Assembly: GCA_048939995.1 (NCBI GenBank)
Contig: JBHLOY010000002.1
Location: 32,001 to 96,000, forward strand
Source of the DNA: Promethearchaeota archaeon
Lineage (GTDB): Archaea > Asgardarchaeota > Lokiarchaeia > Sigyniarchaeales > SOKP01
DNA: 64,000 bases
Direction: 5' to 3'
A program made the translations under genes and the position numbers. The number at the start of each line of letters is the position of its first letter. Within the stretch, counting starts at the first letter, position 1. A model generated the notes under the pieces. The model made no database searches. It saw only the letters and a list, made by a program, of their open reading frames with translations, and was not told where the DNA came from. Positions 1-64,000 of this stretch are shown in pieces.

Positions 1-110
1 TTGTAAAGTTCTGGGTCACTTTTTACATGGCCTTCATGATAATATTTCAGAATTTCTTCTTTGATTATCTTTTTTTCCATTTCTGCATTTCTATTTGGTA
101 AATTCTTCAT
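1..110 (-). CDS. 5' part of a gene running off the window edge; possibly NTF2/SnoaL-like protein
   Basis: ATG at 110 preceded by AGGTGA; open frame MKNLPNRNAEMEKKIIKEEILKYYHEGHVKSDPELY to the edge. Confidence 0.55.
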   Translation of the reverse strand, partial: MKNLPNRNAEMEKKIIKEEILKYYHEGHVKSDPELY

Positions 111-274
111 TATCTAGTTCACCTTAAAAATACAATTTGATTTTTAAATTCATTTAATTATTTTGCTAAATTTTACCTATTTTATATTACATTATAAGAG
201 AATTGGATGAATTTAATAAAATAATTGAAAATATAAAAAGCTTAATCTATTCCCCTTATCTATTCATTTATATT

Positions 275-1039
275 CTAAATTAGAACTAATCCTATTAAGG
301 ATGTAACAATAGATTTTACGCTTATTATAAGCAGAAAGCAAAAAATTGCTAATTGAAATAACCTTAGGGAAATTTTGGGGGTTATTCTATGTCCAAGTTT
401 AGTACCCATAAAAATTATTGGAAAAGCTAATAAAAATACAACAAGTAAATTGATTGGAAATATCCCTCCAAATATATAAAATGGAACTCTTGAGATAGAT
501 AATACAGTGCCGATTGCAGCAAAATTTCCAATAAAGTCCTCTTTATAATGCCCAGTTTTTTCTAATAAAACAACATTAAGAGGCCCTGCAGCACTGATTA
601 ATCCCGAAAGTAGACCATATGTAAATCCACCTAAGAAAATAATAGGAGAAGATGATTTTAAGTGTCGTTTAACTTCAAGTTGGCTTGCATTTTTGAGATA
701 AAGATTAATCTTATAAGAGGAATAAATTAACACAAAAACTCCGAACACTAATTCAATCCACTCTGTTCGAATATTAATAATCAAATAAGTCCCAAAAATT
801 GTAGCTGGAACTCCTAACGAAAGAAAGCGAAAAAAGTATGCATTATCCAAGTATTTGTGATACTTAACAAAGTTAATCAAAGCTGGGAATAATCCCCAAA
901 TGTTCACTAGAATTACCGATGCTTTAATTCCAATTATTGGACTTATAATCGGAATTAGGATCAAGGCATCTCCAAATCCAATAATTCCATATACCATACT
1001 TGAAAAAAAAATCGGAATTAGAAGTAAATATTCTAGCAT
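275..1039 (-). CDS. Sulfite exporter TauE/SafE family membrane protein
   Basis: Hydrophobic protein with G..GFG..LI..P repeat 1 and G.LSGL....GP repeat 2. Confidence 0.85.
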   Translation of the reverse strand: MLEYLLLIPIFFSSMVYGIIGFGDALILIPIISPIIGIKASVILVNIWGLFPALINFVKYHKYLDNAYFFRFLSLGVPATIFGTYLIINIRTEWIELVFGVFVLIYSSYKINLYLKNASQLEVKRHLKSSSPIIFLGGFTYGLLSGLISAAGPLNVVLLEKTGHYKEDFIGNFAAIGTVLSISRVPFYIFGGIFPINLLVVFLLAFPIIFMGTKLGHRITPKISLRLFQLAIFCFLLIISVKSIVTSLIGLVLI

Positions 1040-1153
1040 CTTAAAACGATATAATTTATGAACTCTCTATTCCCCTAAATTGACTTTTAAAATTTATTCA
1101 AAAATTTAAGTTTTTATTATTTCAAGATAATAGATAGTAGATAAATAAGAACT

Positions 1154-1897
1154 TTACAATTCATCTAATCTTTTTTGAATCGAGCGTTGTGTTTTACCAA
1201 ATAATAGTTTTTTGTTTTTTTCAATAAACTTCCAGCTAAATCCTTTAAGGCTGCTTAAGGGACCTTCAATTCCTTTGGGATTCCCAGTTCTTGTAAAAGT
1301 GACTTCAGTATGTTTGATAGCTTTAATAACTTGATGAGGTGTTTTAAATTGTTCAATTAAAGTTTTTGCTTTTTTCGGACCAATGTCAATAAAGCCCTCA
1401 ACGACGTAAGTTCTTCTCTCTTTGATACTCATTCCTTTTGGGGCCTTCCGGGCTAGCAAAGGAACCCCATCCTTGACTTGTTCTCTATATGCTATACGTT
1501 CTACAACTATTGCAGTGTCCTCTATATTTCTTGTAGGAATTAATGAAATCCCTAATTTGTATGATATAAAAGCAAGAGCTCCATATATAGAGGAAATATT
1601 CATTCCCACATTCTCGAAAACATTATCGTTTAGGCCTTCAATTATTAAAATAGGAGTAATGTAAGTTTCTTTTAACCTCCTCATCTGTTCGAATAAGCGA
1701 TTATCCATTATGGAAGATACGAAATCAAACCCTTCTTTTCTTTCTATTGCTACTTCATTAGAAACAACTATGTCTGCTATGTCCAATTGTTTAGTTTCAT
1801 ATGTTATTCGATCTTTTTTACCTTCCAATATACTTGCTAACTTTTGTTCTCGATTATCAAGAATAATGTGTGGTATTTTATTGTTCTGGAACATCAT
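1154..1897 (-). CDS. xpf: Short XPF/ERCC4 structure-specific endonuclease
   Basis: D.RE, D..V, IERK...DF..SI.D.RL..Q motifs and HhH GIG-like motif (DIGPKKAK). Confidence 0.9.
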   Translation of the reverse strand: MMFQNNKIPHIILDNREQKLASILEGKKDRITYETKQLDIADIVVSNEVAIERKEGFDFVSSIMDNRLFEQMRRLKETYITPILIIEGLNDNVFENVGMNISSIYGALAFISYKLGISLIPTRNIEDTAIVVERIAYREQVKDGVPLLARKAPKGMSIKERRTYVVEGFIDIGPKKAKTLIEQFKTPHQVIKAIKHTEVTFTRTGNPKGIEGPLSSLKGFSWKFIEKNKKLLFGKTQRSIQKRLDEL

Positions 1898-1925
1898 TTT
1901 TCAATTCTTTAGTTTAAGACAGAAA

Positions 1926-2438
1926 TCAATCGATATGTAATTCTTTTTGAGAATTTTTAAACAAAAAAGCTTTGAATTGTTTAAATCTAAATAATTTATT
2001 ATTTATAAAAATATAGCTTAAAATCGCTAATCCAATAACTTCGGTAATATAATTAATTGGCTGATTTAATAATTCAGTCAACCAAGAACGAAGTGGGTCA
2101 TCAATATAAGAAAATTGATAAGGGATTAATGGAAAGAATAAAGGTATATCAGGTAAATCTAGTAATAAATGGATAAAACTGCCCGCAAAATAAGAGATCG
2201 CAAGTAATTTGTTTTTCCTAGTCCCAAAAAATACCAATAGAGAGCTGACAAAGACGAAAAGAAGTGTATGGGAATACCCTCTTCCAGAACTGATTCCTAA
2301 AAACATAAGAGACTTGTCAATTACATCAGGAATTACTGATCCAATAATCAGAGTTAATCGATTAACCGCTAATCTTCTCTTAATTTGAGGTAATTCAAAA
2401 ATAAGTAATGGAATGGCTAAATGAAATAATGGAAAAAT
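1926..2438 (-). CDS. Membrane-bound metal-dependent hydrolase (YdjM-like), probably starting at ATT
   Basis: Frame extends 44 codons upstream of the track start (xFPLFHL...GSVIPDVIDK...RGYSHTL...HLLLD); GGAGG upstream of ATT 2436-2438. Confidence 0.75.
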   Translation of the reverse strand: MFPLFHLAIPLLIFELPQIKRRLAVNRLTLIIGSVIPDVIDKSLMFLGISSGRGYSHTLLFVFVSSLLVFFGTRKNKLLAISYFAGSFIHLLLDLPDIPLFFPLIPYQFSYIDDPLRSWLTELLNQPINYITEVIGLAILSYIFINNKLFRFKQFKAFLFKNSQKELHID

Positions 2439-2623
2439 AGAAATCCCTCCAGTACTAAAACCCGTACAAGAATCTAAAAAATAATATTATTTCTGGGAGG
2501 TAGAATATGATTATTGAAATTATAATAAACTCAATTGAAATTTTTAAAGCCCTTTTCATTAAGTAAGAGTATGAAATAATTTTTTGCTGTTCCTTGTCTG
2601 ACATGCTCATTCTTTAGTAAATT

Positions 2624-3424
2624 TTATTTAAATTTATATTCTTTTATAACTTCTTCTACTGTATAATTTTGATGGATAATCTTAGTTAAAGCACTGACCA
2701 ATTTAGTAGGATCATCTGATTGAAAGACATTTCTACCAAATGCTACTCCGATACCCCCCGCTTGAACTGATTCATAGGCAACTTGAAGTAAATCAACTAC
2801 GGTATCCATTTTTGGACCTCCAGCAATTAATACCGGAATAGGCACACTTTCAACAATATATTTAAATGAATCAATATCTCCTGTATAATTGGTTTTTACA
2901 ATATCTGCTCCTAATTCTGCTCCTACCCTAACAGCAATATTTACTACTTCGGGATCATTTTCATTTGTGATTTTTTGACCTCTAGGATACATCATAGCTA
3001 AAAGTGGCATACCCCACTCTCTTGCAGTTTGAATTACTTTCTGAGCATCTTGAAGCATTTGTGGCTCTTCATCCGCTCCAATATTTAGATGAATTGAAAC
3101 TGCATCAGCACCCATTTTTACTGCAGTTTCTACAGAGCATACTAACACTTTCCGATCTGGATGTGGCCCTAAGTTAGTAGCTCCAGACAAATGAACGATG
3201 AGTCCAATATCTTTCCCATATCTTCTATGACCTGCTTCAACCATACCTGAATGCATTAAAACTGCATTTGCTCCACCTAAAGCAACTTTTTCTACCATAC
3301 TAGCTAAATCTTCAAGCCCCTTTATAGTACCTAGGGTAAGGCCATGATCCAAGGGAATTATTATAGTTCTTTTTGTTTTTCTATCTATTATTCGTTCAAT
3401 TCTGATATTCTTTCCTACATTCAA
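2624..3424 (-). CDS. Class I DhnA-type aldolase / 2-amino-3,7-dideoxy-D-threo-hept-6-ulosonate synthase
   Basis: [32 protein letters not shown] motifs; TTG start. Confidence 0.9.
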
Positions 3425-3511
3425 TTATAAAGCACTTTTATTCTAAAAGTAAATTATTCATAATTAATGAGAATAAACATTTAAAATTATACAAATCAAA
3501 AAAGAAGTGAA

Positions 3512-5083
3512 TTACCAAGGTCTTCTGAGCGTAGTCATTCTACTCATTGTAGATTTATTAGGATAATCTAAATTATAATGAATCCCGCGACTTTCTTTTC
3601 TGGAGATTGCACTTACTATTATTATTTTTGCCACGGTTGCTAAATTTCTTAATTCAAGTAGGTCTCTTTCGATCTTAAAATCCCAATAGTATTGGTTAAT
3701 CTCATCAAGGAGCAAGTTGATCCTCTTTTTGGCACGTTGCAATCTTAAATCAGTTCGAACAATTCCAACATAGTTCCAGCAGAATCGGCGTATCTCATCC
3801 CAATTCTGGGTGATAACCACCGCTTCTGTGGAAGGAACAGCATGTCCGGGTTCCCATCCCTTAAATTCGTTAACTTTTAAATCGGTTACTTGTTTTGCAA
3901 GAGTCTTTGCACATTCATTGGCACATACTAGGCCTTCCAATAAAGAATTACTAGCTAATCGATTTGCTCCATGTAATCCTGTACAAGCAGATTCTCCAAT
4001 AATATATAAATTTTTAACTTTTGTAGATCCATCAAGTTTAGTTAATACACCTCCACAACAATAATGTGCTGCTGGAACCACTGGAATTGGCTCTTTAGTA
4101 ATATCTATATTGAAATCCTTACAAGCCTCATATACTCCAGGGAAATGACTTCTAATAAAATCAGGACTCTTATATGATGCAATATCTAAGTAAACATAAT
4201 CGTCCCCAGATCTTTTGAGCTCAGCATCTATTGCTCTTGACACAATGTCGCGGGGAGCTAATTCCTTTAAAGGATGATAATTCTGCATAAATGCATTTCC
4301 TTTCAAATCTTTAAGAACCGCTCCCTCGCCACGCATCGCCTCAGTAATTAGAAGTGACTTGGCAAAAGGGTGATATAAACATGTAGGATGAAACTGATAA
4401 AATTCCATATTTGCAATTATAGCACCAGCTCGATATGCCATAGCAATTCCATCTCCAGAGGCTACATCAGGGTTTGTAGTATATAGATAAATTTTACCTG
4501 CTCCACCAGTAGCTAAAACAGTTACCTTAGATGCAATATTATGAATCTCATCAGTATTTTGATCCAAGACATATAACCCATCGCATCTGAAGTTGTTTGA
4601 AAATAAGTTAATTCCAACCCAATATTCATTAATCTCAATATTATCATATTTTTTTACCTCTTCAATTAACTTCAGTGCTATGTTTTGACCTGTTAAATCA
4701 TTTACATGAAGTATTCTCCTTTCAGAATGTCCTCCTTCTTTTCCTAGATCATATCGTCCATTCTCATCTTGAGTAAATTCAATACCCAAATCCATTAATT
4801 CTCTTATTCTTTCTGGTGCTTGGGTAATTATCCTTCTGACAATATTTTCATCGCATAAACCATCTCCAGCTACTATTGTATCTTGAATATGTTTTTCAAA
4901 ATTATCATTCTCATTCCAAACACAAGCAATCCCCCCTTGTGCATAAAATGTATTAGATTCTTTCAAGCCTTCCTTCGTAATTATCAAAATATTCTGATCT
5001 GGTGCTAATTGTGCTAATTTGATTGCCAATGTTAACCCAGAGATTCCTCCTCCAACAATTAATATATCAGTTTTAAGCTTCAA
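3512..5083 (-). CDS. nadB: L-aspartate oxidase
   Basis: GGGISG FAD site, AQGGIA, EGGHS.RRILH, QFHPT, GLHGANRLASNSLLE. Confidence 0.95.
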   Translation of the reverse strand: MKLKTDILIVGGGISGLTLAIKLAQLAPDQNILIITKEGLKESNTFYAQGGIACVWNENDNFEKHIQDTIVAGDGLCDENIVRRIITQAPERIRELMDLGIEFTQDENGRYDLGKEGGHSERRILHVNDLTGQNIALKLIEEVKKYDNIEINEYWVGINLFSNNFRCDGLYVLDQNTDEIHNIASKVTVLATGGAGKIYLYTTNPDVASGDGIAMAYRAGAIIANMEFYQFHPTCLYHPFAKSLLITEAMRGEGAVLKDLKGNAFMQNYHPLKELAPRDIVSRAIDAELKRSGDDYVYLDIASYKSPDFIRSHFPGVYEACKDFNIDITKEPIPVVPAAHYCCGGVLTKLDGSTKVKNLYIIGESACTGLHGANRLASNSLLEGLVCANECAKTLAKQVTDLKVNEFKGWEPGHAVPSTEAVVITQNWDEIRRFCWNYVGIVRTDLRLQRAKKRINLLLDEINQYYWDFKIERDLLELRNLATVAKIIIVSAISRKESRGIHYNLDYPNKSTMSRMTTLRRPW

Positions 5084-5206
5084 AGAAATCTTTTTAATAA
5101 ATTCATAAAGAAATATTAAAATACCAAAATGAAATTAAAATTTTATATCTTTTTGAAAAAATCATCATAATTTTTTTTTAAATTGTTAAATTTGTCTAAA
5201 CAAATT

Positions 5207-5731
5207 ATGGGAAAAATAAAAAACGTACTCTTTGTCTGTAGTGGAAATAATAAATAATTACCCATAAATACTGCAAGGAGTCCAGCAGCAGAATATCTCT
5301 CGAAATGGTTAAAAGAAACAAAATTCAAAGAAGATTTAAAGGACGTTCATTTTAACTCTGCTGGTCTTTACAGTTATTATAAAACTCCCCAAGAAGGCAC
5401 ATCTCATTATCTTGAATCAAAAGGTATTGATTTCAGCGATTTTAGGGGAAAAGTGATTACTGAAGAATTAATCAAAAAGCAGGACTTAATCTTAGGTTTT
5501 GAAGAAAAATGGCATATTAGAAAATTGAAAAGAAGATTTAAAAATCTGAAAGAGTTAGATAAAAGAATTTTCTTGTTATTAGATTTTGCGGGAGAAAAAG
5601 GAGACCTTGAAATTCCAGATCCCATTAATTTTGAACCAGAAGAGTATAGAACAACAATTAAAAGAATTGAAAAAGCATTACCTAAAGTATTACAAAAGAT
5701 AATCGATATAAATAAGACTGATCTAAAATGA
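5207..5731 (+). CDS. Low-molecular-weight protein tyrosine phosphatase family protein interrupted by a 21-nt insert (candidate intron 5247..5267); 167 aa if spliced
   Basis: ATG 5207 MGKIKNVLFVCSGN[NK*LPIN]TARSPAAEY...SAG...DLILGFE...IPDP; the same frame stays open from 5258 to the stop at 5731. Confidence 0.85.
5247..5267 (+). other. Candidate bulge-helix-bulge/loop (BHB/BHL) intron in mRNA
   Basis: 4-bp central helix GUGG(5241-44)/CCAU(5262-65), AAA bulges at 5245-47 and 5266-68, inner UAAU/AUUA helix, outer exon stem; cutting after bulge nt 2 restores CSGNTARS. Confidence 0.65.
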
Positions 5732-6204
5732 AAAAAATCAGAAATATTATCTTCATCTGTTTAGGAAACACTGCTAGATCACCTACAGCAGAATTTTTAG
5801 CAAAATTCTATGCAAAAAAGTATGATATTAAGCTTAATATTGAAAGTGCAGGTTTTATGAATGCTTTCTCTTATATGCAACCAGGATCCCAAAAATATTT
5901 GAATGCTAAGGGTATAGATCATTCGGATTTCAAACCTAAGATTCTTAGCAAACCTTTACTTGAAAAACAAGATTTAATTTTAACAATGGAGCGGTCGCAA
6001 TCAATTGAAATAATTAGAAATTTTTCTTCTATCAGTAATATTAACGAAAAAGTCATGACTCTAAAGGAATTTAATGGGGACTTCTCTAATCGAGACATTA
6101 TGGATCCCTACTACACTAATTCTGATACTTACTTGAAAATATTAAAGATTATTGACATTAATATTGAAAATTTAATTCAAAAAATTAAAGAGAGAAATAA
6201 TTAA
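5728..6204 (+). CDS. Low-molecular-weight protein tyrosine phosphatase family protein (intact paralog)
   Basis: FICLGNTARSP P-loop, ESAG, DLILTME, DIMDPY. Confidence 0.9.
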   Translation: MKKIRNIIFICLGNTARSPTAEFLAKFYAKKYDIKLNIESAGFMNAFSYMQPGSQKYLNAKGIDHSDFKPKILSKPLLEKQDLILTMERSQSIEIIRNFSSISNINEKVMTLKEFNGDFSNRDIMDPYYTNSDTYLKILKIIDINIENLIQKIKERNN

Positions 6205-6216
6205 ACCTATTTATGC

Positions 6217-6825
6217 TTAATGCTTCTTAAAAAGATTCTTTTTAGATAAGAGGCTTAACTCAGAAATTAACCAGCATACTTCTTCATAAGTGGCAGATGA
6301 TTTTAGAATTTCTTCTGATTTTTTCTTGATCTGATTTTCAGTGATTTTACCTTTTTCTTTTATAATAGCTAGTTGTAGTTTAGCAAGTTCTCTACATAAT
6401 TCTTTATAATCTCGTTTTTTCTGTGTTAATTCATATGCTGCTAAATTGATTTCTGCAATTAGATCTGGTTCTAATCCCGCTTCAATAAGTTCTTTAGTAT
6501 CCTCTATTTCTAATTCTAATTCAGGGCGTACTTCAATTATTCCATTATTAGCCCCCTTAGATTTATAAGTATCCATAATTGCTAAAAATCCTCCAAATTC
6601 TTGATTTTGCTGAATCACTTGAATTTTTGCTGGGATACTTCTTTCTCTATTAAGCTTATTAGCCCTATTTAAACTCAAATCCTTTTTCTTTTTAGAAGCT
6701 TTTTGGCCTTGCCATATATAAATTATGTTTACTCCATCAATGAGATAGACTCTAGTACTATCATTAAAGTTCAATTTTGCAGTTTTTCTTAGAGAACCAT
6801 TCTCAGCAACGTTATAAAAAGGCAT
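6217..6825 (-). CDS. Gelsolin-domain protein with C-terminal helical domain (1DGelX-like)
   Basis: VYLID...IYIWQG.KAS...I.Q.QE...F gelsolin pattern; C-terminal Y.ELC..LA / YEEVCWLISE. Confidence 0.75.
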   Translation of the reverse strand: MPFYNVAENGSLRKTAKLNFNDSTRVYLIDGVNIIYIWQGQKASKKKKDLSLNRANKLNRERSIPAKIQVIQQNQEFGGFLAIMDTYKSKGANNGIIEVRPELELEIEDTKELIEAGLEPDLIAEINLAAYELTQKKRDYKELCRELAKLQLAIIKEKGKITENQIKKKSEEILKSSATYEEVCWLISELSLLSKKNLFKKH

Positions 6826-6905
6826 GTAATTTCGAATATCAGTTTTATAATATTATAATAAAAATAGCGGAACTTATTTTTAATTTTAAAGAAAAAAAAG
6901 ATATA

Positions 6906-8033
6906 TTACTCACACTTTTCTGGATTTAACTTACAAAAGTTAATAGATGAAACAATATCATCTTTACCAATCAGGCCTAAGATGTAATCTGCCCCATGTT
7001 CTTTTACAACAATCAATTCTGGCTTTTTATCTATTTTTAAAAATGTTTTCATTACATCACTTCCTAAATCATTGTCATAGATCATAGGAAAATCAGCAAT
7101 ATTTCTCATAATGTAACCAACAATCATCCTTGATCTTTCATTAATCGGAATTCTTTTTATATCATTAATATGAATAATACCCACAATCTGACTATTTTTC
7201 ACCACCGGAAAATATGACTTCTTATATAGCATGAAATAATGATCAATAGCTTCAGATATAGTTAGAGTAAAAGGTATTTCCATTCTCGGTAGACTTACCA
7301 TATCCTTTGCATTTAAATGTGAGAGTGCTTCTTGATTTACAACTTGAAGGTATGATTGTTTTGTTTGATTATTTAAAAAAGTTCCAATTATAATCATCCA
7401 AAACCCATTTAGAAGTCCAAAAAGTAATATTTGAATAAATCCGAAAGCCATAAGACCATAAGCAAAGAAAGTCCCTATCCTTGATGCTGTCTTTGTTGCA
7501 GAGATCAAATTCTTACGCCTCGCCCAGAGAAAAGCTCTTAGAATTCTACCACCATCGATAGGAAATGCAGGAAGTAAATTAAACAATCCCAAGCCAACGT
7601 TCGATACACCAGAATAGAATAAGGTTATAATAACTCCAACAGGAAAAGGTATTGGTATGGTGAAAAGTATTATAAGCAATAGACCTCCAAGTATTAAACT
7701 AGAAAGTGGTCCGACTGCAGATATTATTATTTCACTTTTAGGAGTTTTAGGTTCCTCTTCGATTTTTGAGGCTCCTCCAAATAAATACAGTTCAATCTCT
7801 TTAACTTTTAATCCATATTTCTGGGCTACTATAGAATGAGCCAGTTCGTGTAATAAAATAGAGCCTAGAATTATAACCCCATTTATAATTCCAACTAATA
7901 ATAAATCAATAAAAGATGCCATAGGAACTAGAGATGCATAAAAATTTGCTGCATAAAATCCAACTAAACCTATTATCAGTAGAGTGCTTAAATGTAATTT
8001 AATTTCTATTCCATAAATGGATCCAATCTTAAT
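6906..8033 (-). CDS. Site-2 (M50) metalloprotease with CBS domains, probably starting at ATT
   Basis: HELAH, FNLLPAFPIDGGR, CBS pair; frame extends to ATT 8031-8033 (xKIGSIYGIEIKLH), with AGGTGA upstream and an in-frame TAA directly before. Confidence 0.88.
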   Translation of the reverse strand: MKIGSIYGIEIKLHLSTLLIIGLVGFYAANFYASLVPMASFIDLLLVGIINGVIILGSILLHELAHSIVAQKYGLKVKEIELYLFGGASKIEEEPKTPKSEIIISAVGPLSSLILGGLLLIILFTIPIPFPVGVIITLFYSGVSNVGLGLFNLLPAFPIDGGRILRAFLWARRKNLISATKTASRIGTFFAYGLMAFGFIQILLFGLLNGFWMIIIGTFLNNQTKQSYLQVVNQEALSHLNAKDMVSLPRMEIPFTLTISEAIDHYFMLYKKSYFPVVKNSQIVGIIHINDIKRIPINERSRMIVGYIMRNIADFPMIYDNDLGSDVMKTFLKIDKKPELIVVKEHGADYILGLIGKDDIVSSINFCKLNPEKCE

Positions 8034-8352
8034 TTATATCACCTAAATTCATTTTTTTTAAATCTATTATTGTCCAAATCTTGATTTCTATTATTATCTT
8101 AAAAATTAGGTTATAAAATTCTCTTTATTATTGCTGAGAACTAATTTTCTCTTAATATTTATTAATAAAAACTTAATCTTCGATTAGTCTTTTAATTAAA
8201 AAGTCCATAATTACCATTTTTTTTCAAATGAATCTAATTATTTAAGAAATAGATCATCGAGGTGACTCTTAAGATAAAGAAAATGTTAAAAGTTATAAAA
8301 AAAACAAGATTTAATTATTTGTAAAAATCTTTATCTTAAAATATATCATAGG

Positions 8353-9546
8353 TTGAAATTAAAAATGGTTAAAAATATCTTAGTTTTAGGAGCTGGATTG
8401 ATGGGAAGTGGTATTGGACAAGTTGCTTTAATGGCAGGATACAATGTAACAATGGTAGATATTAACGATGAACTTGTAAATAAAGGATTTGCTCAGATTG
8501 AAGGAGGCTTAAAGAAACTTGAAACAAAAGGGGCTTTAGGAGAGGGAATAACTGCAAATGACATTTTGGCTCGGTGTAAGAAATCTATTGACCTTGCGTC
8601 TGCAGTTAAAGAAATAGATTTTGTAATTGAAGCCGTAATTGAGAAAATGGATATTAAAAAAAGTGTTGCTAAAGCCGTTATGGAAAATGGGCCATCTCAT
8701 ATTATTTTTGCATCAAACACTTCTACGATGAGTATAACAGAAATAGGAAAGGATTGTGGAGCTCCCGATCGTGTTTGTGGAATGCATTTCTTCAATCCTG
8801 TACCTCTAATGCGATGCGTGGAAGTTATAAGAGGTAAAGATACTTCAGATGGGACTTTTAATATCGCTATGGAGGTTGCTGGTAAATTACCATGTCTTAG
8901 AGGTCAAAGGTATATTGCCCCTGTATTGAAGGATAGACCCGGTTTCATTGTAAATCGAATGAATGCACCGGTTCAAATTTATCTGAATTGGGCTTTTGAT
9001 GAAGCTAAAAAGAATAATATTGCTTGGGAACGTCTAGATGCCGATGCTGGTGGAAAAATGCCTATGCCACCTTGTGTTTTGACAGATTTTGTCGGCCTCG
9101 ACACTACTTTTCATGTAATGAATTACTATAAAGAAACTTTATCTCCCGATTTTGAACCAGGAATAGTAATTAATGAATTGGTAGAAAGCGGTAATTTAGG
9201 CCAGAAAACTGGAAAAGGATTCTACGATTGGAGTCAAGGAAGAGAAGCAATTATGGCTAAGATAAAAGTTGCTGAACCAGCAAGTCTTTTTGACTTAAAT
9301 ACGGTTTTTGCTATAATGTTGAATGAAGGATGTCGTATCTTAGATGAGGGTATTGCTAGTGGATTTAAAATTATTGATGATGCAAATATGGCTGGTATGA
9401 ATGCCCCAGGACCCTTTGGAGCTGGGAAGAAGAACTATGAAGAATGGACCAAAGTCTTGAACAATTTAGCAGACAAAACTGGTAAAGACTATTTCAGACC
9501 AATAGATTTGATGAAATCAGGAGAATTCTCTAAAATGAGGAAGTAA
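8353..9546 (+). CDS. 3-hydroxyacyl-CoA dehydrogenase
   Basis: GAGLMGSGI, EAVIE, ASNTS, GMHFFNP, PGFIVNR; likely start ATG 8365. Confidence 0.93.
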   Translation: MKLKMVKNILVLGAGLMGSGIGQVALMAGYNVTMVDINDELVNKGFAQIEGGLKKLETKGALGEGITANDILARCKKSIDLASAVKEIDFVIEAVIEKMDIKKSVAKAVMENGPSHIIFASNTSTMSITEIGKDCGAPDRVCGMHFFNPVPLMRCVEVIRGKDTSDGTFNIAMEVAGKLPCLRGQRYIAPVLKDRPGFIVNRMNAPVQIYLNWAFDEAKKNNIAWERLDADAGGKMPMPPCVLTDFVGLDTTFHVMNYYKETLSPDFEPGIVINELVESGNLGQKTGKGFYDWSQGREAIMAKIKVAEPASLFDLNTVFAIMLNEGCRILDEGIASGFKIIDDANMAGMNAPGPFGAGKKNYEEWTKVLNNLADKTGKDYFRPIDLMKSGEFSKMRK

Positions 9547-9681
9547 ATTAATTCTATCTTTTTTTTATTCATTTTTATCGAAATTTTCTTAAAATTTGAA
9601 AGTTTTTAATTTTAAAAATTATTTAACTACTTGCTTAAAATTGTTTAAAATTAAATTAAAAATGGTAAAGAGGTTAGAAGA

Positions 9682-10635
9682 ATGACTGAAGAAACTAAAT
9701 TTGAACATTTAAAGATCGATTGGCCCCCTCTAAAAGATGAGGATGGAAATGTAATCCGTGAAGGAACCATTGAAGGAAATTACGCTGTAATTTCAATTAA
9801 CAGACCAGATAGGTTAAATGCCCTAACAGAACAGACAGTTGCAGAAATTACAAAAGCTCTTAGAATTATGGAACTTGATCAATCAATTCGAGCTGTAGTT
9901 TTAAGGGGGACGAAGGATTATACAAAAAAGCCTGCATTTTCTGCAGGTGCAGATCTTGCAGCTATGGTGAATCCACGACTAAAAATGAATGTTCCTATGC
10001 ATATGAGCATGGCGATGAGAATAAGACATAGAGATTATGATGAAATGGCACAATTTTCCAAACCTTTAATCGCTGCTGTTGATGGATTTGCTTTGGGTGG
10101 AGGTTTTGAAATCGTATTAACCTGTGATATTGTTATCGCGAGTGATAGAGCAATCTTTGGAACCCCAGAGATCCATCGTGGAATCTTTTCAGCAAATGGG
10201 GGAGTCACTAGATTAGCTGAAAGAATAGGTGTTAATAGAGCCTTGCGTGTTGGATATTTTGGAGAGCAATTTGATGCAAAAACTATGCTTGATTGGGGGT
10301 TGGTAACATGGATGGCTGCTGCTGGGGATGAATTCGAAAAATTAGTCCATGAAAAAGCTAAGTGGCTTAGTGAAGCTCCAACAACTGCACTATTTATCAT
10401 AAAGAAATGCGTAAAATTTGGAACTCGATATCCACAATTAGGTATTATGATGGAACAACTTGGTTTTGGTGTAAATAGTGCAAGTTTTGATTCTAAAGAA
10501 GGTATTGCAGCATTCAACAGAAAAATAAGGTGCCCTGTATGCAATGGTAAAGGTAAAATGGAAGATGGAAGCACTTGTCAAAATTGTGGTGGAGCAAAGA
10601 GAATAAAAGACACTCCCCACTTCAAGGGGCTGTAA
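9682..10635 (+). CDS. Enoyl-CoA hydratase/isomerase with C-terminal CxxCxGxG zinc finger
   Basis: NRPDRLNAL, FSAGADL, GFALGGGFE, PE; CPVCNGKG...CQNCGG near the C-terminus. Confidence 0.9.
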   Translation: MTEETKFEHLKIDWPPLKDEDGNVIREGTIEGNYAVISINRPDRLNALTEQTVAEITKALRIMELDQSIRAVVLRGTKDYTKKPAFSAGADLAAMVNPRLKMNVPMHMSMAMRIRHRDYDEMAQFSKPLIAAVDGFALGGGFEIVLTCDIVIASDRAIFGTPEIHRGIFSANGGVTRLAERIGVNRALRVGYFGEQFDAKTMLDWGLVTWMAAAGDEFEKLVHEKAKWLSEAPTTALFIIKKCVKFGTRYPQLGIMMEQLGFGVNSASFDSKEGIAAFNRKIRCPVCNGKGKMEDGSTCQNCGGAKRIKDTPHFKGL

Positions 10636-10695
10636 TTTGGTACGTATTTTTTCTATTTTTTTTCCTTTTTTACTAAAATAATTCTTGAATAAAAA

Positions 10696-11250
10696 ATGAT
10701 GCATAATATTGAGCTAATTGAAGAAATCAATGATAATAATCTTTATTTAAGGAAAATTTCTAAAGATGACATCTCATTCTTCTATGAGAGCTTAAAGATT
10801 AAGGATATAACGAATTATTTATCATTAGGACCTTTATTATCTTATGATCATGCTAAACGTATTATTAAAAATTATTTAAAATACTGGGAGGGATATCTCC
10901 AATTTAATTACATAATAGAACTTAGAGAAGGACCTAAACCTTTAAAGATTGGTTCTGTGAGCTTATGGAATATAAGTTGGCAACATAAAAGAGCAGAGAT
11001 AGGTGTATGGCTTGTTCCTAATTATTGGGAAAAAGGTATCGGCAAGAAAACTCTTAAACTGATAAAGAAGATTGCTTTTATTCATCTTAAACTTAATAGA
11101 ATCCAAGCTCATGTCGCTTTAGAAAATTTGCGTTCAATTTCCACATTTAAAAACTCTGGATTCCTAGAAGAAGGTCAACTAAAAGAGTACTTAAATTTAA
11201 ATGGTAAATTCTATGATGCTATTATATTAGCTTGTCTAAAAAAGTCTTGA
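10696..11250 (+). CDS. GNAT acetyltransferase, RimJ/RimL type
   Basis: AEIGVWL...W.KGIG, N.RS...F...GF.EEG. Confidence 0.88.
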   Translation: MMHNIELIEEINDNNLYLRKISKDDISFFYESLKIKDITNYLSLGPLLSYDHAKRIIKNYLKYWEGYLQFNYIIELREGPKPLKIGSVSLWNISWQHKRAEIGVWLVPNYWEKGIGKKTLKLIKKIAFIHLKLNRIQAHVALENLRSISTFKNSGFLEEGQLKEYLNLNGKFYDAIILACLKKS

Positions 11251-11685
11251 TGTAATTGATTTAATGCTCCTAGATTTAAATAATTGTTCAATATCCTTAG
11301 AAAATGATTTAAATATATTGACATTTCCATTAAAATCTAATAATTTCATTTTAAATTTAGAAGTAAATTTATCCAATATGTCTTTAGCAAACTGATCAAC
11401 ATTTTTTTTTTTTATCTTTTTGTTGTCAGTTTTTATGATTAAATGACAAACTTTATCGGGATGTGTATAAAAATAGAATTCATTTTTACCTATTTTCAAT
11501 GTGACTAAACTTTGGTTAAATTTATATCTTGTAAAGCGACAGATTTGGTCAAAATAACTTCCAATCAATCGGTAATCATACTCTTTATTGAAACTATTAT
11601 CTATCGCATAATTAAACAGTGGAATACCTGTATTAGATAAAAAAATGATTTCTTGGATCAACTTTTCTCCAAATTCAATATTCAA
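11236..11685 (-). CDS. Longin-like/roadblock-like small domain protein
   Basis: IIFLSNTGIPLF start, central beta hairpin, C-terminal F..KF...L..F.G.V..F..F pattern typical of longin-like domains. Confidence 0.55.
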   Translation of the reverse strand: MNIEFGEKLIQEIIFLSNTGIPLFNYAIDNSFNKEYDYRLIGSYFDQICRFTRYKFNQSLVTLKIGKNEFYFYTHPDKVCHLIIKTDNKKIKKKNVDQFAKDILDKFTSKFKMKLLDFNGNVNIFKSFSKDIEQLFKSRSIKSITSRLF

Positions 11686-11766
11686 TTTTTGAATATTTAT
11701 AAACTTTCTAGTGATAGTATAGATTCAATTCAAAATTTAAAGTAGTTATTAACTAAAAAATAATAT

Positions 11767-12909
11767 TTATTTTTTACTATTAAATTGCGCTATTTTCTCT
11801 TTAATTTCTTTAAATTTACTTAAAGCCAATTCGAAATTATCCTTCTTTATGGCATCTGTTGCCTCTGAATTCAGATTAATTATGATCATTCTAAACTTCT
11901 CATATTCATTAAACTCTTGAATTCTCCTCTTAATATCTTTAATATATTCAGAGTATTTATTAACATAATCTTCTTTTCCAATGAATCTTGATATTTTTAT
12001 TATTTGATTACAATTATCTATAGCCTCATCAAATAAGAATCTCTTTATATTTTCTTCAACTAAAATCTCTAAATCCTCAATATCCTTTTTAAGCTTATTA
12101 TATTTTTGTTTTGCATCAACTATTGATCTTTCTTTAATCTTTATTTCTTTCTCAAAGTTCGGTAATGCTTTTTCTTGAATAATTTGACTGACTGATTTTA
12201 ATAAATCCTTCGCTTTATCAAATTCATATTTATCTGTTAAATTTGTAACTTCCTGAAGAGAGTCTTCAATCTTTTCATGAAAGTCGTATTTTTTTTTGAG
12301 CTCAACAAACATGGCTTCTAAAGTATCCCATTTTTCTTTTATAGATATATCTTCAATTTTTCTTAAAAGCTCTTTAGCTTTTCGAATTATGTCATTAGCT
12401 AGAATAACGTTATTTGTGCTGAGATAACTATTTAATTGTATTTCAAGTGGTTCTAATTGCCTCTTTATATCTTTCTTTTTACTTGAATAATCATCCCATA
12501 TTTTTTTGTCTTTTTTAATTAATTCTTCTATTACGGTATTTGAACTCAAATTTAAAATTTTATTATATTTTTCTTTGAAAGAAGCTACTATTTCATGCGC
12601 ATCATCGATTTTGTTCGCGTTTAACAAATTTTCAAATCTACCTTTCAAATCCTCAAAATCATCAATTAAGAATGGTTTTTGATTTCCAATTAGTTGGTGA
12701 ATTTTGTTAACGAATTTTTGTTGTTGCCTTATTATAGAACTTAATTCCGCTTTTTTAGCAAGTTCAATAATTTCTTCTGTGGTTTTTATAGCATCGTCAT
12801 ATTTTCCCATCAAATAATGGTTATTTGCTATTACTTTTAACTCGTCAATTTCAGAGATTATAATGATCTTTTCTTTTTCATCTAATTTTTTTTGTTTTGA
12901 ATCCATCAA
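11767..12909 (-). CDS. Alpha-helical repeat/coiled-coil (TPR-like) protein
   Basis: Repeated YDDAI/FDKAK/FDEAI/FELAL helical units. Confidence 0.6.
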   Translation of the reverse strand: MMDSKQKKLDEKEKIIIISEIDELKVIANNHYLMGKYDDAIKTTEEIIELAKKAELSSIIRQQQKFVNKIHQLIGNQKPFLIDDFEDLKGRFENLLNANKIDDAHEIVASFKEKYNKILNLSSNTVIEELIKKDKKIWDDYSSKKKDIKRQLEPLEIQLNSYLSTNNVILANDIIRKAKELLRKIEDISIKEKWDTLEAMFVELKKKYDFHEKIEDSLQEVTNLTDKYEFDKAKDLLKSVSQIIQEKALPNFEKEIKIKERSIVDAKQKYNKLKKDIEDLEILVEENIKRFLFDEAIDNCNQIIKISRFIGKEDYVNKYSEYIKDIKRRIQEFNEYEKFRMIIINLNSEATDAIKKDNFELALSKFKEIKEKIAQFNSKK

Positions 12910-12928
12910 TGACCACGATTAAAACTAG

Positions 12929-13975
12929 TTATTCAATAAATTGCTCTAATAAACCAACAATTTGGTCAAACTTTTCTATTGCTTCTGAAATTTTACGTTT
13001 GTCGATAAATTTAATGGCTTTTTTGCTTAAATCCTCGAGCTCATTTTTCTTAATACTTTTGAAATTAAAGTATTCATCCTTAATTGAGTCTAGTTTGCTC
13101 AAGACCTCCCTATCAATCACTTTATCCACTAAATCCTCAATCTCTTTTAGGGATTTGCCTGCTTGAAATACTTTACTAGCTTTCATAAACCTTTCTATTT
13201 TTCTTACTAATACTTCAACTCTTTTCTTTAAAACTTGTTGTTCTTCTCTTAGATTAAATAAAATATTTTCATCCTTCAATATTAAATCTTGAGCAAATTG
13301 GATTGAAAGTAAATTAACATCATTTTGATATTTGTTTTTAAAATCCTGTGCTATATTATGAGCTTCTTTATAGTTTCTAGCTCTAATTAGATTTTCAAAA
13401 ACTTTCAATTTGATCTCTGCTTCAGTTTCAATTTTCCTCACAATTTGCTTAATTTTGTTTCTAGATTTTGCTTCTTCAATAAAGTTAAGCATATCTTTTT
13501 CGAGGGAATAGTCATCAATTTCATGAGCTAAATTTATAACTTTCTGAGCTATATCTATAGCTTCATTATAATTTTCTGCTACAAAATTTTTATCCACTCC
13601 CTCTTTTAATCGATTTATTTCAGAAATAACTGGTAATAATTTGAACTCTAGCTGCCTAAAATGCTCTCTATATTTACTCTTTGAAATTTCAATAAGTTCA
13701 AAAAAATCAACTGGCTCAGAATTATATTCTATTATTATATTACGGATTACTTTCAAATTGGGATAATTTCTAAAAAAGATTTCGCGAATTGTAGGAATAT
13801 GACTTTTTAAAGACTGTGAGACTTTTTTACTAACCCATATATATAATCGCTTTTGATTTACAACATAAAAAGTTAAGATATCGAATAAAGTAAAATTAGA
13901 TAACAAGTTTTTCGTTGAGATTTCTTCTAAATTTCCCGAATAATTTAATTTAAATAATTTTATATTATTTTGCAA
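12929..13975 (-). CDS. Divergent gelsolin-like N-terminal domain plus helical repeats
   Basis: LYIWV.K..S...I.IE.NSEP.DFF; C-terminal YNEAI/YKEAH/ISEAI repeats like the downstream gene. Confidence 0.6.
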   Translation of the reverse strand: MQNNIKLFKLNYSGNLEEISTKNLLSNFTLFDILTFYVVNQKRLYIWVSKKVSQSLKSHIPTIREIFFRNYPNLKVIRNIIIEYNSEPVDFFELIEISKSKYREHFRQLEFKLLPVISEINRLKEGVDKNFVAENYNEAIDIAQKVINLAHEIDDYSLEKDMLNFIEEAKSRNKIKQIVRKIETEAEIKLKVFENLIRARNYKEAHNIAQDFKNKYQNDVNLLSIQFAQDLILKDENILFNLREEQQVLKKRVEVLVRKIERFMKASKVFQAGKSLKEIEDLVDKVIDREVLSKLDSIKDEYFNFKSIKKNELEDLSKKAIKFIDKRKISEAIEKFDQIVGLLEQFIE

Positions 13976-14080
13976 TTTTAAAAGCCCTCTGATATTATAT
14001 TAAAAAAAATTTATTATTTCTCATTAAACTTACTTTTATCTTTAAGAAAAGTAAATGAAAATATATTTTAAATCATTTTA

Positions 14081-17000
14081 TTATTCATTCGGCTTTTTAT
14101 CAATCCTTCCTAACGTTCTATCTCGTAATATTTTCCCATTAACTGGAGTTCCCTTTATAAATTTTGATGATTTTTTCAATTCTTCTTGATATACATCTTC
14201 AAATGCTTTTTCACGGTCTTTGATGGGTTTACTAGGCATTTCCTCTTTTATTAGAGTCTTACGATACTTTCTGACCTTTCTTACTGGTATAGGATATTTA
14301 AGTACTTTCTGATAATAAATAATATATACAGTTAATCCAGTTGCTATGAGTGCTACAATAACAAATAACAGTTGAAATAAATAGGATTCTTCAATAGGGA
14401 CAAACACATCATAAGTTATTTGAAGAATTACATTATCAATTGAGACGATTATATTTTCTGACAGCCCAAATTCATCAGCTAGATAAGTTTGAATTGAAAC
14501 ATTAATCTCTTTATCATTAGGAGTTAATTCAGTTACATCAAATCCAAATTCACTTGCTCTCGTGAAACTAGTTTCTGCTCTACTTAGCTTTATAGTTTCA
14601 GAATAATCAACATCATTAACTGAAAATCTCATCTCTGAATTCGGGGAGACAGATGTTGGCCATAGTTGATTAATTTGATAATCAAAATTAAGTATTGATT
14701 GAATAATTTCAATTTCATAACCGCCTGCATCAATTTGTGCTCCCAAATATTTCCACGTGATTTTTGAAAATTGATTAATTCTTTTTTCATATGAGATAGA
14801 TAAACTCCAATTTTTAATAATTAAACTCTGCCAATCATCCCCATCCCCCGGATGACCTGAATCTTCGCACCATATATATATTCCTAGAGTAATAGCAAAA
14901 TTTTGGTGATCATATTGTAGGGCTTGTTCAAGAAAGAATATTAAGGTCTCTTCATTAATAGGGAGAATTAGCGTGTCGTTTAGTTGGGTAATCTCAGGAG
15001 GCCCATCTTTCCCTAAATCATCAGTTTGATATTCAGCTGCTAAAAATTTTCTATTACTTTCTGGATCAGATATCATAATAAAATACTTAGCAAAATCTCC
15101 TGTAGCGATCTGCACAGTGGTACCACCACTTAAAGTATCTCCAGGACGATCAATTCCACCCCCATTTACTGGGCTAGCATCTACTGTTCCATTAATCCAA
15201 GTTGTTAAAGATGCAGACGTTATATAATAGTCAGACATATTAACATTCATCGTAAAATTCTTCATCCACTGAACTTTTACTGATTGGGGTTGATTATCTG
15301 GCCAATCATAATATGCATACCACCCTCTCGCATCCATACCATATCCACCACCAGCTATAACATCTGGTAATACAATATTATCTTCATTTTCTATTCTAAT
15401 CCAATTACTGCTTAATCCATCCTCATAAAACTCCTGAGTACCGGAATCTCCTACTATATTAAAATTAGCATGACCACCACTAATATTTGCGCTCAAATCT
15501 GAGATATCACCGTCGAATAAGTTAATCCATCCGTCTTCTGTATCAAATTGAGAGTTTTGAATCCATTGAGCCACTCGTGTATCTCTTTGATATTGTTCAG
15601 GCGGAATCACTTGAGTTAGTGGTATCTCTTCTTGCCTAGTTTGCATTTTAAAACTATTTACTCTAGTTCCAAATAGTATTGGGCTCAAGAATAAACCAAT
15701 AACTATGAATAAAATTATAAAAAGCTGTTTTTTATCCACATTTAGTTTCCTTCCTTCATTCTTTGTAGTCGTTCGTATACCTAAGATGTTTGAAGTTGTT
15801 CTCATCTTTTTCCTATACTTCCTTTGAAACGCTCTATTACGATCAGCAACTAATATATCAGGAGGGCTTTCCTTATTCAAAGTTTTTCTGAATTTTCTTA
15901 ACTTCCTAATTGGCTTTGGAAACCGTAAAACTCTTCGATAATATACATAATAAAATGTCAATCCACTCAACGTAATTAATGCTATTAACAATAAGGTCTG
16001 AAATAACGTATTTAATTGAGCTTCAAAAAATAAATCATAGGATATATTCAGCATTATATTATCTATAGATACTGTATAATTCTCATTAAGTTGAAATTCG
16101 TCTCCAAGAAACATTTGTATAGATAAATTAATCGCTTGATAAGGTGGGATTAATCTGGTAACTTCAAATCCATTCTCTTTAGCTGAATTGAATGTCGATT
16201 CGGCAGTACTTAGTTTAATTGTCTCAGTATGTTCCAATTTATTAATTATTATTCTTAATTCTGAATTGGATGATAAATTAGTAGGCCAGGGTTTATCAAT
16301 CTTGAAATCAAAATTTAATTTTGCGTCTGTAACTCTCACAGTTCCTCCTTTATTATTAATTTGTTCTCCTAGGTATTTCCATGATACAGAAGTGAGTTGA
16401 TCTATCTTCTTTACATAACTAATAGTAAAATTACAGGATTTTATGTATGCTGCAGTAAATTCATCAAGATCTGTGGAACAATTATCCTCACAATTAAATT
16501 CCACACCTAAAATGATGATAAAGTTTTGAAAGTCTCCATTTTGTAATACTTGGTTTAAATAAAAAATTAAATCTTCAATATCATTAGCTTCAAAAATTGT
16601 ATCATATAAATAATCATAACTACCATTAATTCTTGGTCCATCTTGTCCTAATGTGGAAGTTTGATATTGAGCAACTTTATAATTAACATCTTTATTAAGA
16701 TTTGAAACCCTCACATAAAAACGTATATAATCTCCTTCGTAAAAACGAGCCATACCATCATCTCCTGAAACTTCAACACCCTCCCAATGCCAAACATCTC
16801 CAGATCCACATCCAATATATGCTTTTGCTGTAGCATTTATTAATATACTGAGAGATGCATTTGTAATGACATAGTCAGACATATTATAAGGGGTTGTAAT
16901 AACTTTTTCCCAGTGGATACTAGCCTTTTGGAATGCATTAGTTGTAGTTCCTGCATGTTCCGCCCAGTAATGAGATGCGAAACACCCGAATTGATCAACT

Positions 17001-17422
17001 TTATGACCGTTAGTCGGATAGACAGGAATTTCTGGATTTGTAGTATTGCCCCAATTTTGAGATGTTGATGAATTAGGTGTTCCAGATATAAGTGTAGTTG
17101 TATGACTTGCTCCAATTACTTGAAGATTTGCATTTCCTCCACTGATATATGTGTTTACATCTGTTATATCTCCCTCATATTTAGGAATCCATCCTAAACT
17201 ATTATTAAAATCAGGATTGTTAACCCATTGTTCTTGATGTGATTCACTAAACCATGGTCCAAGAAGGCCCCCTTGATTCAATAAAAGAATTCTATTTTGA
17301 TTGTATATTGAGTGACTGGTTTGGTGATTTAAAAATATATATAAACCAATAGCAGTGAATATAAACAATATTATAATATAAAAAGGAATTTTTTTAACAA
17401 AACGTCTTTTTCTTGAAGTCAT
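14081..17422 (-). CDS. Large membrane-anchored surface protein made of two tandem units
   Basis: Two copies of TM-(W..N..F...NMSDY.IT.ASL...CED...NSE.R)-TM-VL(R/K)(F/Y)P.P(I/V)RK. Confidence 0.8.
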   Translation of the reverse strand: MTSRKRRFVKKIPFYIIILFIFTAIGLYIFLNHQTSHSIYNQNRILLLNQGGLLGPWFSESHQEQWVNNPDFNNSLGWIPKYEGDITDVNTYISGGNANLQVIGASHTTTLISGTPNSSTSQNWGNTTNPEIPVYPTNGHKVDQFGCFASHYWAEHAGTTTNAFQKASIHWEKVITTPYNMSDYVITNASLSILINATAKAYIGCGSGDVWHWEGVEVSGDDGMARFYEGDYIRFYVRVSNLNKDVNYKVAQYQTSTLGQDGPRINGSYDYLYDTIFEANDIEDLIFYLNQVLQNGDFQNFIIILGVEFNCEDNCSTDLDEFTAAYIKSCNFTISYVKKIDQLTSVSWKYLGEQINNKGGTVRVTDAKLNFDFKIDKPWPTNLSSNSELRIIINKLEHTETIKLSTAESTFNSAKENGFEVTRLIPPYQAINLSIQMFLGDEFQLNENYTVSIDNIMLNISYDLFFEAQLNTLFQTLLLIALITLSGLTFYYVYYRRVLRFPKPIRKLRKFRKTLNKESPPDILVADRNRAFQRKYRKKMRTTSNILGIRTTTKNEGRKLNVDKKQLFIILFIVIGLFLSPILFGTRVNSFKMQTRQEEIPLTQVIPPEQYQRDTRVAQWIQNSQFDTEDGWINLFDGDISDLSANISGGHANFNIVGDSGTQEFYEDGLSSNWIRIENEDNIVLPDVIAGGGYGMDARGWYAYYDWPDNQPQSVKVQWMKNFTMNVNMSDYYITSASLTTWINGTVDASPVNGGGIDRPGDTLSGGTTVQIATGDFAKYFIMISDPESNRKFLAAEYQTDDLGKDGPPEITQLNDTLILPINEETLIFFLEQALQYDHQNFAITLGIYIWCEDSGHPGDGDDWQSLIIKNWSLSISYEKRINQFSKITWKYLGAQIDAGGYEIEIIQSILNFDYQINQLWPTSVSPNSEMRFSVNDVDYSETIKLSRAETSFTRASEFGFDVTELTPNDKEINVSIQTYLADEFGLSENIIVSIDNVILQITYDVFVPIEESYLFQLLFVIVALIATGLTVYIIYYQKVLKYPIPVRKVRKYRKTLIKEEMPSKPIKDREKAFEDVYQEELKKSSKFIKGTPVNGKILRDRTLGRIDKKPNE

Positions 17423-17586
17423 TAATTTATTTCCCTCATTGATTGATTATTTACAAAATGAATTAAAAACCTTTAACCAATTATTAATGATAATATTTTG
17501 ATATTAATAATTTATAGTTTTAGTTTTATACTTTTCTCAATATTGTTAAAAAAGAATAAAACTACAAAGTAAGAAAATAAATTTTT

Positions 17587-19215
17587 TCACTTTTTTATTG
17601 TTTTAGCTTCCTCTTTAAATAACTTGTCTTTCTCTATTTTTCCATCAAGAGGAGTTCCCTTAAGAATTTTGGCAGTCTTGTCAATTTCCCCTGCGTAATT
17701 CCTTTTAAACGCTCCTTCGCGGCTGATAATCTTAACATCTGGATCTTTTTCATCTAATAATGCTTTTTTATGTTTACGTACTTTTCGAATTGGAATTGGG
17801 AATCTCCACACTTTTATATATGCTATTAACAATCCTGTTATGACAGTTGTGATCATCGCTGCAATTATAAATAAACCAGCATATAACCAAGGCTCTAAAA
17901 GATCTTCCGTAATAAGAATATACGAAATTGTAAGATATAAATCATCAATCGAAATGATAATTGTTTCACCTAACCCAAAAGAATCTGCTATGTAGACTTG
18001 AATTGCAGTTGATATATTTACATCCTTCAAAATTAATGCAGTAACATTAAATCCATCTAGTTTTGCATCTTGAAATGTATCGGAATAAGTATAAGATCTT
18101 AATTTAACAGCTTCAGAATGAGTATTATTATTAATTATGATTCTGATTTCTGAATTTGGAGAAGAGATTGTCCAATTTTGATCAATCTTATATTTAAATC
18201 TAAGATTTGCATCTAAAATTCTTGTATTATTACCAGTAATTGAATCTCCAATTTGATTAAAAGATATAGTTGTATATCGATCAACTTTTTTCTCATATGT
18301 GAAAGTTAAATTGAAATTTCTAATAATTAGAGAACTCCATCTATCAATATCTACATTATACTCATTATCTTCTGAATAGATATCTATCCCTAAAGTTATA
18401 GTAAAATTAAAATTATCAGAACTTAAGGCTGAGGTTAAATAAGCAATCAGTATATCTTCAGAAATAACATTCATAGGGCTATCTGGATAACTAGATACAA
18501 TTGGACTATCTTGACCCAAAGTAGTTGTCTGGTTTGAAGCCACTATAAAAGGATATGTATTATTTAAATCTGAAATAAGAACATAAAATGTTGCAAAATC
18601 ACCAATTCCAAATTGAGTATCTGTTGGAGGATTCTGACCTTCAGTATAATCACCATATACTTCTATTCCCCCACCATCATGATCTAAGGCTTGAACACTT
18701 GCATTAAAGTATGCAGAAAGAGATGCAGAGGTTATAATATGATCTGACATGTCAATTGGTAGAGTAATATTTCTTTTCCATTGAATACTAGGATTGTTTC
18801 TTGTCTGATCTATGCTTTCATGCCAAGTATGGGAAACATAACATCCTGATTGGTTAATGCCATAAGAATCTGGCAGAATAGGTAAATATGGATTCTGAAA
18901 TGATAACCAATTCCCACTATCCAGTGGTTCATCTATTTTGATTTCACCATAATCACCGAGAACAAGAAAGTCTGCTTTTCCATTATTTATTGAACCATTC
19001 ACATCGGAACTATCACCTAATTTGCCTTTATTCAGGTTCCAATGATCTGTAGTTGTAAATGATGGATTGTTAATCCAATTACGAGTTATTAATTGTTCAC
19101 GAGCGAATCCATTTACTAAATAAAAATTGAAACAAACCAAGCTAACACTAATCACTAAAAAGATTATTTTTTTATTCCTTAATCCTTCTTTTTTAATTGT
19201 CATTATATTTCTCAT
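17587..19215 (-). CDS. Membrane-anchored surface protein, paralog (single unit)
   Basis: Same motifs (WINNPSF, DMSDHIITSASL, SPNSEIR, RFPIPIRK). Confidence 0.8.
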   Translation of the reverse strand: MRNIMTIKKEGLRNKKIIFLVISVSLVCFNFYLVNGFAREQLITRNWINNPSFTTTDHWNLNKGKLGDSSDVNGSINNGKADFLVLGDYGEIKIDEPLDSGNWLSFQNPYLPILPDSYGINQSGCYVSHTWHESIDQTRNNPSIQWKRNITLPIDMSDHIITSASLSAYFNASVQALDHDGGGIEVYGDYTEGQNPPTDTQFGIGDFATFYVLISDLNNTYPFIVASNQTTTLGQDSPIVSSYPDSPMNVISEDILIAYLTSALSSDNFNFTITLGIDIYSEDNEYNVDIDRWSSLIIRNFNLTFTYEKKVDRYTTISFNQIGDSITGNNTRILDANLRFKYKIDQNWTISSPNSEIRIIINNNTHSEAVKLRSYTYSDTFQDAKLDGFNVTALILKDVNISTAIQVYIADSFGLGETIIISIDDLYLTISYILITEDLLEPWLYAGLFIIAAMITTVITGLLIAYIKVWRFPIPIRKVRKHKKALLDEKDPDVKIISREGAFKRNYAGEIDKTAKILKGTPLDGKIEKDKLFKEEAKTIKK

Positions 19216-19247
19216 TCCTAATATTTCATTATATTTTTGATTGATTT

Positions 19248-20864
19248 TTATTTATCTTTAAGGTTAATAGCGCCTGGTTCTTGTTCTATTGATTTTACTT
19301 TTAAAAATTTATTTGTCTTATTTAATTCATTTTTATATTGAACTTTAAAACTTTCTTTTCTTTCAATAATTTGTACACTTGGTGGGTTTAAATCATCTAA
19401 ATTTTTATTATATTTCCTAACCTTTCTTACCGGAATTGGATATCTCAAGACTTTATAATATGCTATAAAGTAAGACCCTACTAACGATGCTGCGATAATA
19501 CTAATGATAAGTAAGATTCGAAAAACTTCAGGTTCTGAAAGAAAATCTTGAAAATACTCTATGTATGAGATTTCAAGAAAAACATTGTCAATTGAAATAT
19601 TGAGATCATGATCTAAAATGAATTCATCTGCAATATACAATTGAATGGACACACTAATATTTATATAAGGCTGTATAAGCTTTTCAATTTTAAATCCTCC
19701 AATCTTTGCTGTTTGAAAAATGCTAGTTGCTAAAGATAACTTAATAGCATCATCAAAATATTTATTATTTATAAGCATGCGAATTTCTGAATTGGGAGAA
19801 AGTGAGCTGACCCAACTTTCATTAATTTTATAATCAAAATTAAATATGGCATCAATAATTTGTACATTATTACCTTGGATCGAATTTCCAGTTTGAGACC
19901 ATGATACTGAGTTAAACTGATTAATTTTTTTTTCATATGTAAATGTAAGGTTAAAAGAATTTATTATCAAAGACCTCCACCTATCTTGATCCACCCCTAA
20001 TTCATTATCTTCGCAATAAATATCTATACCTAAAGTAATTGTAAAGTTATAATTATCTATTCCTAGAAATGATGTTAAAACACTCATTAAGACACTTTCA
20101 GGCACTATATTCATTGGTGTGTCATAATAAGTAGTTACGGTTGGAGTATCTCTACCTAGATCACTTGTTCTATTATACGCTACTTGAATTGGCTCTAAAT
20201 TTTCTTCTTGACCGGAAATTAGGACATAAAACTCAGCATAATCCCCAGAAGAGTAATCATCTAAGTTAGCATCACCTTCTCTATCTATTCCTCCACCATC
20301 ATGGTCTAAAGCCTGAACAGTAGCATTGAATATGACAGTAAGCGATGCGGAGGTAATTAAATAATCAGACATATTAACAGGCATAGTTATTAATCTTTTC
20401 CATTGCACACTTGGTCTATTTCGAGTTTGATTTATATTTTCATTCCAAAAATGCTGAACATAACCACCGGATTTATTAATAACATAGGTATCTGGTAAAA
20501 TTGGTAATTTTGGATTCTTATATGCTGTCCAATCAGACTCATTAAGCGGGTTATCAATTTTTATTTCACCTTTATCACCGAATACAAAATAATTAGAAAC
20601 ACCATTTTCGATGTTACCATCAAGATCGGTTATATCTCCCTCTTCTGTCTTGCTCCAGAAATCAGTTGAATTAAAATCAGCATTTTTTAGCCATTGAAGG
20701 GGACCATGAAATGTTGTACTAGAAAGATTAATTTTTTCGCTGATTTGTATACCTCTCGAATTTGACTGTTTATTGAAAAAAGGTATTAAAGAATTCACTA
20801 AGAGTAATAAAATAAAAATAAAAAGTATGAGCCTAATCCTTCTTTTAGTGAAAAATTTAGCCAT
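19248..20864 (-). CDS. Membrane-anchored surface protein, paralog (single unit)
   Basis: Same motifs (WLKNADF, NMSDYLITSASL, SPNSEIR, VLRYPIPVRK). Confidence 0.8.
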   Translation of the reverse strand: MAKFFTKRRIRLILFIFILLLLVNSLIPFFNKQSNSRGIQISEKINLSSTTFHGPLQWLKNADFNSTDFWSKTEEGDITDLDGNIENGVSNYFVFGDKGEIKIDNPLNESDWTAYKNPKLPILPDTYVINKSGGYVQHFWNENINQTRNRPSVQWKRLITMPVNMSDYLITSASLTVIFNATVQALDHDGGGIDREGDANLDDYSSGDYAEFYVLISGQEENLEPIQVAYNRTSDLGRDTPTVTTYYDTPMNIVPESVLMSVLTSFLGIDNYNFTITLGIDIYCEDNELGVDQDRWRSLIINSFNLTFTYEKKINQFNSVSWSQTGNSIQGNNVQIIDAIFNFDYKINESWVSSLSPNSEIRMLINNKYFDDAIKLSLATSIFQTAKIGGFKIEKLIQPYINISVSIQLYIADEFILDHDLNISIDNVFLEISYIEYFQDFLSEPEVFRILLIISIIAASLVGSYFIAYYKVLRYPIPVRKVRKYNKNLDDLNPPSVQIIERKESFKVQYKNELNKTNKFLKVKSIEQEPGAINLKDK

Positions 20865-21180
20865 GAAAATTCACACTCAGAAAATTTAATATTTTAAATA
20901 TAAAACTCCATTTGGTTTAAATATTATCAAATAAACTAATTAAGTAATCTATGTATTTAATTTAATTCTCAAAATATTTATTTTGATTATAGGATATAAC
21001 ATATTTTTTTATTATTATAAATTATTTGCAACCTTTTTAGGTAAATCTTGACAAAACAATGAATTTTAAATATTCTTATAGGTTAAATTTAATTTAATAT
21101 ATTACTTAAGAAATTATTATAAGAATTATTAATATAAGAAAAATTTGAAAAAAATTAAAATCTAAGAGTGCGACATCAAG

Positions 21181-22437
21181 ATGATTCAAGGAATATTAAG
21201 TTTTAACTTTTTATTAAATCAAAATGAAACTACTGGCGAAATAGATCCTGAATTCAGTCCTATCCAATTGGTTTTCCAAAATGAACAGTTCAGTGAAAAT
21301 AATTATTCCGAATTGATTATTCAGAATGATATATTTGCTACTTTTTATCAGCACACAACAGGTATCTTTGGTACTAAATATGGTTTCAGTAATTTCTATG
21401 AAGGTAAATTAAAAGAAACACCTTATCAAGTAGTATCCTATTTTAAACAACTTCCAGATGGTACTCAATATCTCACGATTGCATTGTTCGAATTAGATGA
21501 CGAGATTGAACTTTTTGAAGATATTCTCAAAGATATGGCAAAACGTTTAGATATTATCTTTGAAAAATTGAATAAAGCAACTAATACTAGACAGCTTGAC
21601 CTAATCTCAAATGTAAATATTCGATTAATGAATGAATTGAAATATACAATCTTTCAGATCGAGCGTTTAAGTCAATTAGATAGATTACAAAAAGTTGCAC
21701 TAATCTATAATAGCAATGAAAGATTGAAAATTCTAGAAACTCTGAGGGATCGTCCAATATCAAAAGATGAGATGAAAAAAATAGTTGAAAAAATGAAGCC
21801 TACGGCGAATATTGACATTCTCCTACGCCCTTTCCTCGAATTAAATTTAGTCAGGCGTGACTGGATTAAAGGAACAAAAGATAAAAAGACAGGAGTAATT
21901 AAAAATCAAGGTGAATACCTATTTTTAGTAAAAGATATAATGTTTTCACGTATACCTAATGAAAATCTTTTAAAGCATTTTAAAGATACTAACAATGAAT
22001 TATTGGACCCTTATAAGCAAAAGGCAATAGACTATTTCGCAAATTATGATCCATACACTGAACCGGCTGAAGAAACCAAACGGCTAGCATCAATACTCTT
22101 AAATCCCGATATCTATGACTTTTTCATTCTACTCCGTAGTAACCATTACCCACTTGATAAAATTCCTAAAATCTTTAGCGAGTTTGCCGTGACGGAAATA
22201 TTACTAGATAATCTGAAAAAAATTAATGTAATCACTGAAATTAAAGACGAAAATAAGAGAAGCTGGATTTTACTTTTAACAGATATTAAGCCTCTAACCA
22301 TTTTCCCAGAATATTTACTTCCTAAAATTAGAGCTGCCTATAGACAAGAAGATGCAGATGGAAAAATAACCTATGAAGTAGCAAAAAAGGCCTTAGATTT
22401 ATTAGAAGTATCTTACCCTGAAAAAGTTGTATTCTAA
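21181..22437 (+). CDS. Hypothetical protein, possible longin-like N-terminus plus winged-helix domains
   Basis: Long ORF; RLKILETLRDRPISKDE...LLRPFLELNLV resembles a wHTH. Confidence 0.6.
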   Translation: MIQGILSFNFLLNQNETTGEIDPEFSPIQLVFQNEQFSENNYSELIIQNDIFATFYQHTTGIFGTKYGFSNFYEGKLKETPYQVVSYFKQLPDGTQYLTIALFELDDEIELFEDILKDMAKRLDIIFEKLNKATNTRQLDLISNVNIRLMNELKYTIFQIERLSQLDRLQKVALIYNSNERLKILETLRDRPISKDEMKKIVEKMKPTANIDILLRPFLELNLVRRDWIKGTKDKKTGVIKNQGEYLFLVKDIMFSRIPNENLLKHFKDTNNELLDPYKQKAIDYFANYDPYTEPAEETKRLASILLNPDIYDFFILLRSNHYPLDKIPKIFSEFAVTEILLDNLKKINVITEIKDENKRSWILLLTDIKPLTIFPEYLLPKIRAAYRQEDADGKITYEVAKKALDLLEVSYPEKVVF

Positions 22438-22463
22438 ATAAAAAAAAGAGATGATAAGTAAAA

Positions 22464-24644
22464 ATGTATTTATTTAAAGATAAAGATCAAGTTGAGATTC
22501 CTTATTCTTGTAAAGTATGTCTAAAAGAAATTAAATTTAAGGTTACAGTAGATGAGTATAAAGCAGTGACAAAATTCCCTATCAAAAAAGAAAGCTTGCA
22601 TGGTGATCCTCAACATAAGTTAGTCGTCTTTCTAAATCAATACTTAGAAGTAGAAAATTTTGAAATTAAGGATGTTTTGAAGAGAGAAGAAGTATCTTAT
22701 TCTCAAGATCTGATTAGACAGGTGCTAGGTGAACTCGGTTTAAATGATGAAGAAATTGAGTTATATTTCAGAACAACTGGAAGAGAGGCGGTATCTATCG
22801 GCGAAATGGCGCTTTTAATTAATAAACCAAAAGAGTTATGTGAAGGAATTGCAATTAAATTTGTAGAAAAGGGACTATTCAAGGAAATTGTTGGAGCAAA
22901 ACCTCATTACACCGCGTTACCTCCTTATGCAGCCTTAATCGGACAATTGAGAAAGTTCCATAAATATATTTCAGACATCAAGTCTAGCATACCATCTCAA
23001 TTAAATAAATCATTTACAACAATCGAAACCACTCCCAGTAAAGTAGTTCCTGCAAATTCTACAAAGTTGATGAAAGAACTTAAGGATACTATGCTTTCAC
23101 AGATTCGTTCTCAGAAAAAAGAGTTTGATGAGACAATGGCAGTGATGGATCAAATTCGAGGAATAACTGAAGATATCTCAAAACTTGAAGGAGCAACTAC
23201 AACGGCTGCTTCAGATCAGTTAGGAGACGTCTCGACAAAGTTTGAAGAGATTAATAAGAAAACCAACCAAATCATCAAAGGGCAATTGTCAGATTTAAAA
23301 AATGAGTTTGATAACATTAAATCGACTGTCTCTTCGAATATACAAAAACTAAGATTGGGTGTAATCCAACAAACCATTGATCAAGTTCTAGAAAAAATAA
23401 TAGATTCTAGATTAAAAGAAATTACTGATGCTGTAAATGTACAGCTAAGTGTAAGCCAGATGGCTTTTTCAGATGAATTAAAAAAGGTTTCAACTGGTAT
23501 CGATCCCGAAATTATCAATAAATTAAAAGATTCATTGCAGAGTACGATAAAAAATATTGATGGGCTCGCATCAAAAGTAGAAGAGGACAAAGAAAAAATT
23601 TATTCAGATATAGCTGAAAATTTCAACAAGGCAGTACAAGCAGCTGAAGAAAAAATAGAAGGAATTTCAGGGGGCGTTTTAGAATCTTTCGGTGATATGA
23701 GAGATGTATTTTCCAATCAGATTGTCTCCACATTAAACAGTACTTTAGATGACATATTACAGAGATTAGAAGTATCTGAACGTGTGACAAGCGAATTCTG
23801 GGAACAGGCAAAAAAAGGGACTGGTTTCACAATGAAAGATATTTGGTTTATAAGATCGCCTGAAAGTGCTAAATCTCATATTAATGATGAAATTTCAAAA
23901 GCAAAAATGCGAGTGTTAATAGTAGCACCACAATTGGATGATATTGACGTAGAGGCAATTAAAAATCGTCCTTCACACATTAATTTTAGAATAGCCACAA
24001 GTATTGACTTATCGAATCCCACTCATAATTCTATTATTGATCAATTTGATAAAATGGATAATGTTGACTATAGACATAGGGCACTGCAAAATCTTTGGGG
24101 CATAAATAAAGACTATGAGGAAGTTGTAGTGTGTGTGCTTAATAAAACAGAGATAAGGGGAGAAACTGTCATAGAAATCGCAGGAATAGGAAGTATTATT
24201 GAAGAACACATTAAAATATTCGTCCCAATACTTGAAGATGCTTGGATGTCATCAAGGAAAGAAATTGTTCATGCTGTGAAGAAAGAAATTTTAGAAAAAC
24301 CATCTGTTCCTCCTAAAGCTGAGAAAGTTGAACCAATAGTGCAAAAACCAAAAATCCTAGAAGAACCTCAAAAAGAAGTTCCAATTACAGGAGCAAAATC
24401 ACTATTATCAAAACAATTCGACCTAATTAGGGATGGCCTTGAAACCATGACGGGTTTGGAGCTCTCTAAAGCTTTAGAAAAATTCCAAACAGAATACATA
24501 AATAAAGAAGGGTATAATAGTGTGTTGAAGAACATTAACAATACAAGCAATGATATTCGTGGAAAAACATATGTCTTAAGCCAGTCTGAAAAAGATGATT
24601 TGAAAATGAAAATGCAATTTTGGAAGCAAAAATTAAACCTATAA
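22464..24644 (+). CDS. TrmB-like protein: wHTH, long helical/coiled-coil insert, PLD-like effector domain
   Basis: LGLNDEEIELY...GLF.E..G.KP.Y.ALPP (TrmB HTH-like); I.KAK.RVLIVAP (TrmB C-terminal domain-like). Confidence 0.6.
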   Translation: MYLFKDKDQVEIPYSCKVCLKEIKFKVTVDEYKAVTKFPIKKESLHGDPQHKLVVFLNQYLEVENFEIKDVLKREEVSYSQDLIRQVLGELGLNDEEIELYFRTTGREAVSIGEMALLINKPKELCEGIAIKFVEKGLFKEIVGAKPHYTALPPYAALIGQLRKFHKYISDIKSSIPSQLNKSFTTIETTPSKVVPANSTKLMKELKDTMLSQIRSQKKEFDETMAVMDQIRGITEDISKLEGATTTAASDQLGDVSTKFEEINKKTNQIIKGQLSDLKNEFDNIKSTVSSNIQKLRLGVIQQTIDQVLEKIIDSRLKEITDAVNVQLSVSQMAFSDELKKVSTGIDPEIINKLKDSLQSTIKNIDGLASKVEEDKEKIYSDIAENFNKAVQAAEEKIEGISGGVLESFGDMRDVFSNQIVSTLNSTLDDILQRLEVSERVTSEFWEQAKKGTGFTMKDIWFIRSPESAKSHINDEISKAKMRVLIVAPQLDDIDVEAIKNRPSHINFRIATSIDLSNPTHNSIIDQFDKMDNVDYRHRALQNLWGINKDYEEVVVCVLNKTEIRGETVIEIAGIGSIIEEHIKIFVPILEDAWMSSRKEIVHAVKKEILEKPSVPPKAEKVEPIVQKPKILEEPQKEVPITGAKSLLSKQFDLIRDGLETMTGLELSKALEKFQTEYINKEGYNSVLKNINNTSNDIRGKTYVLSQSEKDDLKMKMQFWKQKLNL

Positions 24645-24731
24645 AAACTTTATTTTTTAAAAGTCAAAATTTATTCTTTTAAATTGGTATGAAATAAGAT
24701 AATTCAAATTTGATATTTTATTTTCTTTTTT

Positions 24732-25763
24732 ATGGAACAAGATTTAATTACGGTTAATTCTGGGAAAATAAATGGATACCTTCATCATATTGACCTAAGA
24801 TCATATGGGAAACCAAAAATGTTATCCGCTTATATTGCGGAATTTGATAATGATAATATTCTCTTAGATTGTGGAAGTTCAATCGACGCTAAAAAACTTA
24901 TAACTTATATAAAAAAGAATGAAATCCCTCCCAGTTCTTTCAAGTATCTTATAACATCGCATCATCATTTCGATCATGCAGGAGGCATGTATTTAGTTTA
25001 CAATTTCTTGAAGAAGCATAATCCGGAGGTTAAAGTCTTAACTAATCAGAAAACAATGAAATTACTTAATGATTACCCACATCATCTTAATCGTGCGAGA
25101 AGGACGTATGGTGATTTTGTTGGAAAAATGGAAAAAATTGAAGAATCTGCTTTTGAAATTATAAAACCTAGCATAAATTTCGATAATAACACAGATAAGC
25201 TTGAAATTATTGATAATTTCTATGTAAATGGAGATAAAATCAAATTAGGTATACTCAAAACATCGGGCCATGCACCAGATCATCAATCTGCTTTTTTTCT
25301 AAAGAATAATGAAATAGATTTCATCTTTTTTGGCGAAGCGGTAGGTACTATTTATCATTCATCAAAATTATGTACAATGCCTGTCTCAATGCCCATATAT
25401 TACAATCATAGAGAATACATGAAAACACTTGAAAATTTAAAGAAATTAAACCCAAAAAGAGCGGGTTTTGGACATTTTGGTATTGTAAATGGTCAAAAAA
25501 ATGTTCAGAAAATACTGTTGGAACATGAAACATTTATGAATTTATTCGAAACAAAAATAAGAGAGTATTATGAGCAAAAAGATGAAACACGTTATATTGT
25601 AAATAAAATTGTGCCATTATTTTCCTCAAGAACTGATTTAAATCTAGAAAAGGATTCTGTTTTTACAGGAATGGCTCTTGCACTTGTTTATGGAATGATG
25701 ATATCATTAGGATATCGTCCAATCCCAGAAGAAGATTTTAGATTTTATAAACTATATTCTTAA
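24732..25763 (+). CDS. Metallo-beta-lactamase fold hydrolase
   Basis: SHHHFDHAGG, GHAPDH, GHFG. Confidence 0.88.
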   Translation: MEQDLITVNSGKINGYLHHIDLRSYGKPKMLSAYIAEFDNDNILLDCGSSIDAKKLITYIKKNEIPPSSFKYLITSHHHFDHAGGMYLVYNFLKKHNPEVKVLTNQKTMKLLNDYPHHLNRARRTYGDFVGKMEKIEESAFEIIKPSINFDNNTDKLEIIDNFYVNGDKIKLGILKTSGHAPDHQSAFFLKNNEIDFIFFGEAVGTIYHSSKLCTMPVSMPIYYNHREYMKTLENLKKLNPKRAGFGHFGIVNGQKNVQKILLEHETFMNLFETKIREYYEQKDETRYIVNKIVPLFSSRTDLNLEKDSVFTGMALALVYGMMISLGYRPIPEEDFRFYKLYS

Positions 25764-25788
25764 ATTCTTATCATAAAATTCTAATTTC

Positions 25789-27012
25789 TTGCTGATATAC
25801 TATTTGTTAATGAATAACAAATTTGAAGATTTTGATGTCTGTATTGTAGGTGGGAGTATTGCTGGTAATTATTTGTGTTATTTGTTAGCTAAAACGGCTT
25901 TAAGAATTTCTGTTATTGAGGAACATTCAGATATTGGATTGCCTTTTCAATGTGCTGGAATAGTGTCTCAAAAATTAGCAAAGCTTATTGAATTACCGAA
26001 AGAAATAATATTAAATCGCGTTACAAATGCAAAATTAGTAGCTCCGCAAGGGAAATATATCAAACTCTCGGGCAAAGAGCAACCTTTTATTATAGATCGT
26101 GTGGCTTTAGACCGATTATTTTATAATAAGATCAAAAATAAATCTAATATTACGTACTTTTTAGGAGAAAAATACAAATGCTTCGAATATAGAAAAGAGC
26201 AAGGTATTAACATTGTTTTAATCACTACTAATAAGCGGATAATTAAAACTAGAATGTTGATAGGATGTGATGGTCCATTAACTCGCATAGGAAGGCAATT
26301 GGATGTCAAAAAAAAATTATTATTTGCTACTCAAATCCGTGTCAATGGAAATTTTAATGAGAAAGATGCAGTTATGTATTTTAGTCCAAAGTGGAGAGAG
26401 CTTTTTGGATGGATTGTCCCTGAAGGAAGTAATATATATCGAATAGGACTTGCCACTTCTTCAAATTTAAAAGTAAAATTTATGAACTTTTTAGAGCAAT
26501 TAGGTATAGAATATGAGCATAAAATTGATCAACAAGGCGGAATCATCCCATTTGGCCTAAATAGAAAATTATCCTTCAATAATGTTTTATTACTTGGAGA
26601 TGCAGCGGGACAGGTTAAAGCAACTACAGGAGGAGGGATAATTATGCTTTTAAAAGCCGCAAAAATCGCATCTAACTGCATTAGATTATGCTTTAAACAA
26701 AATAAATTTTCAAAAAGATTTATTAAGAAATATTATGAGCTACCTTGTAAAACTTCAATAGGTAAAGAATTAAAAATTCATTATCTAATTCGTATTATTT
26801 TGATGAAATTTACTAATAGAGATTTCGAAGTCTTTTTCAAGATAATTAAACAGCATCATATAGAACATATAATTTCATTGTATGGAGATATGGATTTCCC
26901 AAAAAGTTTGGTTTTCAAGTTGCTTAGAAATCCAATTATCCTACGATTTTTATTTCAATTTTTAATTAGGAACCTTTTAATCATTTTATTTTCTCTTAAA
27001 TTACTAATGTGA
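25789..27012 (+). CDS. Geranylgeranyl reductase family FAD oxidoreductase
   Basis: G.P.QCAG, DR..LD, IGCDG, FGWIVP, GDAAGQVKATTGGGI; likely start ATG 25810. Confidence 0.88.
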   Translation: MLIYYLLMNNKFEDFDVCIVGGSIAGNYLCYLLAKTALRISVIEEHSDIGLPFQCAGIVSQKLAKLIELPKEIILNRVTNAKLVAPQGKYIKLSGKEQPFIIDRVALDRLFYNKIKNKSNITYFLGEKYKCFEYRKEQGINIVLITTNKRIIKTRMLIGCDGPLTRIGRQLDVKKKLLFATQIRVNGNFNEKDAVMYFSPKWRELFGWIVPEGSNIYRIGLATSSNLKVKFMNFLEQLGIEYEHKIDQQGGIIPFGLNRKLSFNNVLLLGDAAGQVKATTGGGIIMLLKAAKIASNCIRLCFKQNKFSKRFIKKYYELPCKTSIGKELKIHYLIRIILMKFTNRDFEVFFKIIKQHHIEHIISLYGDMDFPKSLVFKLLRNPIILRFLFQFLIRNLLIILFSLKLLM

Positions 27013-27132
27013 TAATCTCTTAAGCTTTCCTTATTCTAATTATAAAAACGTAAATCTTTTATTAAACAAACTAAAGTATATACTAAAAAGATTTAACTAT
27101 TCTTTTCACTTTTTTTACAACTGTGTGAAATT

Positions 27133-28314
27133 ATGGACTGTAGAGAAAGAGTTCTCACGACTTTAAATTTAGAAGAACCAGATAGAGTGCCGTGTCATAC
27201 AATCTTAATTGATGCTAATAATGTTGATAAAATACTTGGTAAACCTCAAATTGATGATTTTGAAACTCTCGAGAAAGTAAAACAAAACAATCCTAATGGT
27301 TGGATTGAAGAGATGACTAACTTAATTGAAGGAATTGAAATCTCTGTTTTTTCTCGATGTGTAGAAGCTGCTGCTGCCATTGGTTTAGATGTTATGCAAG
27401 TAGGAATTATCCCTTTTTATGCTCTCGACGAACAAAAAAACGATAAATTTCTATTAGGAGATGTCTTTGGAAGGGTATGGGAAGTATTAAATAATGAGGG
27501 AAATTTTAATCCCTATTACACATATGGCACTGTTAATAGCAAAGAAAAATGGAAACTTGTCAAGGATAATTTAGAAGGACTTGCTCTTGATAAATATAAA
27601 AAAATAGCTAAAAAATTCTTCAAACGGATTAATAAAAAACATAGAGATAAAATTTTCGTAATAGTTACCAATGATTACCTTGGAACATTCGAATCAGCTT
27701 CACAAGGATTAGGATGGCCATTCTACGCTAGAATGGTAGGAAAAGATCCGCGATTCATTCAAGAAGTACATTCTACTATTGCTCAATTCACAGCAGAACT
27801 ATATAAGAGTTATATGGAAGCTGGTGCAGAAGTATTTGTTGAATCGGGAGATCTAGCATACAAAACGGGTCCAATGATGAGTCCGAAAAAGTTCACAGAA
27901 TTACTTTTACCTGCATACAAAATCATAACTGATGCTGTTCATGAAAGAGGTGGAAAAATAGTCCTCCACACTGATGGACACATAACTCCATTATTAGACT
28001 TTATTGTGAATTGTGGATTTGATGGGCTTCATTCTCTTGAACCCACAGCAAGAGTTGATTTAGCTCTAGTGAAGAAAAAAGTGGGTGATAAATTATGTCT
28101 TATGGGTAATATTGATATTGCTCATATCTTAACATATGGAAGTAAAGAAGAAGTTTTCAATGCTGTTAAATCTGCAATAAAAACAGCTGGTCAGGGTGGA
28201 GGTTTTATTGTAAGTGCGGCAAATATGCATCCAGGAGTAAATGTTCAAAATTTACGTTGGATGGTTGAAGCAACGAAGGAATTTGGTGAATACCCTCTTT
28301 CATTAATAGAATAG
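27133..28314 (+). CDS. Uroporphyrinogen decarboxylase/MtaA-CmuA family protein
   Basis: PDRVP, DLAYKTGPMMSP, HTDG, LMGNID, GGGFIVS. Confidence 0.85.
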   Translation: MDCRERVLTTLNLEEPDRVPCHTILIDANNVDKILGKPQIDDFETLEKVKQNNPNGWIEEMTNLIEGIEISVFSRCVEAAAAIGLDVMQVGIIPFYALDEQKNDKFLLGDVFGRVWEVLNNEGNFNPYYTYGTVNSKEKWKLVKDNLEGLALDKYKKIAKKFFKRINKKHRDKIFVIVTNDYLGTFESASQGLGWPFYARMVGKDPRFIQEVHSTIAQFTAELYKSYMEAGAEVFVESGDLAYKTGPMMSPKKFTELLLPAYKIITDAVHERGGKIVLHTDGHITPLLDFIVNCGFDGLHSLEPTARVDLALVKKKVGDKLCLMGNIDIAHILTYGSKEEVFNAVKSAIKTAGQGGGFIVSAANMHPGVNVQNLRWMVEATKEFGEYPLSLIE

Positions 28315-28335
28315 ATACTTAGAAATATAATATTT

Positions 28336-28716
28336 CTATAAAGGAGAAACCATTGAGAAAAAGGCGATTTCTTGGAAGATTATATACCAGATCACCATAA
28401 AAGCAATTATTATTATTGATGATATAAGTCCAAAGCCTTTTACTCCCCTAGGAATTCCTAAATCTTCACTCTTTCTTTGAACAATTGCCCTAATCATTGC
28501 CACGAGATAAATTAACGTAACTACTAACGATATTATCCATAAAAATAACAAAAACAATGGAATTGTGTAAACTGGTGTTCCAGATGGTGTTCCATCCAGC
28601 GTGAATGAATTTAACCATTGCCAGTATTCAACCATCAAATATGTAGGTATTGAGCCATAAATCCCGGCAGTTAACAGAAATATGAAACTCCAAAGGAACC
28701 CTTTAGCTGAGGACAT
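28336..28716 (-). CDS. Hypothetical membrane protein (3 TM)
   Basis: ATG start, three hydrophobic segments. Confidence 0.7.
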   Translation of the reverse strand: MSSAKGFLWSFIFLLTAGIYGSIPTYLMVEYWQWLNSFTLDGTPSGTPVYTIPLFLLFLWIISLVVTLIYLVAMIRAIVQRKSEDLGIPRGVKGFGLISSIIIIAFMVIWYIIFQEIAFFSMVSPL

Positions 28717-28838
28717 AATATATAACTTGAATTTATCTATATTTTATTTAATATATTCACCATTATATATAAGATTTTAATCTCTAATTTTTATTAAATT
28801 TTAAAGACTAAAATAAAAAAAAAATATTTTGATAGGTT

Positions 28839-30533
28839 TTACAGGAAAAACGTTAAGCCTACAAAAGAAGGAGAAATTGTCACAATTATAAATGTCACCA
28901 AGAATGCATTAATTACTGCCCCTGCAATAATATTACCTGACTCCTTATATGCTTTTATTGATGTAGATGAATTCACCATAAACAGTACTAAAGCTATTGG
29001 AAAGAAAGTTCCCAGAAAAAAGAAGCTTCGCGTAATAAGTCCCAAGATTAAAAGATAAGTAAAATAGTAAAAAGAAGGTAATACCAGCCCTATAAAGAAT
29101 ACCTTTAAAGTATCAGTTAATGACTCTTTATATTTATTTTGAATTATAACTTGCATTAGAAGAGAATATATAATGTTTATAAAAAGCATAATAATGAAGT
29201 AAATTGGTAATGTCCAAATCTTATTTATTGAAGGAAGTAACGCAAAATAGTTCAGTCCTACAGATAGGTATGATATAATATAGAATATAGCTGCTAAAAC
29301 AGTGCCAAGTGCTAAATGTCTTAAAAACTTCTTTGTTCCCATGAAAATCTTTCTCAACATTGTGATTAAAGAGACATGCACTTTTTTTCCTATTCTCCAT
29401 AACAGAATAATAAATCCAAATGATTGACCGAATAGTAATGCTAATGCAAATCCTGCTACTACTAATGGTAATATTATCAAAATTGGGATAAAAATTATAA
29501 CTCCTGGAATACCTAGCAATAAAGAATAAATAAAAGCTTTAATTGATACCTCTTTAATTGAAAGATTTGTTGAGTCAATTTTAAAAAATTCTAAATCAAC
29601 CTCTCTTTTTCTCTCCTCTTTTGGCTGAATTATTAATTTTGAAACTGGTTCATTTATTAGAAAGAAGAGTCCTATCCCTCCAACAACTTGTATCAGTAAT
29701 ATAATTGCTCTTAAATTAGTATAAAAGTTTTCATCAATCACATCAATATCAAACGAATTTATAGCCCAATCTCTGGCTTCTCGTATGAAGTCATCATCCC
29801 ATGCAAGTTTCAGATGGTTACTATCATCATCTAAGTAAATCATTGAAGCATTGCCATATTCAAATGAACCATATATCTTATTCGTATCGATATCTGCAGC
29901 GGGAATACTTAATCGAGTTTCCATATTTTCTTTTAGCTCACATAAATCGATGGCCTCATCGAATAGCGCTTGAATCATAAGGATATTCAATGGATTAGTT
30001 GAATTACCTAATCTCATTTCCGTGCTATTATATAACCATGTCCCAATCCCAACAAAACATATAAATGACGTGTCATTATGAATTACACTTTGACCTAATC
30101 CTCCCATACTATAACCAATATATCCGAGTGAATTCATATCAATATCTCCTCGAGAATTTAAGTATTCTTTAATGGCTATAATGTCTTTAAACATTGCATC
30201 ATTACTTCCAGACGAACTCTGACCATGGCCTCTAAAGTCAAATGGAACTGAGACAAATCCTGCTGCTGCTAACTCTATTGCATACCCTTTTAATATCTCT
30301 TTATTAGCCATGATACCATGACCTATTATAAAAGCTGGCTTGTTCAATCCACCATTTTGAGGTTCGAAAACATTGAAAGAGATCGTTACGTCATCATCAG
30401 TGGTAGTGGTAAGGCCATAAGTACTTTTAACGCTTAATGGAGTTATAAAGATAAAAATAGTGCTGATTACAAAAATTCCAAGAAAGGTGCTAATTAAAAT
30501 TATTTTCTTTTTTGAAAGATTAAGTTGATTCAT
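28839..30533 (-). CDS. Alpha/beta hydrolase with multi-pass C-terminal membrane domain
   Basis: HG, DFRGHGQS, GYSMGG nucleophile elbow; many TM helices. Confidence 0.85.
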   Translation of the reverse strand: MNQLNLSKKKIILISTFLGIFVISTIFIFITPLSVKSTYGLTTTTDDDVTISFNVFEPQNGGLNKPAFIIGHGIMANKEILKGYAIELAAAGFVSVPFDFRGHGQSSSGSNDAMFKDIIAIKEYLNSRGDIDMNSLGYIGYSMGGLGQSVIHNDTSFICFVGIGTWLYNSTEMRLGNSTNPLNILMIQALFDEAIDLCELKENMETRLSIPAADIDTNKIYGSFEYGNASMIYLDDDSNHLKLAWDDDFIREARDWAINSFDIDVIDENFYTNLRAIILLIQVVGGIGLFFLINEPVSKLIIQPKEERKREVDLEFFKIDSTNLSIKEVSIKAFIYSLLLGIPGVIIFIPILIILPLVVAGFALALLFGQSFGFIILLWRIGKKVHVSLITMLRKIFMGTKKFLRHLALGTVLAAIFYIISYLSVGLNYFALLPSINKIWTLPIYFIIMLFINIIYSLLMQVIIQNKYKESLTDTLKVFFIGLVLPSFYYFTYLLILGLITRSFFFLGTFFPIALVLFMVNSSTSIKAYKESGNIIAGAVINAFLVTFIIVTISPSFVGLTFFL

Positions 30534-30622
30534 AATTACTATTTCAACCTAATTCTATTTAAAAAAATGTTAAAATATGTTTATTTAAAAGAAGGAGATA
30601 AAAATAAAAATTAAAAAGAAGA

Positions 30623-30730
30623 TTAGAGAGTCTTTTTTCTGTATCGGATCGTCTTGATATATATAACCACACCTATTAAAAGAAGTAGAAGTCCTATATT
30701 ATAACCCAGAATTCCCGGCTGTGTATCACT
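30623..30730 (-). pseudogene. Orphan Loki-CTERM-like sorting-signal fragment
   Basis: SDTQPGILGYNIGLLLLLIGVVIYIKTIRYRKKTL*; no start codon, in-frame TAA immediately upstream. Confidence 0.45.
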
Positions 30731-30908
30731 TTATTTTTATATATATCTTAAAAATAAAATAACTAGCTTTCCTTTTTTTAATTTTTTCTTCTTTTCAATT
30801 TTTATAAAAGATTAATATAATCTTTTTAACTTGGTAATAATTTTTAAAAAAATAAAAATGCTCGATTTAAATTAAATAGTAGGATCATATTCAAAAAATA
30901 TTAATTTT

Positions 30909-31481
30909 GTGGTTAAAATGAGTGATGAATTAGCAAATCCAGCACCTCTTGGGCTTATGGGATTTGGCATAACAACAGTATTATTAAACCTTCATAATGC
31001 AGGACTATACATTTTAGGTCCGATGATATTAAGTATGGGTATATTTTATGGAGGAATTGCTCAAATTATTGCTGGGATAATGGAATATAAGAAGGGTAAT
31101 AGCTTCGGTACAACCGCTTTTACATCGTATGGATTATTTTGGTTAACATTAGTGTTTTTAAACATTTTTCCAAATACCGGTTTATGGCCTGTTGCATCTG
31201 GTACCATCGAACTAGGTTCTTATCTTTTATTATGGGGGATATTCACTCTACTTATGTTTTTTGGAACATTAAATAGAAATAGAGCGCTACAAGTGGTTTT
31301 CTTAACTTTAGCAATATTATTTTTCCTTTTGGCAATTGGTAATTTTCTTAATACACCTTTGATAATTACAATAGCAGGATTTGAAGGAATTTTATGTGGC
31401 TCAAGCGCAATTTATTTAGCAATCGCTGAAATCTTAAATGAAACATATGCTAGAACGATTCTCCCCATTGGCAAAAAATAA
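30909..31481 (+). CDS. satP: Acetate uptake transporter, GPR1/FUN34/YaaH family
   Basis: [30 protein letters not shown]. Confidence 0.92.
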
Positions 31482-31576
31482 AATTGATTTTAATTTTTAC
31501 TTTTTTTTTTTATTTTTTCCTATTTTGAAGTTCTTTTAGAAATTTGCTGAATTGAAGAATGAATATAAATAAATAA

Positions 31577-32692
31577 CTAAATTTTAGCATAATTTTTTAT
31601 AAAAGCTTCTAATAAACGAACTGTATTTAAAATATCATCTAATTTTAAAAGAGATGTTGGAGAATGTATGTAGCGGCAAGGAACTGATACTACTGTGCTA
31701 GGTACACCTTCACGAGTAAGTTGAATTTTACCTGCATCTGTTTTTCCATACATAGGTTTCTTAAATTGAAACGGAATTTTTTCTAGTTTAGCATTTTCTA
31801 TAAGTCTTTTATTGACATGAGGCGAACAAATTATAGATTTATCTGCTACTGAAATTGCTGGACCTTTCCCAATATAAACGGGGATTCTTGATTCCTTTAT
31901 ATCTGGAACATCTCCAGCAGTAGTATTCTCTATAGCAATTGCCATAGTTGGCTTTAATTTATAGGCACCAGTCCTTGCTCCAATCCTCCCAAATTCTTCT
32001 TGTACAGCAAAATTAAATAGAAGTGTATCTTCAGTTATTTGTTCTTGTTTCAATTCTCTCATTAAATGTAAAAGAACATTACAACCCGTTCTATCGTCAA
32101 AAGCTTTACCCCGAACCATATTATTAGGAAAATCCTGAAAAGGATCAATCAAAGTACCGACTGAACCAATTTCAATTCCACCATTGATTACATCATCATA
32201 TGAATTCATTCCAATATCAATATACATACTAGAAGTGTCAGTAATTTTCTTTCTCTCACTAGGAGTTGTAAGGTGTGGAGGCTTCGATCCAATAATCCCA
32301 TGTAAAATTTTTCCAGAATTAGATTTTAAAATTATGGCTTGACCTAATAATATTCTAATATCCCAACCACCTACTAAAACAAATCTTAAGAATCCAGATT
32401 TTTCTATATGAGAAATCATAAATCCAATTTCATCAATATGAGCATCAAATAAAATTCTGTTCTTACCTTCTTTCCCTTCCTTGATGGCAAGTATGTTTCC
32501 AAGAGGATCTTTCCAAATCTTATCAGCCAATTGTTCATTTTCAATTTTAGTTAATATAAAGTCACTAACCTCATCTTCAAAGCCAGAAACACCAAATAAG
32601 GAGGATAATTGCTTCTGAAGATCTTTAATACTTTGTAAGTCCAAATTAAAACCACTATAAGAATCCTTTATAATATGTATTAGTTTGACCAA
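31577..32692 (-). CDS. M42 family aminopeptidase (TET-like)
   Basis: GVSGFE, AHIDEIG, KAFDDR, VQEE, TDAG, RYIHSP. Confidence 0.92.
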   Translation of the reverse strand: MVKLIHIIKDSYSGFNLDLQSIKDLQKQLSSLFGVSGFEDEVSDFILTKIENEQLADKIWKDPLGNILAIKEGKEGKNRILFDAHIDEIGFMISHIEKSGFLRFVLVGGWDIRILLGQAIILKSNSGKILHGIIGSKPPHLTTPSERKKITDTSSMYIDIGMNSYDDVINGGIEIGSVGTLIDPFQDFPNNMVRGKAFDDRTGCNVLLHLMRELKQEQITEDTLLFNFAVQEEFGRIGARTGAYKLKPTMAIAIENTTAGDVPDIKESRIPVYIGKGPAISVADKSIICSPHVNKRLIENAKLEKIPFQFKKPMYGKTDAGKIQLTREGVPSTVVSVPCRYIHSPTSLLKLDDILNTVRLLEAFIKNYAKI

Positions 32693-32755
32693 TGTAAAAT
32701 AAAATTAACCAAAATAAATTTTAGAAATATAAAAATAGTTTTTAAAAAACAAAAT

Positions 32756-34459
32756 TTATTTACTTCTTTTTTTGAGCTCGTTTATGGCTTTTTCAGCCAA
32801 GACGATTGCATCAGCATATTTAGATTTATATTTCTCGAGTTGTGCCTCTAATTCAATAGTCTTCTCTTGTAGATCAATAATTGCCCCACTACTCTCTTCA
32901 TCAGTTTGAGGAAATGAGTCCGGGTTATCTAAAGTTTCTTTAAGATAATTATACTTTTCTTGCCATACTTTTAATTCCGTCTGCAAATCTTGTATTCTTT
33001 CATCAATATTTTCTGCTGTCAACGGTGTTCCCATTATTTCCCCTGATTCTAATTCCACCAGCTTATCTTTAAGCATATCAATTTCTTCCTCTAATTCCTT
33101 GATCTTGATTTTCAATGAAGCAATCTCATCTAAATATTCTGCAGATGTTTTAGGGGCTATTATTTCTTCAAATATCGCCTTGCCTGTCTCTAATTCATTC
33201 GCACTTTTTCCGCCAAGTATTCTCTGCCGTCTCATTTGCAATTCATCAACAGTTTGTTTAGGAAGAAAATCTAATGGATTAAATCCGATTCCACCATGTT
33301 CTGTGCGGCGAATTCTTATTTTAACATATAGTGGGATTCCTTTCACAGCTTCTCCACAGATTATTCCTTGACCTTTATCTAACCCTGAAATATCCTTTCT
33401 ATTATCCTTACTTAAATCTTCAGCACTTGAAATTGTGACATCGATGTCTCTTACATCTGTGAGATTGTGAACAATCCATGAACCTGCTTGAGCTCGAATA
33501 GTTGTATCAAGAAGCTGGGGCCTTTGTGTCCCTATTACTAAATTTGCACCAAACTTACGCCCCTCTTGTGAGAAAAGTTTTACGGTTTCACAAGTTTCAG
33601 TTCTTTTTTTGCCAGCAAATAAATGTGCTTCATCTAGGAATAAATAGAATGGTGGAATTCTCCTTGCAGTGCTCGCTTGATATAATTTTTTGAGTAATTT
33701 TCCGGCGATCATTTCTTGAACACTTAAATCCATACCTCTCATGTTAACAATAGTGCACAAGTTTGGAGCTACGAGATCGGTTGCGTCTAAAGAAAATAAA
33801 TACTCTACATCAATATCTCCGCCTTTGTTGATTTTTAAATCAGAAAATTCTATAATCTTATCAACATATTCGCTTTCTGCTTTCTCCCCTTTCATCCCTT
33901 CATTGGTAGCCGCTACTTTTAAAGACCCGTATTCCCCATGGCGGTCTAAAATAACCACCGGAATTCCTTTATCCATAAATTCTTCACACAACACACCCAT
34001 AGTATATGATTTTCCACTTCCTGACTTTCCTGTAATAAATATCCTTCCAAAATTTTTTACTAAAAGATTAACATTAAACTCATAACCAAGCAACTTACCA
34101 AGTGAAACTGATTCTTCAGGCGGATTATAAATACCTAGCAATTTTGTAATTTGTTCTTTTTTTGCTTTATATACTTCAGCTCCAACTTCAAAAGGTCTTT
34201 TTGGTCTATTTCCTAAAACAATTAAGTTTGCAAGCATCCCAGTTTCATCGCTCCACATATCAGCAATACTAAGAACATAGTGAGGACGGTTACCTTCTTT
34301 ATCTTTTTCTCCATATATTGCAAGATATGTGCTTTTTAAAACTGATGGATCTTGAACTTGCATGGTTACTTCATACGTGGTTGTTTTTCCGTATAACCTG
34401 CCGACAGGCATTTCCTCTTTTTTAGTATCTTTATTTAAATCATCTGACATTGTTTTCAC
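32756..34459 (-). CDS. HerA/FtsK-like (DUF87) ATPase with C-terminal coiled coil
   Basis: GKSGSGKS, D.HGEY, LDEAH, EGRKFG...TQRP. Confidence 0.88.
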   Translation of the reverse strand: MKTMSDDLNKDTKKEEMPVGRLYGKTTTYEVTMQVQDPSVLKSTYLAIYGEKDKEGNRPHYVLSIADMWSDETGMLANLIVLGNRPKRPFEVGAEVYKAKKEQITKLLGIYNPPEESVSLGKLLGYEFNVNLLVKNFGRIFITGKSGSGKSYTMGVLCEEFMDKGIPVVILDRHGEYGSLKVAATNEGMKGEKAESEYVDKIIEFSDLKINKGGDIDVEYLFSLDATDLVAPNLCTIVNMRGMDLSVQEMIAGKLLKKLYQASTARRIPPFYLFLDEAHLFAGKKRTETCETVKLFSQEGRKFGANLVIGTQRPQLLDTTIRAQAGSWIVHNLTDVRDIDVTISSAEDLSKDNRKDISGLDKGQGIICGEAVKGIPLYVKIRIRRTEHGGIGFNPLDFLPKQTVDELQMRRQRILGGKSANELETGKAIFEEIIAPKTSAEYLDEIASLKIKIKELEEEIDMLKDKLVELESGEIMGTPLTAENIDERIQDLQTELKVWQEKYNYLKETLDNPDSFPQTDEESSGAIIDLQEKTIELEAQLEKYKSKYADAIVLAEKAINELKKRSK

Positions 34460-34511
34460 ATTAATTTCATTTTTATAGTATTATAAGATAATTATGACTT
34501 ATTAATGCTTA

Positions 34512-34856
34512 CTAACTAGAAATGTCAAGTAATAAGAGTATATAAATCTTCATAAATCCATTTTTTAATTTCCTTCTAATTTTCCAGAAGTATAATTCAT
34601 GAACTATCAACCAAACGGTTATAAATCCAAAGAATCCTCATTCGGAAAAGTAGAAAAATGCTTGTGGCGTTATTAAAGTATATTCTTAAACTATAAACCC
34701 AATAATAAAAATGCCTGAAAGTATTCCAGTAATCAGAGTTAAAATTGCTATTATTTTTGAGAATTTTGTACCTTTATACTCTATGTATCCAAAGAAAAGG
34801 AAATTGAGGGCTGTAAAACCAAAAAAGATTATTGTATAATGCTGTCTAATGCTGTT
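34512..34856 (-). pseudogene. Degraded membrane-protein gene fragment
   Basis: Frame HYTIIFFGFTALNFLFFGY...GIFIIGFIV*EYTL...FSE*GFFGFITVWLIVHELYFW with internal TAA (34686-88) and TGA (34638-40); no start. Confidence 0.45.
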
Positions 34857-34861
34857 TTAAA

Positions 34862-35791
34862 TCATTGCTTGTAAATTATACTTTTTTTAACCATTCGAGT
34901 AGGTTTATAGGATTCTTTTGCCCTTCTTAAGCCTTCTATTCCTAGATCTTGTTCTCTATTAACACATAACGTATCTATACAACAATTTTTTAAAAAAAAG
35001 TTATTAATTGCTTGATAAGCACCTTCATACTCCATATGCGCTTTCTCAATGTGTATTACGAGGGTTTTATCATTTAACATTTCACCAAAGGTATAAGCAG
35101 CACATTTATCATCTACACATAATAACCCACCATTAAACCCAAGTGTCTCAAAATTATTTAGAGCTTCATATATCGCTTCTTGTTCGGCTTCTAAACTTTC
35201 ATCTTCAGTGCACGCTCTAATAACACACCATTCTAATTGAAGTTCTTTGCATTTCTCAATAAGATTTCCATTTAGTAATCGAAAATCGTAATTATAATTG
35301 GCTAGAAACTTTTGCAACCATCTTCTATTTTGCCGATATTTATTTCCCGCTAAAGCTAATATCTCATCTTTGTTATAAACATAATCCCAATTGTTCCTAT
35401 CTTCTGAACATTTTAGATTAAGATTGACAAATTTTTCGTCTTTACTTAATTTTTCATAGATTTTCTCTGGAACCCTATGAACTTCTAGATTTTCAAGATC
35501 TTCAAATAAGGAGATTATTATTTTATCCGCATTAGGACCAATGGGAGGAAAAAAATATAAATACTCTTTAGAATCTCCATTATGAATTGATTTTTTTCTA
35601 GTTTGTAAATAGTCATAAGAAAATACGATTAGATGGTTATCATATTCCATAAATAAAAAATTATAATATTTTCTCCACATAAAAAGATTAGTAAAGGTAA
35701 ATTCGGAGATTTCAGGCTGGTATCTATTAAAGTAATAATCAAATAATTTCTTATCCTCAATCTCTATTGGTTTTGCAGAGCTTAAATCCAT
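34862..35791 (-). CDS. DUF2156 / aminoacyl-phosphatidylglycerol synthase C-terminal-like GNAT protein
   Basis: SEFTFTNLFMW, DY.Y, HIEKA, NREQDLG.EGLR.AK.SY.P. Confidence 0.88.
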   Translation of the reverse strand: MDLSSAKPIEIEDKKLFDYYFNRYQPEISEFTFTNLFMWRKYYNFLFMEYDNHLIVFSYDYLQTRKKSIHNGDSKEYLYFFPPIGPNADKIIISLFEDLENLEVHRVPEKIYEKLSKDEKFVNLNLKCSEDRNNWDYVYNKDEILALAGNKYRQNRRWLQKFLANYNYDFRLLNGNLIEKCKELQLEWCVIRACTEDESLEAEQEAIYEALNNFETLGFNGGLLCVDDKCAAYTFGEMLNDKTLVIHIEKAHMEYEGAYQAINNFFLKNCCIDTLCVNREQDLGIEGLRRAKESYKPTRMVKKSIIYKQ

Positions 35792-36000
35792 ACATATTTA
35801 AAAATAAGAGAATATAAAAAATTGATCCTAATCGGGTAAGTTATAAATTATTCTAATCGAAGTTCTGATGACAAGTTAACTGAAGTAATTTTTATAAGTT
35901 TTCATTTCTATTTCTATTCAAAAACGGAGTAGGAATAAAAATCAAAAAAAATCATAGAAATCAATTAATAATCAGTAGTGTTTTATTAATATCTTTTGCT

Positions 36001-36636
36001 TTGTTGTTACCAGTCTTATATAATCTTTCAGAATTATTAAATTTAGGTAATTATAGTAAAACTGAAGATTACAATATTGATTTGGGCGCAGGAACAGGGG
36101 GTATAAATGCTGATTTTCTTTTGGGATTAACTTACGATGATAGATATAGAGGAACAATTACATTTAACGTGCATTCGACTGGTTCAGTTGGAACAATTGG
36201 AATTACATCTATTGATTATGATATTAAAGCTAATGGGCAAACAAAGGCTCACTATGATAATAATTTTAACCCTCCACGACTTTCATTCCAAAATACTCAT
36301 AATAATCTAAACCTTGATAAAGATGATGTGGTTACATGTGAAGGAAGTGCAATGGTTAGATTTTTGGTTGGAGGGATAGAACAAGATACTGTAATTTTCT
36401 TCGAGAATGATATAATAATTACGATTAGTTCTTTTGAAATAGAATATACATGGGATATAGTAGAAATTTGGCTCCAAATTTTTGATTATATTGCCATTTT
36501 CGCTTCAGTTATTTTCTTAGCAAGGACTATTAGAATAATTAAATTTGAAAAGGAGTATACTGAAGATATGAGGAAAGACGACGAAGAATTTTTTGAAAAA
36601 ATTCGAAAAAACATCGAGAAAGAAAAAACTCTCTAA
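36001..36636 (+). CDS. Hypothetical membrane protein; true start probably upstream (about 35935-35941)
   Basis: Frame is open upstream with a basic plus hydrophobic N-terminus; C-terminal TM. Confidence 0.6.
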   Translation: MLLPVLYNLSELLNLGNYSKTEDYNIDLGAGTGGINADFLLGLTYDDRYRGTITFNVHSTGSVGTIGITSIDYDIKANGQTKAHYDNNFNPPRLSFQNTHNNLNLDKDDVVTCEGSAMVRFLVGGIEQDTVIFFENDIIITISSFEIEYTWDIVEIWLQIFDYIAIFASVIFLARTIRIIKFEKEYTEDMRKDDEEFFEKIRKNIEKEKTL

Positions 36637-36677
36637 AAATCATAAAATATCTCCTTTTGATTTCTCTAAAATAAAAA

Positions 36678-37085
36678 TTAATAGCTATTTTCTAAATCTT
36701 TAATTAATTTCTTTAAAATTTCTATTACTCTTTTTTTATATGATAATTGTTCAGGATAATTATAACTAAATGTTTTCCAATGAGGTCGTTTATGTCCTAT
36801 TTTAAATTTCATACCCTCCATATCTGTCATATAAGAATTCGCATCTAATTTAGTAGCAATTTGATCTGCTATAATATACCAATGAAATTGAGTTCCAATA
36901 CTAGCTCCAGTGTTAATTGGTGCATTATTTACCCGACGTTTAATAGAATTAAATTTTATAGTCCATTGATCTGGAGTAACTTTAGTCTCTTCCCATTTTC
37001 CATCATTATAATTCCAATGATGAGTTCCCCCTACTTTCATACCTGTATAAATTTGATCATTATATTTTTTCATTGAATTATACAT
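36678..37085 (-). CDS. Conserved hypothetical protein
   Basis: Trp-rich ORF YTGMKVGG.H.W.Y..G.W.E.K..PD.W...KRP.W. Confidence 0.7.
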   Translation of the reverse strand: MYNSMKKYNDQIYTGMKVGGTHHWNYNDGKWEETKVTPDQWTIKFNSIKRRVNNAPINTGASIGTQFHWYIIADQIATKLDANSYMTDMEGMKFKIGHKRPHWKTFSYNYPEQLSYKKRVIEILKKLIKDLENSY

Positions 37086-37212
37086 TTTTATACACTTGAT
37101 GAATTTAAAGTATAAATTATTCAGTTAAAATAGGCTTTAAAAGATTAATAGTGAGTAAATTTAGTAAAATTAACCAAAAAATTAAAAAAAAGAAAAAATG
37201 ATTATGAAAATT

Positions 37213-38229
37213 CTATAATTTCTTAATTATTAGCTCTGCCATTCGATTTGAGAAGCCCCATTCATTATCATACCAACTTAGGACAAATAGTTCATCTTCA
37301 ACGACCTTAGTCCATAATCCATTGAATATTGAGCTATGAGAATTACCTATAATATCACTGCTTACTATAGGATCATCAGTATACTCTAGAATACCCTTTA
37401 AATGACTGAAAGCAGCATCTTTCATCTTAGAATTAACTTCATCAGCGGTGCACCTATTTTCTACTATCACCTTTAGATCAACTACACTACCATCAAGTGT
37501 AGGTACTCTTACTGCTATACCATCTAATTTTCCTTTGAGCTCTGGAAAAACTAATCCAATTGCTTTAGCAGCTCCTGTAGATGTTGGGATCATATTTTGA
37601 GCAGCAGCTCTTCCACGGATCATTTTTTCAGGACCCCCTGTTCGTGCAATATCCGCGATAGTTTGATCGTTTGTATAGGAATGAATGGTGGTCATTAAAC
37701 CATATTTTATTTTAAAATTTTCGTGCAAAACTTTAACGACAGGTGCCAAACAGTTAGTTGTACAAGAGGCATTCGAGATTATCCTATGATCACTTGCAAT
37801 TTTATCATCATTGCATCCTAAAACTACAGTGATGTCAGGATTTGTTGCGGGGGCACTGATGAGTACTCTTTTAGCTCCAGCAGTTAAATGCTTTGATGCA
37901 CCATCTCTATCAGTAAAACGACCGGTTGATTCTACTGCAACGTCGACATTTTTACTGGCATGTGGTAAATTCGCAGGATCCCTCTCAGCAGTAATAGGTA
38001 TTTCTTTTCCATCAATCACAAGGGAACTATCTCTAGCTTCTACTTTACCCTTAAATCTTCCGAAAACCGAATCATATTTTAAAGCATAAGCTAAATATTT
38101 TGATTCAAAGAGGTCATTGATAGAAACAATATCAATATCATTCCAGAAATTGTCATATACGGCTCTAAAAAACAATCGACCAATTCTTCCAAAACCATTA
38201 ATAGCGACTCTTTTTGCCATCATTAACAC
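37213..38229 (-). CDS. gap: Type I (bacterial/eukaryotic-type) glyceraldehyde-3-phosphate dehydrogenase
   Basis: INGFGRIGR, ESTG.F, SNASCTTNCLAP, PTSTGAAKA, WYDNEWG. Confidence 0.95.
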   Translation of the reverse strand: MLMMAKRVAINGFGRIGRLFFRAVYDNFWNDIDIVSINDLFESKYLAYALKYDSVFGRFKGKVEARDSSLVIDGKEIPITAERDPANLPHASKNVDVAVESTGRFTDRDGASKHLTAGAKRVLISAPATNPDITVVLGCNDDKIASDHRIISNASCTTNCLAPVVKVLHENFKIKYGLMTTIHSYTNDQTIADIARTGGPEKMIRGRAAAQNMIPTSTGAAKAIGLVFPELKGKLDGIAVRVPTLDGSVVDLKVIVENRCTADEVNSKMKDAAFSHLKGILEYTDDPIVSSDIIGNSHSSIFNGLWTKVVEDELFVLSWYDNEWGFSNRMAELIIKKL

Positions 38230-38394
38230 TTTTTAAAATTTTATTCTTTAAATAGTCAATCTAGTATAGATTTAGATAGTTTTTTAATTTTTTAGTTTTA
38301 GGTGGTTTCAACCTTTAAATTTAAAATATAAACTATAAAAACATTCTAACATAATTTTTATAAACATTGAAATCAAATAAGGAAATAAGGATTT

Positions 38395-39615
38395 ATGGTT
38401 GATATTGAAAAGATAATTCTTAATAAAATAGATGAGACAAAGGATGAATTAGTTCAATTTCTTCAAGAACTTGTTCAATACCATTCAGAGGTTCCACCGG
38501 GTAAATATCGAGAACTATCTAAATTTATTGCAACAAAAATGGAAAAATTTGGCATAAAAACCCAAGTAAAAAGAAATAATGTAATTGGGGAATTGGGAGC
38601 TGAAAAAGGCCCTACCTTGATATTTAATGCTCACTATGATACTGTTACTACTCATGATGGATGGACTAAAATCCCTCATTCTGGTGAATTAATTGGCAAC
38701 AAATTATATGGTCGAGGTTCTGCTGATGACAAATCATGCATAGCCGCTGAAATATTTGCTGCAAAAGCTCTTTTGGATATGAATGTTGATCTAAAAGGGA
38801 AGTTAATAGTTACTGCTGTTGTTAATGAGGAAATTGGAGGTATAGGAGGAGCTGAATATCTTGTTAATGAAGGCATAGTCAAAGGAGATGCTTGTTTATT
38901 AGGAGATGGACCAGCTGACTATCCAATAATATATCGTGGAGGGGTACTTCAAATTAGTTTTAAAACTAAAGGTATTCGACGTCATGCTATGGCTTACCCT
39001 GATACAATCCCTAAATATCGCAATGAATATTCTGGAATAAATGCAGTACATAGAATGATCCCTATCATGAATTTTCTCATGGATTTACAAGAAGAGTTTA
39101 ATAAACAAGAAACCAAGTATTCTGTTCCTCCTGATTTACCAAAAAAAGTAAGCAGTATTGAAATAACAAAAATGGAAGGAGGAAATGCAATCGATACAGT
39201 AGCAGATAGTTGTACTTTACATTGTATGATGAATTTTATACCTGAACAAGATATTAATCATATTCGGACAAGGATTTTTAATTTCATAGAAGAATTGAAA
39301 AAAAATGATGCAAATCTAGATATTTCGGTCCAAAATCCCGTCTCAATCCCACCAAAAATAGGAGATCCTAACTCTACTATAGCTAGAGTTGTTAAGAATG
39401 CTTTTAAAAAAGTCCATAGTGAAGAACGAGATTTTAAAAGTTTTATCCCAACTACAGATGCTCATCTCTTTCAAATGAAGGGAATTGAAACTATTATAAT
39501 CGGGACTCTGCGAGGAGATAATAACTACCACGCCCAAGATGAGTTTGTTTATATTGAGGATGTGATAAATGCCGCAAAAGTTTATGCTTTGACTGCTTTG
39601 AATTATCTTACATGA
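38395..39615 (+). CDS. M20 metallopeptidase (ArgE/DapE family)
   Basis: NAHYDTV, GRGSADDK, EEIGG, TDA, H..DE. Confidence 0.9.
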   Translation: MVDIEKIILNKIDETKDELVQFLQELVQYHSEVPPGKYRELSKFIATKMEKFGIKTQVKRNNVIGELGAEKGPTLIFNAHYDTVTTHDGWTKIPHSGELIGNKLYGRGSADDKSCIAAEIFAAKALLDMNVDLKGKLIVTAVVNEEIGGIGGAEYLVNEGIVKGDACLLGDGPADYPIIYRGGVLQISFKTKGIRRHAMAYPDTIPKYRNEYSGINAVHRMIPIMNFLMDLQEEFNKQETKYSVPPDLPKKVSSIEITKMEGGNAIDTVADSCTLHCMMNFIPEQDINHIRTRIFNFIEELKKNDANLDISVQNPVSIPPKIGDPNSTIARVVKNAFKKVHSEERDFKSFIPTTDAHLFQMKGIETIIIGTLRGDNNYHAQDEFVYIEDVINAAKVYALTALNYLT

Positions 39616-39705
39616 CTATTTTAAAGATAATCGAAAAGGCATAACTACAAATTTTTAGAAATATAAACTAAATGGTAAAAAAAGTATGTAAAAAATAGAA
39701 TTTAT

Positions 39706-40467
39706 TTATGCTTCTTCTTCTTTCCCCATTAAACGCATGACCGCATCCGCAAGTTTGTTTTGACTGCGGCTCATGATCCCTTTTACCTTACCTTCTACAC
39801 CAGTCACTCGGAGCATGATTCCATTCCAAACTGAACTAGGTTCTCCTTTTACATTCTTAAATCGATCCCGATGAACTTCAACTTCGATATTTTCATATTT
39901 GTTTGATGCATCAGAACATTTGAAACATAGAATGCATTTATCTACATCGACTTTAACTTCTTTGCCTTCTCGAGACATTGCATCAACTGAACATTCTTCT
40001 GTAAATTGATCAATAATAGTTGTATCTTTTTCATTACAAGTAATTTTTATTGAACCTTCTACTACTTTTCGTACTTTTCTTCCATCATCTAACGTCCGAA
40101 CTTCTTCGTCAAATTCTGGAAGAGAACCATTTTCAACTAACAATATTTTGTTTTCTCCATTAACTAATAACTCTAATGTATATCCCGGGCAAATCCAACT
40201 GCAGCTACCGCACCAAATACATTTTTCTGTATCAACAACGATCTTTTTATTAGATTCTATTTTCATTTCCTCAGGGGTTCCAATAGCTGTCTTTTTCAAT
40301 GGTTCATCGTATATAGAAATAGTAACCGGACAAACACGATGGCAAAATCCGCACTCGATACATTTTGATTCATCATATTTTAAGATCATTTCATGGTTGA
40401 GCATCTTGTAAACATAATGGGTAATATTTTCATCTACTTGTATCGTTTTCTTAGCTGGTAATGAAAT
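39706..40467 (-). CDS. Multi-[4Fe-4S] polyferredoxin (FwdF-like), probably starting at ATT
   Basis: CIECGFC..VCP, CIWCGSC..ICP, CILCFKC; frame extends to ATT 40465-67 (xSLPAKK) after AGGATGTGA. Confidence 0.8.
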   Translation of the reverse strand: MSLPAKKTIQVDENITHYVYKMLNHEMILKYDESKCIECGFCHRVCPVTISIYDEPLKKTAIGTPEEMKIESNKKIVVDTEKCIWCGSCSWICPGYTLELLVNGENKILLVENGSLPEFDEEVRTLDDGRKVRKVVEGSIKITCNEKDTTIIDQFTEECSVDAMSREGKEVKVDVDKCILCFKCSDASNKYENIEVEVHRDRFKNVKGEPSSVWNGIMLRVTGVEGKVKGIMSRSQNKLADAVMRLMGKEEEA

Positions 40468-40523
40468 AATAATTTCACATCCTTTTCTATTAATTTTTCT
40501 TTTTTTTTTAATTTAGTAATAAT

Positions 40524-41663
40524 TTATGTTCTTTCTAATTCCATTTGTTCAATTGCCTTACCAGATCTGAAAGGTATGTCTTCCAAATTTTCTCCTGCGG
40601 TGTATCCGAATTCGTCTTTAAATGCTTCATTTAATGACTGAAAGTATAGAGACAAGGGGAGGTGTTGAGGGCAGTTATTATCACAATTTCCACATTCTAC
40701 GCATCTATCTGCAACATGAGCAATGCGTGTCAATTGATAAGTCTCTTTATTTATAACTTTATCTTTTCTCTTTTTTTGTAATATGCAATCAACGCAATAA
40801 CAAACTGGACATCCACGAATACACATCCCACACATAGTACATGCTTGAAGTTTTGCGATTTTCTCTTCTTGGGGGAGTTTATCCCATTCTTCTAAATCTT
40901 TCGCCCTTTTAGTCAATGCGTTTTCCTTCAGTTCTTTAACTTTATTAATGTGAGCTTTCTTAATATCAGCTGGAATCGTTTTTTTTTCAATTTTAGATGT
41001 TTCAATAAGTTCAGCTCCTTTATCAGAATATGCTTTTAGAATAATCTCATCAGAGTCAATAGATATACCAAGATCACTTATACCTATATCAGCTACAACG
41101 GGGATTTTTCTAGTACAGCGTGAACAATTATCAGCGATATCTAAATCAACCTCTTTCGTTGTTCCATCTGATAATTTAAGAATTAAACCTTTTTCTCCAA
41201 TTTTTTCTTTAATAACTTGAGTAGGATCTATGTCCTTAAATTTTTTTAGTTCCCGAGAAGCATTTATAACCATTCCTCTATCTTCAAACGCGATGATAAA
41301 GAGATTCTCTAAATTAATTTGCTTAATCTTAGCCAGCTCTATTATAGCTCTGGTATCACATGGTCGAGCAATAAGCGCTACTTTCTCTTGGAGTGCTCCA
41401 TTTACAGATTTATGCAAAAATTTAGCAGCGGAATCAGTCCTAGCATACCCATAAGAAATAAGATTTGTTAATGGGAAACTCTTAATATCTTCCGGTTTTT
41501 CATAGATGTTTGGAGATACTGTGAAACGATCTTCCTGATTAGTTTTTTTATCAATCCTAGTTTCAGCACCAATGATTTTGTTGACAACTTTCTCCTTTAG
41601 TAAACTAACTAGTATTTTTGGAAAGTCTTCAATTTTTATTAGATATTCTGCTATTGCATCCAT
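40524..41663 (-). CDS. FdhB/FrhB-like (F420-dependent dehydrogenase beta) Fe-S flavoprotein subunit
   Basis: RPCD.RA..EL.K..QI, NC.RC....P..AD, CTMCGMC..GCP.CYC..C, CVECGNC...CP. Confidence 0.85.
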   Translation of the reverse strand: MDAIAEYLIKIEDFPKILVSLLKEKVVNKIIGAETRIDKKTNQEDRFTVSPNIYEKPEDIKSFPLTNLISYGYARTDSAAKFLHKSVNGALQEKVALIARPCDTRAIIELAKIKQINLENLFIIAFEDRGMVINASRELKKFKDIDPTQVIKEKIGEKGLILKLSDGTTKEVDLDIADNCSRCTRKIPVVADIGISDLGISIDSDEIILKAYSDKGAELIETSKIEKKTIPADIKKAHINKVKELKENALTKRAKDLEEWDKLPQEEKIAKLQACTMCGMCIRGCPVCYCVDCILQKKRKDKVINKETYQLTRIAHVADRCVECGNCDNNCPQHLPLSLYFQSLNEAFKDEFGYTAGENLEDIPFRSGKAIEQMELERT

Positions 41664-41769
41664 AGTTTTTCCAACTCAAAATTAATTGTACAAGATTTTA
41701 ATATTACTATATTCCAGTGAAATTTTTTTCTATTTTTATTTAATTTTAAACTAAAAATTACAATTTTAT

Positions 41770-41842
41770 ATGTGTTTTATGGTGCTCCCATTTCCTCAGC
41801 TAAGTTCTCATTTTTATAACTCAGCGTCATTAGCTAACACAT
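41770..41842 (-). promoter_or_regulatory. Eukaryote-type SECIS element in the 3' UTR of hdrA-mvhD
   Basis: Minus strand AUGAC-GCUGAGUU-AUAAAAAUGAG-AACUUAGC-UGAG: UGAN/NGAN core, 8-bp stem, A-rich apical loop, flanked by AUGUGUU/AACACAU. Confidence 0.85.
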
Positions 41843-41848
41843 TATTTT

Positions 41849-42310
41849 TTAAGCCTTTGCTTTTTCTTTGGCTTTGGCTTTCTCTTGCGCGCCACCTTTT
41901 ACACGTAAAGGACTAGGTCCAAGTTCACGAATAACTTTATCAAACTCAATAGCCGCATTTTGAAACTTCTGACCCTCAGCTGCACTACAATATCCAAACA
42001 TTATTCGCTTTTCATTAAGCCCTAATGTCTTCACAACAGCTTTTATGTACTCAAATTCGCGAAATGCAAAATAATTGCCAGTTTCATAATCACACTCATG
42101 AGGATATCATCCAATTATCATTATACCGTCTGCTCCTCTTCCAAATGCCCTAGCAATAAGATCGCTATCAACCCGTCCTGTACATGGTACCAATATCGTT
42201 CTTAAAGAGGGTGGATATTGTGCTCTAATTGTTCCAGCCATATCGGCTGAACCATAACCTCATTTCCAACAAAGGAAGGCTATTATCTTTATATCTTCTT
42301 CTTCTGCCAT
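41849..42310 (-). CDS. mvhD: Hydrogenase iron-sulfur subunit MvhD/VhuD, selenoprotein (Sec17, Sec68)
   Basis: MAEEEDIKIIAFLCWKUGYGSAD...VPCTGRVD...GADG...GUYPHECDY..GN; TGA at 42260-62 and 42107-09; AGGTGG RBS. Confidence 0.92.
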
Positions 42311-42324
42311 TTTAATCCACCTCT

Positions 42325-44301
42325 CTACTCCTGGATTGGAAGTAATTCATCAATTAATGCCATGTATTGGTCATCTCTAAAGTAAGTTAATTCAATAGCT
42401 TTAGAAGGACATGTCGCTGCGCATGTTCCGCATCCTCTGCAGCGAATTAAATCTACAACGATATTCCCCTTTTCATTTATTGAAATTGCAGTATATGGAC
42501 AAGCTTCAATGCATTTATAACATTTTGCACATCTTTCATCTGAGGGAGTCGCTCGAATTAATTCCATAGTATATTCACCTTTACCCATTGGAATTGCGGC
42601 TGCTGATGCTGCACCTCTTGCTTGACTTACAGTCTTATCTATCTCTTTTTGTCCTTGGGCAGACCCACAAATGAAAATTCCAGGTACTTTTGTACTAATT
42701 GGATCAAGACGGGCATGATATTCTTTTAAAAACCCATCAGGACTTCTTTCCATATTTAATACTCTAGCAATTTCAATTGTTCCTTTTGACGGAAGTGAGG
42801 CAGGGGAAAGAACAACCATATGAAATTCCCCAGTCACTACAGTGTCAGTGCCTACAGGTTCCCACTGGGCTAGTAAATTCTTGGTCAATGGGTCCTCTTC
42901 GATTTTTCCAACAAGACCTTTGACAAAAATTATTCCTGCATCTCGCGATCTTCTGTAGTATTCTTCATAATCTTTACCTGCACATCTCATATCAATATAA
43001 GTGCATAGGATTTCTGAATCGGGATATTCAGATTTAATCAGCTTTGAATTTTTAAGAGATAAATTACAACAAACGACAGAACACCATGGATTTTTACTCA
43101 CGTCACGAGATCCAACGCAATTTATGAAAAGAATCTTAGTAGGACGCTTGCCATCAGAAGGACGTTTTAAATGACCGTAAGTTGGACCGTTAGGAGCTAA
43201 TATCCGCTCCAACTCAATCTGGTTAACAACATTTTCATATATGCCATAACCATAATCATCTCCTTCATAAAGATCCCAACCAGTAGCTACGACTATAGTT
43301 CCAATCTCAAGATCTAAAATTTCTTCTTGTTGAGAAAAATCAATTGCATCTTCTTCACAAGAATCGACACAGCTAAAACATTCAACACAAGACTCTCTAG
43401 CAATATCATATACGGCAGGTACGGCCTGCGCAAATGCGATGTCAATACATTTTCTGGCTGAAAGATTTTCATCGAAATAATTAGGTACATAAATGGGACA
43501 AACATCAACACAAGCTCCGCACCCAGTGCATTTAGTTTCAAGGACATAACGTTGATTTCTTTTCACTTTTACTTTGAAGTTTCCAATATATCCATCTACT
43601 TTAATTACTTCACTGTAGGTTAATATCTCGATGTTGGGATGCCTATTCGATTCTAACATTTTTGGACCGAGAATTCAGATTGAACAGTCATCTGTGGGAA
43701 ACGTACGATCTAATTGGGACATTCTCCCTCCAATTGTTGTATTCTTCTCAACTAAGTATACTTTACATCCTGCATTACCTAAATCTATAGCTGTTGATAG
43801 CCCAGCGATTCCTCCACCAACTACTAAAGCTGTCTTTTTTACAGGTACAGTCATAGTGGGAACGTCTTCTAATAATCTTGCTCTCGCCACCCCTGCCTTT
43901 ATTAATTCAATAGCTTTTTGGAGTGCTCTCTCACGAACTTCAGGTGATTGGTGAACAAAACTACAATGTTCTCTGATATTTACAAACTCTAAATATCTTG
44001 GTGGTAAACCTGCTTCAGAAAGTATTGCATGGAAAACTGGTTGATGAGTTTTAGGTGTACAAGCGGCTACAACAATACGTTCAAGCTTGCTTTCTTCTAT
44101 TTGTTCTTTAATATAAGTGGATCCTCCTTCAGTACACATACTTAGGTACTCAAACGCTTTTACTCCTTCTATTTTATTGAGTTCTTCTACGATTTTTGGG
44201 ATATCCAAGATACCAGCGATATTAATACCTCAGCGGCACACAAAAACGCCAACAATAGACTTTTTAGCTTCATTATTTTCTTTGGTCTGGTTTCCAGACA
44301 A
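42325..44301 (-). CDS. hdrA: Heterodisulfide reductase subunit A, selenoprotein (Sec24, Sec209), 658 aa
   Basis: TTG start; GVFVCRUGINIAG (TGA 44230-32); TFPTDDCSIUILGPKM (TGA 43675-77); GGGIAG, CVGSR, C..VCC and ferredoxin motifs, all in one frame. Confidence 0.93.
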
Positions 44302-44578
44302 TTTTTACACCTTTATTAATATATCCTCCTAATTTTTTAAGAGTATATTTAGTATATATGTTTTTATAATAGCATAAAAACTAAAATTTATGATATTGTT
44401 AATAGTCCTTCTTATTAAAATTACATTATTATTCCATTTCATCCACTAATTTAAAAGTTTAATAAAAATATTCTTTCTCTTTTACGACAAAAATTTAAAG
44501 CTTTCTTTTATCTTCAAAAAATAAGGTTATACAAAATGAGAAACTATAAAAATAAAAAGAAAATAAGTATTTGGAACT

Positions 44579-45136
44579 TTAACCTTGAGATTCAGCAATT
44601 ATGTCTCCAAATAATCGCTTTACAGCTTCAATACGAGTTTCTTCTCCTATTTGCTCAACATTTTTGAGTGAAATGGCTTCTTTTGGGCATACTGCTATGC
44701 ACTGAGGCTCTCTCACCCCGACTTCGGGATCAATAAATTCTTCTTTCATATTTTCACATAAATCGCAAACAAGAGCTTTCTGAGAAGAAATATGAAGAGA
44801 AATAACTCCGAAATCGCAAGCACGAATACAAAATCCGCATCCATTACACTTATCCTCCTCTACAATAATGGAACCTGTTTCTGGATCCTGCTCCAACGCT
44901 TTCTCCGGACAGCTACGAACGCAAGGAGAGTCTTCACATTTCTGGCATGCTAGCGCAATGTTAAAAATAGGTTCTATTCTTACTCGATGAATTCTAGTAT
45001 TAATGGGATTAAATTCTGCGTCATGCACAAAACTACACACGCTTTCACACGTCTCGCAGCCCGTACATAAGTTTGGATCTACGATGATAAATTGGTGCAT
45101 AACTCCTCCCCGCTTTTTAGTCTTAGCCTTTGACAT
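44579..45136 (-). CDS. 4Fe-4S dicluster electron-transfer subunit (AorA/DmsB-like)
   Basis: CTGC.TC..VC, CQKC...PC...CP, CNGCG.C..AC, CDLC...C...CP. Confidence 0.88.
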   Translation of the reverse strand: MSKAKTKKRGGVMHQFIIVDPNLCTGCETCESVCSFVHDAEFNPINTRIHRVRIEPIFNIALACQKCEDSPCVRSCPEKALEQDPETGSIIVEEDKCNGCGFCIRACDFGVISLHISSQKALVCDLCENMKEEFIDPEVGVREPQCIAVCPKEAISLKNVEQIGEETRIEAVKRLFGDIIAESQG

Positions 45137-45137
45137 G

Positions 45138-47078
45138 TTACCTCTTACCTCCTTTGGTTGCTGGTTTTAATTTTCCAATCACGAAATCTAACCCTAATTT
45201 TTTCAATGTTTCATCAGTAGGGATTCCTGTCTCTTTATCCCAACCCCGTGCTTCATAATATCCGCTTAATATTTTTTGATATCCATCTTCATTTAATGTA
45301 TACCCTTTGGCAGGACCTTTTGTATGGGCTTCCTTGAAAAATCGATCTGGAGGACGATCATCAGCTCGTGTCCAACCCTCTCTAATATTAAAGCATTTAG
45401 AAAGGTTTAAAATAGCTTCTCCTCGAAGCAAAATTGATTCCTCAGTATGTGGAATTCCAGTGACTAGTTCATATACTTTTGCCATTTCTGCATCAGATTC
45501 ATAGATCCCTCGTGTAAATTTACAGATTATATATGAATCAATAAGCGCATAAACATCCTCAAGTTTTTTGATTGCTTTTCCCCGTTCGAGTGGTTTATCA
45601 TATCCAAATCTATCAAATGTACCTTTTGCATCAAGCCCATAAGCTCCATTGCGTAAATGGCACGCTCCTCGAATAGATACACTCATTCCCACCGCAAATG
45701 AAGTCATGCCATGGACATCAAAGGCAGGGAGTTCTAGCCCTTTAACATGCATAGCATAGTAGCTCGCATTTTTTCTACCCATTTCTTCTAATCGTTTACC
45801 AGCTTCTCTAACACCATCACCAAAAATTTCTCCTGCAAAACCCTTTCCAAGGATCATTTCTTCTGTAAACCTTACAAGATTCACAGTCGAGCCAAAAGGT
45901 AGCTTATATCCTAAATCTTTTTCTGTGATCACACCTTCCTCGAAGCATTCACACGCCATTGCTGCCGTTGCACCACCAGAAATCGCATCGATTCCCAGAT
46001 CATCACACAAGGTTACACATTTAAATACACTTGGCCAATCAGAATTACCACAGGCAGTCCCAAAACCGTAACATAATTCTTGATCTATACTTGCATAAGT
46101 ATTTGGCCAATTTGGATGGGATTTTGGTACTTTTGTAATGTGGTCACATGCAATTGAGCATTGAGAGCAAGCCACTTTTTTGACAACCCAATCTTGATTA
46201 AGTGTATCTCCCGAAAAAGTTCCATCGTCAATCTTATCCCATGTACCTTCTTTGTGGTTGAATATTGGCATCATACCTAGTTTATTATAACTAGTTAAAC
46301 CAGAAGGTGTGCCCAGATCTCTATATTTAGCTGTAGCAGGACCATTTGCAACTTTGATTAATTTTTTTGCTAGTTTATAAAATTCAGCAGGATTTGCAAC
46401 TTTGGTTCCCTTAGTACCTCTAAAACAGACAGCTTTTAAATTTTTAGAGCCCATAACTGCCCCCATACCAGTACGACCAGCTTGCCTATTGCGATCATTG
46501 GTTAAACATGCCATATGGCTCATACGTTCTCCAGCTTGACCAATAGCCATCACTGCAAGTCTATGATCTTGAAATTCTTTCCTTAGAAGCTCCTCGGTTT
46601 CCCAACAACCCTTGCCCCAAACTGTATTTTTGCATGGTACTAAATAATAGTCATCATCATCCACAACCATATAAACAGGTTCAGGAGATTTACCTTTGAA
46701 CACGATCATGTTGATTCCTGCTCTACGGGCTTGAGCTCCTACAGAACCTGATGAGATTGCCATACCAAACATTCCTGTTAATGGTGATTTAGCAAAAACA
46801 CCGTATTTAGAACTAGTTGGTAATATGGTCGTTGGAAAAGGTCCGTGACAATAAACAAAGACATTATCTGGGCTAAGAGGATCAATACCTGGCTTAAGTT
46901 CATCCCAAAGTACCTTTGCACCAAATCCATAACCCCCAATCCAATCTCTACAGAATTCTCTAGATAGTTCCGATTTTTCAATTTTACCATTGGTAAGATC
47001 AACATCAAGCCTTGTTTGGGTATACCCTTTTACATCATCGGGTACAGCTACTTCCTTAGCTTTACTCATGTTTTTCAC
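45138..47078 (-). CDS. aor: Tungsten aldehyde:ferredoxin oxidoreductase family protein
   Basis: KSPLTG, AGRTGMGAVMGSKNLKA, C..C.I.C, D.LG.D.IS, RGACH, YY..RGWD. Confidence 0.92.
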   Translation of the reverse strand: MKNMSKAKEVAVPDDVKGYTQTRLDVDLTNGKIEKSELSREFCRDWIGGYGFGAKVLWDELKPGIDPLSPDNVFVYCHGPFPTTILPTSSKYGVFAKSPLTGMFGMAISSGSVGAQARRAGINMIVFKGKSPEPVYMVVDDDDYYLVPCKNTVWGKGCWETEELLRKEFQDHRLAVMAIGQAGERMSHMACLTNDRNRQAGRTGMGAVMGSKNLKAVCFRGTKGTKVANPAEFYKLAKKLIKVANGPATAKYRDLGTPSGLTSYNKLGMMPIFNHKEGTWDKIDDGTFSGDTLNQDWVVKKVACSQCSIACDHITKVPKSHPNWPNTYASIDQELCYGFGTACGNSDWPSVFKCVTLCDDLGIDAISGGATAAMACECFEEGVITEKDLGYKLPFGSTVNLVRFTEEMILGKGFAGEIFGDGVREAGKRLEEMGRKNASYYAMHVKGLELPAFDVHGMTSFAVGMSVSIRGACHLRNGAYGLDAKGTFDRFGYDKPLERGKAIKKLEDVYALIDSYIICKFTRGIYESDAEMAKVYELVTGIPHTEESILLRGEAILNLSKCFNIREGWTRADDRPPDRFFKEAHTKGPAKGYTLNEDGYQKILSGYYEARGWDKETGIPTDETLKKLGLDFVIGKLKPATKGGKR

Positions 47079-47443
47079 TAATTTTTAATTTATAATATGA
47101 AATTAAACAATTTAATATAGAGAACAACTCTTTATTAGGTTAATTGTTAGATTCCTATAACTAATTTCTTTAAATTTTCATATTTTTAAATTTTTTTTAT
47201 GATTGATTTTGTGTTAACTTCTCTGAATATAGAAATTTTTTGTTCATTATGTTCTAATTCATAAAATTGAATAAGAAAATAGGAATTATGATTCGCTTTT
47301 TATAAAGGCTGAATAAAATTCGATTTTATAACATAATAGGTTAATTAAAAAAATATGATAGATTTTGTTTATCAAAGATAGAGTAATAAAACTTACTCTT
47401 TGAATATTATTCAGAGTAAACAAAAAAAAAGAACTGATTCAAA

Positions 47444-48340
47444 TTGCCCTATAAGATTTTAGGAAAAAAGGAGCTAGGTAACAGCGGATTGTTATATGAA
47501 ATGGTTTTAGATACTCCTTTAATTGCTAAAAAAGCATTTCCGGGAAATTTTATTCTCTTACGGATTAATGAAAATGGAGAACGCTTTCCATTAACAATAG
47601 CGGATTATGATGAAACAAAAGGAACAATAACAATTGTCTTTCAAATTGCTGGAAAAAGTACCAAGTTACTTTCACATCAAAATGTGGGAGATGAAATTCT
47701 TGATGTGGTTGGACCGTTAGGTAACAGAATTCATGCACAAAAATATAAATTTCCTGTTATAATCATTGGAGGTGGTGTTGGGATCGCTGAATGTTATCCT
47801 CAAGCAAAAGAATTAAAGAAAGCAGGAAATAAAATTATTTCTATTATTGGTGCAAGGAATACAGGATTACTTTTTTGGAGAGAAAAGATACGATCTGTAA
47901 GTGATCGCGTAATAATATGTACTGATGATGGAACTGAAGGGATTAAAGGCGTTGTAACCCAACCACTAAAAGAAATACTTTCAAGAGAAAGGATAAGCCT
48001 AGTAATCGCCATCGGTCCCTTAGTTATGATGAAGTATGTCGCGCGAGCTACTGATGGTTCTGGAGATTTGCCGAAGGTGAAAACTTCTGTTTCATTAAAT
48101 ACTATTATGATAGATGGAACAGGAATGTGTGGGGGATGTCGTTTTTCAACCTTAGAAGGAGATATTTATTTTGCATGCGTAGATGGACCCGATGTGGATG
48201 CACACGTAGTAGATTTTGATAATCTTATAAAGCGTTCCATGAGATTTGTTGAATTAGAAAAGCAAGCATTAGACAATTATGATCATGAATGTAAAGCATT
48301 AGGAAAATTGCAAAGTGAGGGACCTCAAAATGGAAAATAA
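47444..48340 (+). CDS. NfnA/SudB-type FAD/[2Fe-2S] subunit
   Basis: GER.PLTIAD, GPLG, GGGVG.A, IGP..MMK, M.DGTGMCGGCR...CVDGP. Confidence 0.92.
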   Translation: MPYKILGKKELGNSGLLYEMVLDTPLIAKKAFPGNFILLRINENGERFPLTIADYDETKGTITIVFQIAGKSTKLLSHQNVGDEILDVVGPLGNRIHAQKYKFPVIIIGGGVGIAECYPQAKELKKAGNKIISIIGARNTGLLFWREKIRSVSDRVIICTDDGTEGIKGVVTQPLKEILSRERISLVIAIGPLVMMKYVARATDGSGDLPKVKTSVSLNTIMIDGTGMCGGCRFSTLEGDIYFACVDGPDVDAHVVDFDNLIKRSMRFVELEKQALDNYDHECKALGKLQSEGPQNGK

Positions 48341-51053
48341 TTTCCCCTTAATTGAAATCCTCCTTAATAACAAAAATAAGATATTAGAAGTTGGTAAATA
48401 TAATGAAAAAGAATTTAAGCAACTTATAGATTCTGTAACAGCCGTTGAAACAGAAAGGCAAGAAGTTTTGAATAAAATTAAGGAATTAGGATCGATCGAC
48501 GTACCTAAGTTACAAAGCGAATTAGGACAATCTGAAGAGAGTATCTTATGTAAAATCGAATCTTTAAGAGAGTTAGGTTTATTAGGTTTCATTGGAGAAA
48601 AGCCAAGATTTTTTGCGAAATATATTGAAAACTATGAAATAAAGGGAATATTCCCTACCACTGATTTGATTAAAGATAGCAATCTTTGCTGTGGATGTGG
48701 GCTTTGCGTTTCAGTTTGTCCTGTTAATGCAATTGATTACGTAGAAGATAATTTTAAATTGAATAAGGATTTATGTATTAAATGTGGGTTATGTTATTCC
48801 GCATGTCCTAGATCCTTTTTTCCAAAACCTTTGGAAAAACTTCCAGATAATGATGATACTAATGTTAAGTTTATAGAATCGTTCCATTATTTTCGAGACA
48901 TTTTTACAGCTCAAACTACAGATAAAAGAATAAGGGAAGTAGCTCAAGACGGTGGTATAGTCACAACCTTGCTCAAAACTGCTTTTAGAGAAGGATTAGT
49001 AGATGGTTCCTTTGCTGTAACAACAGGAGAATTGCCGTTAAAACCTTTACCTATTCTAATCGAAAGTGAGGAGGAGCTTTTAAAAACGGCTGGAACTAAA
49101 TATACAAATGTTCCATTACTTAAAATCTTTCGCGATGCTAAGGATCGTGGCAAAATTGCAGTTGTAGGTACACCATGCATAATGAAAGCTTTAAGAAAGC
49201 TCTCACTTTGTCCTATTAATAAACCTTTTTATGAAAATATTGTTTTAAAAATTGGATTATTTTGCATGGAATCCTTTGATTATGAAAAAATTGTAGAATT
49301 ACTCAAAAATGAATTTAATGTATATCCATCAGATGTAAAAAAGATGGATATAGATAAGGGAAGCTTTATCATTTATAACCGGGAGAGTATTCCTTCCAAA
49401 ATACCAATTAAAAGAATTAAGAAATATGGTAGATTTGGTTGCTTTTTCTGTGAAGATCTGACTTCAAATTATGCTGATATCTCCGTAGGATCTATTGGTT
49501 CAGAGCCTGGTTGGTCAACAGTAATAGTTCGGACAATGAAAGGCGCGGAATTTTTTAAAAAGGTTTTAGATTTAAATATGGCCATCAAGAAAGATATAAG
49601 AATAAATGATCATAACTTTATGGAATTAAGTAGAATAGCTAACTCTAAAATAAAGAACTATATCGAACAACATAGGGTAAAGATGATAGAGCAAGATCCT
49701 AAAGAGAGAATAAATAATTTTGAGGAAGTACCTTATGGATTAACTGATGAAATGATGGAGCAAGAAGTACAAAGGTGCTTGCAATGCGGTTTACCTTTAT
49801 GCGTTACTGGATGTCCTGTTAATATTAGGATTCCAGAATTTATCAAACTACTTAAGGAAGGAAAAAAAATACAAGCTCTTTATAAAATTAAATCTAGTAA
49901 CCTTCTTCCTGCTATTTGTGGCAGAGTATGTCCACAAGAAACGCAATGTGAAGAGACTTGTATGCTAAATTCTCTAGAAGAACCTATCGCGATCGGGCAT
50001 TTAGAAAGATATATTGCTGATTGGGAGAGGAAAAATAAATTAAAGGAATGCCCCGAGTGCTCCCCTCCCAATGGTATTAAGGTTGCGGTTATTGGATCCG
50101 GACCCGCTGGATTAACCTGTGCAGGAGAATTGGCAATGAGAGGATATGATGTTACCATATTTGAAGCATTTCATGCGGGAGGTGGAGTATTAACCTACGG
50201 AATTCCCGAATTTAGGTTACCAAAAGAGGTAGTAAAAGAAGAAATTGAAACTCTTAAAATGCTTAACGTAAAAATTAACTATAATGCAATAATTGGAAAA
50301 ATTCTAACAATTGATGATCTAAAAGAACAAGGATATAAAGCTTTCTTTATAGGTGTTGGAGCTGGGTTGCCATCTTTCATTAAAGTAGCTGGATTGAATT
50401 TAAATGGTGTTTTAACAGCTAATGAGTTTCTCACAAGATCGAACTTGATGAAAGCTTATAGATTCCCTGAATATGATACCCCCATAAAAGTTGGAAAAGT
50501 TGTAACAGTTATAGGAGGAGGAAATGTTGCTTTGGATTCAGCTAGAACTGCCCTAAGGTTAGGTGCTGAAAACGTAACTATTGTGTACAGAAGGTCAGAA
50601 GAGGAAATGCCTGCAAGAAAGGAAGAATATCACCATGCAATAGAAGAAGGGATAAAATTTGAATTCCTGACAAATCCAGTAAGGTTTATTGGTGATGAAA
50701 ATGATAATGTAAAGCAAATGGAAGTAATAAGAATGAAACTTGGAGAACCTGATCAATCTGGGCGTAGAAGCCCCTTACCTATTGAAAATTCTGAGTATCT
50801 CATTGATACTGATACTATTATTATTGCCATTGGAGCAAGAGCAAACCCTACCCTAACAAAATCAATTCCAGAATTGCAATTAAATAAGTGGGGATATATA
50901 GAAACTGATGAAGAGGGACAAACTAATTTAGAAGGAATTTTTGCAGGTGGAGATATTGTTACAGGTACTGCTACAGTTATCTCCGCAATGGGGACTGGTA
51001 AGAAGGCTGCAGCAACAATTGATAAATATCTGCAACAAAAAAGTGAAAAATAA
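48330..51053 (+). CDS. Fusion: wHTH + ferredoxin + FrhB-like F420-binding domain + NfnB/SudA (GltD-like) domain
   Basis: QDGG.VT, GTKY, VGTPC, IGLFCMESF, GC..C.D.....ADISVGS.G...GWS (FrhB); RCLQC...C..GCP, GRVCPQE.QCE, GSGPAG, GGGNVA.D, GGD.VTG.ATV (NfnB). ATG 48330 follows GTGAGG. Confidence 0.9.
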   Translation: MENNFPLIEILLNNKNKILEVGKYNEKEFKQLIDSVTAVETERQEVLNKIKELGSIDVPKLQSELGQSEESILCKIESLRELGLLGFIGEKPRFFAKYIENYEIKGIFPTTDLIKDSNLCCGCGLCVSVCPVNAIDYVEDNFKLNKDLCIKCGLCYSACPRSFFPKPLEKLPDNDDTNVKFIESFHYFRDIFTAQTTDKRIREVAQDGGIVTTLLKTAFREGLVDGSFAVTTGELPLKPLPILIESEEELLKTAGTKYTNVPLLKIFRDAKDRGKIAVVGTPCIMKALRKLSLCPINKPFYENIVLKIGLFCMESFDYEKIVELLKNEFNVYPSDVKKMDIDKGSFIIYNRESIPSKIPIKRIKKYGRFGCFFCEDLTSNYADISVGSIGSEPGWSTVIVRTMKGAEFFKKVLDLNMAIKKDIRINDHNFMELSRIANSKIKNYIEQHRVKMIEQDPKERINNFEEVPYGLTDEMMEQEVQRCLQCGLPLCVTGCPVNIRIPEFIKLLKEGKKIQALYKIKSSNLLPAICGRVCPQETQCEETCMLNSLEEPIAIGHLERYIADWERKNKLKECPECSPPNGIKVAVIGSGPAGLTCAGELAMRGYDVTIFEAFHAGGGVLTYGIPEFRLPKEVVKEEIETLKMLNVKINYNAIIGKILTIDDLKEQGYKAFFIGVGAGLPSFIKVAGLNLNGVLTANEFLTRSNLMKAYRFPEYDTPIKVGKVVTVIGGGNVALDSARTALRLGAENVTIVYRRSEEEMPARKEEYHHAIEEGIKFEFLTNPVRFIGDENDNVKQMEVIRMKLGEPDQSGRRSPLPIENSEYLIDTDTIIIAIGARANPTLTKSIPELQLNKWGYIETDEEGQTNLEGIFAGGDIVTGTATVISAMGTGKKAAATIDKYLQQKSEK

Positions 51054-51054
51054 A

Positions 51055-51954
51055 CTATCTAATCCTTTTGCTTTCATTACCTTGGGGGCATATTTTTAAA
51101 CAATAGGAGCAATAATTATTTTTTAATAAACTTTCTATGCACTTATGGCGATCTATATGGGTTATACGGTCTGCATTTTGAATTGGATTTTCATATGTGG
51201 CTTTTCCAAGGCAATTTTTTATACATGCCCCGCATGTCTCACAAAAATCTGATAGTTTAGAAAAATCTAATCTTTTAGTCTCAATTATATCTGCATCAGT
51301 CGTAATGACGCTCCATCTCTGCCTTGGACCAAATTGAGGTGTAATAACGAGCCCATTTCTTCCCATTATCCCTAAGCCTGCTGACACAGCATGAGCTGTA
51401 AATAATAACTTCCCACCAAATGGGTGATGTGCCTCAGTTTTATATCCTTGCTCTTGTAGATACTTAGTAAGTTCTATTGTTCTCTCACCTAATTCATAAT
51501 AAACTCTAAAAGCTTCAATACCGCAATAAATGCTGGGAGCAGTTTTTATTCTATCCCAATTCATTTCCATCCCTAAAACTATCGCATTTTTCCCAACTAT
51601 TGGCAACTCTTTGAAGATAAAATTTTCTAATACAGGAGTGTAACCAACTAGATCGATTCTTTTTTCTTTAGCTAAACCCTCAAATTCTTGCCAGAATCCC
51701 TGAGTTGTATCAGTTCTAGAATTACCTTCATTCTGATATTTGGTTTTATTACTTTTATCGAAACCCTTGAAAGTACCTTTCAAATACTTGCTAAATTCCT
51801 TAGCAGTTTCTCGATCTAAGGTTTGTTCAGAAGATAAGGTCATAGTAAAAAGCACTTTTGGCACAATAAATACAAGATTCTCATTTTTTCCAACGAAGGT
51901 AGGAACAACTTTTGATTTCTCCATGGAGTTAAAACTTCTATAATAAAATAACAA
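51055..51954 (-). CDS. Epoxyqueuosine reductase / reductive dehalogenase-like Fe-S protein
   Basis: A..AGLG..GRNGL.ITP.FGPR.R...I.TD, FC..CG.C...C, C..C...CP; likely start ATG 51924. Confidence 0.8.
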   Translation of the reverse strand: MLFYYRSFNSMEKSKVVPTFVGKNENLVFIVPKVLFTMTLSSEQTLDRETAKEFSKYLKGTFKGFDKSNKTKYQNEGNSRTDTTQGFWQEFEGLAKEKRIDLVGYTPVLENFIFKELPIVGKNAIVLGMEMNWDRIKTAPSIYCGIEAFRVYYELGERTIELTKYLQEQGYKTEAHHPFGGKLLFTAHAVSAGLGIMGRNGLVITPQFGPRQRWSVITTDADIIETKRLDFSKLSDFCETCGACIKNCLGKATYENPIQNADRITHIDRHKCIESLLKNNYCSYCLKICPQGNESKRIR

Positions 51955-52004
51955 AATTTTTACATTTATTTGTATAGTGATTAAATAGCAATATTAATAA
52001 CTTT

Positions 52005-55000
52005 ATGGTTATCAGCATTAAAGAACTCAAGTATTACTGCCCTTTTTGTCAAAACAAGTTAAGTTCTCGCTATTCCAAATGTTTTAATACTTACTGTGAA
52101 GGTCAAAAGTTTAATGTTGGTAATTTAATTTATTATCGTTTAAATCCAAACTTAGGAATAGGTAGGATTCAAAAGAAATTAGAGATACCTGCATCAAGGA
52201 GATTAGATGAGGAAGATACTTTTCTCATTACTAAATTTAAAGTCCAATTTGAGAATAATATCAGTAGAATTGTTCATCCGATTGATCTTATTCACGTAAT
52301 ATTTACTTTAAATGAACGAGTTATAATTGAATCAGGAACAGGAGTTATAAACTCGAATGACTTTCTCTTCAAAGATGGCAAAATTTCCTATGAAATATTA
52401 TTTCCAAATGGAAATCTCTCTCAAATTTCTGAATCTGAAATAAAATCTATTTATCAACCTTTAATAAAAAAAATTATCTCAAGCAGAGTAACCGATCCTC
52501 CTCAAAACTTCTTAATTAAATATTGGGCTAATCTTTTTCATTCATATTATACCTCATATCAGATAAAATGTATTACGAATAGCAGGTTATCATTAATGCC
52601 TCATCAAATAAATGTAGCTCATCGTTTATCAGAGGAATATTTCCCAAGAGTGATTCTTGCAGACGAGGTTGGGCTTGGAAAAACAATAGAAGCTGGTATA
52701 TTTATTAAGGAAATGATGGCTAGGAACTTAGCAGAAAGGATTTTAATTATCGTACCTGCCTCACTTGTGAAACAATGGGCTTTTGAAATGAGCAATAAGT
52801 TTAATATTGAATTTACTATCTATGATGGTAAGAAAATTAAAGAATTGAAACAAAGAGGGGATAACAAGAGTTTCAATTTATTAGAGAACCCATTTTATTA
52901 CGATAGTAAGCTCATACTATCATTACAATTTGCTCGAAATCCAAAATATATAGATTTACTCTCTCGTATTTCATGGGATATTGTTGTCTTCGATGAAGCA
53001 CATCATTTAAGACGATATTTATTAAATCAAGCCACAGGAAGTTATCGAGAAACTTTAAATTATACATTAGCAAGAAAAGTAAGTAATACTAGCGAATCTT
53101 TGCTTCTATTAACAGCAACACCATTGCAACTCCATTCTTTTGAATTGTATTCTTTAATTGAACTCATTCAGAGAGAAGCTTTTGAAAGTTTTTCAGAGTT
53201 CGAACATTTTAGAAAGAATATGCCTTTTATTAATCTTCTTGTTGCAAACATCAATCAGATTGAGAAGTTAAATAACTTTGAAGTAAAAAATACAGTTAAG
53301 TTGCTTAAAAACTTAAATTACATAGATTGGAAAAAAGGTGATAATGAAATTCTAAATTCTTTAAAAGATGATACTTTTAAACTCAATTTAGTAAAAAAGA
53401 TTGAAAAAGATCATACTTTATGGAAATTTCTTATTCGTAATCGTAAAAAGAATGTTTTTTCTGAGGATTTATTAAATAAGAGAATAGTAAAGACTATAAT
53501 TGTAAATCCATCAAGAGAGGAATTAGAAGTTTATAATGAGATTCGTCTCTACTTAGCCAAAATTTATAACTTATCTATTAATGAAGGAAATGTTGGTTTG
53601 GGATTTATCATAACTACTTTACAAAAATTATTAACTAGTTCTAAATATGCGTTCTTAAAAAGTCTTGAGAGAAGATTGGAGCAAATAAAAAGATATAAAA
53701 GTTTGAGGATTAATTTAGAGGAACTTAGAGAAGAGGATCCAGAGTATTTTGAAATAGAACTTGAAGAAGAAAATATTGAGAGTGATGTTTTTGATCATCT
53801 AAATGGGATTAAATCTAATAATAGTCAAGAATCTCCTTTAGATATTATAAATCAAGAAAAATTGTTAATTGATTTTTATGATAAATTAACATCCCTATCT
53901 TATGATACAAAATCTAAGAAGTTAATTGAATTGCTTTCCCAGATTTATGAAGCTAATAAAAATGAAAAAGTGTTAATCTTTACCCAGTTCGTTGACACTT
54001 TAATACATCTTAAGGAATTAATTCAAAGCTACATAAAAGAGAGTCAAGTGGAAGTATTTTATGGGGGGCTAGATAAAGATGAGAAAGATCTAGCTGTTGA
54101 AAGATTTCGAACTGATGATAAATTCTCAGTTTTAATCTCAACAGAAATTGGAGGTGAGGGCAGAAATTTCCAATTTTGTAGGGTGTTAGTTAATTATGAT
54201 CTTCCATGGAATCCAATGAAATTAGAACAAAGAATAGGGCGACTAGATAGAATTGGTCAGGAATCTAAGGAGATATATATCTACAATTTTTTCTTGGAGG
54301 GAACAATAGAAACAGATATTATTTTTGCTTTAAATAAGAGAATAAACCTATTTGAAGAGTCAATTGGCGTTTTAGAACCAATTATAGGAAAAATTGAAAA
54401 AGAAATTAAAGAAATTGTTTTTATTGAAAGTGAGGGAAAGAAAAGAAAAAAATTGAATGAATTCTATCGCAATCTCGATGAGCAATTTCAGAGAGCCAAA
54501 GAAATTGAAATGCAGTTTGAAGATTTATTAATAGATAAAAAATCATTTCAAATGGATGATTTAATTACATCCTGTGAGGACGTCAAACTAACACATAATG
54601 AATTATATCTTCTAATTAAATATTTTTTTGAGTTAAAAGATAATTTGTATGGATATTTAGAAAAATACAGAGATAAGATGAGTAATTCGCTCGTGAAAAT
54701 TAGTATGAAAGAGGATCTGTTATCGAATTCGAATTTTAACCTTTCTGAGGAATATATTGGAACTTTTAACTTAAATTTAGCACGAGAAAGAGAAGATATT
54801 GATTTTTTCGCTTTAGGACATCCTATGATAAACGCTATTATAGATTTTTGTAGAAATAATTCATTTAAAGGAAATTTTACCTTCCTAATAATAAAAAAAA
54901 ATCGTTTAGCGAAGATTTTTCAGATGAATTTCCAAAAAGATAAAACATTTTATTTATTAATATTTAAAATTAAATTTCAAGGTTATATTATCGAATATCA

Positions 55001-55589
55001 GTATATTGCAATCATAGTCGATGAGAATGGTGAAGAGATTGAAAATCTAGCTGAAATCATACTTAATATTGAAAATTTTTCAAAAATATTTGAATATGAG
55101 CACTTTACTGATAATATATTAGATTTAAATCAGGGACTTACAGAAGAAATCGTTCTGAAAGCAAAAAATCTAGTAAAGAGAAAAACATCGAACTGGAAAC
55201 AAGAGATAAGGGCATTAAATGATAAAATCTATAATTTAGAGCGAAGTAAGAAAGAAAAAGTTTATCAGTTTAAAAGCAAGATATTAACTCAAAAAATTGG
55301 GAATTTAAATCGTAAATTAGAAAGAAAAGTAAAACAAAAACCAACTGAAAAACAAATGAAGAATATTTTAAGTTTAACTGATGAAGCTAAAAGAAGAGAA
55401 AGGTTAAAAAAAGTGAAGCAAATTGATGAGGATATAAATTTTCTTGAAAAGGATATTGCTTTTACAGAAAAAAAAATTGATGATTTATCTTTTGAATTTG
55501 AAGATATTAAAAATGAAATGATAAAAAGAAACTTAGCTAAATTTTATACGAATTTATCTTCTTTTGCTATTGTGAAAATAGTAGAATAA
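52005..55589 (+). CDS. SNF2-family helicase (RapA/HepA-like) with N-terminal Zn finger
   Basis: PHQ, LADEVGLGKT, DEAHH, LLTATP, GEGRNFQF, NYDLPWNP..LEQRIGRLDRIGQ. Confidence 0.92.
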   Translation: MVISIKELKYYCPFCQNKLSSRYSKCFNTYCEGQKFNVGNLIYYRLNPNLGIGRIQKKLEIPASRRLDEEDTFLITKFKVQFENNISRIVHPIDLIHVIFTLNERVIIESGTGVINSNDFLFKDGKISYEILFPNGNLSQISESEIKSIYQPLIKKIISSRVTDPPQNFLIKYWANLFHSYYTSYQIKCITNSRLSLMPHQINVAHRLSEEYFPRVILADEVGLGKTIEAGIFIKEMMARNLAERILIIVPASLVKQWAFEMSNKFNIEFTIYDGKKIKELKQRGDNKSFNLLENPFYYDSKLILSLQFARNPKYIDLLSRISWDIVVFDEAHHLRRYLLNQATGSYRETLNYTLARKVSNTSESLLLLTATPLQLHSFELYSLIELIQREAFESFSEFEHFRKNMPFINLLVANINQIEKLNNFEVKNTVKLLKNLNYIDWKKGDNEILNSLKDDTFKLNLVKKIEKDHTLWKFLIRNRKKNVFSEDLLNKRIVKTIIVNPSREELEVYNEIRLYLAKIYNLSINEGNVGLGFIITTLQKLLTSSKYAFLKSLERRLEQIKRYKSLRINLEELREEDPEYFEIELEEENIESDVFDHLNGIKSNNSQESPLDIINQEKLLIDFYDKLTSLSYDTKSKKLIELLSQIYEANKNEKVLIFTQFVDTLIHLKELIQSYIKESQVEVFYGGLDKDEKDLAVERFRTDDKFSVLISTEIGGEGRNFQFCRVLVNYDLPWNPMKLEQRIGRLDRIGQESKEIYIYNFFLEGTIETDIIFALNKRINLFEESIGVLEPIIGKIEKEIKEIVFIESEGKKRKKLNEFYRNLDEQFQRAKEIEMQFEDLLIDKKSFQMDDLITSCEDVKLTHNELYLLIKYFFELKDNLYGYLEKYRDKMSNSLVKISMKEDLLSNSNFNLSEEYIGTFNLNLAREREDIDFFALGHPMINAIIDFCRNNSFKGNFTFLIIKKNRLAKIFQMNFQKDKTFYLLIFKIKFQGYIIEYQYIAIIVDENGEEIENLAEIILNIENFSKIFEYEHFTDNILDLNQGLTEEIVLKAKNLVKRKTSNWKQEIRALNDKIYNLERSKKEKVYQFKSKILTQKIGNLNRKLERKVKQKPTEKQMKNILSLTDEAKRRERLKKVKQIDEDINFLEKDIAFTEKKIDDLSFEFEDIKNEMIKRNLAKFYTNLSSFAIVKIVE

Positions 55590-55605
55590 TATTATAAGAC
55601 TAATT

Positions 55606-55992
55606 CTATTTATAATTAAGTAAAAATTCTAAGAAGAGAATACCATAAATCAGGTCTACTATTACTGGTATAAAGAAAATTATATTGAAATCCCCCATAA
55701 TAAAATAAATTAAGAATAATATGAAGAGTGAAAACTTCTCAATGACACAGATTTGAACGATTCCTCTATTCTTAGTAATATCTTTACTTATTATATATAA
55801 AACTATACCAATAAGAACAACAAAAACCAAGAAACCATGCATGAATAATAAGCTAGGAGGAATCGAGATGCCAAGGAAATGTGCTGCTAATGGTAGGAAA
55901 AATAGAGTTAATAGCACAAACAGGATCCCAATTACCCAATTCCATAAAGCACCGCTAAGAAACATATATCTATAATATTTTTCGCGATCCAT
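55606..55992 (-). CDS. Hypothetical membrane protein
   Basis: Four hydrophobic segments. Confidence 0.7.
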   Translation of the reverse strand: MDREKYYRYMFLSGALWNWVIGILFVLLTLFFLPLAAHFLGISIPPSLLFMHGFLVFVVLIGIVLYIISKDITKNRGIVQICVIEKFSLFILFLIYFIMGDFNIIFFIPVIVDLIYGILFLEFLLNYK

Positions 55993-56047
55993 CTATTTTC
56001 ACAAGATTGACTTTTTAAGAAAAATGTCTTATTATAATAAAAGCTTT

Positions 56048-56875
56048 CTAACTTGATGAAAAGTTAGCTTTAACAAGGTTATACTTTTTACCAAACCTTT
56101 TAAAGAGTTTTGTCCCTCCTCCCTCTTGAATAATTTGCAAAACCGCGTTAGAATTTATTATTTGCATACCCCCAACTATATCCACCCCATAATCAAATAA
56201 AACATCTGGAATAAAACTTACAGTTGGACCCAGGACAATTATAAACTTAGCATGCTCCTTAAAAATTGCTAATATATCTTCTAAACTATCATTAATTAAC
56301 GATGTACCGCTACAAAATAGGATATCGCAATCTAAATCTCTCTTATTTAATTCCTTAACATCTTTTTTTATATTTAGTCCATTTGAATGCTGTTGGAGCA
56401 AAATATTATTATCCACGATAATTATATGATTAGTAATAACCATAAGCTGCTTAATTAGTGGACTGAAAAACCCAATAAAATTTATTCTTGTATTTTTATT
56501 TACTTTTAAATACTCTACTAGATTTTGTTTCAATTCATCATAAGGATTTATTATAGCTAAAATATGTTGTGAAGCTGCATTTAATGTCGCAATTCCAATT
56601 ATTTTTTGCAAACTAGGGGATCCTAAAGACCATTTCATTAATTCTATATATGAGTTTTCAGTTAATTTTCCAGCAAAATTGATCTTTGAACAATCTGTCG
56701 TGTGAATAATATTTGGTAAAGTCTGAGCTACACCCAGAAAGGGATTATAGGCTAATGCAGATAGCTCAACTCCAGTGTATCCCAAACCAACCACTATCTT
56801 AGTCACTTTTGGCGGTAGAATTTTACGATACTTATAGATTTGTAATATTAATTCAAGAGTTCTTTCTAAAATCAT
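56048..56875 (-). CDS. DUF364 Rossmann-like domain protein
   Basis: IG.ATLNA, GTSLIN.SL, LGPT...P..LF..GV...GG. Confidence 0.8.
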   Translation of the reverse strand: MILERTLELILQIYKYRKILPPKVTKIVVGLGYTGVELSALAYNPFLGVAQTLPNIIHTTDCSKINFAGKLTENSYIELMKWSLGSPSLQKIIGIATLNAASQHILAIINPYDELKQNLVEYLKVNKNTRINFIGFFSPLIKQLMVITNHIIIVDNNILLQQHSNGLNIKKDVKELNKRDLDCDILFCSGTSLINDSLEDILAIFKEHAKFIIVLGPTVSFIPDVLFDYGVDIVGGMQIINSNAVLQIIQEGGGTKLFKRFGKKYNLVKANFSSS

Positions 56876-56991
56876 TACTAATAGATAAAATATAACACTT
56901 ATTTAAATTTTTTAATATACATTAAGAGATTAAAACGCGAAAAATTAAAAAAAAATGGGAAATATCCTATTCAAGTCAAGAAATTTTTAAA

Positions 56992-57384
56992 TTGGAGATT
57001 AAAATGGATTATATTATAATTGAAAATGAGAAAATCGGTCAGATTAAGGCCAAGCTATTAGTAGATAAAAATCCAAATACTTGTAAGTCAATATGGGAAA
57101 AACTTCCATTTGATTTACGGTTATCTAGATGGGGAGAAGAGTTGTATGGAGAAATCCCTGTACATATCGGCGAAGAAAATTCTCAAATTGATTGTGAAGT
57201 AGGAGATGTTGGATATTGGCCATCTGGTAATGGATTTTGTATCTTTTTCGGGCCGACACCCGCCAGTAAAGACGACAGACCTAAAGCAGCCTCAGCAGTA
57301 AATATTTTTGCTAAGATTGAGGGAGACCCCAAAATCTTTAAGCAATTTTCATCCTTTGAAGGAGTTGCTAAGAAAATGGAGTGA
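56992..57384 (+). CDS. Cyclophilin-like fold protein (DUF369/DUF3830-like)
   Basis: WGEE.Y, GDV.YWP.G..FCIFFG.TP. Confidence 0.82.
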   Translation: MEIKMDYIIIENEKIGQIKAKLLVDKNPNTCKSIWEKLPFDLRLSRWGEELYGEIPVHIGEENSQIDCEVGDVGYWPSGNGFCIFFGPTPASKDDRPKAASAVNIFAKIEGDPKIFKQFSSFEGVAKKME

Positions 57385-58682
57385 TTAGCTTTATGAGTTT
57401 ACAAGAATGTTTAGCATATCGCAAAGATTGTGCAGGTGGAGCTCAAACTTTAAAACTTTCTGAGGTAAAAAGTCTTTGTAAGTCCGCTCAACAAGGAGAT
57501 TCTTCAAAACCTTTGTTTGTGGTTCTACCTGATGGACCAGATTATAAGGGTGGTATATATAAATATGATAAAGAGGAGTTTACCTTAATAACAGAAAATG
57601 AAAAAACTTCACATGTAATGGAGCTTTATCCTGAGGTGCTTTGGAAAGAAAATATCGAATTGACTGAGTTAATCAATATAGGGCTTGTATGGCAATATTT
57701 ATCACTAAAAGCAGGAAGTATGGGATTTGGTGTGTCCCAACGTGCTAGGCCACCTAAAAAAATCAATAAAGTTGTAAATTCTATTACAAATCAGAATTAT
57801 ATATTTCCTTATTCTGTGGCAGTCCAAAAAAGAGATCATAATTATTTGTTAGAGGATACTTCACAACCTCTCCAGATAAAATTAGAAAAAGGTATCTATT
57901 TCCTTGATACACCTGAATGTTATAAAAATCGAGCAATTTATGAAAAAAAGTATGAAGGTGTTTCTTTAGAGGCTGCTGTTTTTAAACAAATAAAGAAAAA
58001 AGAATCAGATCAGACTAACTATAGCGAACTCTCGCAATTATTATGGGCTAGTCAAGGAGAAAATGATCATGCAACTCACGGAAACAGAGATAAATTAGAA
58101 AAAAATGGATACGGGCGTGTACACGCATCAGGATGTGCAGGATATGCTGTTTATCCTCTAGTTTTTATTAATAATTTAACAGGTATACCAAATGGAGCGT
58201 ATATCTACAACCCCGTCGGTATTTCAGCATTAAATAGATGGATCACTATTGATAATATGAAAAAATATGATCATTTACTTAAAATCTATTCTAATGATAA
58301 TTTCAAAGTTGAAATACAGAAGGAATTCAATATTGGATCCTCAAAATATTTGATCTTATTATGCATTGATAGAAAAAAGCCCTGTTCAGGCTTTATGCAT
58401 AGTAAAGTTGGAAAGATGTTTTTGGATATCCAATATTGGGCTGAAATTGAAGCAGGTATGGCACTTGCCGGATTACAACTTCAAGCAAATGCTTTAGGGT
58501 TAAAATGGCAAAAAGTAGTATTATCCAATCCAGATGATAATAAATACAGATCATTATTTAATCTAGATCTTGCCGAAAGTAATATTAATAAAATGGCATT
58601 AAATTTAGTAAATCTTCCCAAAAATGAGAAGTTATCCCTTAAAGGAAATTTAATTCCTTCTGTTTTGTTTTACTTGGAATAA
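57381..58682 (+). CDS. Nitroreductase/SagB-like fold protein
   Basis: LSQLLWA.QG, R..ASG.A.Y, G.Y.YNP, EAG......LQA.ALGL. Confidence 0.6.
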   Translation: MISFMSLQECLAYRKDCAGGAQTLKLSEVKSLCKSAQQGDSSKPLFVVLPDGPDYKGGIYKYDKEEFTLITENEKTSHVMELYPEVLWKENIELTELINIGLVWQYLSLKAGSMGFGVSQRARPPKKINKVVNSITNQNYIFPYSVAVQKRDHNYLLEDTSQPLQIKLEKGIYFLDTPECYKNRAIYEKKYEGVSLEAAVFKQIKKKESDQTNYSELSQLLWASQGENDHATHGNRDKLEKNGYGRVHASGCAGYAVYPLVFINNLTGIPNGAYIYNPVGISALNRWITIDNMKKYDHLLKIYSNDNFKVEIQKEFNIGSSKYLILLCIDRKKPCSGFMHSKVGKMFLDIQYWAEIEAGMALAGLQLQANALGLKWQKVVLSNPDDNKYRSLFNLDLAESNINKMALNLVNLPKNEKLSLKGNLIPSVLFYLE

Positions 58683-58768
58683 ATTCAGTAGAACTAATTT
58701 TATTTTTTCCTTATTCTTTTTGTATAACAATTGCTAATTAATTTCCTTATTTTGTTATAAAATTAAAA

Positions 58769-58798
58769 AGTTCAGATGTAGTTCATAGTTCAGATGTA
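58769..58798 (+). repeat. 12-bp direct repeat AGTTCAGATGTA x2 upstream of the MFS gene
   Basis: Copies at 58769-80 and 58787-98, with an extra AGTTCA between. Confidence 0.6.
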
Positions 58799-58877
58799 CT
58801 TTTTAAATTGAATCTATTTTAGGCATCTTTAACATAGCATTTATAATGCAATTAAAAAGATTAGCACTGAAAGAATA

Positions 58878-60197
58878 ATGGCATCAAATAAAACTTTTAG
58901 ATATTATATATATTTTTTGTTTGGTCAACAATTTTCAATGTTGGGAAGTCTTATTGTCGGATTTGTAATTACATGGTGGATAACAATTGAGACAGGTAAT
59001 GCTATTTACCTCTCAATTTCAGTGTTTTTAATGTTTATTCCCCAAATAGTTGTCACACCATTTTCAGGGGTTATTGCAGATCGATGGAATAAAAAAACTA
59101 TTATCATAATTTCAGACTCCATGCAGGCATTAGCGACACTTTTAATTTTCACATTCTTTCTTTTCGATTTTAAAAATATCTGGTTTGTTTTAGGAGTAAA
59201 CACTTTTCGAGCAGCTTTATTTGCATTTCAATATCCTACTGTTCAATCCTTGATACCAACTATGGTTCCTAAAGACCAATTGAGTAGAATAAATGGAATT
59301 AATTTCTTATCTTCTGGTATAATAAATGGAATTGGTCCTATGATCGCTGCTACGCTTTTAGCATTCTTTCCAGTAACACAAATTTTACTACTTGATGTGG
59401 GAACGTTTCTAATTGCTTTGATTCCCTTGATGTTAATAAAAATTCCTATGGTAAATAGGATTAATAAAGAAGAAGTTGTTAAAAATTCGATGTTCAAAGA
59501 CTTTAAAGCAGGATTATTAACGATCAAAATGATACCAGGATTATTTGCTATGATTGCTTTTGCAATGATATGGAATTTTTTGAGTCGCCCATGGATGGTA
59601 TTGTTGCCTTATTTTGTTAGATATACTCACGAAGGATCTGCTTTTAATTTAGCCTTGCTAATGGCAGTATCTCAAGGTGCGAACATAGTTGGTTCTCTCA
59701 TTATGTCTATTAAGAAAACATGGAAACATAAAATCAAAATAAATATCATTGGAGCATCGTTATTTTTTGTTGGGATGATACCTGCAACTTTTGCTCCCCA
59801 AGGTAATTTTATTCTAATGATGATATCTCTGTTTCCAGGATGGGTACTACTTCCAATCACAATTTCCACCTATTTAGCAATCATACAGATAACTGTTTCA
59901 AAAGACAAAATTGGGAGAGTAATGTCACTTGATCATATGATCTCTATGGCAATTGCTCCAATCGGAGCACTCATCGCCGGTCCACTAGCAGAAATGCTTG
60001 GTATAGTTAATTTATTCACCATTTGTGCTATTATTGGCGCTGCTTTTCCGGTATTTATATGGCTTTTTACAAAAATAAGACATTTAGAAATAATTGATAG
60101 ACAAAAACTAGCGGAAACTGAAGTAATCGAGGAAGAAGAAAAAGAACAGCAAATAGAAGTTGCTGAAATTGTTGATTATATCGAACCAGTTGAATAG
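58878..60197 (+). CDS. MFS transporter, DHA3/macrolide-efflux-like
   Basis: GQ..S..GS, G..ADRWNKK, P...S..P..V...L.R.NG, GRV. Confidence 0.9.
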   Translation: MASNKTFRYYIYFLFGQQFSMLGSLIVGFVITWWITIETGNAIYLSISVFLMFIPQIVVTPFSGVIADRWNKKTIIIISDSMQALATLLIFTFFLFDFKNIWFVLGVNTFRAALFAFQYPTVQSLIPTMVPKDQLSRINGINFLSSGIINGIGPMIAATLLAFFPVTQILLLDVGTFLIALIPLMLIKIPMVNRINKEEVVKNSMFKDFKAGLLTIKMIPGLFAMIAFAMIWNFLSRPWMVLLPYFVRYTHEGSAFNLALLMAVSQGANIVGSLIMSIKKTWKHKIKINIIGASLFFVGMIPATFAPQGNFILMMISLFPGWVLLPITISTYLAIIQITVSKDKIGRVMSLDHMISMAIAPIGALIAGPLAEMLGIVNLFTICAIIGAAFPVFIWLFTKIRHLEIIDRQKLAETEVIEEEEKEQQIEVAEIVDYIEPVE

Positions 60198-60205
60198 TTA
60201 AAGGA

Positions 60206-60814
60206 TTATTTTTTTAACTTTTTCTTTCTTTTATAATTTTGATAGCGCTTCAGTCCAAATGAGCCAAATGCTATAATTAACATGATGGTAAAAATGATCA
60301 ATATCCCTATATTCCTAAAATCTGTTCCTATTAGTAATCCATGAATGTAAATTAAAAGCAAAGCAAAATAATTCAGTATGTGAAAAAACCTCCAATATTT
60401 CTGTATTTTCTTTCTGATAATCGCAGCTAAAACTGCAATATAAATTAATATCAAGGCAAGCCTTCCCCCTAATTCTAAAAACCTTATCCATGGGATAAAG
60501 ACCGGGATAAATACAAAAATATTCATTTCAGAGATTGCAAAAGTAACGGGATGCAGAGTAATCATTATTAGTCCAAAGATAGAATATATATGATGTTGCT
60601 TAATAAACGGCTTACCAAATATCTTATATAATTGTACCATAAAAGGAGACATTGTGGTTGCTATAAAAATTGCAGTAAATCCAAATAAAGCCCCTAATCT
60701 AATAAAGAAGTAAAATGGATCCGAAATCGGTGTTTGTAAGAATAGAATGAAGACTATAATGAATAAGGCTAGATTAATACTTATTAAAACTATAGCTTTT
60801 TTATTTAATTCCAT
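60206..60814 (-). CDS. Ferric reductase-like transmembrane (heme-binding) protein
   Basis: H......G......HP and W..FH.L.Y.......HG...GTD. Confidence 0.78.
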   Translation of the reverse strand: MELNKKAIVLISINLALFIIVFILFLQTPISDPFYFFIRLGALFGFTAIFIATTMSPFMVQLYKIFGKPFIKQHHIYSIFGLIMITLHPVTFAISEMNIFVFIPVFIPWIRFLELGGRLALILIYIAVLAAIIRKKIQKYWRFFHILNYFALLLIYIHGLLIGTDFRNIGILIIFTIMLIIAFGSFGLKRYQNYKRKKKLKK

Positions 60815-60865
60815 AATTACCCAATTTTTTAGTTTTTTATGATATATATATAATTTTATTTAAAT

Positions 60866-61385
60866 TTATAAAATAAATTGAAGGTGAATATCTTCTGGTT
60901 CTAATTCATATAATTTAGGAATTAATTCATTTGTCAATTTACAACCTATTCCCAGATAAAAATCTATAGTATTTTTAGAAGGGGTAGAGATAAATAACTT
61001 TTTAGCACTTTTTTTTTTCACGTTCAATCATTATTTTCATTAAATTTGTTCCAAGCCCTTGATTTCTGTAATCTATATCTACATGAAAAAATATAACTTG
61101 GAGTTGATCTTTAGTCAAGCCAATAAATTTGGATCCTAAAGCTGCTATTCCTACTATTTTATTATCATCAAAAGCTCCATATATAAATCCACCTTGGTCA
61201 TACACATTATAAAGATCTTTTATATGGATATCAAATTCTTCGGAAGTCCAACCTGGGTCATCAACAAATTCGTTTTTAATAAATAATTTTCCACTTTTAT
61301 AGTAATACAATTGTTCTACAATTTCTCTCCTATTAATTTCTCTCAATTTTTCAATTTCCTTCCTTTGGATTAATTTTATTTCCAT
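60866..61385 (-). pseudogene. GNAT acetyltransferase frameshifted in an A10 run
   Basis: YRNQGLG motif; after the run (61009-18) another frame continues SAKKLFISTPSKNTIDFYLGIGC...EPEDIHL to a stop at 60866. Confidence 0.7.
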
Positions 61386-61386
61386 T

Positions 61387-62127
61387 TTAGCTCTGTTTTT
61401 GTTTTAATTTAGCTAAATATAATCCATCCTCACTATTATAAAGTATTTTACAGTTTAATGAGTGTTCGTTAGCTAAGACTTTTAATGTGTCAGGATCAAT
61501 ATGTAAAATTTGAAACCATTCACCTTTTACTCCCATAAACTCTATACGTATATTAATTTCACCTCTATACTTTCCATTTTCTATATTTCTTTTCTGGTAT
61601 TCAATATGTTTTGGATTGTCAGTCACTCTTACATCTCTGGAATCCATTAATATAAACCCCTCTGGATTCAATAATGTTTTGGCGTGAATTAAAAAAGTTT
61701 TAAGACCATCGAGATCCCCAACAAAAGCAATTGAACATCCCATTAAAAGGAGAGTGTCAAATCTATTCCCTTGAATTTCATAGGGCGTTTTACATTTAAC
61801 ATTTTTTACTCCCCTTTGTTTCATTACTTCACATGCTTTATCGGAAATGTCAATCGCTAAAACATCAAATCCTCTTCTCTGTAACTCTAAACTATGCCTT
61901 CCAGCGCCAGCTCCGATATCTAAAATTTTACCCCTACATTTTTCAATTGCGATTTTTTCTCTCTCTGGGAAACTTAAATATTCTCGAAAATATCCTTCTA
62001 TAAAATCTTCAGTGTTTTGGTCATCGTCTCTATGGTAAATAATTTTTACATCTTTGTCTCCTTTGTAGTAAGTTTCCAATGCTAAACCAAAAGGCTCCAT
62101 TGCTTTTTTGGACATATTATCATACAA
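61387..62127 (-). CDS. Class I SAM-dependent methyltransferase
   Basis: ILDIGAGAGRHSL.LQ, AIDIS, FDTLLL. Confidence 0.9.
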   Translation of the reverse strand: MYDNMSKKAMEPFGLALETYYKGDKDVKIIYHRDDDQNTEDFIEGYFREYLSFPEREKIAIEKCRGKILDIGAGAGRHSLELQRRGFDVLAIDISDKACEVMKQRGVKNVKCKTPYEIQGNRFDTLLLMGCSIAFVGDLDGLKTFLIHAKTLLNPEGFILMDSRDVRVTDNPKHIEYQKRNIENGKYRGEINIRIEFMGVKGEWFQILHIDPDTLKVLANEHSLNCKILYNSEDGLYLAKLKQKQS

Positions 62128-62187
62128 CTCTTAAATCTCGTTTTTTCGATTGAATTTTGTTAATATTTTATCTTAATTTTTAATTTA

Positions 62188-62211
62188 TTCGTGAAAGCAC
62201 ACTTTCACGAA
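62188..62211. promoter_or_regulatory. Perfect 10-bp inverted repeat, candidate operator
   Basis: TTCGTGAAAG-CACA-CTTTCACGAA between divergent genes. Confidence 0.55.
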
Positions 62212-62279
62212 ATTTAAATTTTTTTAACTTATTTAATCTATATTTAAAAGATATTATTGATCTTAATAAGATTGATTCT

Positions 62280-62842
62280 ATGCAATATAGAAAATCCAAA
62301 CCTTCTGATGCTAGCGCAATAGCAAAAGTCACTTTTGACACCTGGAATTCTACATATAAGGGTCTTATTTCCGAAAGAGTTCTCCAAAAAAGATCTCTTA
62401 ATGTGTTAATTCAAAAGTGGAATGAAAGAATATCAAACTTGGCTAATAAGCAAATTATTTATGTTGCTGAAAATGACTCTGGAAATATTATTGCTTTTAT
62501 ATGGGCTGGAACAGAAAAAATTAATCCCGTTGGTAACTTGTTAGAGTTAAATAGTTTTGAAGGAGAATTAATGGCAATTTATGTATTAAAGGAATATCAA
62601 AACAAAAAGATTGGATCAAACTTGGTTTTTCTTGTTGTCAATTATCTTTTAAGCAAGGGTGATATTAGTATGATTGTTTGGGTTTTGAAAGAAAATCCTT
62701 CAAAGAATTTTTATAAAAACTTGGAGCAATATACAAAGGAGATCACTATTTAAATTTAGATGGAGAACTTTATCTTGAATCTGCATATGGCTGGAGTGAT
62801 ATTAATCAAATTATTTCTTATTCTGAATCGAAAGTTAAATAG
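62280..62842 (+). pseudogene. GNAT acetyltransferase frameshifted in an A5 run
   Basis: AIYVL...Q...IG, WVL..NP...FY; one extra A at 62715-19 gives KLGAIYKGDHYLNLDGELYLESAYGWSDI to TAG 62842. Confidence 0.7.
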
Positions 62843-62941
62843 CATCTAATTAGTATGAAAATTTAAATAAGTAATAAAAGATATTAAGAGTAATATCTCA
62901 TCTATTTAGATATAAAATGCACTCAAAAAGGTTTAAAAAAT

Positions 62942-63925
62942 ATGGAAATTCAATATGGTAAAATGATATTATATGGAATTCTTTCAGCTATCTTTTATAT
63001 CGTAGTTCCTCTCGCCTTTATTTACGGTCTTGATTACTTCAATATAATGACTTTTTCTGAAAGCTTTAAGATTACAGTTATCATTTTTGGGGTAATTGGA
63101 GTCATCTTTTCCATGCTTAACCATGCATTCCCTAAGGATACATCTGCGAATCGTCTTGTGAAATTTGGATCAGCAATTTATTCTGGAATTTTTCTCTTCT
63201 ACATTTTCGGAGGGTTTGATCCAGGAAGAACTTTAGGATCTTATTATATTGATTATGCTATCCCTAATACTTTTTTAATTCAAGCCCTTTTGGGGTTACA
63301 AATTATAGCCTGGTTATTTTTAGGTTCAACGATAATTAGAGCTATACAATATTTAATTGAGGCTATAGAGTTACGCGAAAAAAGGGAATTTCACGTTGTA
63401 ATGAAAAAAAAGTTCAGGGTAAGTAGAATATTTAAAGGCTTAGGGATACTAGCAAGTTTAATTATTTTAGGATATTTTGCGACTATTATTTTTAGTGGAA
63501 TGAACTTAGGTTTCAACCTCCATACACCAATAGCTCCTCCAGATTATGATAATAATGGAACTCCTCTAGATTTTTCAGATGATTCACTAAATATTACCTT
63601 CACTTTTGATTTACGCAATAATGGTTTATATGCAATTAATGATGTAATATTTGATGCTGAAGTAAGGACATTAACTACAGCAAATGGTAGTGCTCTACCC
63701 TTTTATACTAAAATTGGAGGTCTAGCTGTTCCCTATCAAAACACTTTTCATGCATTTACGGAGACATTGAATCAAGACATAATTATAGGCATAAATAGCT
63801 TCTATATTGAAGGATTGATGACGACAAATGCAAATCTAAGTTTAAGTTTTTCATTTACAACGATGTATGCTTGGATTTTTGTTGGTTTAAATTTATCTAT
63901 ATCACTTCCATGGACTCATCCTTAA
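62942..63925 (+). CDS. Hypothetical membrane protein with C-terminal beta-rich extracellular domain
   Basis: Five TM segments followed by an N-x-T/S-rich domain. Confidence 0.7.
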   Translation: MEIQYGKMILYGILSAIFYIVVPLAFIYGLDYFNIMTFSESFKITVIIFGVIGVIFSMLNHAFPKDTSANRLVKFGSAIYSGIFLFYIFGGFDPGRTLGSYYIDYAIPNTFLIQALLGLQIIAWLFLGSTIIRAIQYLIEAIELREKREFHVVMKKKFRVSRIFKGLGILASLIILGYFATIIFSGMNLGFNLHTPIAPPDYDNNGTPLDFSDDSLNITFTFDLRNNGLYAINDVIFDAEVRTLTTANGSALPFYTKIGGLAVPYQNTFHAFTETLNQDIIIGINSFYIEGLMTTNANLSLSFSFTTMYAWIFVGLNLSISLPWTHP

Positions 63926-64000
63926 AACTTTTTCTATTATCTATATAAACTCTTTTTTTATACTTTTTTGAACAAGGGAGTTTTTAAATAACTATATATA

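What the first reader, a model, noticed from the sequence alone, without database searches (positions are those of the whole stretch)
5207..5731. Candidate BHB-type intron splitting the catalytic loop of a protein phosphatase mRNA
Seen: the frame from ATG 5207 reads VLFVCSGN-NK*LPIN-TARSP. The LMW-PTP P-loop (CLGNTARS in the adjacent paralog) therefore carries a 21-nt insert with a TAA, while the rest of the gene is intact. The region folds like a splicing-endonuclease substrate: central 4-bp helix GUGG(5241-44)/CCAU(5262-65); 3-nt AAA bulges 3' of each helix strand (5245-47, 5266-68); inner helix UAAU/AUUA with one unpaired C (relaxed BHL side); outer GUA/UAC helix plus a 9-bp exon-exon stem (5227-35/5273-81). 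Cutting after the second nucleotide of each bulge, the EndA rule, removes exactly 5247..5267 and restores AGT GGA AAT ACT (SGNT). Of the registers allowed by the flanking AAATA repeat that I tested, this one gives a paired central helix. Established: archaeal EndA plus RtcB splice BHB introns in tRNA/rRNA, and mRNA examples are rare (crenarchaeal cbf5). Inference: an Asgard mRNA intron that gates production of a signalling phosphatase, conceptually like HAC1/XBP1 non-spliceosomal splicing.
Basis: partly seen in the sequence, partly recalled or inferred. Interest (0 to 1): 0.95.

Follow-up and report, generated by a model that had tools for sequence, protein, structure and literature searches.

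The report
tRNA-type mini-intron splitting phosphatase gene
A 21-base insert with a stop codon sits inside the catalytic loop of a tyrosine-phosphatase gene of an Asgard archaeon; it has the shape that the tRNA-splicing enzyme cuts, and relatives show the gene is alive, so the mRNA is very probably spliced, which is in print for only one other archaeal protein gene (cbf5).

Summary
Window 5207-5731 encodes an LMW-PTP. Its C-x5-R loop is interrupted by 21 nt (5247-5267) that carry an in-frame TAA. The minimum-energy fold is exactly the proposed bulge-helix-bulge (BHB).

The insert is real DNA: contigs from three other studies span it unchanged.

It is not decay. The closest relative keeps the insert, and the two genes differ with dN/dS 0.14 and no indels.

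Same-site inserts (21, 21 and 33 nt) occur in three other paralog lineages of the genus. Both 3-nt bulges and the 4-bp helix are kept through compensatory changes: 94% of cells are paired, against 43-57% in slid controls.

The genome encodes two EndA-type subunits and RtcB. I also found BHB-like inserts splitting purA, uL11, an acyl-CoA dehydrogenase, an amidohydrolase and an AIR-synthase-like gene.

Best reading, about 0.85: a CDS intron removed by EndA and RtcB. No RNA data exist, so splicing is inferred.

Earlier notes of this scan list similar candidates in this genome and in other archaea. In the literature I searched, only cbf5 carries such an intron in a coding sequence.

The parts
5207..5246 (+). 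Exon 1 of LMW-PTP gene A: MGKIKNVLFVCSG plus the first base of the Asn codon
   Evidence: It is identical at protein level in the closest relative, with two synonymous changes.
5247..5267 (+). 21-nt intron with in-frame TAA (5255-5257); splits the Asn codon A|AT of C-S-G-N-T-A-R-S
   Evidence: It occurs once in the genome. It is present in independent contigs.
5268..5731 (+). Exon 2: (A)AT ACT... = NTARSP... to TGA 5729-5731; Pfam LMWPc, DP motif present
   Evidence: dN/dS is 0.14 against the G019 ortholog.
5227..5235 (+). 5' strand of the 9-bp exon-exon stem (pairs with 5273-5281)
   Evidence: The stem has 8-9 of 9 pairs in all five intron-bearing genes, against a median of about 5 in 37 intron-less genes.
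5273..5281 (+). 3' strand of the exon-exon stem
5238..5240 (+). Outer helix h, 5' strand GUA (pairs with UAC 5269-5271)
   Evidence: A-U changes to G-C on both sides in G143.
5241..5244 (+). Central 4-bp helix H, 5' strand GUGG (pairs with CCAU 5262-5265)
   Evidence: The G.U pair becomes C-G in G022 and G010.
5245..5247 (+). 5' bulge AAA; predicted cut after 5246
   Evidence: The bulge is kept as AAA or AAG in all five genes.
5248..5260 (+). Inner hairpin h': UAAU (5248-51) / AUUA (5257-60), loop AAAUA; C5261 unpaired
   Evidence: The helix sequence differs completely in G022 and G143 but still pairs.
5262..5265 (+). Central helix H, 3' strand CCAU
5266..5268 (+). 3' bulge AAA; predicted cut after 5267
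   Evidence: It is invariant in all five genes.
5269..5271 (+). Outer helix h, 3' strand UAC
5728..6204 (+). Intron-less tandem paralog B (CLGNTARS); its ATG overlaps the stop of gene A (ATGA)

Best explanation
Window 5247-5267 is a 21-nt archaeal bulge-helix-bulge (BHB) intron inside the coding sequence of a low-molecular-weight protein tyrosine phosphatase. The host is a Promethearchaeota (Asgard) archaeon.

Proposed mechanism. In the pre-mRNA the intron and its exon flanks fold into outer helix, 3-nt bulge, 4-bp helix, 3-nt bulge and inner hairpin. The two-subunit splicing endonuclease EndA cuts after the second base of each bulge, after 5246 and after 5267. RtcB joins the exons. This restores GGA-AAT-ACT and a 167-aa enzyme with an intact C-x5-R-S loop. 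Unspliced mRNA would give only a 16-residue peptide.

Shown here: the structure, its conservation and covariation, purifying selection on both exons, and the presence of the enzymes.

Inferred: cleavage and ligation themselves, and that removal is constitutive rather than regulated.
For: 1. The minimum-energy fold equals the BHB model. Only one of six product-equivalent registers has this geometry. Random or shuffled inserts achieve it in 0.4-1.3% of trials.

2. The insert is genuine DNA. Contigs from studies P2, P3 and P4 span it unchanged.

3. The closest relative, G019, has the same 21-nt insert with two changes; one of them lengthens the inner helix. The two genes differ by 59 substitutions, with dN/dS 0.138, dS 0.48 and no indel. 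Both changes in exon 1 are synonymous.

4. Same-site inserts occur in three other paralog lineages: G022 (21 nt), G010 (21 nt) and G143 (33 nt). On the family tree these need at least 3-4 changes of state.

5. Across the five genes 94.3% of cells pair, against 43-57% when partners are slid. Four pairs change on both sides, in the outer, central and inner helices. The bulges stay AAA or AAG.

6. Metagenome alleles of the G022-type intron-bearing gene evolve with dN/dS 0.25-0.30.

7. The exon-exon stem has 8-9 of 9 pairs in every intron-bearing gene, against a median of about 5 in intron-less genes.

8. The genome has two EndA-domain genes and RtcB. Asgard EndA is reported as the (alpha-beta)2 type with the L1 loop, and (alpha-beta)2-type enzymes as able to cleave non-canonical introns (PMC5829648).

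9. Other genes of the same genome carry BHB-like inserts:
- purA: 30 nt inside GDEGKGK
- uL11: 37 nt, shifts the frame
- acyl-CoA dehydrogenase: 33 nt
- Amidohydro_3: 30 nt with a textbook BHB; the two exons match Pfam profile positions 1-288 and 303-472
- AIR-synthase-like gene: 30 nt
Against: - There is no RNA evidence of any kind.
- The inner helix is four A-U pairs with one unpaired C, and the central helix has a G.U pair.
- G143 has a C.U mismatch in the central helix, and G010 has almost no inner helix.
- Two metagenome alleles carry uncompensated inner-helix changes.
- In this 30% G+C genome BHB-like geometry is common by chance. It is not enriched over control bulge sizes, even after ORF filters.
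- Only 5 of 42 species of the genus carry the insert with the patterns used.
Confidence: 0.85

Rival explanations
1. Translational bypassing. The ribosome takes off at Asn codon AAT 5246-48 and lands on AAT 5267-69, skipping 21 nt as in phage T4 gene 60. The mRNA is never cut.
For: Matching AAT/AAT (or AAT/AAC) codons flank the insert in G000, G019, G022 and G143. A stop codon follows within 1-3 codons, and a hairpin lies in the gap.
Against: In G010 the codon before the gap is GGA followed by AGT, so there is no matching take-off and landing pair. The BHB cut rule gives the right product there. Bypassing does not predict two 3-nt bulges exactly 4 bp apart, nor compensatory changes in the exon-exon stem. 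Only 14 residues are made before the hop, so a gene-60-style nascent-peptide signal is not possible (my own knowledge of gene 60).
Confidence: 0.04
2. A dead or dying gene. The insert is a duplication or transposon footprint (AAATA repeat) in a pseudogene made redundant by the neighbouring paralog.
For: There is an in-frame stop in the catalytic loop, a short flanking direct repeat, an intact paralog next door, and most orthologs lack the insert.
Against: The insert predates the G000/G019 split, yet the gene shows dN/dS 0.14 and no indel over dS 0.48. G022-type intron-bearing genes show dN/dS 0.25-0.30. Independent paralogs carry different inserts at the same phase and site with the same structure. 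The direct repeat follows from the two-fold symmetry of the BHB. The insert is not repeated elsewhere in the genome.
Confidence: 0.03
3. Only the part after the insert is made, as a Cys-less, non-catalytic LMW-PTP-fold protein from an internal start. This is how public annotation calls it (155 aa).
For: Gene callers produce a 155-aa product that starts just before NTARS in both G000 and G019.
Against: There is no ATG, GTG or TTG at that place in the sequence. Exon 1 is kept identical at protein level, with only synonymous changes. The exon 1 sequence is also constrained to pair with exon 2. The spliced product restores the exact family motif.
Confidence: 0.03
4. Regulated splicing. The intron is real, but its removal is conditional and gates phosphatase production, like HAC1/XBP1.
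For: Unspliced mRNA cannot give an active enzyme. The stop of gene A overlaps the start of paralog B (ATGA), so splicing could also affect B through translational coupling (inference).
Against: No sensor or condition is known. Similar inserts sit in housekeeping genes of the same genome, such as purA and uL11. Most species do without the intron.
Confidence: 0.08

Closest known systems
BHB intron in the cbf5 (pseudouridine synthase) pre-mRNA of Crenarchaeota (Watanabe 2002; Yoshinari 2006; Yokobori 2009, PMC2738675)
   Same: A BHB motif lies inside a protein-coding sequence. The host has a hetero-oligomeric EndA. The intron is present or absent among relatives.
   Different: The gene family differs (LMW-PTP) and so does the phylum (Promethearchaeota, Asgard). 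The intron is only 21 nt, in frame and carries a stop. It recurs at one site in several paralog lineages. cbf5 itself is uninterrupted in this genome. Splicing of cbf5 was shown experimentally; here it is inferred.
BHB introns of archaeal tRNA and rRNA precursors (EndA plus RtcB pathway)
   Same: The geometry is the same: two 3-nt bulges, a 4-bp helix and flanking helices. The predicted cut positions and the enzymes are the same. The host is rich in tRNA introns: 15 of 24 tRNAs called by ARAGORN; see also bioRxiv 10.64898/2026.10.13.758758.
   Different: The substrate is an mRNA. [quoted passage not shown]
BHB intron in the 5' UTR of Haloferax volcanii HVO_1309 (Schwarz 2020, PMC7714728)
   Same: It is an mRNA substrate of the splicing endonuclease.
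   Different: That intron lies in an untranslated leader. This one interrupts the catalytic motif of the protein.
HAC1/XBP1 unconventional splicing (Ire1 plus tRNA ligase/RtcB)
   Same: Splicing is protein-only and non-spliceosomal, and it changes what the mRNA encodes. The ligase is of the RtcB type in metazoa.
   Different: The nuclease (Ire1) and the recognition motif differ, and that system is stress-regulated. No regulation is shown here, so the likeness is conceptual only.
Phage T4 gene 60 translational bypass
   Same: A short gap with a stop is flanked by matching codons.
   Different: It has no BHB geometry and needs a nascent-peptide signal. The G010 copy here lacks matching codons.

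Membership tests
Archaeal BHB (EndA-type) intron | [quoted passage not shown] | tested here: met
   The MFE fold has AAA 5245-47 and AAA 5266-68, with GUGG/CCAU between them. The same layout is found in G019, G022 and G010. G143 has one C.U mismatch in the helix.
Archaeal BHB (EndA-type) intron | Flanking helices h (exon side) and h' (intron side), the strict hBHBh' form | tested here: met
   The outer side has 3 bp plus a 9-bp stem. The inner side has a 4-bp helix with one unpaired C, so it is slightly relaxed.
Archaeal BHB (EndA-type) intron | Cutting after the second base of each bulge yields a functional product | tested here: met
   Removing 5247-5267 gives CSGNTARS, the family motif. The same rule works in all five genes, including G010 where the 5' bulge is AAG.
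Archaeal BHB (EndA-type) intron | Structure kept by compensatory changes among homologs | tested here: met
   94.3% of cells are paired, against 43-57% when slid. Four pairs change on both sides. Only 1 of 500 shuffles reaches the observed score. There are only five sequences, about four of them independent.
Archaeal BHB (EndA-type) intron | Host encodes the splicing endonuclease and the RtcB ligase | tested here: met
   Two PF01974 genes (C3:124319-124543 and C28:98308-98556) and RtcB (C19:20594-21901).
Archaeal BHB (EndA-type) intron | Spliced RNA, an excised or circular intron, or in vitro cleavage observed | not testable with these tools
   No RNA run holds this DNA. No full-length 100%-identical protein is in the protein collection.
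LMW-PTP / LMWPc (PF01451) | Profile match over the whole domain | tested here: met
   E 2.7e-17, profile positions 8-142 of 144 for the part after the insert. The NCBIfam matches are weak and below cut-off.
LMW-PTP / LMWPc (PF01451) | C-x5-R-(S/T) phosphate-binding loop and a downstream DP acid | tested here: met
   This holds only after the 21 nt are removed: C11-SGNTA-R17-S. IPDPINF is present near the C-terminus. Which substrate it acts on (phosphotyrosine or arsenate) was not tested.

The most novel reading that the evidence does not exclude
This intron is one visible member of a genome-wide set of EndA/RtcB-spliced micro-introns (about 20-40 nt) in ordinary protein-coding genes of Promethearchaeota, including essential single-copy genes such as purA and uL11. 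On this reading, routine protein-only mRNA splicing of coding sequences exists in the closest archaeal relatives of eukaryotes, and such introns are gained repeatedly at sites where codons can build the exon half of the BHB.
Probability: 0.6. Interest if true: 0.88.

Novelty: new member of a known kind. Interest (0 to 1): 0.78.

Why it matters
In the papers I could search, cbf5 of Crenarchaeota is the only archaeal coding sequence reported to need BHB splicing (PMC7714728, PMC2738675).

Here a second, unrelated gene family carries such an intron, in an Asgard archaeon. Covariation and selection evidence support it, and there are signs that several other genes of the same genome carry one too.

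If RNA data confirm it, three things follow:
- Gene callers systematically mis-annotate these genes. This one is filed as a 155-aa hypothetical protein without its catalytic cysteine.
- The tRNA-splicing machinery has a wider role in archaeal gene expression than described.
- Asgard genomes offer a tractable case of how introns enter coding sequences and persist there without a spliceosome.

Tried and rejected
RNA evidence. No RNA holder is listed for window 3500-8500, so expression and splicing could not be examined.

Protein collection. It holds only the truncated 155-aa calls for G000 and G019. No full-length 100%-identical form is present that could have come from a spliced transcript or an intron-less allele.

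Genome-wide geometry scan.
- BHB-like geometry gives about 175,000 hits, the same as with 2-, 4- or 5-nt bulges.
- Adding ORF-restoration filters and stricter helices gave no excess either.
- Geometry alone therefore cannot count introns in this AT-rich genome.
- The scan did turn up two textbook cases, which I checked by Pfam.

Co-conversion idea. The P-loop segment of the G000 gene looks B-paralog-like, and I took this as a hint that the intron arrived with flanking exon sequence from a paralog. I rejected it. Closer intron-less relatives (P0011, P0014; loci L082, L083) already have CSGNTARSPAAEYL and nearly the same exon DNA.

Repeat or MITE. The insert and its flanks occur once in the genome, even when four mismatches are allowed.

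Rfam. Nothing relevant in 5000-5900.

Pattern hits. L041, L042 and most metagenome hits are unrelated genes or intron-less sites.

Assembly artefact. Rejected by independent contigs.

Full report
**What is there**

The frame opening at ATG 5207 reads MGKIKNVLFVCSGN, then NK-stop-LPIN, then TARSPAAEYL... It stays open to TGA 5729-5731.
- The part after the insert matches Pfam LMWPc (E 2.7e-17).
- The next gene, 5728-6204, is an intact paralog with CLGNTARS. Its ATG overlaps the stop of the first gene.
- Upstream, on the other strand, lies an L-aspartate-oxidase-like flavoprotein. Downstream lies a gelsolin-domain protein.
- The genome has 3.75 Mb, 38 contigs and 30% G+C. The window is contig C17:32001-96000.
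- Public records of the matching loci in relatives are titled Promethearchaeota, 'Hermodarchaeota' or 'Hodarchaeota' archaeon, so the host is an Asgard archaeon.

**The fold**

- 9-bp exon-exon stem
- GUA/UAC
- central GUGG/CCAU
- two AAA bulges, each 3' of a central-helix strand
- inner UAAU/AUUA hairpin with one unpaired C

The energy is -14.2 kcal/mol and z is -2.44. This strand order is that of canonical tRNA introns at position 37/38. There the cut falls after the second bulge base (established knowledge of EndA substrates).

Cutting after 5246 and after 5267 removes 21 nt and gives AGT GGA AAT ACT. Six registers give the same product because of the AAATA repeat, but only this one has BHB geometry. 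Shuffled or random inserts placed here form a frame-restoring strict BHB in 0.4% and 1.3% of 20,000 trials.

**Is the insert real?**

Logan contigs from three other studies (X2, X5, X9) cross 5247-5267 without any difference. A fourth run has two low-depth contigs that meet at 5236-5244. No RNA run holds this DNA.

**Is the gene alive?**

The closest relative, G019 (85% protein identity), has the same 21-nt insert with two changes. One change lengthens the inner helix to 5 bp, and the copy now has two stops.

Over 504 aligned coding bases the two genes differ by 33.5 synonymous and 25.5 non-synonymous changes, with dS 0.48, dN/dS 0.138 and no indel. The two differences in exon 1 are synonymous. 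A gene broken before the split of these species would not look like this.

**Recurrence with covariation**

Among 42 genomes of the genus, the other orthologs examined (about 21, from 24 genomes) read CSGNT(C/S)RS without an insert. Three other LMW-PTP genes, all from the second paralog clade, carry an insert at the same codon phase:
- G022: 21 nt, central CUGG/CCAG, inner UGUUU/AAACA
- G010: 21 nt, bulges AAG and AAA, almost no inner helix
- G143: 33 nt, longer inner hairpin, one C.U mismatch in the central helix

On a tree of 42 family members the intron needs four changes, and well-supported branches force at least three.

In an alignment of the five sites:
- 94.3% of cells pair, against 43-57% with partners slid by 1-3 columns.
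- Four pairs change on both sides, including the exon positions 14/55 and the central-helix pair 15/51.
- Only 1 of 500 shuffles reaches the observed covariation score.

Every intron-bearing gene has 8-9 of 9 pairs in the exon-exon stem, while 37 intron-less genes have a median of about 5.

Metagenome contigs add three further alleles of the G022-type gene. They are intact apart from the insert and evolve at dN/dS 0.25-0.30. Two of them have an uncompensated inner-helix change, which fits a helix that matters less.

**Machinery and context**
- The genome has two EndA-domain genes and RtcB.
- Asgard EndA is described as the (alpha-beta)2 type with the L1 loop (PMC5829648).
- (alpha-beta)2-type enzymes are reported able to cleave non-canonical introns (abstract of PMC5829648).
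- ARAGORN calls introns in 15 of 24 tRNAs. A 2026 preprint reports heavily interrupted tRNA genes in Asgard archaea.

Following leads from earlier notes of this scan, and from my own scan, I confirmed short inserts with BHB-like folds in other genes of this genome:
- purA: 30 nt with TAA inside GDEGKGK, at C7:109897-109926
- uL11: 37 nt, shifts the frame, at C23:129198-129234
- an acyl-CoA dehydrogenase: 33 nt, at C17:23476-23508
- an Amidohydro_3 gene: 30 nt with a textbook hBHBh', at C17:377423-377452; the two exons match Pfam profile positions 1-288 and 303-472
- an AIR-synthase-like gene: 30 nt, at C23:175418-175447

cbf5, the one published case, is uninterrupted here.

**What did not work**
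- A geometry-only scan of the genome is uninformative. It gives about 175,000 BHB-like hits, no more than with wrong bulge sizes, and ORF filters do not help.
- The idea that the intron arrived by co-conversion from a paralog fell. Intron-less close relatives already share the same P-loop protein sequence and nearly the same exon DNA, with 7 of 9 stem pairs and an empty GGA AAT ACA site.
- That shared sequence does show that the site was, or stayed, competent to form the exon half of the motif.

**Verdict**

The best explanation, about 0.85, is a BHB intron in a coding sequence, removed by EndA and RtcB. Splicing itself is inferred.

The rivals are:
- translational bypass (0.04), which is contradicted by G010 and does not predict the geometry
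- pseudogene (0.03), which is contradicted by dN/dS
- a Cys-less product from an internal start (0.03)
- regulated 'gating' as a sub-hypothesis (0.08), which has no evidence

**Comparison with the literature**

The papers I could search name cbf5 as the only archaeal coding sequence with such an intron, plus one 5' UTR case in Haloferax. I found no paper on Asgard CDS introns.

This is therefore a new member of a known kind, in a lineage where it bears on how introns can live in protein genes without a spliceosome.

Noticed in passing
G000 C7:109897-109926 (- strand), outside the window: The single purA gene has a 30-nt insert with TAA inside the GDEGKGK loop. It has central GGGG/CCCU, AGA and AUA bulges and a weak outer helix.
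   Followed up: partly
G000 C23:129198-129234 (- strand), outside the window: The ribosomal protein uL11 gene is interrupted near its N-terminus by a 37-nt AU-rich hairpin insert that shifts the frame. Removing it gives ...TGGSASGGPPIGP.
   Followed up: partly
G000 C17:377423-377452 (- strand), same contig, outside the window: A 30-nt insert with textbook hBHBh' geometry (-28.9 kcal/mol) splits an Amidohydro_3 domain. The two exons match profile positions 1-288 and 303-472.
   Followed up: partly
G000 C23:175418-175447 (- strand): A 30-nt textbook BHB insert lies inside an AIR-synthase-related (PurM/HypE-like) gene. Exon 2 starts at profile position 43 of the AIRS N-terminal domain.
   Followed up: partly
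G000 C17:23476-23508 (+), 8.5 kb before the window: A 33-nt insert with TAA lies in an acyl-CoA dehydrogenase-like gene (ERLGI | MGSGIG). It has central AGGU/GCUU with two G.U pairs and a strong inner hairpin.
   Followed up: partly
window 5728-5731: The stop of the intron-bearing gene overlaps the start of paralog B (ATGA). Translation of B may therefore depend on ribosomes reaching the end of A, and so on splicing.
   Followed up: no
window 5236-5244 in run X10: Two low-depth contigs of one metagenome end and begin just at the 5' edge of the intron. Low coverage is the likely cause, but a polymorphism there is not excluded.
   Followed up: no
window 6217-6825 (- strand): A 202-aa protein has a gelsolin repeat (Pfam E 7.5e-8), a eukaryote-signature domain typical of Asgard archaea.
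   Followed up: no
window 5264-5731; public annotation of G000 and G019: Gene callers report this gene as a 155-aa 'hypothetical protein' that begins MNTARS, without the catalytic cysteine. Such introns are thus hidden as N-terminal truncations in databases.
   Followed up: partly
loci L082, L083 (intron-less relatives): The nearest intron-less orthologs have an 'empty site' GGA AAT ACA, with nearly the same exon DNA and 7 of 9 stem pairs. Synteny (nadB-like gene, PTP-A, PTP-B) is conserved.
   Followed up: partly

Follow-up and report, generated by a model that had tools for sequence, protein, structure and literature searches.

In the Lokiarchaeota, the tandem genes for HdrA and VhuD share one SECIS element, the lokiSECIS (Mariotti et al. 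2016, PMC4989117). Huang et al. 2024 (PMC11227280) describe hundreds of Asgard genomes in which hdrA and frhD are always adjacent and have a common eSECIS-like structure, and they name the hdrA/frhD element 'eSECIS-like type I'. This shared hdrA-frhD SECIS has been restated in a 2026 review. Few selenocysteine (Sec) systems are like this one, in which a single 3′-end signal acts over more than 2 kb to recode several UGAs that are spread over two cistrons. The shared SECIS bears on the origin of the eukaryotic 3′-UTR SECIS mode from an archaeal one, a case argued in 2016 and broadened in 2024.

Here we analyze one hdrA-mvhD locus in a window of 64,000 nucleotides, the whole stretch of DNA under study, from a member of the Lokiarchaeia (Promethearchaeia). 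Coordinates are those of the window, and both genes and the RNA element of the locus are on the minus strand. The four UGA codons of the pair are almost certainly read as selenocysteine by means of one eukaryote-like RNA signal past mvhD. Because the shared SECIS arrangement was published in 2016, and broadened in 2024, it is already known, and the locus is a clean and well-conserved further example of it and no discovery. The only point about the locus that is possibly new is the three-way-junction architecture of the element.

The hdrA-mvhD pair and the Sec machinery

The hdrA gene (44301..42325) is an open frame of 658 aa when TGA is read as U, with a TTG start and a UAG stop. Judged by sequence similarity, its product is a heterodisulfide-reductase subunit A type flavoprotein: it has Fer4 and FAD/NAD-binding domains (Pfam), and it aligns over its full length to the HdrA structures 9sfi_A (E 3e-207) and 5odc_A. 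The TTG start is kept in 10/10 orthologues, together with an AAGGTG Shine-Dalgarno motif. Downstream lies mvhD/vhuD (42310..41849; FlpD family), which encodes 153 aa and ends in a UAA stop at 41851-41849; MvhD matches Pfam PF02662 (E 1e-41) as well as solved MvhD chains.

An initial annotation of this DNA had reported in-frame UGAs at codons 24 and 209 of hdrA and codons 17 and 68 of mvhD, all at conserved Cys positions. Both statements hold exactly, the first by the open reading frames and the second by alignment to HdrA and MvhD structures and to Cys-type paralogues. Codon 24 (44232-44230) is aligned with a Cys of 9sfi_A, and codon 209 (43677-43675) with the X (Sec) of the same chain in the motif TDDC..X.IL.PK; this column is the canonical HdrA Sec position (~200) of Mariotti et al. 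(PMC4989117). In mvhD, codons 17 (42262-42260) and 68 (42109-42107) both correspond to Cys in the MvhD chains 9sw2_D and 8rvu_F. Across the pair, UGAs are confined to Cys/Sec columns.

Among 81 genomes from the same order we found 30 orthologous loci, and mvhD has two TGAs in every one. Codons 17 and 68 are both TGA in 30/30 of them, and so is hdrA codon 209, while synonymous sites in the gene vary by ~48%. In the genome at hand, about a dozen Cys-type hdrA/mvhD paralogues have Cys at all four UGA columns, and contigs C26 (3+2 UGAs), C8 (2+2) and C21 (2+2) each have one more Sec-type pair. The MAG that holds the locus is 98% complete.

The Sec machinery, which the initial annotation named as a check, is present in the genome: SepSecS (482 bits, above the curated cut-off), a full-length PSTK/KTI12-family kinase, an EFSec candidate with an archaeal SelB domain III (aSelB_III), and a SelD with one in-frame TGA. 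Neither ARAGORN nor RF01852 identified a tRNA-Sec in a genome-wide search. The candidate that we propose is a 26.7-bit RF01852 match located 79 nt upstream of SepSecS. By eye it shows a 9-bp acceptor stem (GGCCCUAGA/UCGAGGGCC), a G discriminator, an encoded CCA, a UCA anticodon, a long variable arm and a 4-bp T stem, with insertions in the D loop and the T loop. Only with two introns taken out in silico is a tRNA recognized, 801 of 4320 trial splice variants being called tRNA-SeC(tca) by ARAGORN, a result that comes from a search over many variants and is to be taken as supportive. One T-loop intron in tRNA-Sec is reported by Mariotti et al. (PMC4989117).

Two explanations would do away with selenium altogether. 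One is a change in the genetic code, which we exclude: TGA ends 16% of the open frames of at least 300 codons, thus it is an ordinary stop in this genome and the code has not been reassigned. The other is that the hdrA UGAs are true stops, leaving a broken gene or a 23-residue peptide, or that near-cognate tRNAs insert Cys or Trp at them, with no selenium involved. That TGA normally acts as a stop here would leave room for such an explanation, but we consider it very improbable. The frame is open and conserved over the 658 codons at the level of similarity to HdrA structures given above, the UGAs occur only at Cys/Sec columns, and TGA-209 is retained in all 30 loci despite the synonymous variation of the gene. 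The same genome has the other Sec-type pairs and the many Cys-type paralogues, and its Sec machinery is complete.

The SECIS element past mvhD

The initial annotation had placed the only SECIS-like hairpin just after mvhD, about 2.4 kb from the first UGA, and this is where we find it. The element is a lokiSECIS in the form of a whole three-way junction (Asgard eSECIS-like, type I) of 77 nt, at 41844..41768. Helix I begins 6 nt past the mvhD stop, with its 5′ strand AUGUGUU at 41842-41836 and its 3′ strand AACACAU at 41776-41770. The AUGA of the SECIS core (41830-41827), 18 nt past the mvhD stop, is invariant in 29/29 orthologues, and so is its partner, the GA at 41797-41796, which pairs with the GA in AUGA. 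Between them lie helix II and the apical loop (41826-41798), the helix having 9 positions (8 standard pairs and a C-U at the base) and the loop having 11 nt, AUAAAAAUGAG. Four of the first five loop nucleotides are A and the loop ends in AG, two columns that are invariant in orthologues. A lateral hairpin, AUGG-GAGCA-CCAU (41791-41779), with a stem that is invariant in the orthologue group, rises from the 3′ strand of the internal loop. Unpaired are 5 nt from helix I to AUGA, the GGAA after the core GA, and 2 nt before the 3′ strand of helix I. Past the element there is a T-run near 41753-41757. From the UGAs to the AUGA, the distances are 2402 and 1847 nt for hdrA codons 24 and 209, and 432 and 279 nt for mvhD codons 17 and 68.

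How sure can we be that there is only one such element? A covariance model built from the orthologue group alone (R1) proved too specific in sequence and failed to detect the paralogous SECIS elements of the genome, and therefore we used a general lokiSECIS model (R2) built from 23 diverse elements (paralogous hdrA-mvhD pairs, PrxL, VhuU and others). Genome-wide, R2 finds ten elements, two of them outside its training set. With filters off and over 39000-47500 (8.5 kb), the element past mvhD is the sole match (74.4 bits, E 1.6e-16), and the next best scores 10.1 bits. R2 reports exactly one match, in the same place, in 30/30 orthologous loci and in 80/80 further loci from public Promethearchaeota/Promethearchaeia MAGs, Loki_b32 included.

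The initial annotation would have been undercut by additional SECIS elements in or upstream of hdrA, and R2 and pattern scans found no second SECIS in hdrA, in the spacer between the genes or in the 5′ region. R2 applied to nine orthologous hdrA 5′ regions reported no match of at least 11 bits. The methanogen/eaSECIS-type GAA/A pattern has 0 matches on the sense strand 44560..41664. Rfam SECIS families gave none at the gathering score, and none at E ≤ 10 in 41500-44500; since a lokiSECIS family is missing from Rfam, this is no argument against the element. Finally, if a bacterial-type element or SRE followed the UGAs, we would expect a dip in synonymous diversity there. In the nine codons past UGA-209, UGA-17 and UGA-68 the diversity is 0.51, 0.44 and 0.41, against gene means of 0.48 and 0.44. 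There is no dip, which rules out a local element of the bacterial type at these three sites.

A relaxed pattern scan did pick up a weak AU-rich AUGA hairpin at 44442, located 141 nt upstream of hdrA. We rejected it. The AUGA is found in only 2/10 orthologues, it sits at or before a conserved promoter-like block, and it has no R2 score.

These scans bear directly on an alternative in which the element past mvhD serves the mvhD UGAs only, and those of hdrA use some other signal (for instance RNA of a different class in hdrA or in its 5′ UTR) or a SECIS-independent context. In its favor are the rejected hairpin, a 5′-UTR SECIS documented for methanococcal fdhA1, and the fact that SECIS models such as ours detect only elements that resemble a known lokiSECIS. 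We nonetheless find this alternative unlikely, given the poor conservation of that hairpin, the empty R2, eaSECIS and Rfam results in the hdrA region, and the average synonymous diversity past UGA-209. The RNAz scans by Mariotti et al. (PMC4989117) likewise yielded no other element.

The other question is whether the two genes are on one transcript. The intercistronic spacer (42311..42324) has the 14 nt initially annotated, including a Shine-Dalgarno-like AGAGGTGG. In 30/30 loci the spacer has 10-17 nt, nearly always with the Shine-Dalgarno-like AGAGGT at its start; we looked for a T-run in the spacers of the 30 loci and found none, the Shine-Dalgarno motif being their sole content. No terminator-like feature or second SECIS is found 3′ of hdrA. 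The hdrA stop codon across the 30 loci is UAA in 22, UAG in 8 and UGA in none. The short spacer, its AGAGGT start and an hdrA stop that is never UGA all fit an mRNA that spans both genes. HdrA function needs UGA recoding and the sole signal lies beyond mvhD, from which we infer that the productive mRNA includes both cistrons. The two genes could instead be transcribed separately, with the SECIS acting on the hdrA mRNA in trans. Nothing direct speaks for separate transcripts, even if an internal promoter within hdrA is conceivable in a genome of 30% G+C; the spacers and the missing terminator speak against them, and to our knowledge there is no established mechanism for SECIS action in trans in any domain. 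We give this explanation hardly any credence, and we think it highly probable that the lone lokiSECIS serves the Sec-type hdrA-mvhD(vhuD) pair by means of one bicistronic mRNA.

Covariation and the three-way junction

The hairpin with an AUGA...GA core and an A-rich loop described in the initial annotation is real. The minimum-free-energy fold of the element has the three helices at -17.1 kcal/mol (z = -3.75), and 0/200 shuffles fold as well. The same three helices are obtained de novo by RNAalifold from a MAFFT alignment of 29 orthologues that was fitted to no model; these are the 29 of the 30 orthologous loci in which the element could be aligned.

In helix II, 8 of the 9 pairs change on both sides, both in the 29 and in a set of 79 orthologues. 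The covariation in the 29 puts this stem far beyond chance, and the pair that lies beside the core is non-standard in 16 of them. Helix I and the lateral hairpin have a different behavior: they are near-invariant in sequence within the orthologue group, whereas helix II covaries freely. Helix I pairs are kept in 96% of the alignment cells in the 79 orthologues, and all 7 of them covary when diverse lokiSECIS elements are compared. In the lateral hairpin, covariation extends to all 4 pairs once paralogues and other selenoprotein families are compared, and 98.6% of the cells are paired. Taking the 23 diverse elements together, both partners change in each of the 20 pairs that make up the three helices, and 93.7% of the cells are paired versus about 40% with slid partners, in an alignment that was fitted to the model and hence is biased toward the structure. 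The near-invariance of helix I and the lateral hairpin within the orthologue group hints at sequence-specific recognition.

The same three-way junction is present in every lokiSECIS that we inspected: the ten of this genome, those from other genera and families of the order, and those of five selenoprotein families. The core is flanked by helix I and by a lateral hairpin of 4-6 bp, the loop of which usually has GCA or GCG. The main texts of the two earlier reports describe a stem-loop with the core, to which the 2024 one adds a lower stem and an internal loop (PMC4989117, PMC11227280); the lateral hairpin is absent from these main-text descriptions. A literature search for SECIS together with 'three-way junction' returned nothing on Asgard archaea. 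Given this architecture, the RNA to use in functional tests, or in searches for a binding factor, is the 77-nt element as a whole and not just the hairpin.

Mechanism and comparison with known systems

The long-range recoding of several UGAs across a cistron boundary, which the initial annotation had put forward, is supported by the single conserved SECIS, the Sec machinery and the conserved tandem, and none of the conditions that it had named as refuting was borne out. Putting these together, we would picture the following. In this lokiarchaeon, hdrA and mvhD would be on one bicistronic mRNA, of which the only Sec-insertion signal would be the lokiSECIS, about 6-83 nt after the mvhD stop. The element itself has an AUGA/GA core of the kink-turn type, with a stem of 9 positions and an 11-nt loop rich in A, all within a three-way junction. 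If the 3′-UTR SECIS elements of eukaryotes and methanococci are a guide, it may recruit Sec-tRNA(Sec)-EFSec, either directly or by way of a binding protein. Ribosomes that pause at one or another of the four UGAs, 279-2402 nt upstream and across the cistron boundary, would then receive the Sec-tRNA complex. The hdrA stop is UAG, and no relative has UGA there, so that termination is kept; Mariotti et al. 2016 (PMC4989117) explain the non-UGA stop of HdrA by the need for termination within reach of the SECIS.

Two points are awkward for such a mechanism. With coupled transcription and translation, the first ribosomes would meet UGA-24 before the SECIS is made. And ribosomes that terminate at the mvhD stop would have to melt helix I, which is 6 nt downstream. 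In the literature on the lokiSECIS, we did not find transcript, proteomic or selenium-labelling proof.

The closest system is the published lokiSECIS itself. The initial annotation had stated that Lokiarchaeia are reported to use eukaryote-like SECIS elements, and the element has the lokiSECIS geometry as published by Mariotti et al. 2016 (PMC4989117). The structural and genomic features by which that paper defines a lokiSECIS are found: AUGA, the 9-bp stem, the 11-nt loop (mostly A in its first five positions, with a final G that usually follows an A), GA (AA being also allowed) after the stem, the place after VhuD and the Sec machinery, its tRNA-Sec as a candidate. The gene order, the strand and the very short spacer are the same, with one element only, after vhuD; there is a Sec at ~200 and an N-terminal one in HdrA, two in VhuD, and an HdrA stop that is never UGA. 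As in the published element, AUGA comes first, the 9-position stem bears an 11-nt loop that opens with mostly A and closes with AG, and GA follows. This locus has 2+2 UGAs, where published tandems have up to 6, and spans 2.4 kb, where they span ~2 kb; nothing essential differs.

Eukaryotic SECIS elements (RF00031, SECIS_1) resemble it in being located in the 3′ UTR, in acting over 0.2-5 kb, in the AUGA...GA kink-turn core, in the unpaired A's of the apical loop, and in having a helix I below the internal loop. On the other hand, the Rfam model has no match at E ≤ 10, helix II is shorter in the lokiSECIS, and the lokiSECIS has a hairpin on the 3′ side of the internal loop. It would serve two cistrons, whereas eukaryotic mRNAs are monocistronic. 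No SBP2 is known from Asgard archaea (Mariotti et al., PMC4989117), nor has any archaeal SECIS a known binding partner.

The SECIS of Methanococcales and Methanopyrus (GAA/A, kink-turn-like) is also archaeal, lies past the coding sequence and targets UGAs upstream of it. In methanococci, two UGAs at a distance of 50 codons depend on the vhuD element, which has an additional stem with AUGA and GAC/AAC retained around it. The differences are that the element past mvhD has no GAA/A bulge or GC clamps, and that methanococcal genes each have their own element. Moreover, a lokiarchaeal element did not work in Methanococcus maripaludis: in the only functional test that we found, a lokiarchaeal vhuU SECIS gave background activity there, 21 versus 22 mU/mg for the SECIS-less control (Peiter et al. 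2025). The construct has a predicted minimum free energy of -6.9 kcal/mol, whereas most full junctions that we folded lie between -14 and -21, which indicates that it was probably a bare hairpin.

The last comparison is with the k-junction (Wang, Daldrop, Huang and Lilley 2014, PMC4005666), in which a k-turn with tandem G-A/A-G pairs forms the basis of a three-way junction. The lokiSECIS is like it in that a third helix is inserted between helix I and the GA on the non-bulged strand, a likeness of secondary-structure topology only, and unlike it in having 3-6 unpaired nt between that GA and the third helix. It is conceivable, if rather doubtful, that the Asgard SECIS is a k-junction-like three-way junction in which the lateral hairpin of 4-6 bp and the sequence-conserved helix I are required for a SECIS-binding factor, that this would bring UGAs of another cistron, at 2.4 kb, within its reach, and that it could explain the background activity of what was probably a minimal hairpin in M. 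maripaludis.

Gene neighbourhood of the hdrA-mvhD pair

The Sec-type hdrA-mvhD pair is flanked by genes on the same, minus strand (window 39706-41663 and 44579-47078), with a ferredoxin and an aldehyde:ferredoxin oxidoreductase upstream (44579-47078). Downstream, 40524..41663 encodes an FrhB-like Fe-S protein, and 39706..40404 a polyferredoxin. In the orthologues inspected by eye, the FrhB-like gene starts ~100-190 nt after the SECIS, and thus, judging from this arrangement, the element after mvhD may be intercistronic within a longer operon.

A conserved block of ~60 nt (44382-44443, minus strand) precedes the hdrA start by 80-140 nt. It reads ATAAYAAT..AATTTTAATAA..GACTATT.ACA.TATCATAA and is kept in all 10 of the 10 orthologous loci, among which the sequence flanking it cannot be aligned. 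The block is probably a TATA/BRE promoter plus an operator site.

Other lokiSECIS elements in the genome

Elsewhere in the genome (a MAG), a tandem UGA-UGA occurs in two paralogous ORFs of ~155 aa each, one on contig C16 (9345-9806, plus strand; extracted stretch L162:46-507), and the other on C11 (426810-426337, minus strand; L163:88-561). The motifs at the tandem UGA are ..HADUUADN.. and ..VGCUUEKV.., and each ORF is followed by a lokiSECIS of its own (61 and 60 bits). Neither ORF has a Pfam match, and the family is absent from the published Asgard selenoprotein families.

On the contig that carries the window (C17), a peroxiredoxin-like gene contains a single UGA (FFRGNWUNHC) and has its own lokiSECIS at 97616-97689 (plus strand, 45.6 bits), 1.6 kb past the right end of the window. 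Also outside the window is an element with a complete three-way junction (C17:215774-215844, plus strand), scoring 36.8 bits and outside the training set of R2, our general lokiSECIS covariance model. Upstream of it there is only a short zinc-ribbon-like ORF ending in ..FRFK-UGA-UAA; either Sec is the final residue of this ORF, or the real selenoprotein gene is unrecognised.

A 66-aa ORF on C36 (9636-9836, plus strand; L164:137-337), which contains the motif GGGGUIC and is predicted to have one membrane helix, has as its stop codon a UGA within the AUGA core of its lokiSECIS (C36:9818-9892). This element scores 38 bits with R2, even though it is outside the training set, and the ORF is possibly a small membrane selenoprotein.

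tRNA-Sec candidate and comparison with known systems

A tRNA-Sec candidate missed by standard tools is found outside the window, at C23:113475-113631 (plus strand; L081:15475-15631). SepSecS starts 79 nt downstream, and EFSec is ~4 kb away on the opposite strand. ARAGORN finds only 24 tRNA genes in the whole genome, many of them intron-bearing, and the MAG is rated 98% complete; probably, many tRNA genes have non-canonical introns or are unassembled.

The D loop and the T loop of the candidate each appear to hold an intron, two in all; a single intron, in the T loop, is reported for the published Loki tRNA-Sec (Mariotti et al. 2016, PMC4989117). When a lokiarchaeal SECIS was assayed in M. maripaludis, the activity was at background level; the predicted MFE of that SECIS is only -6.9 kcal/mol (Peiter et al. 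2025, PMC11881835, supplement). This low predicted stability suggests that the element tested there was a minimal hairpin that lacked both helix I and the lateral hairpin.
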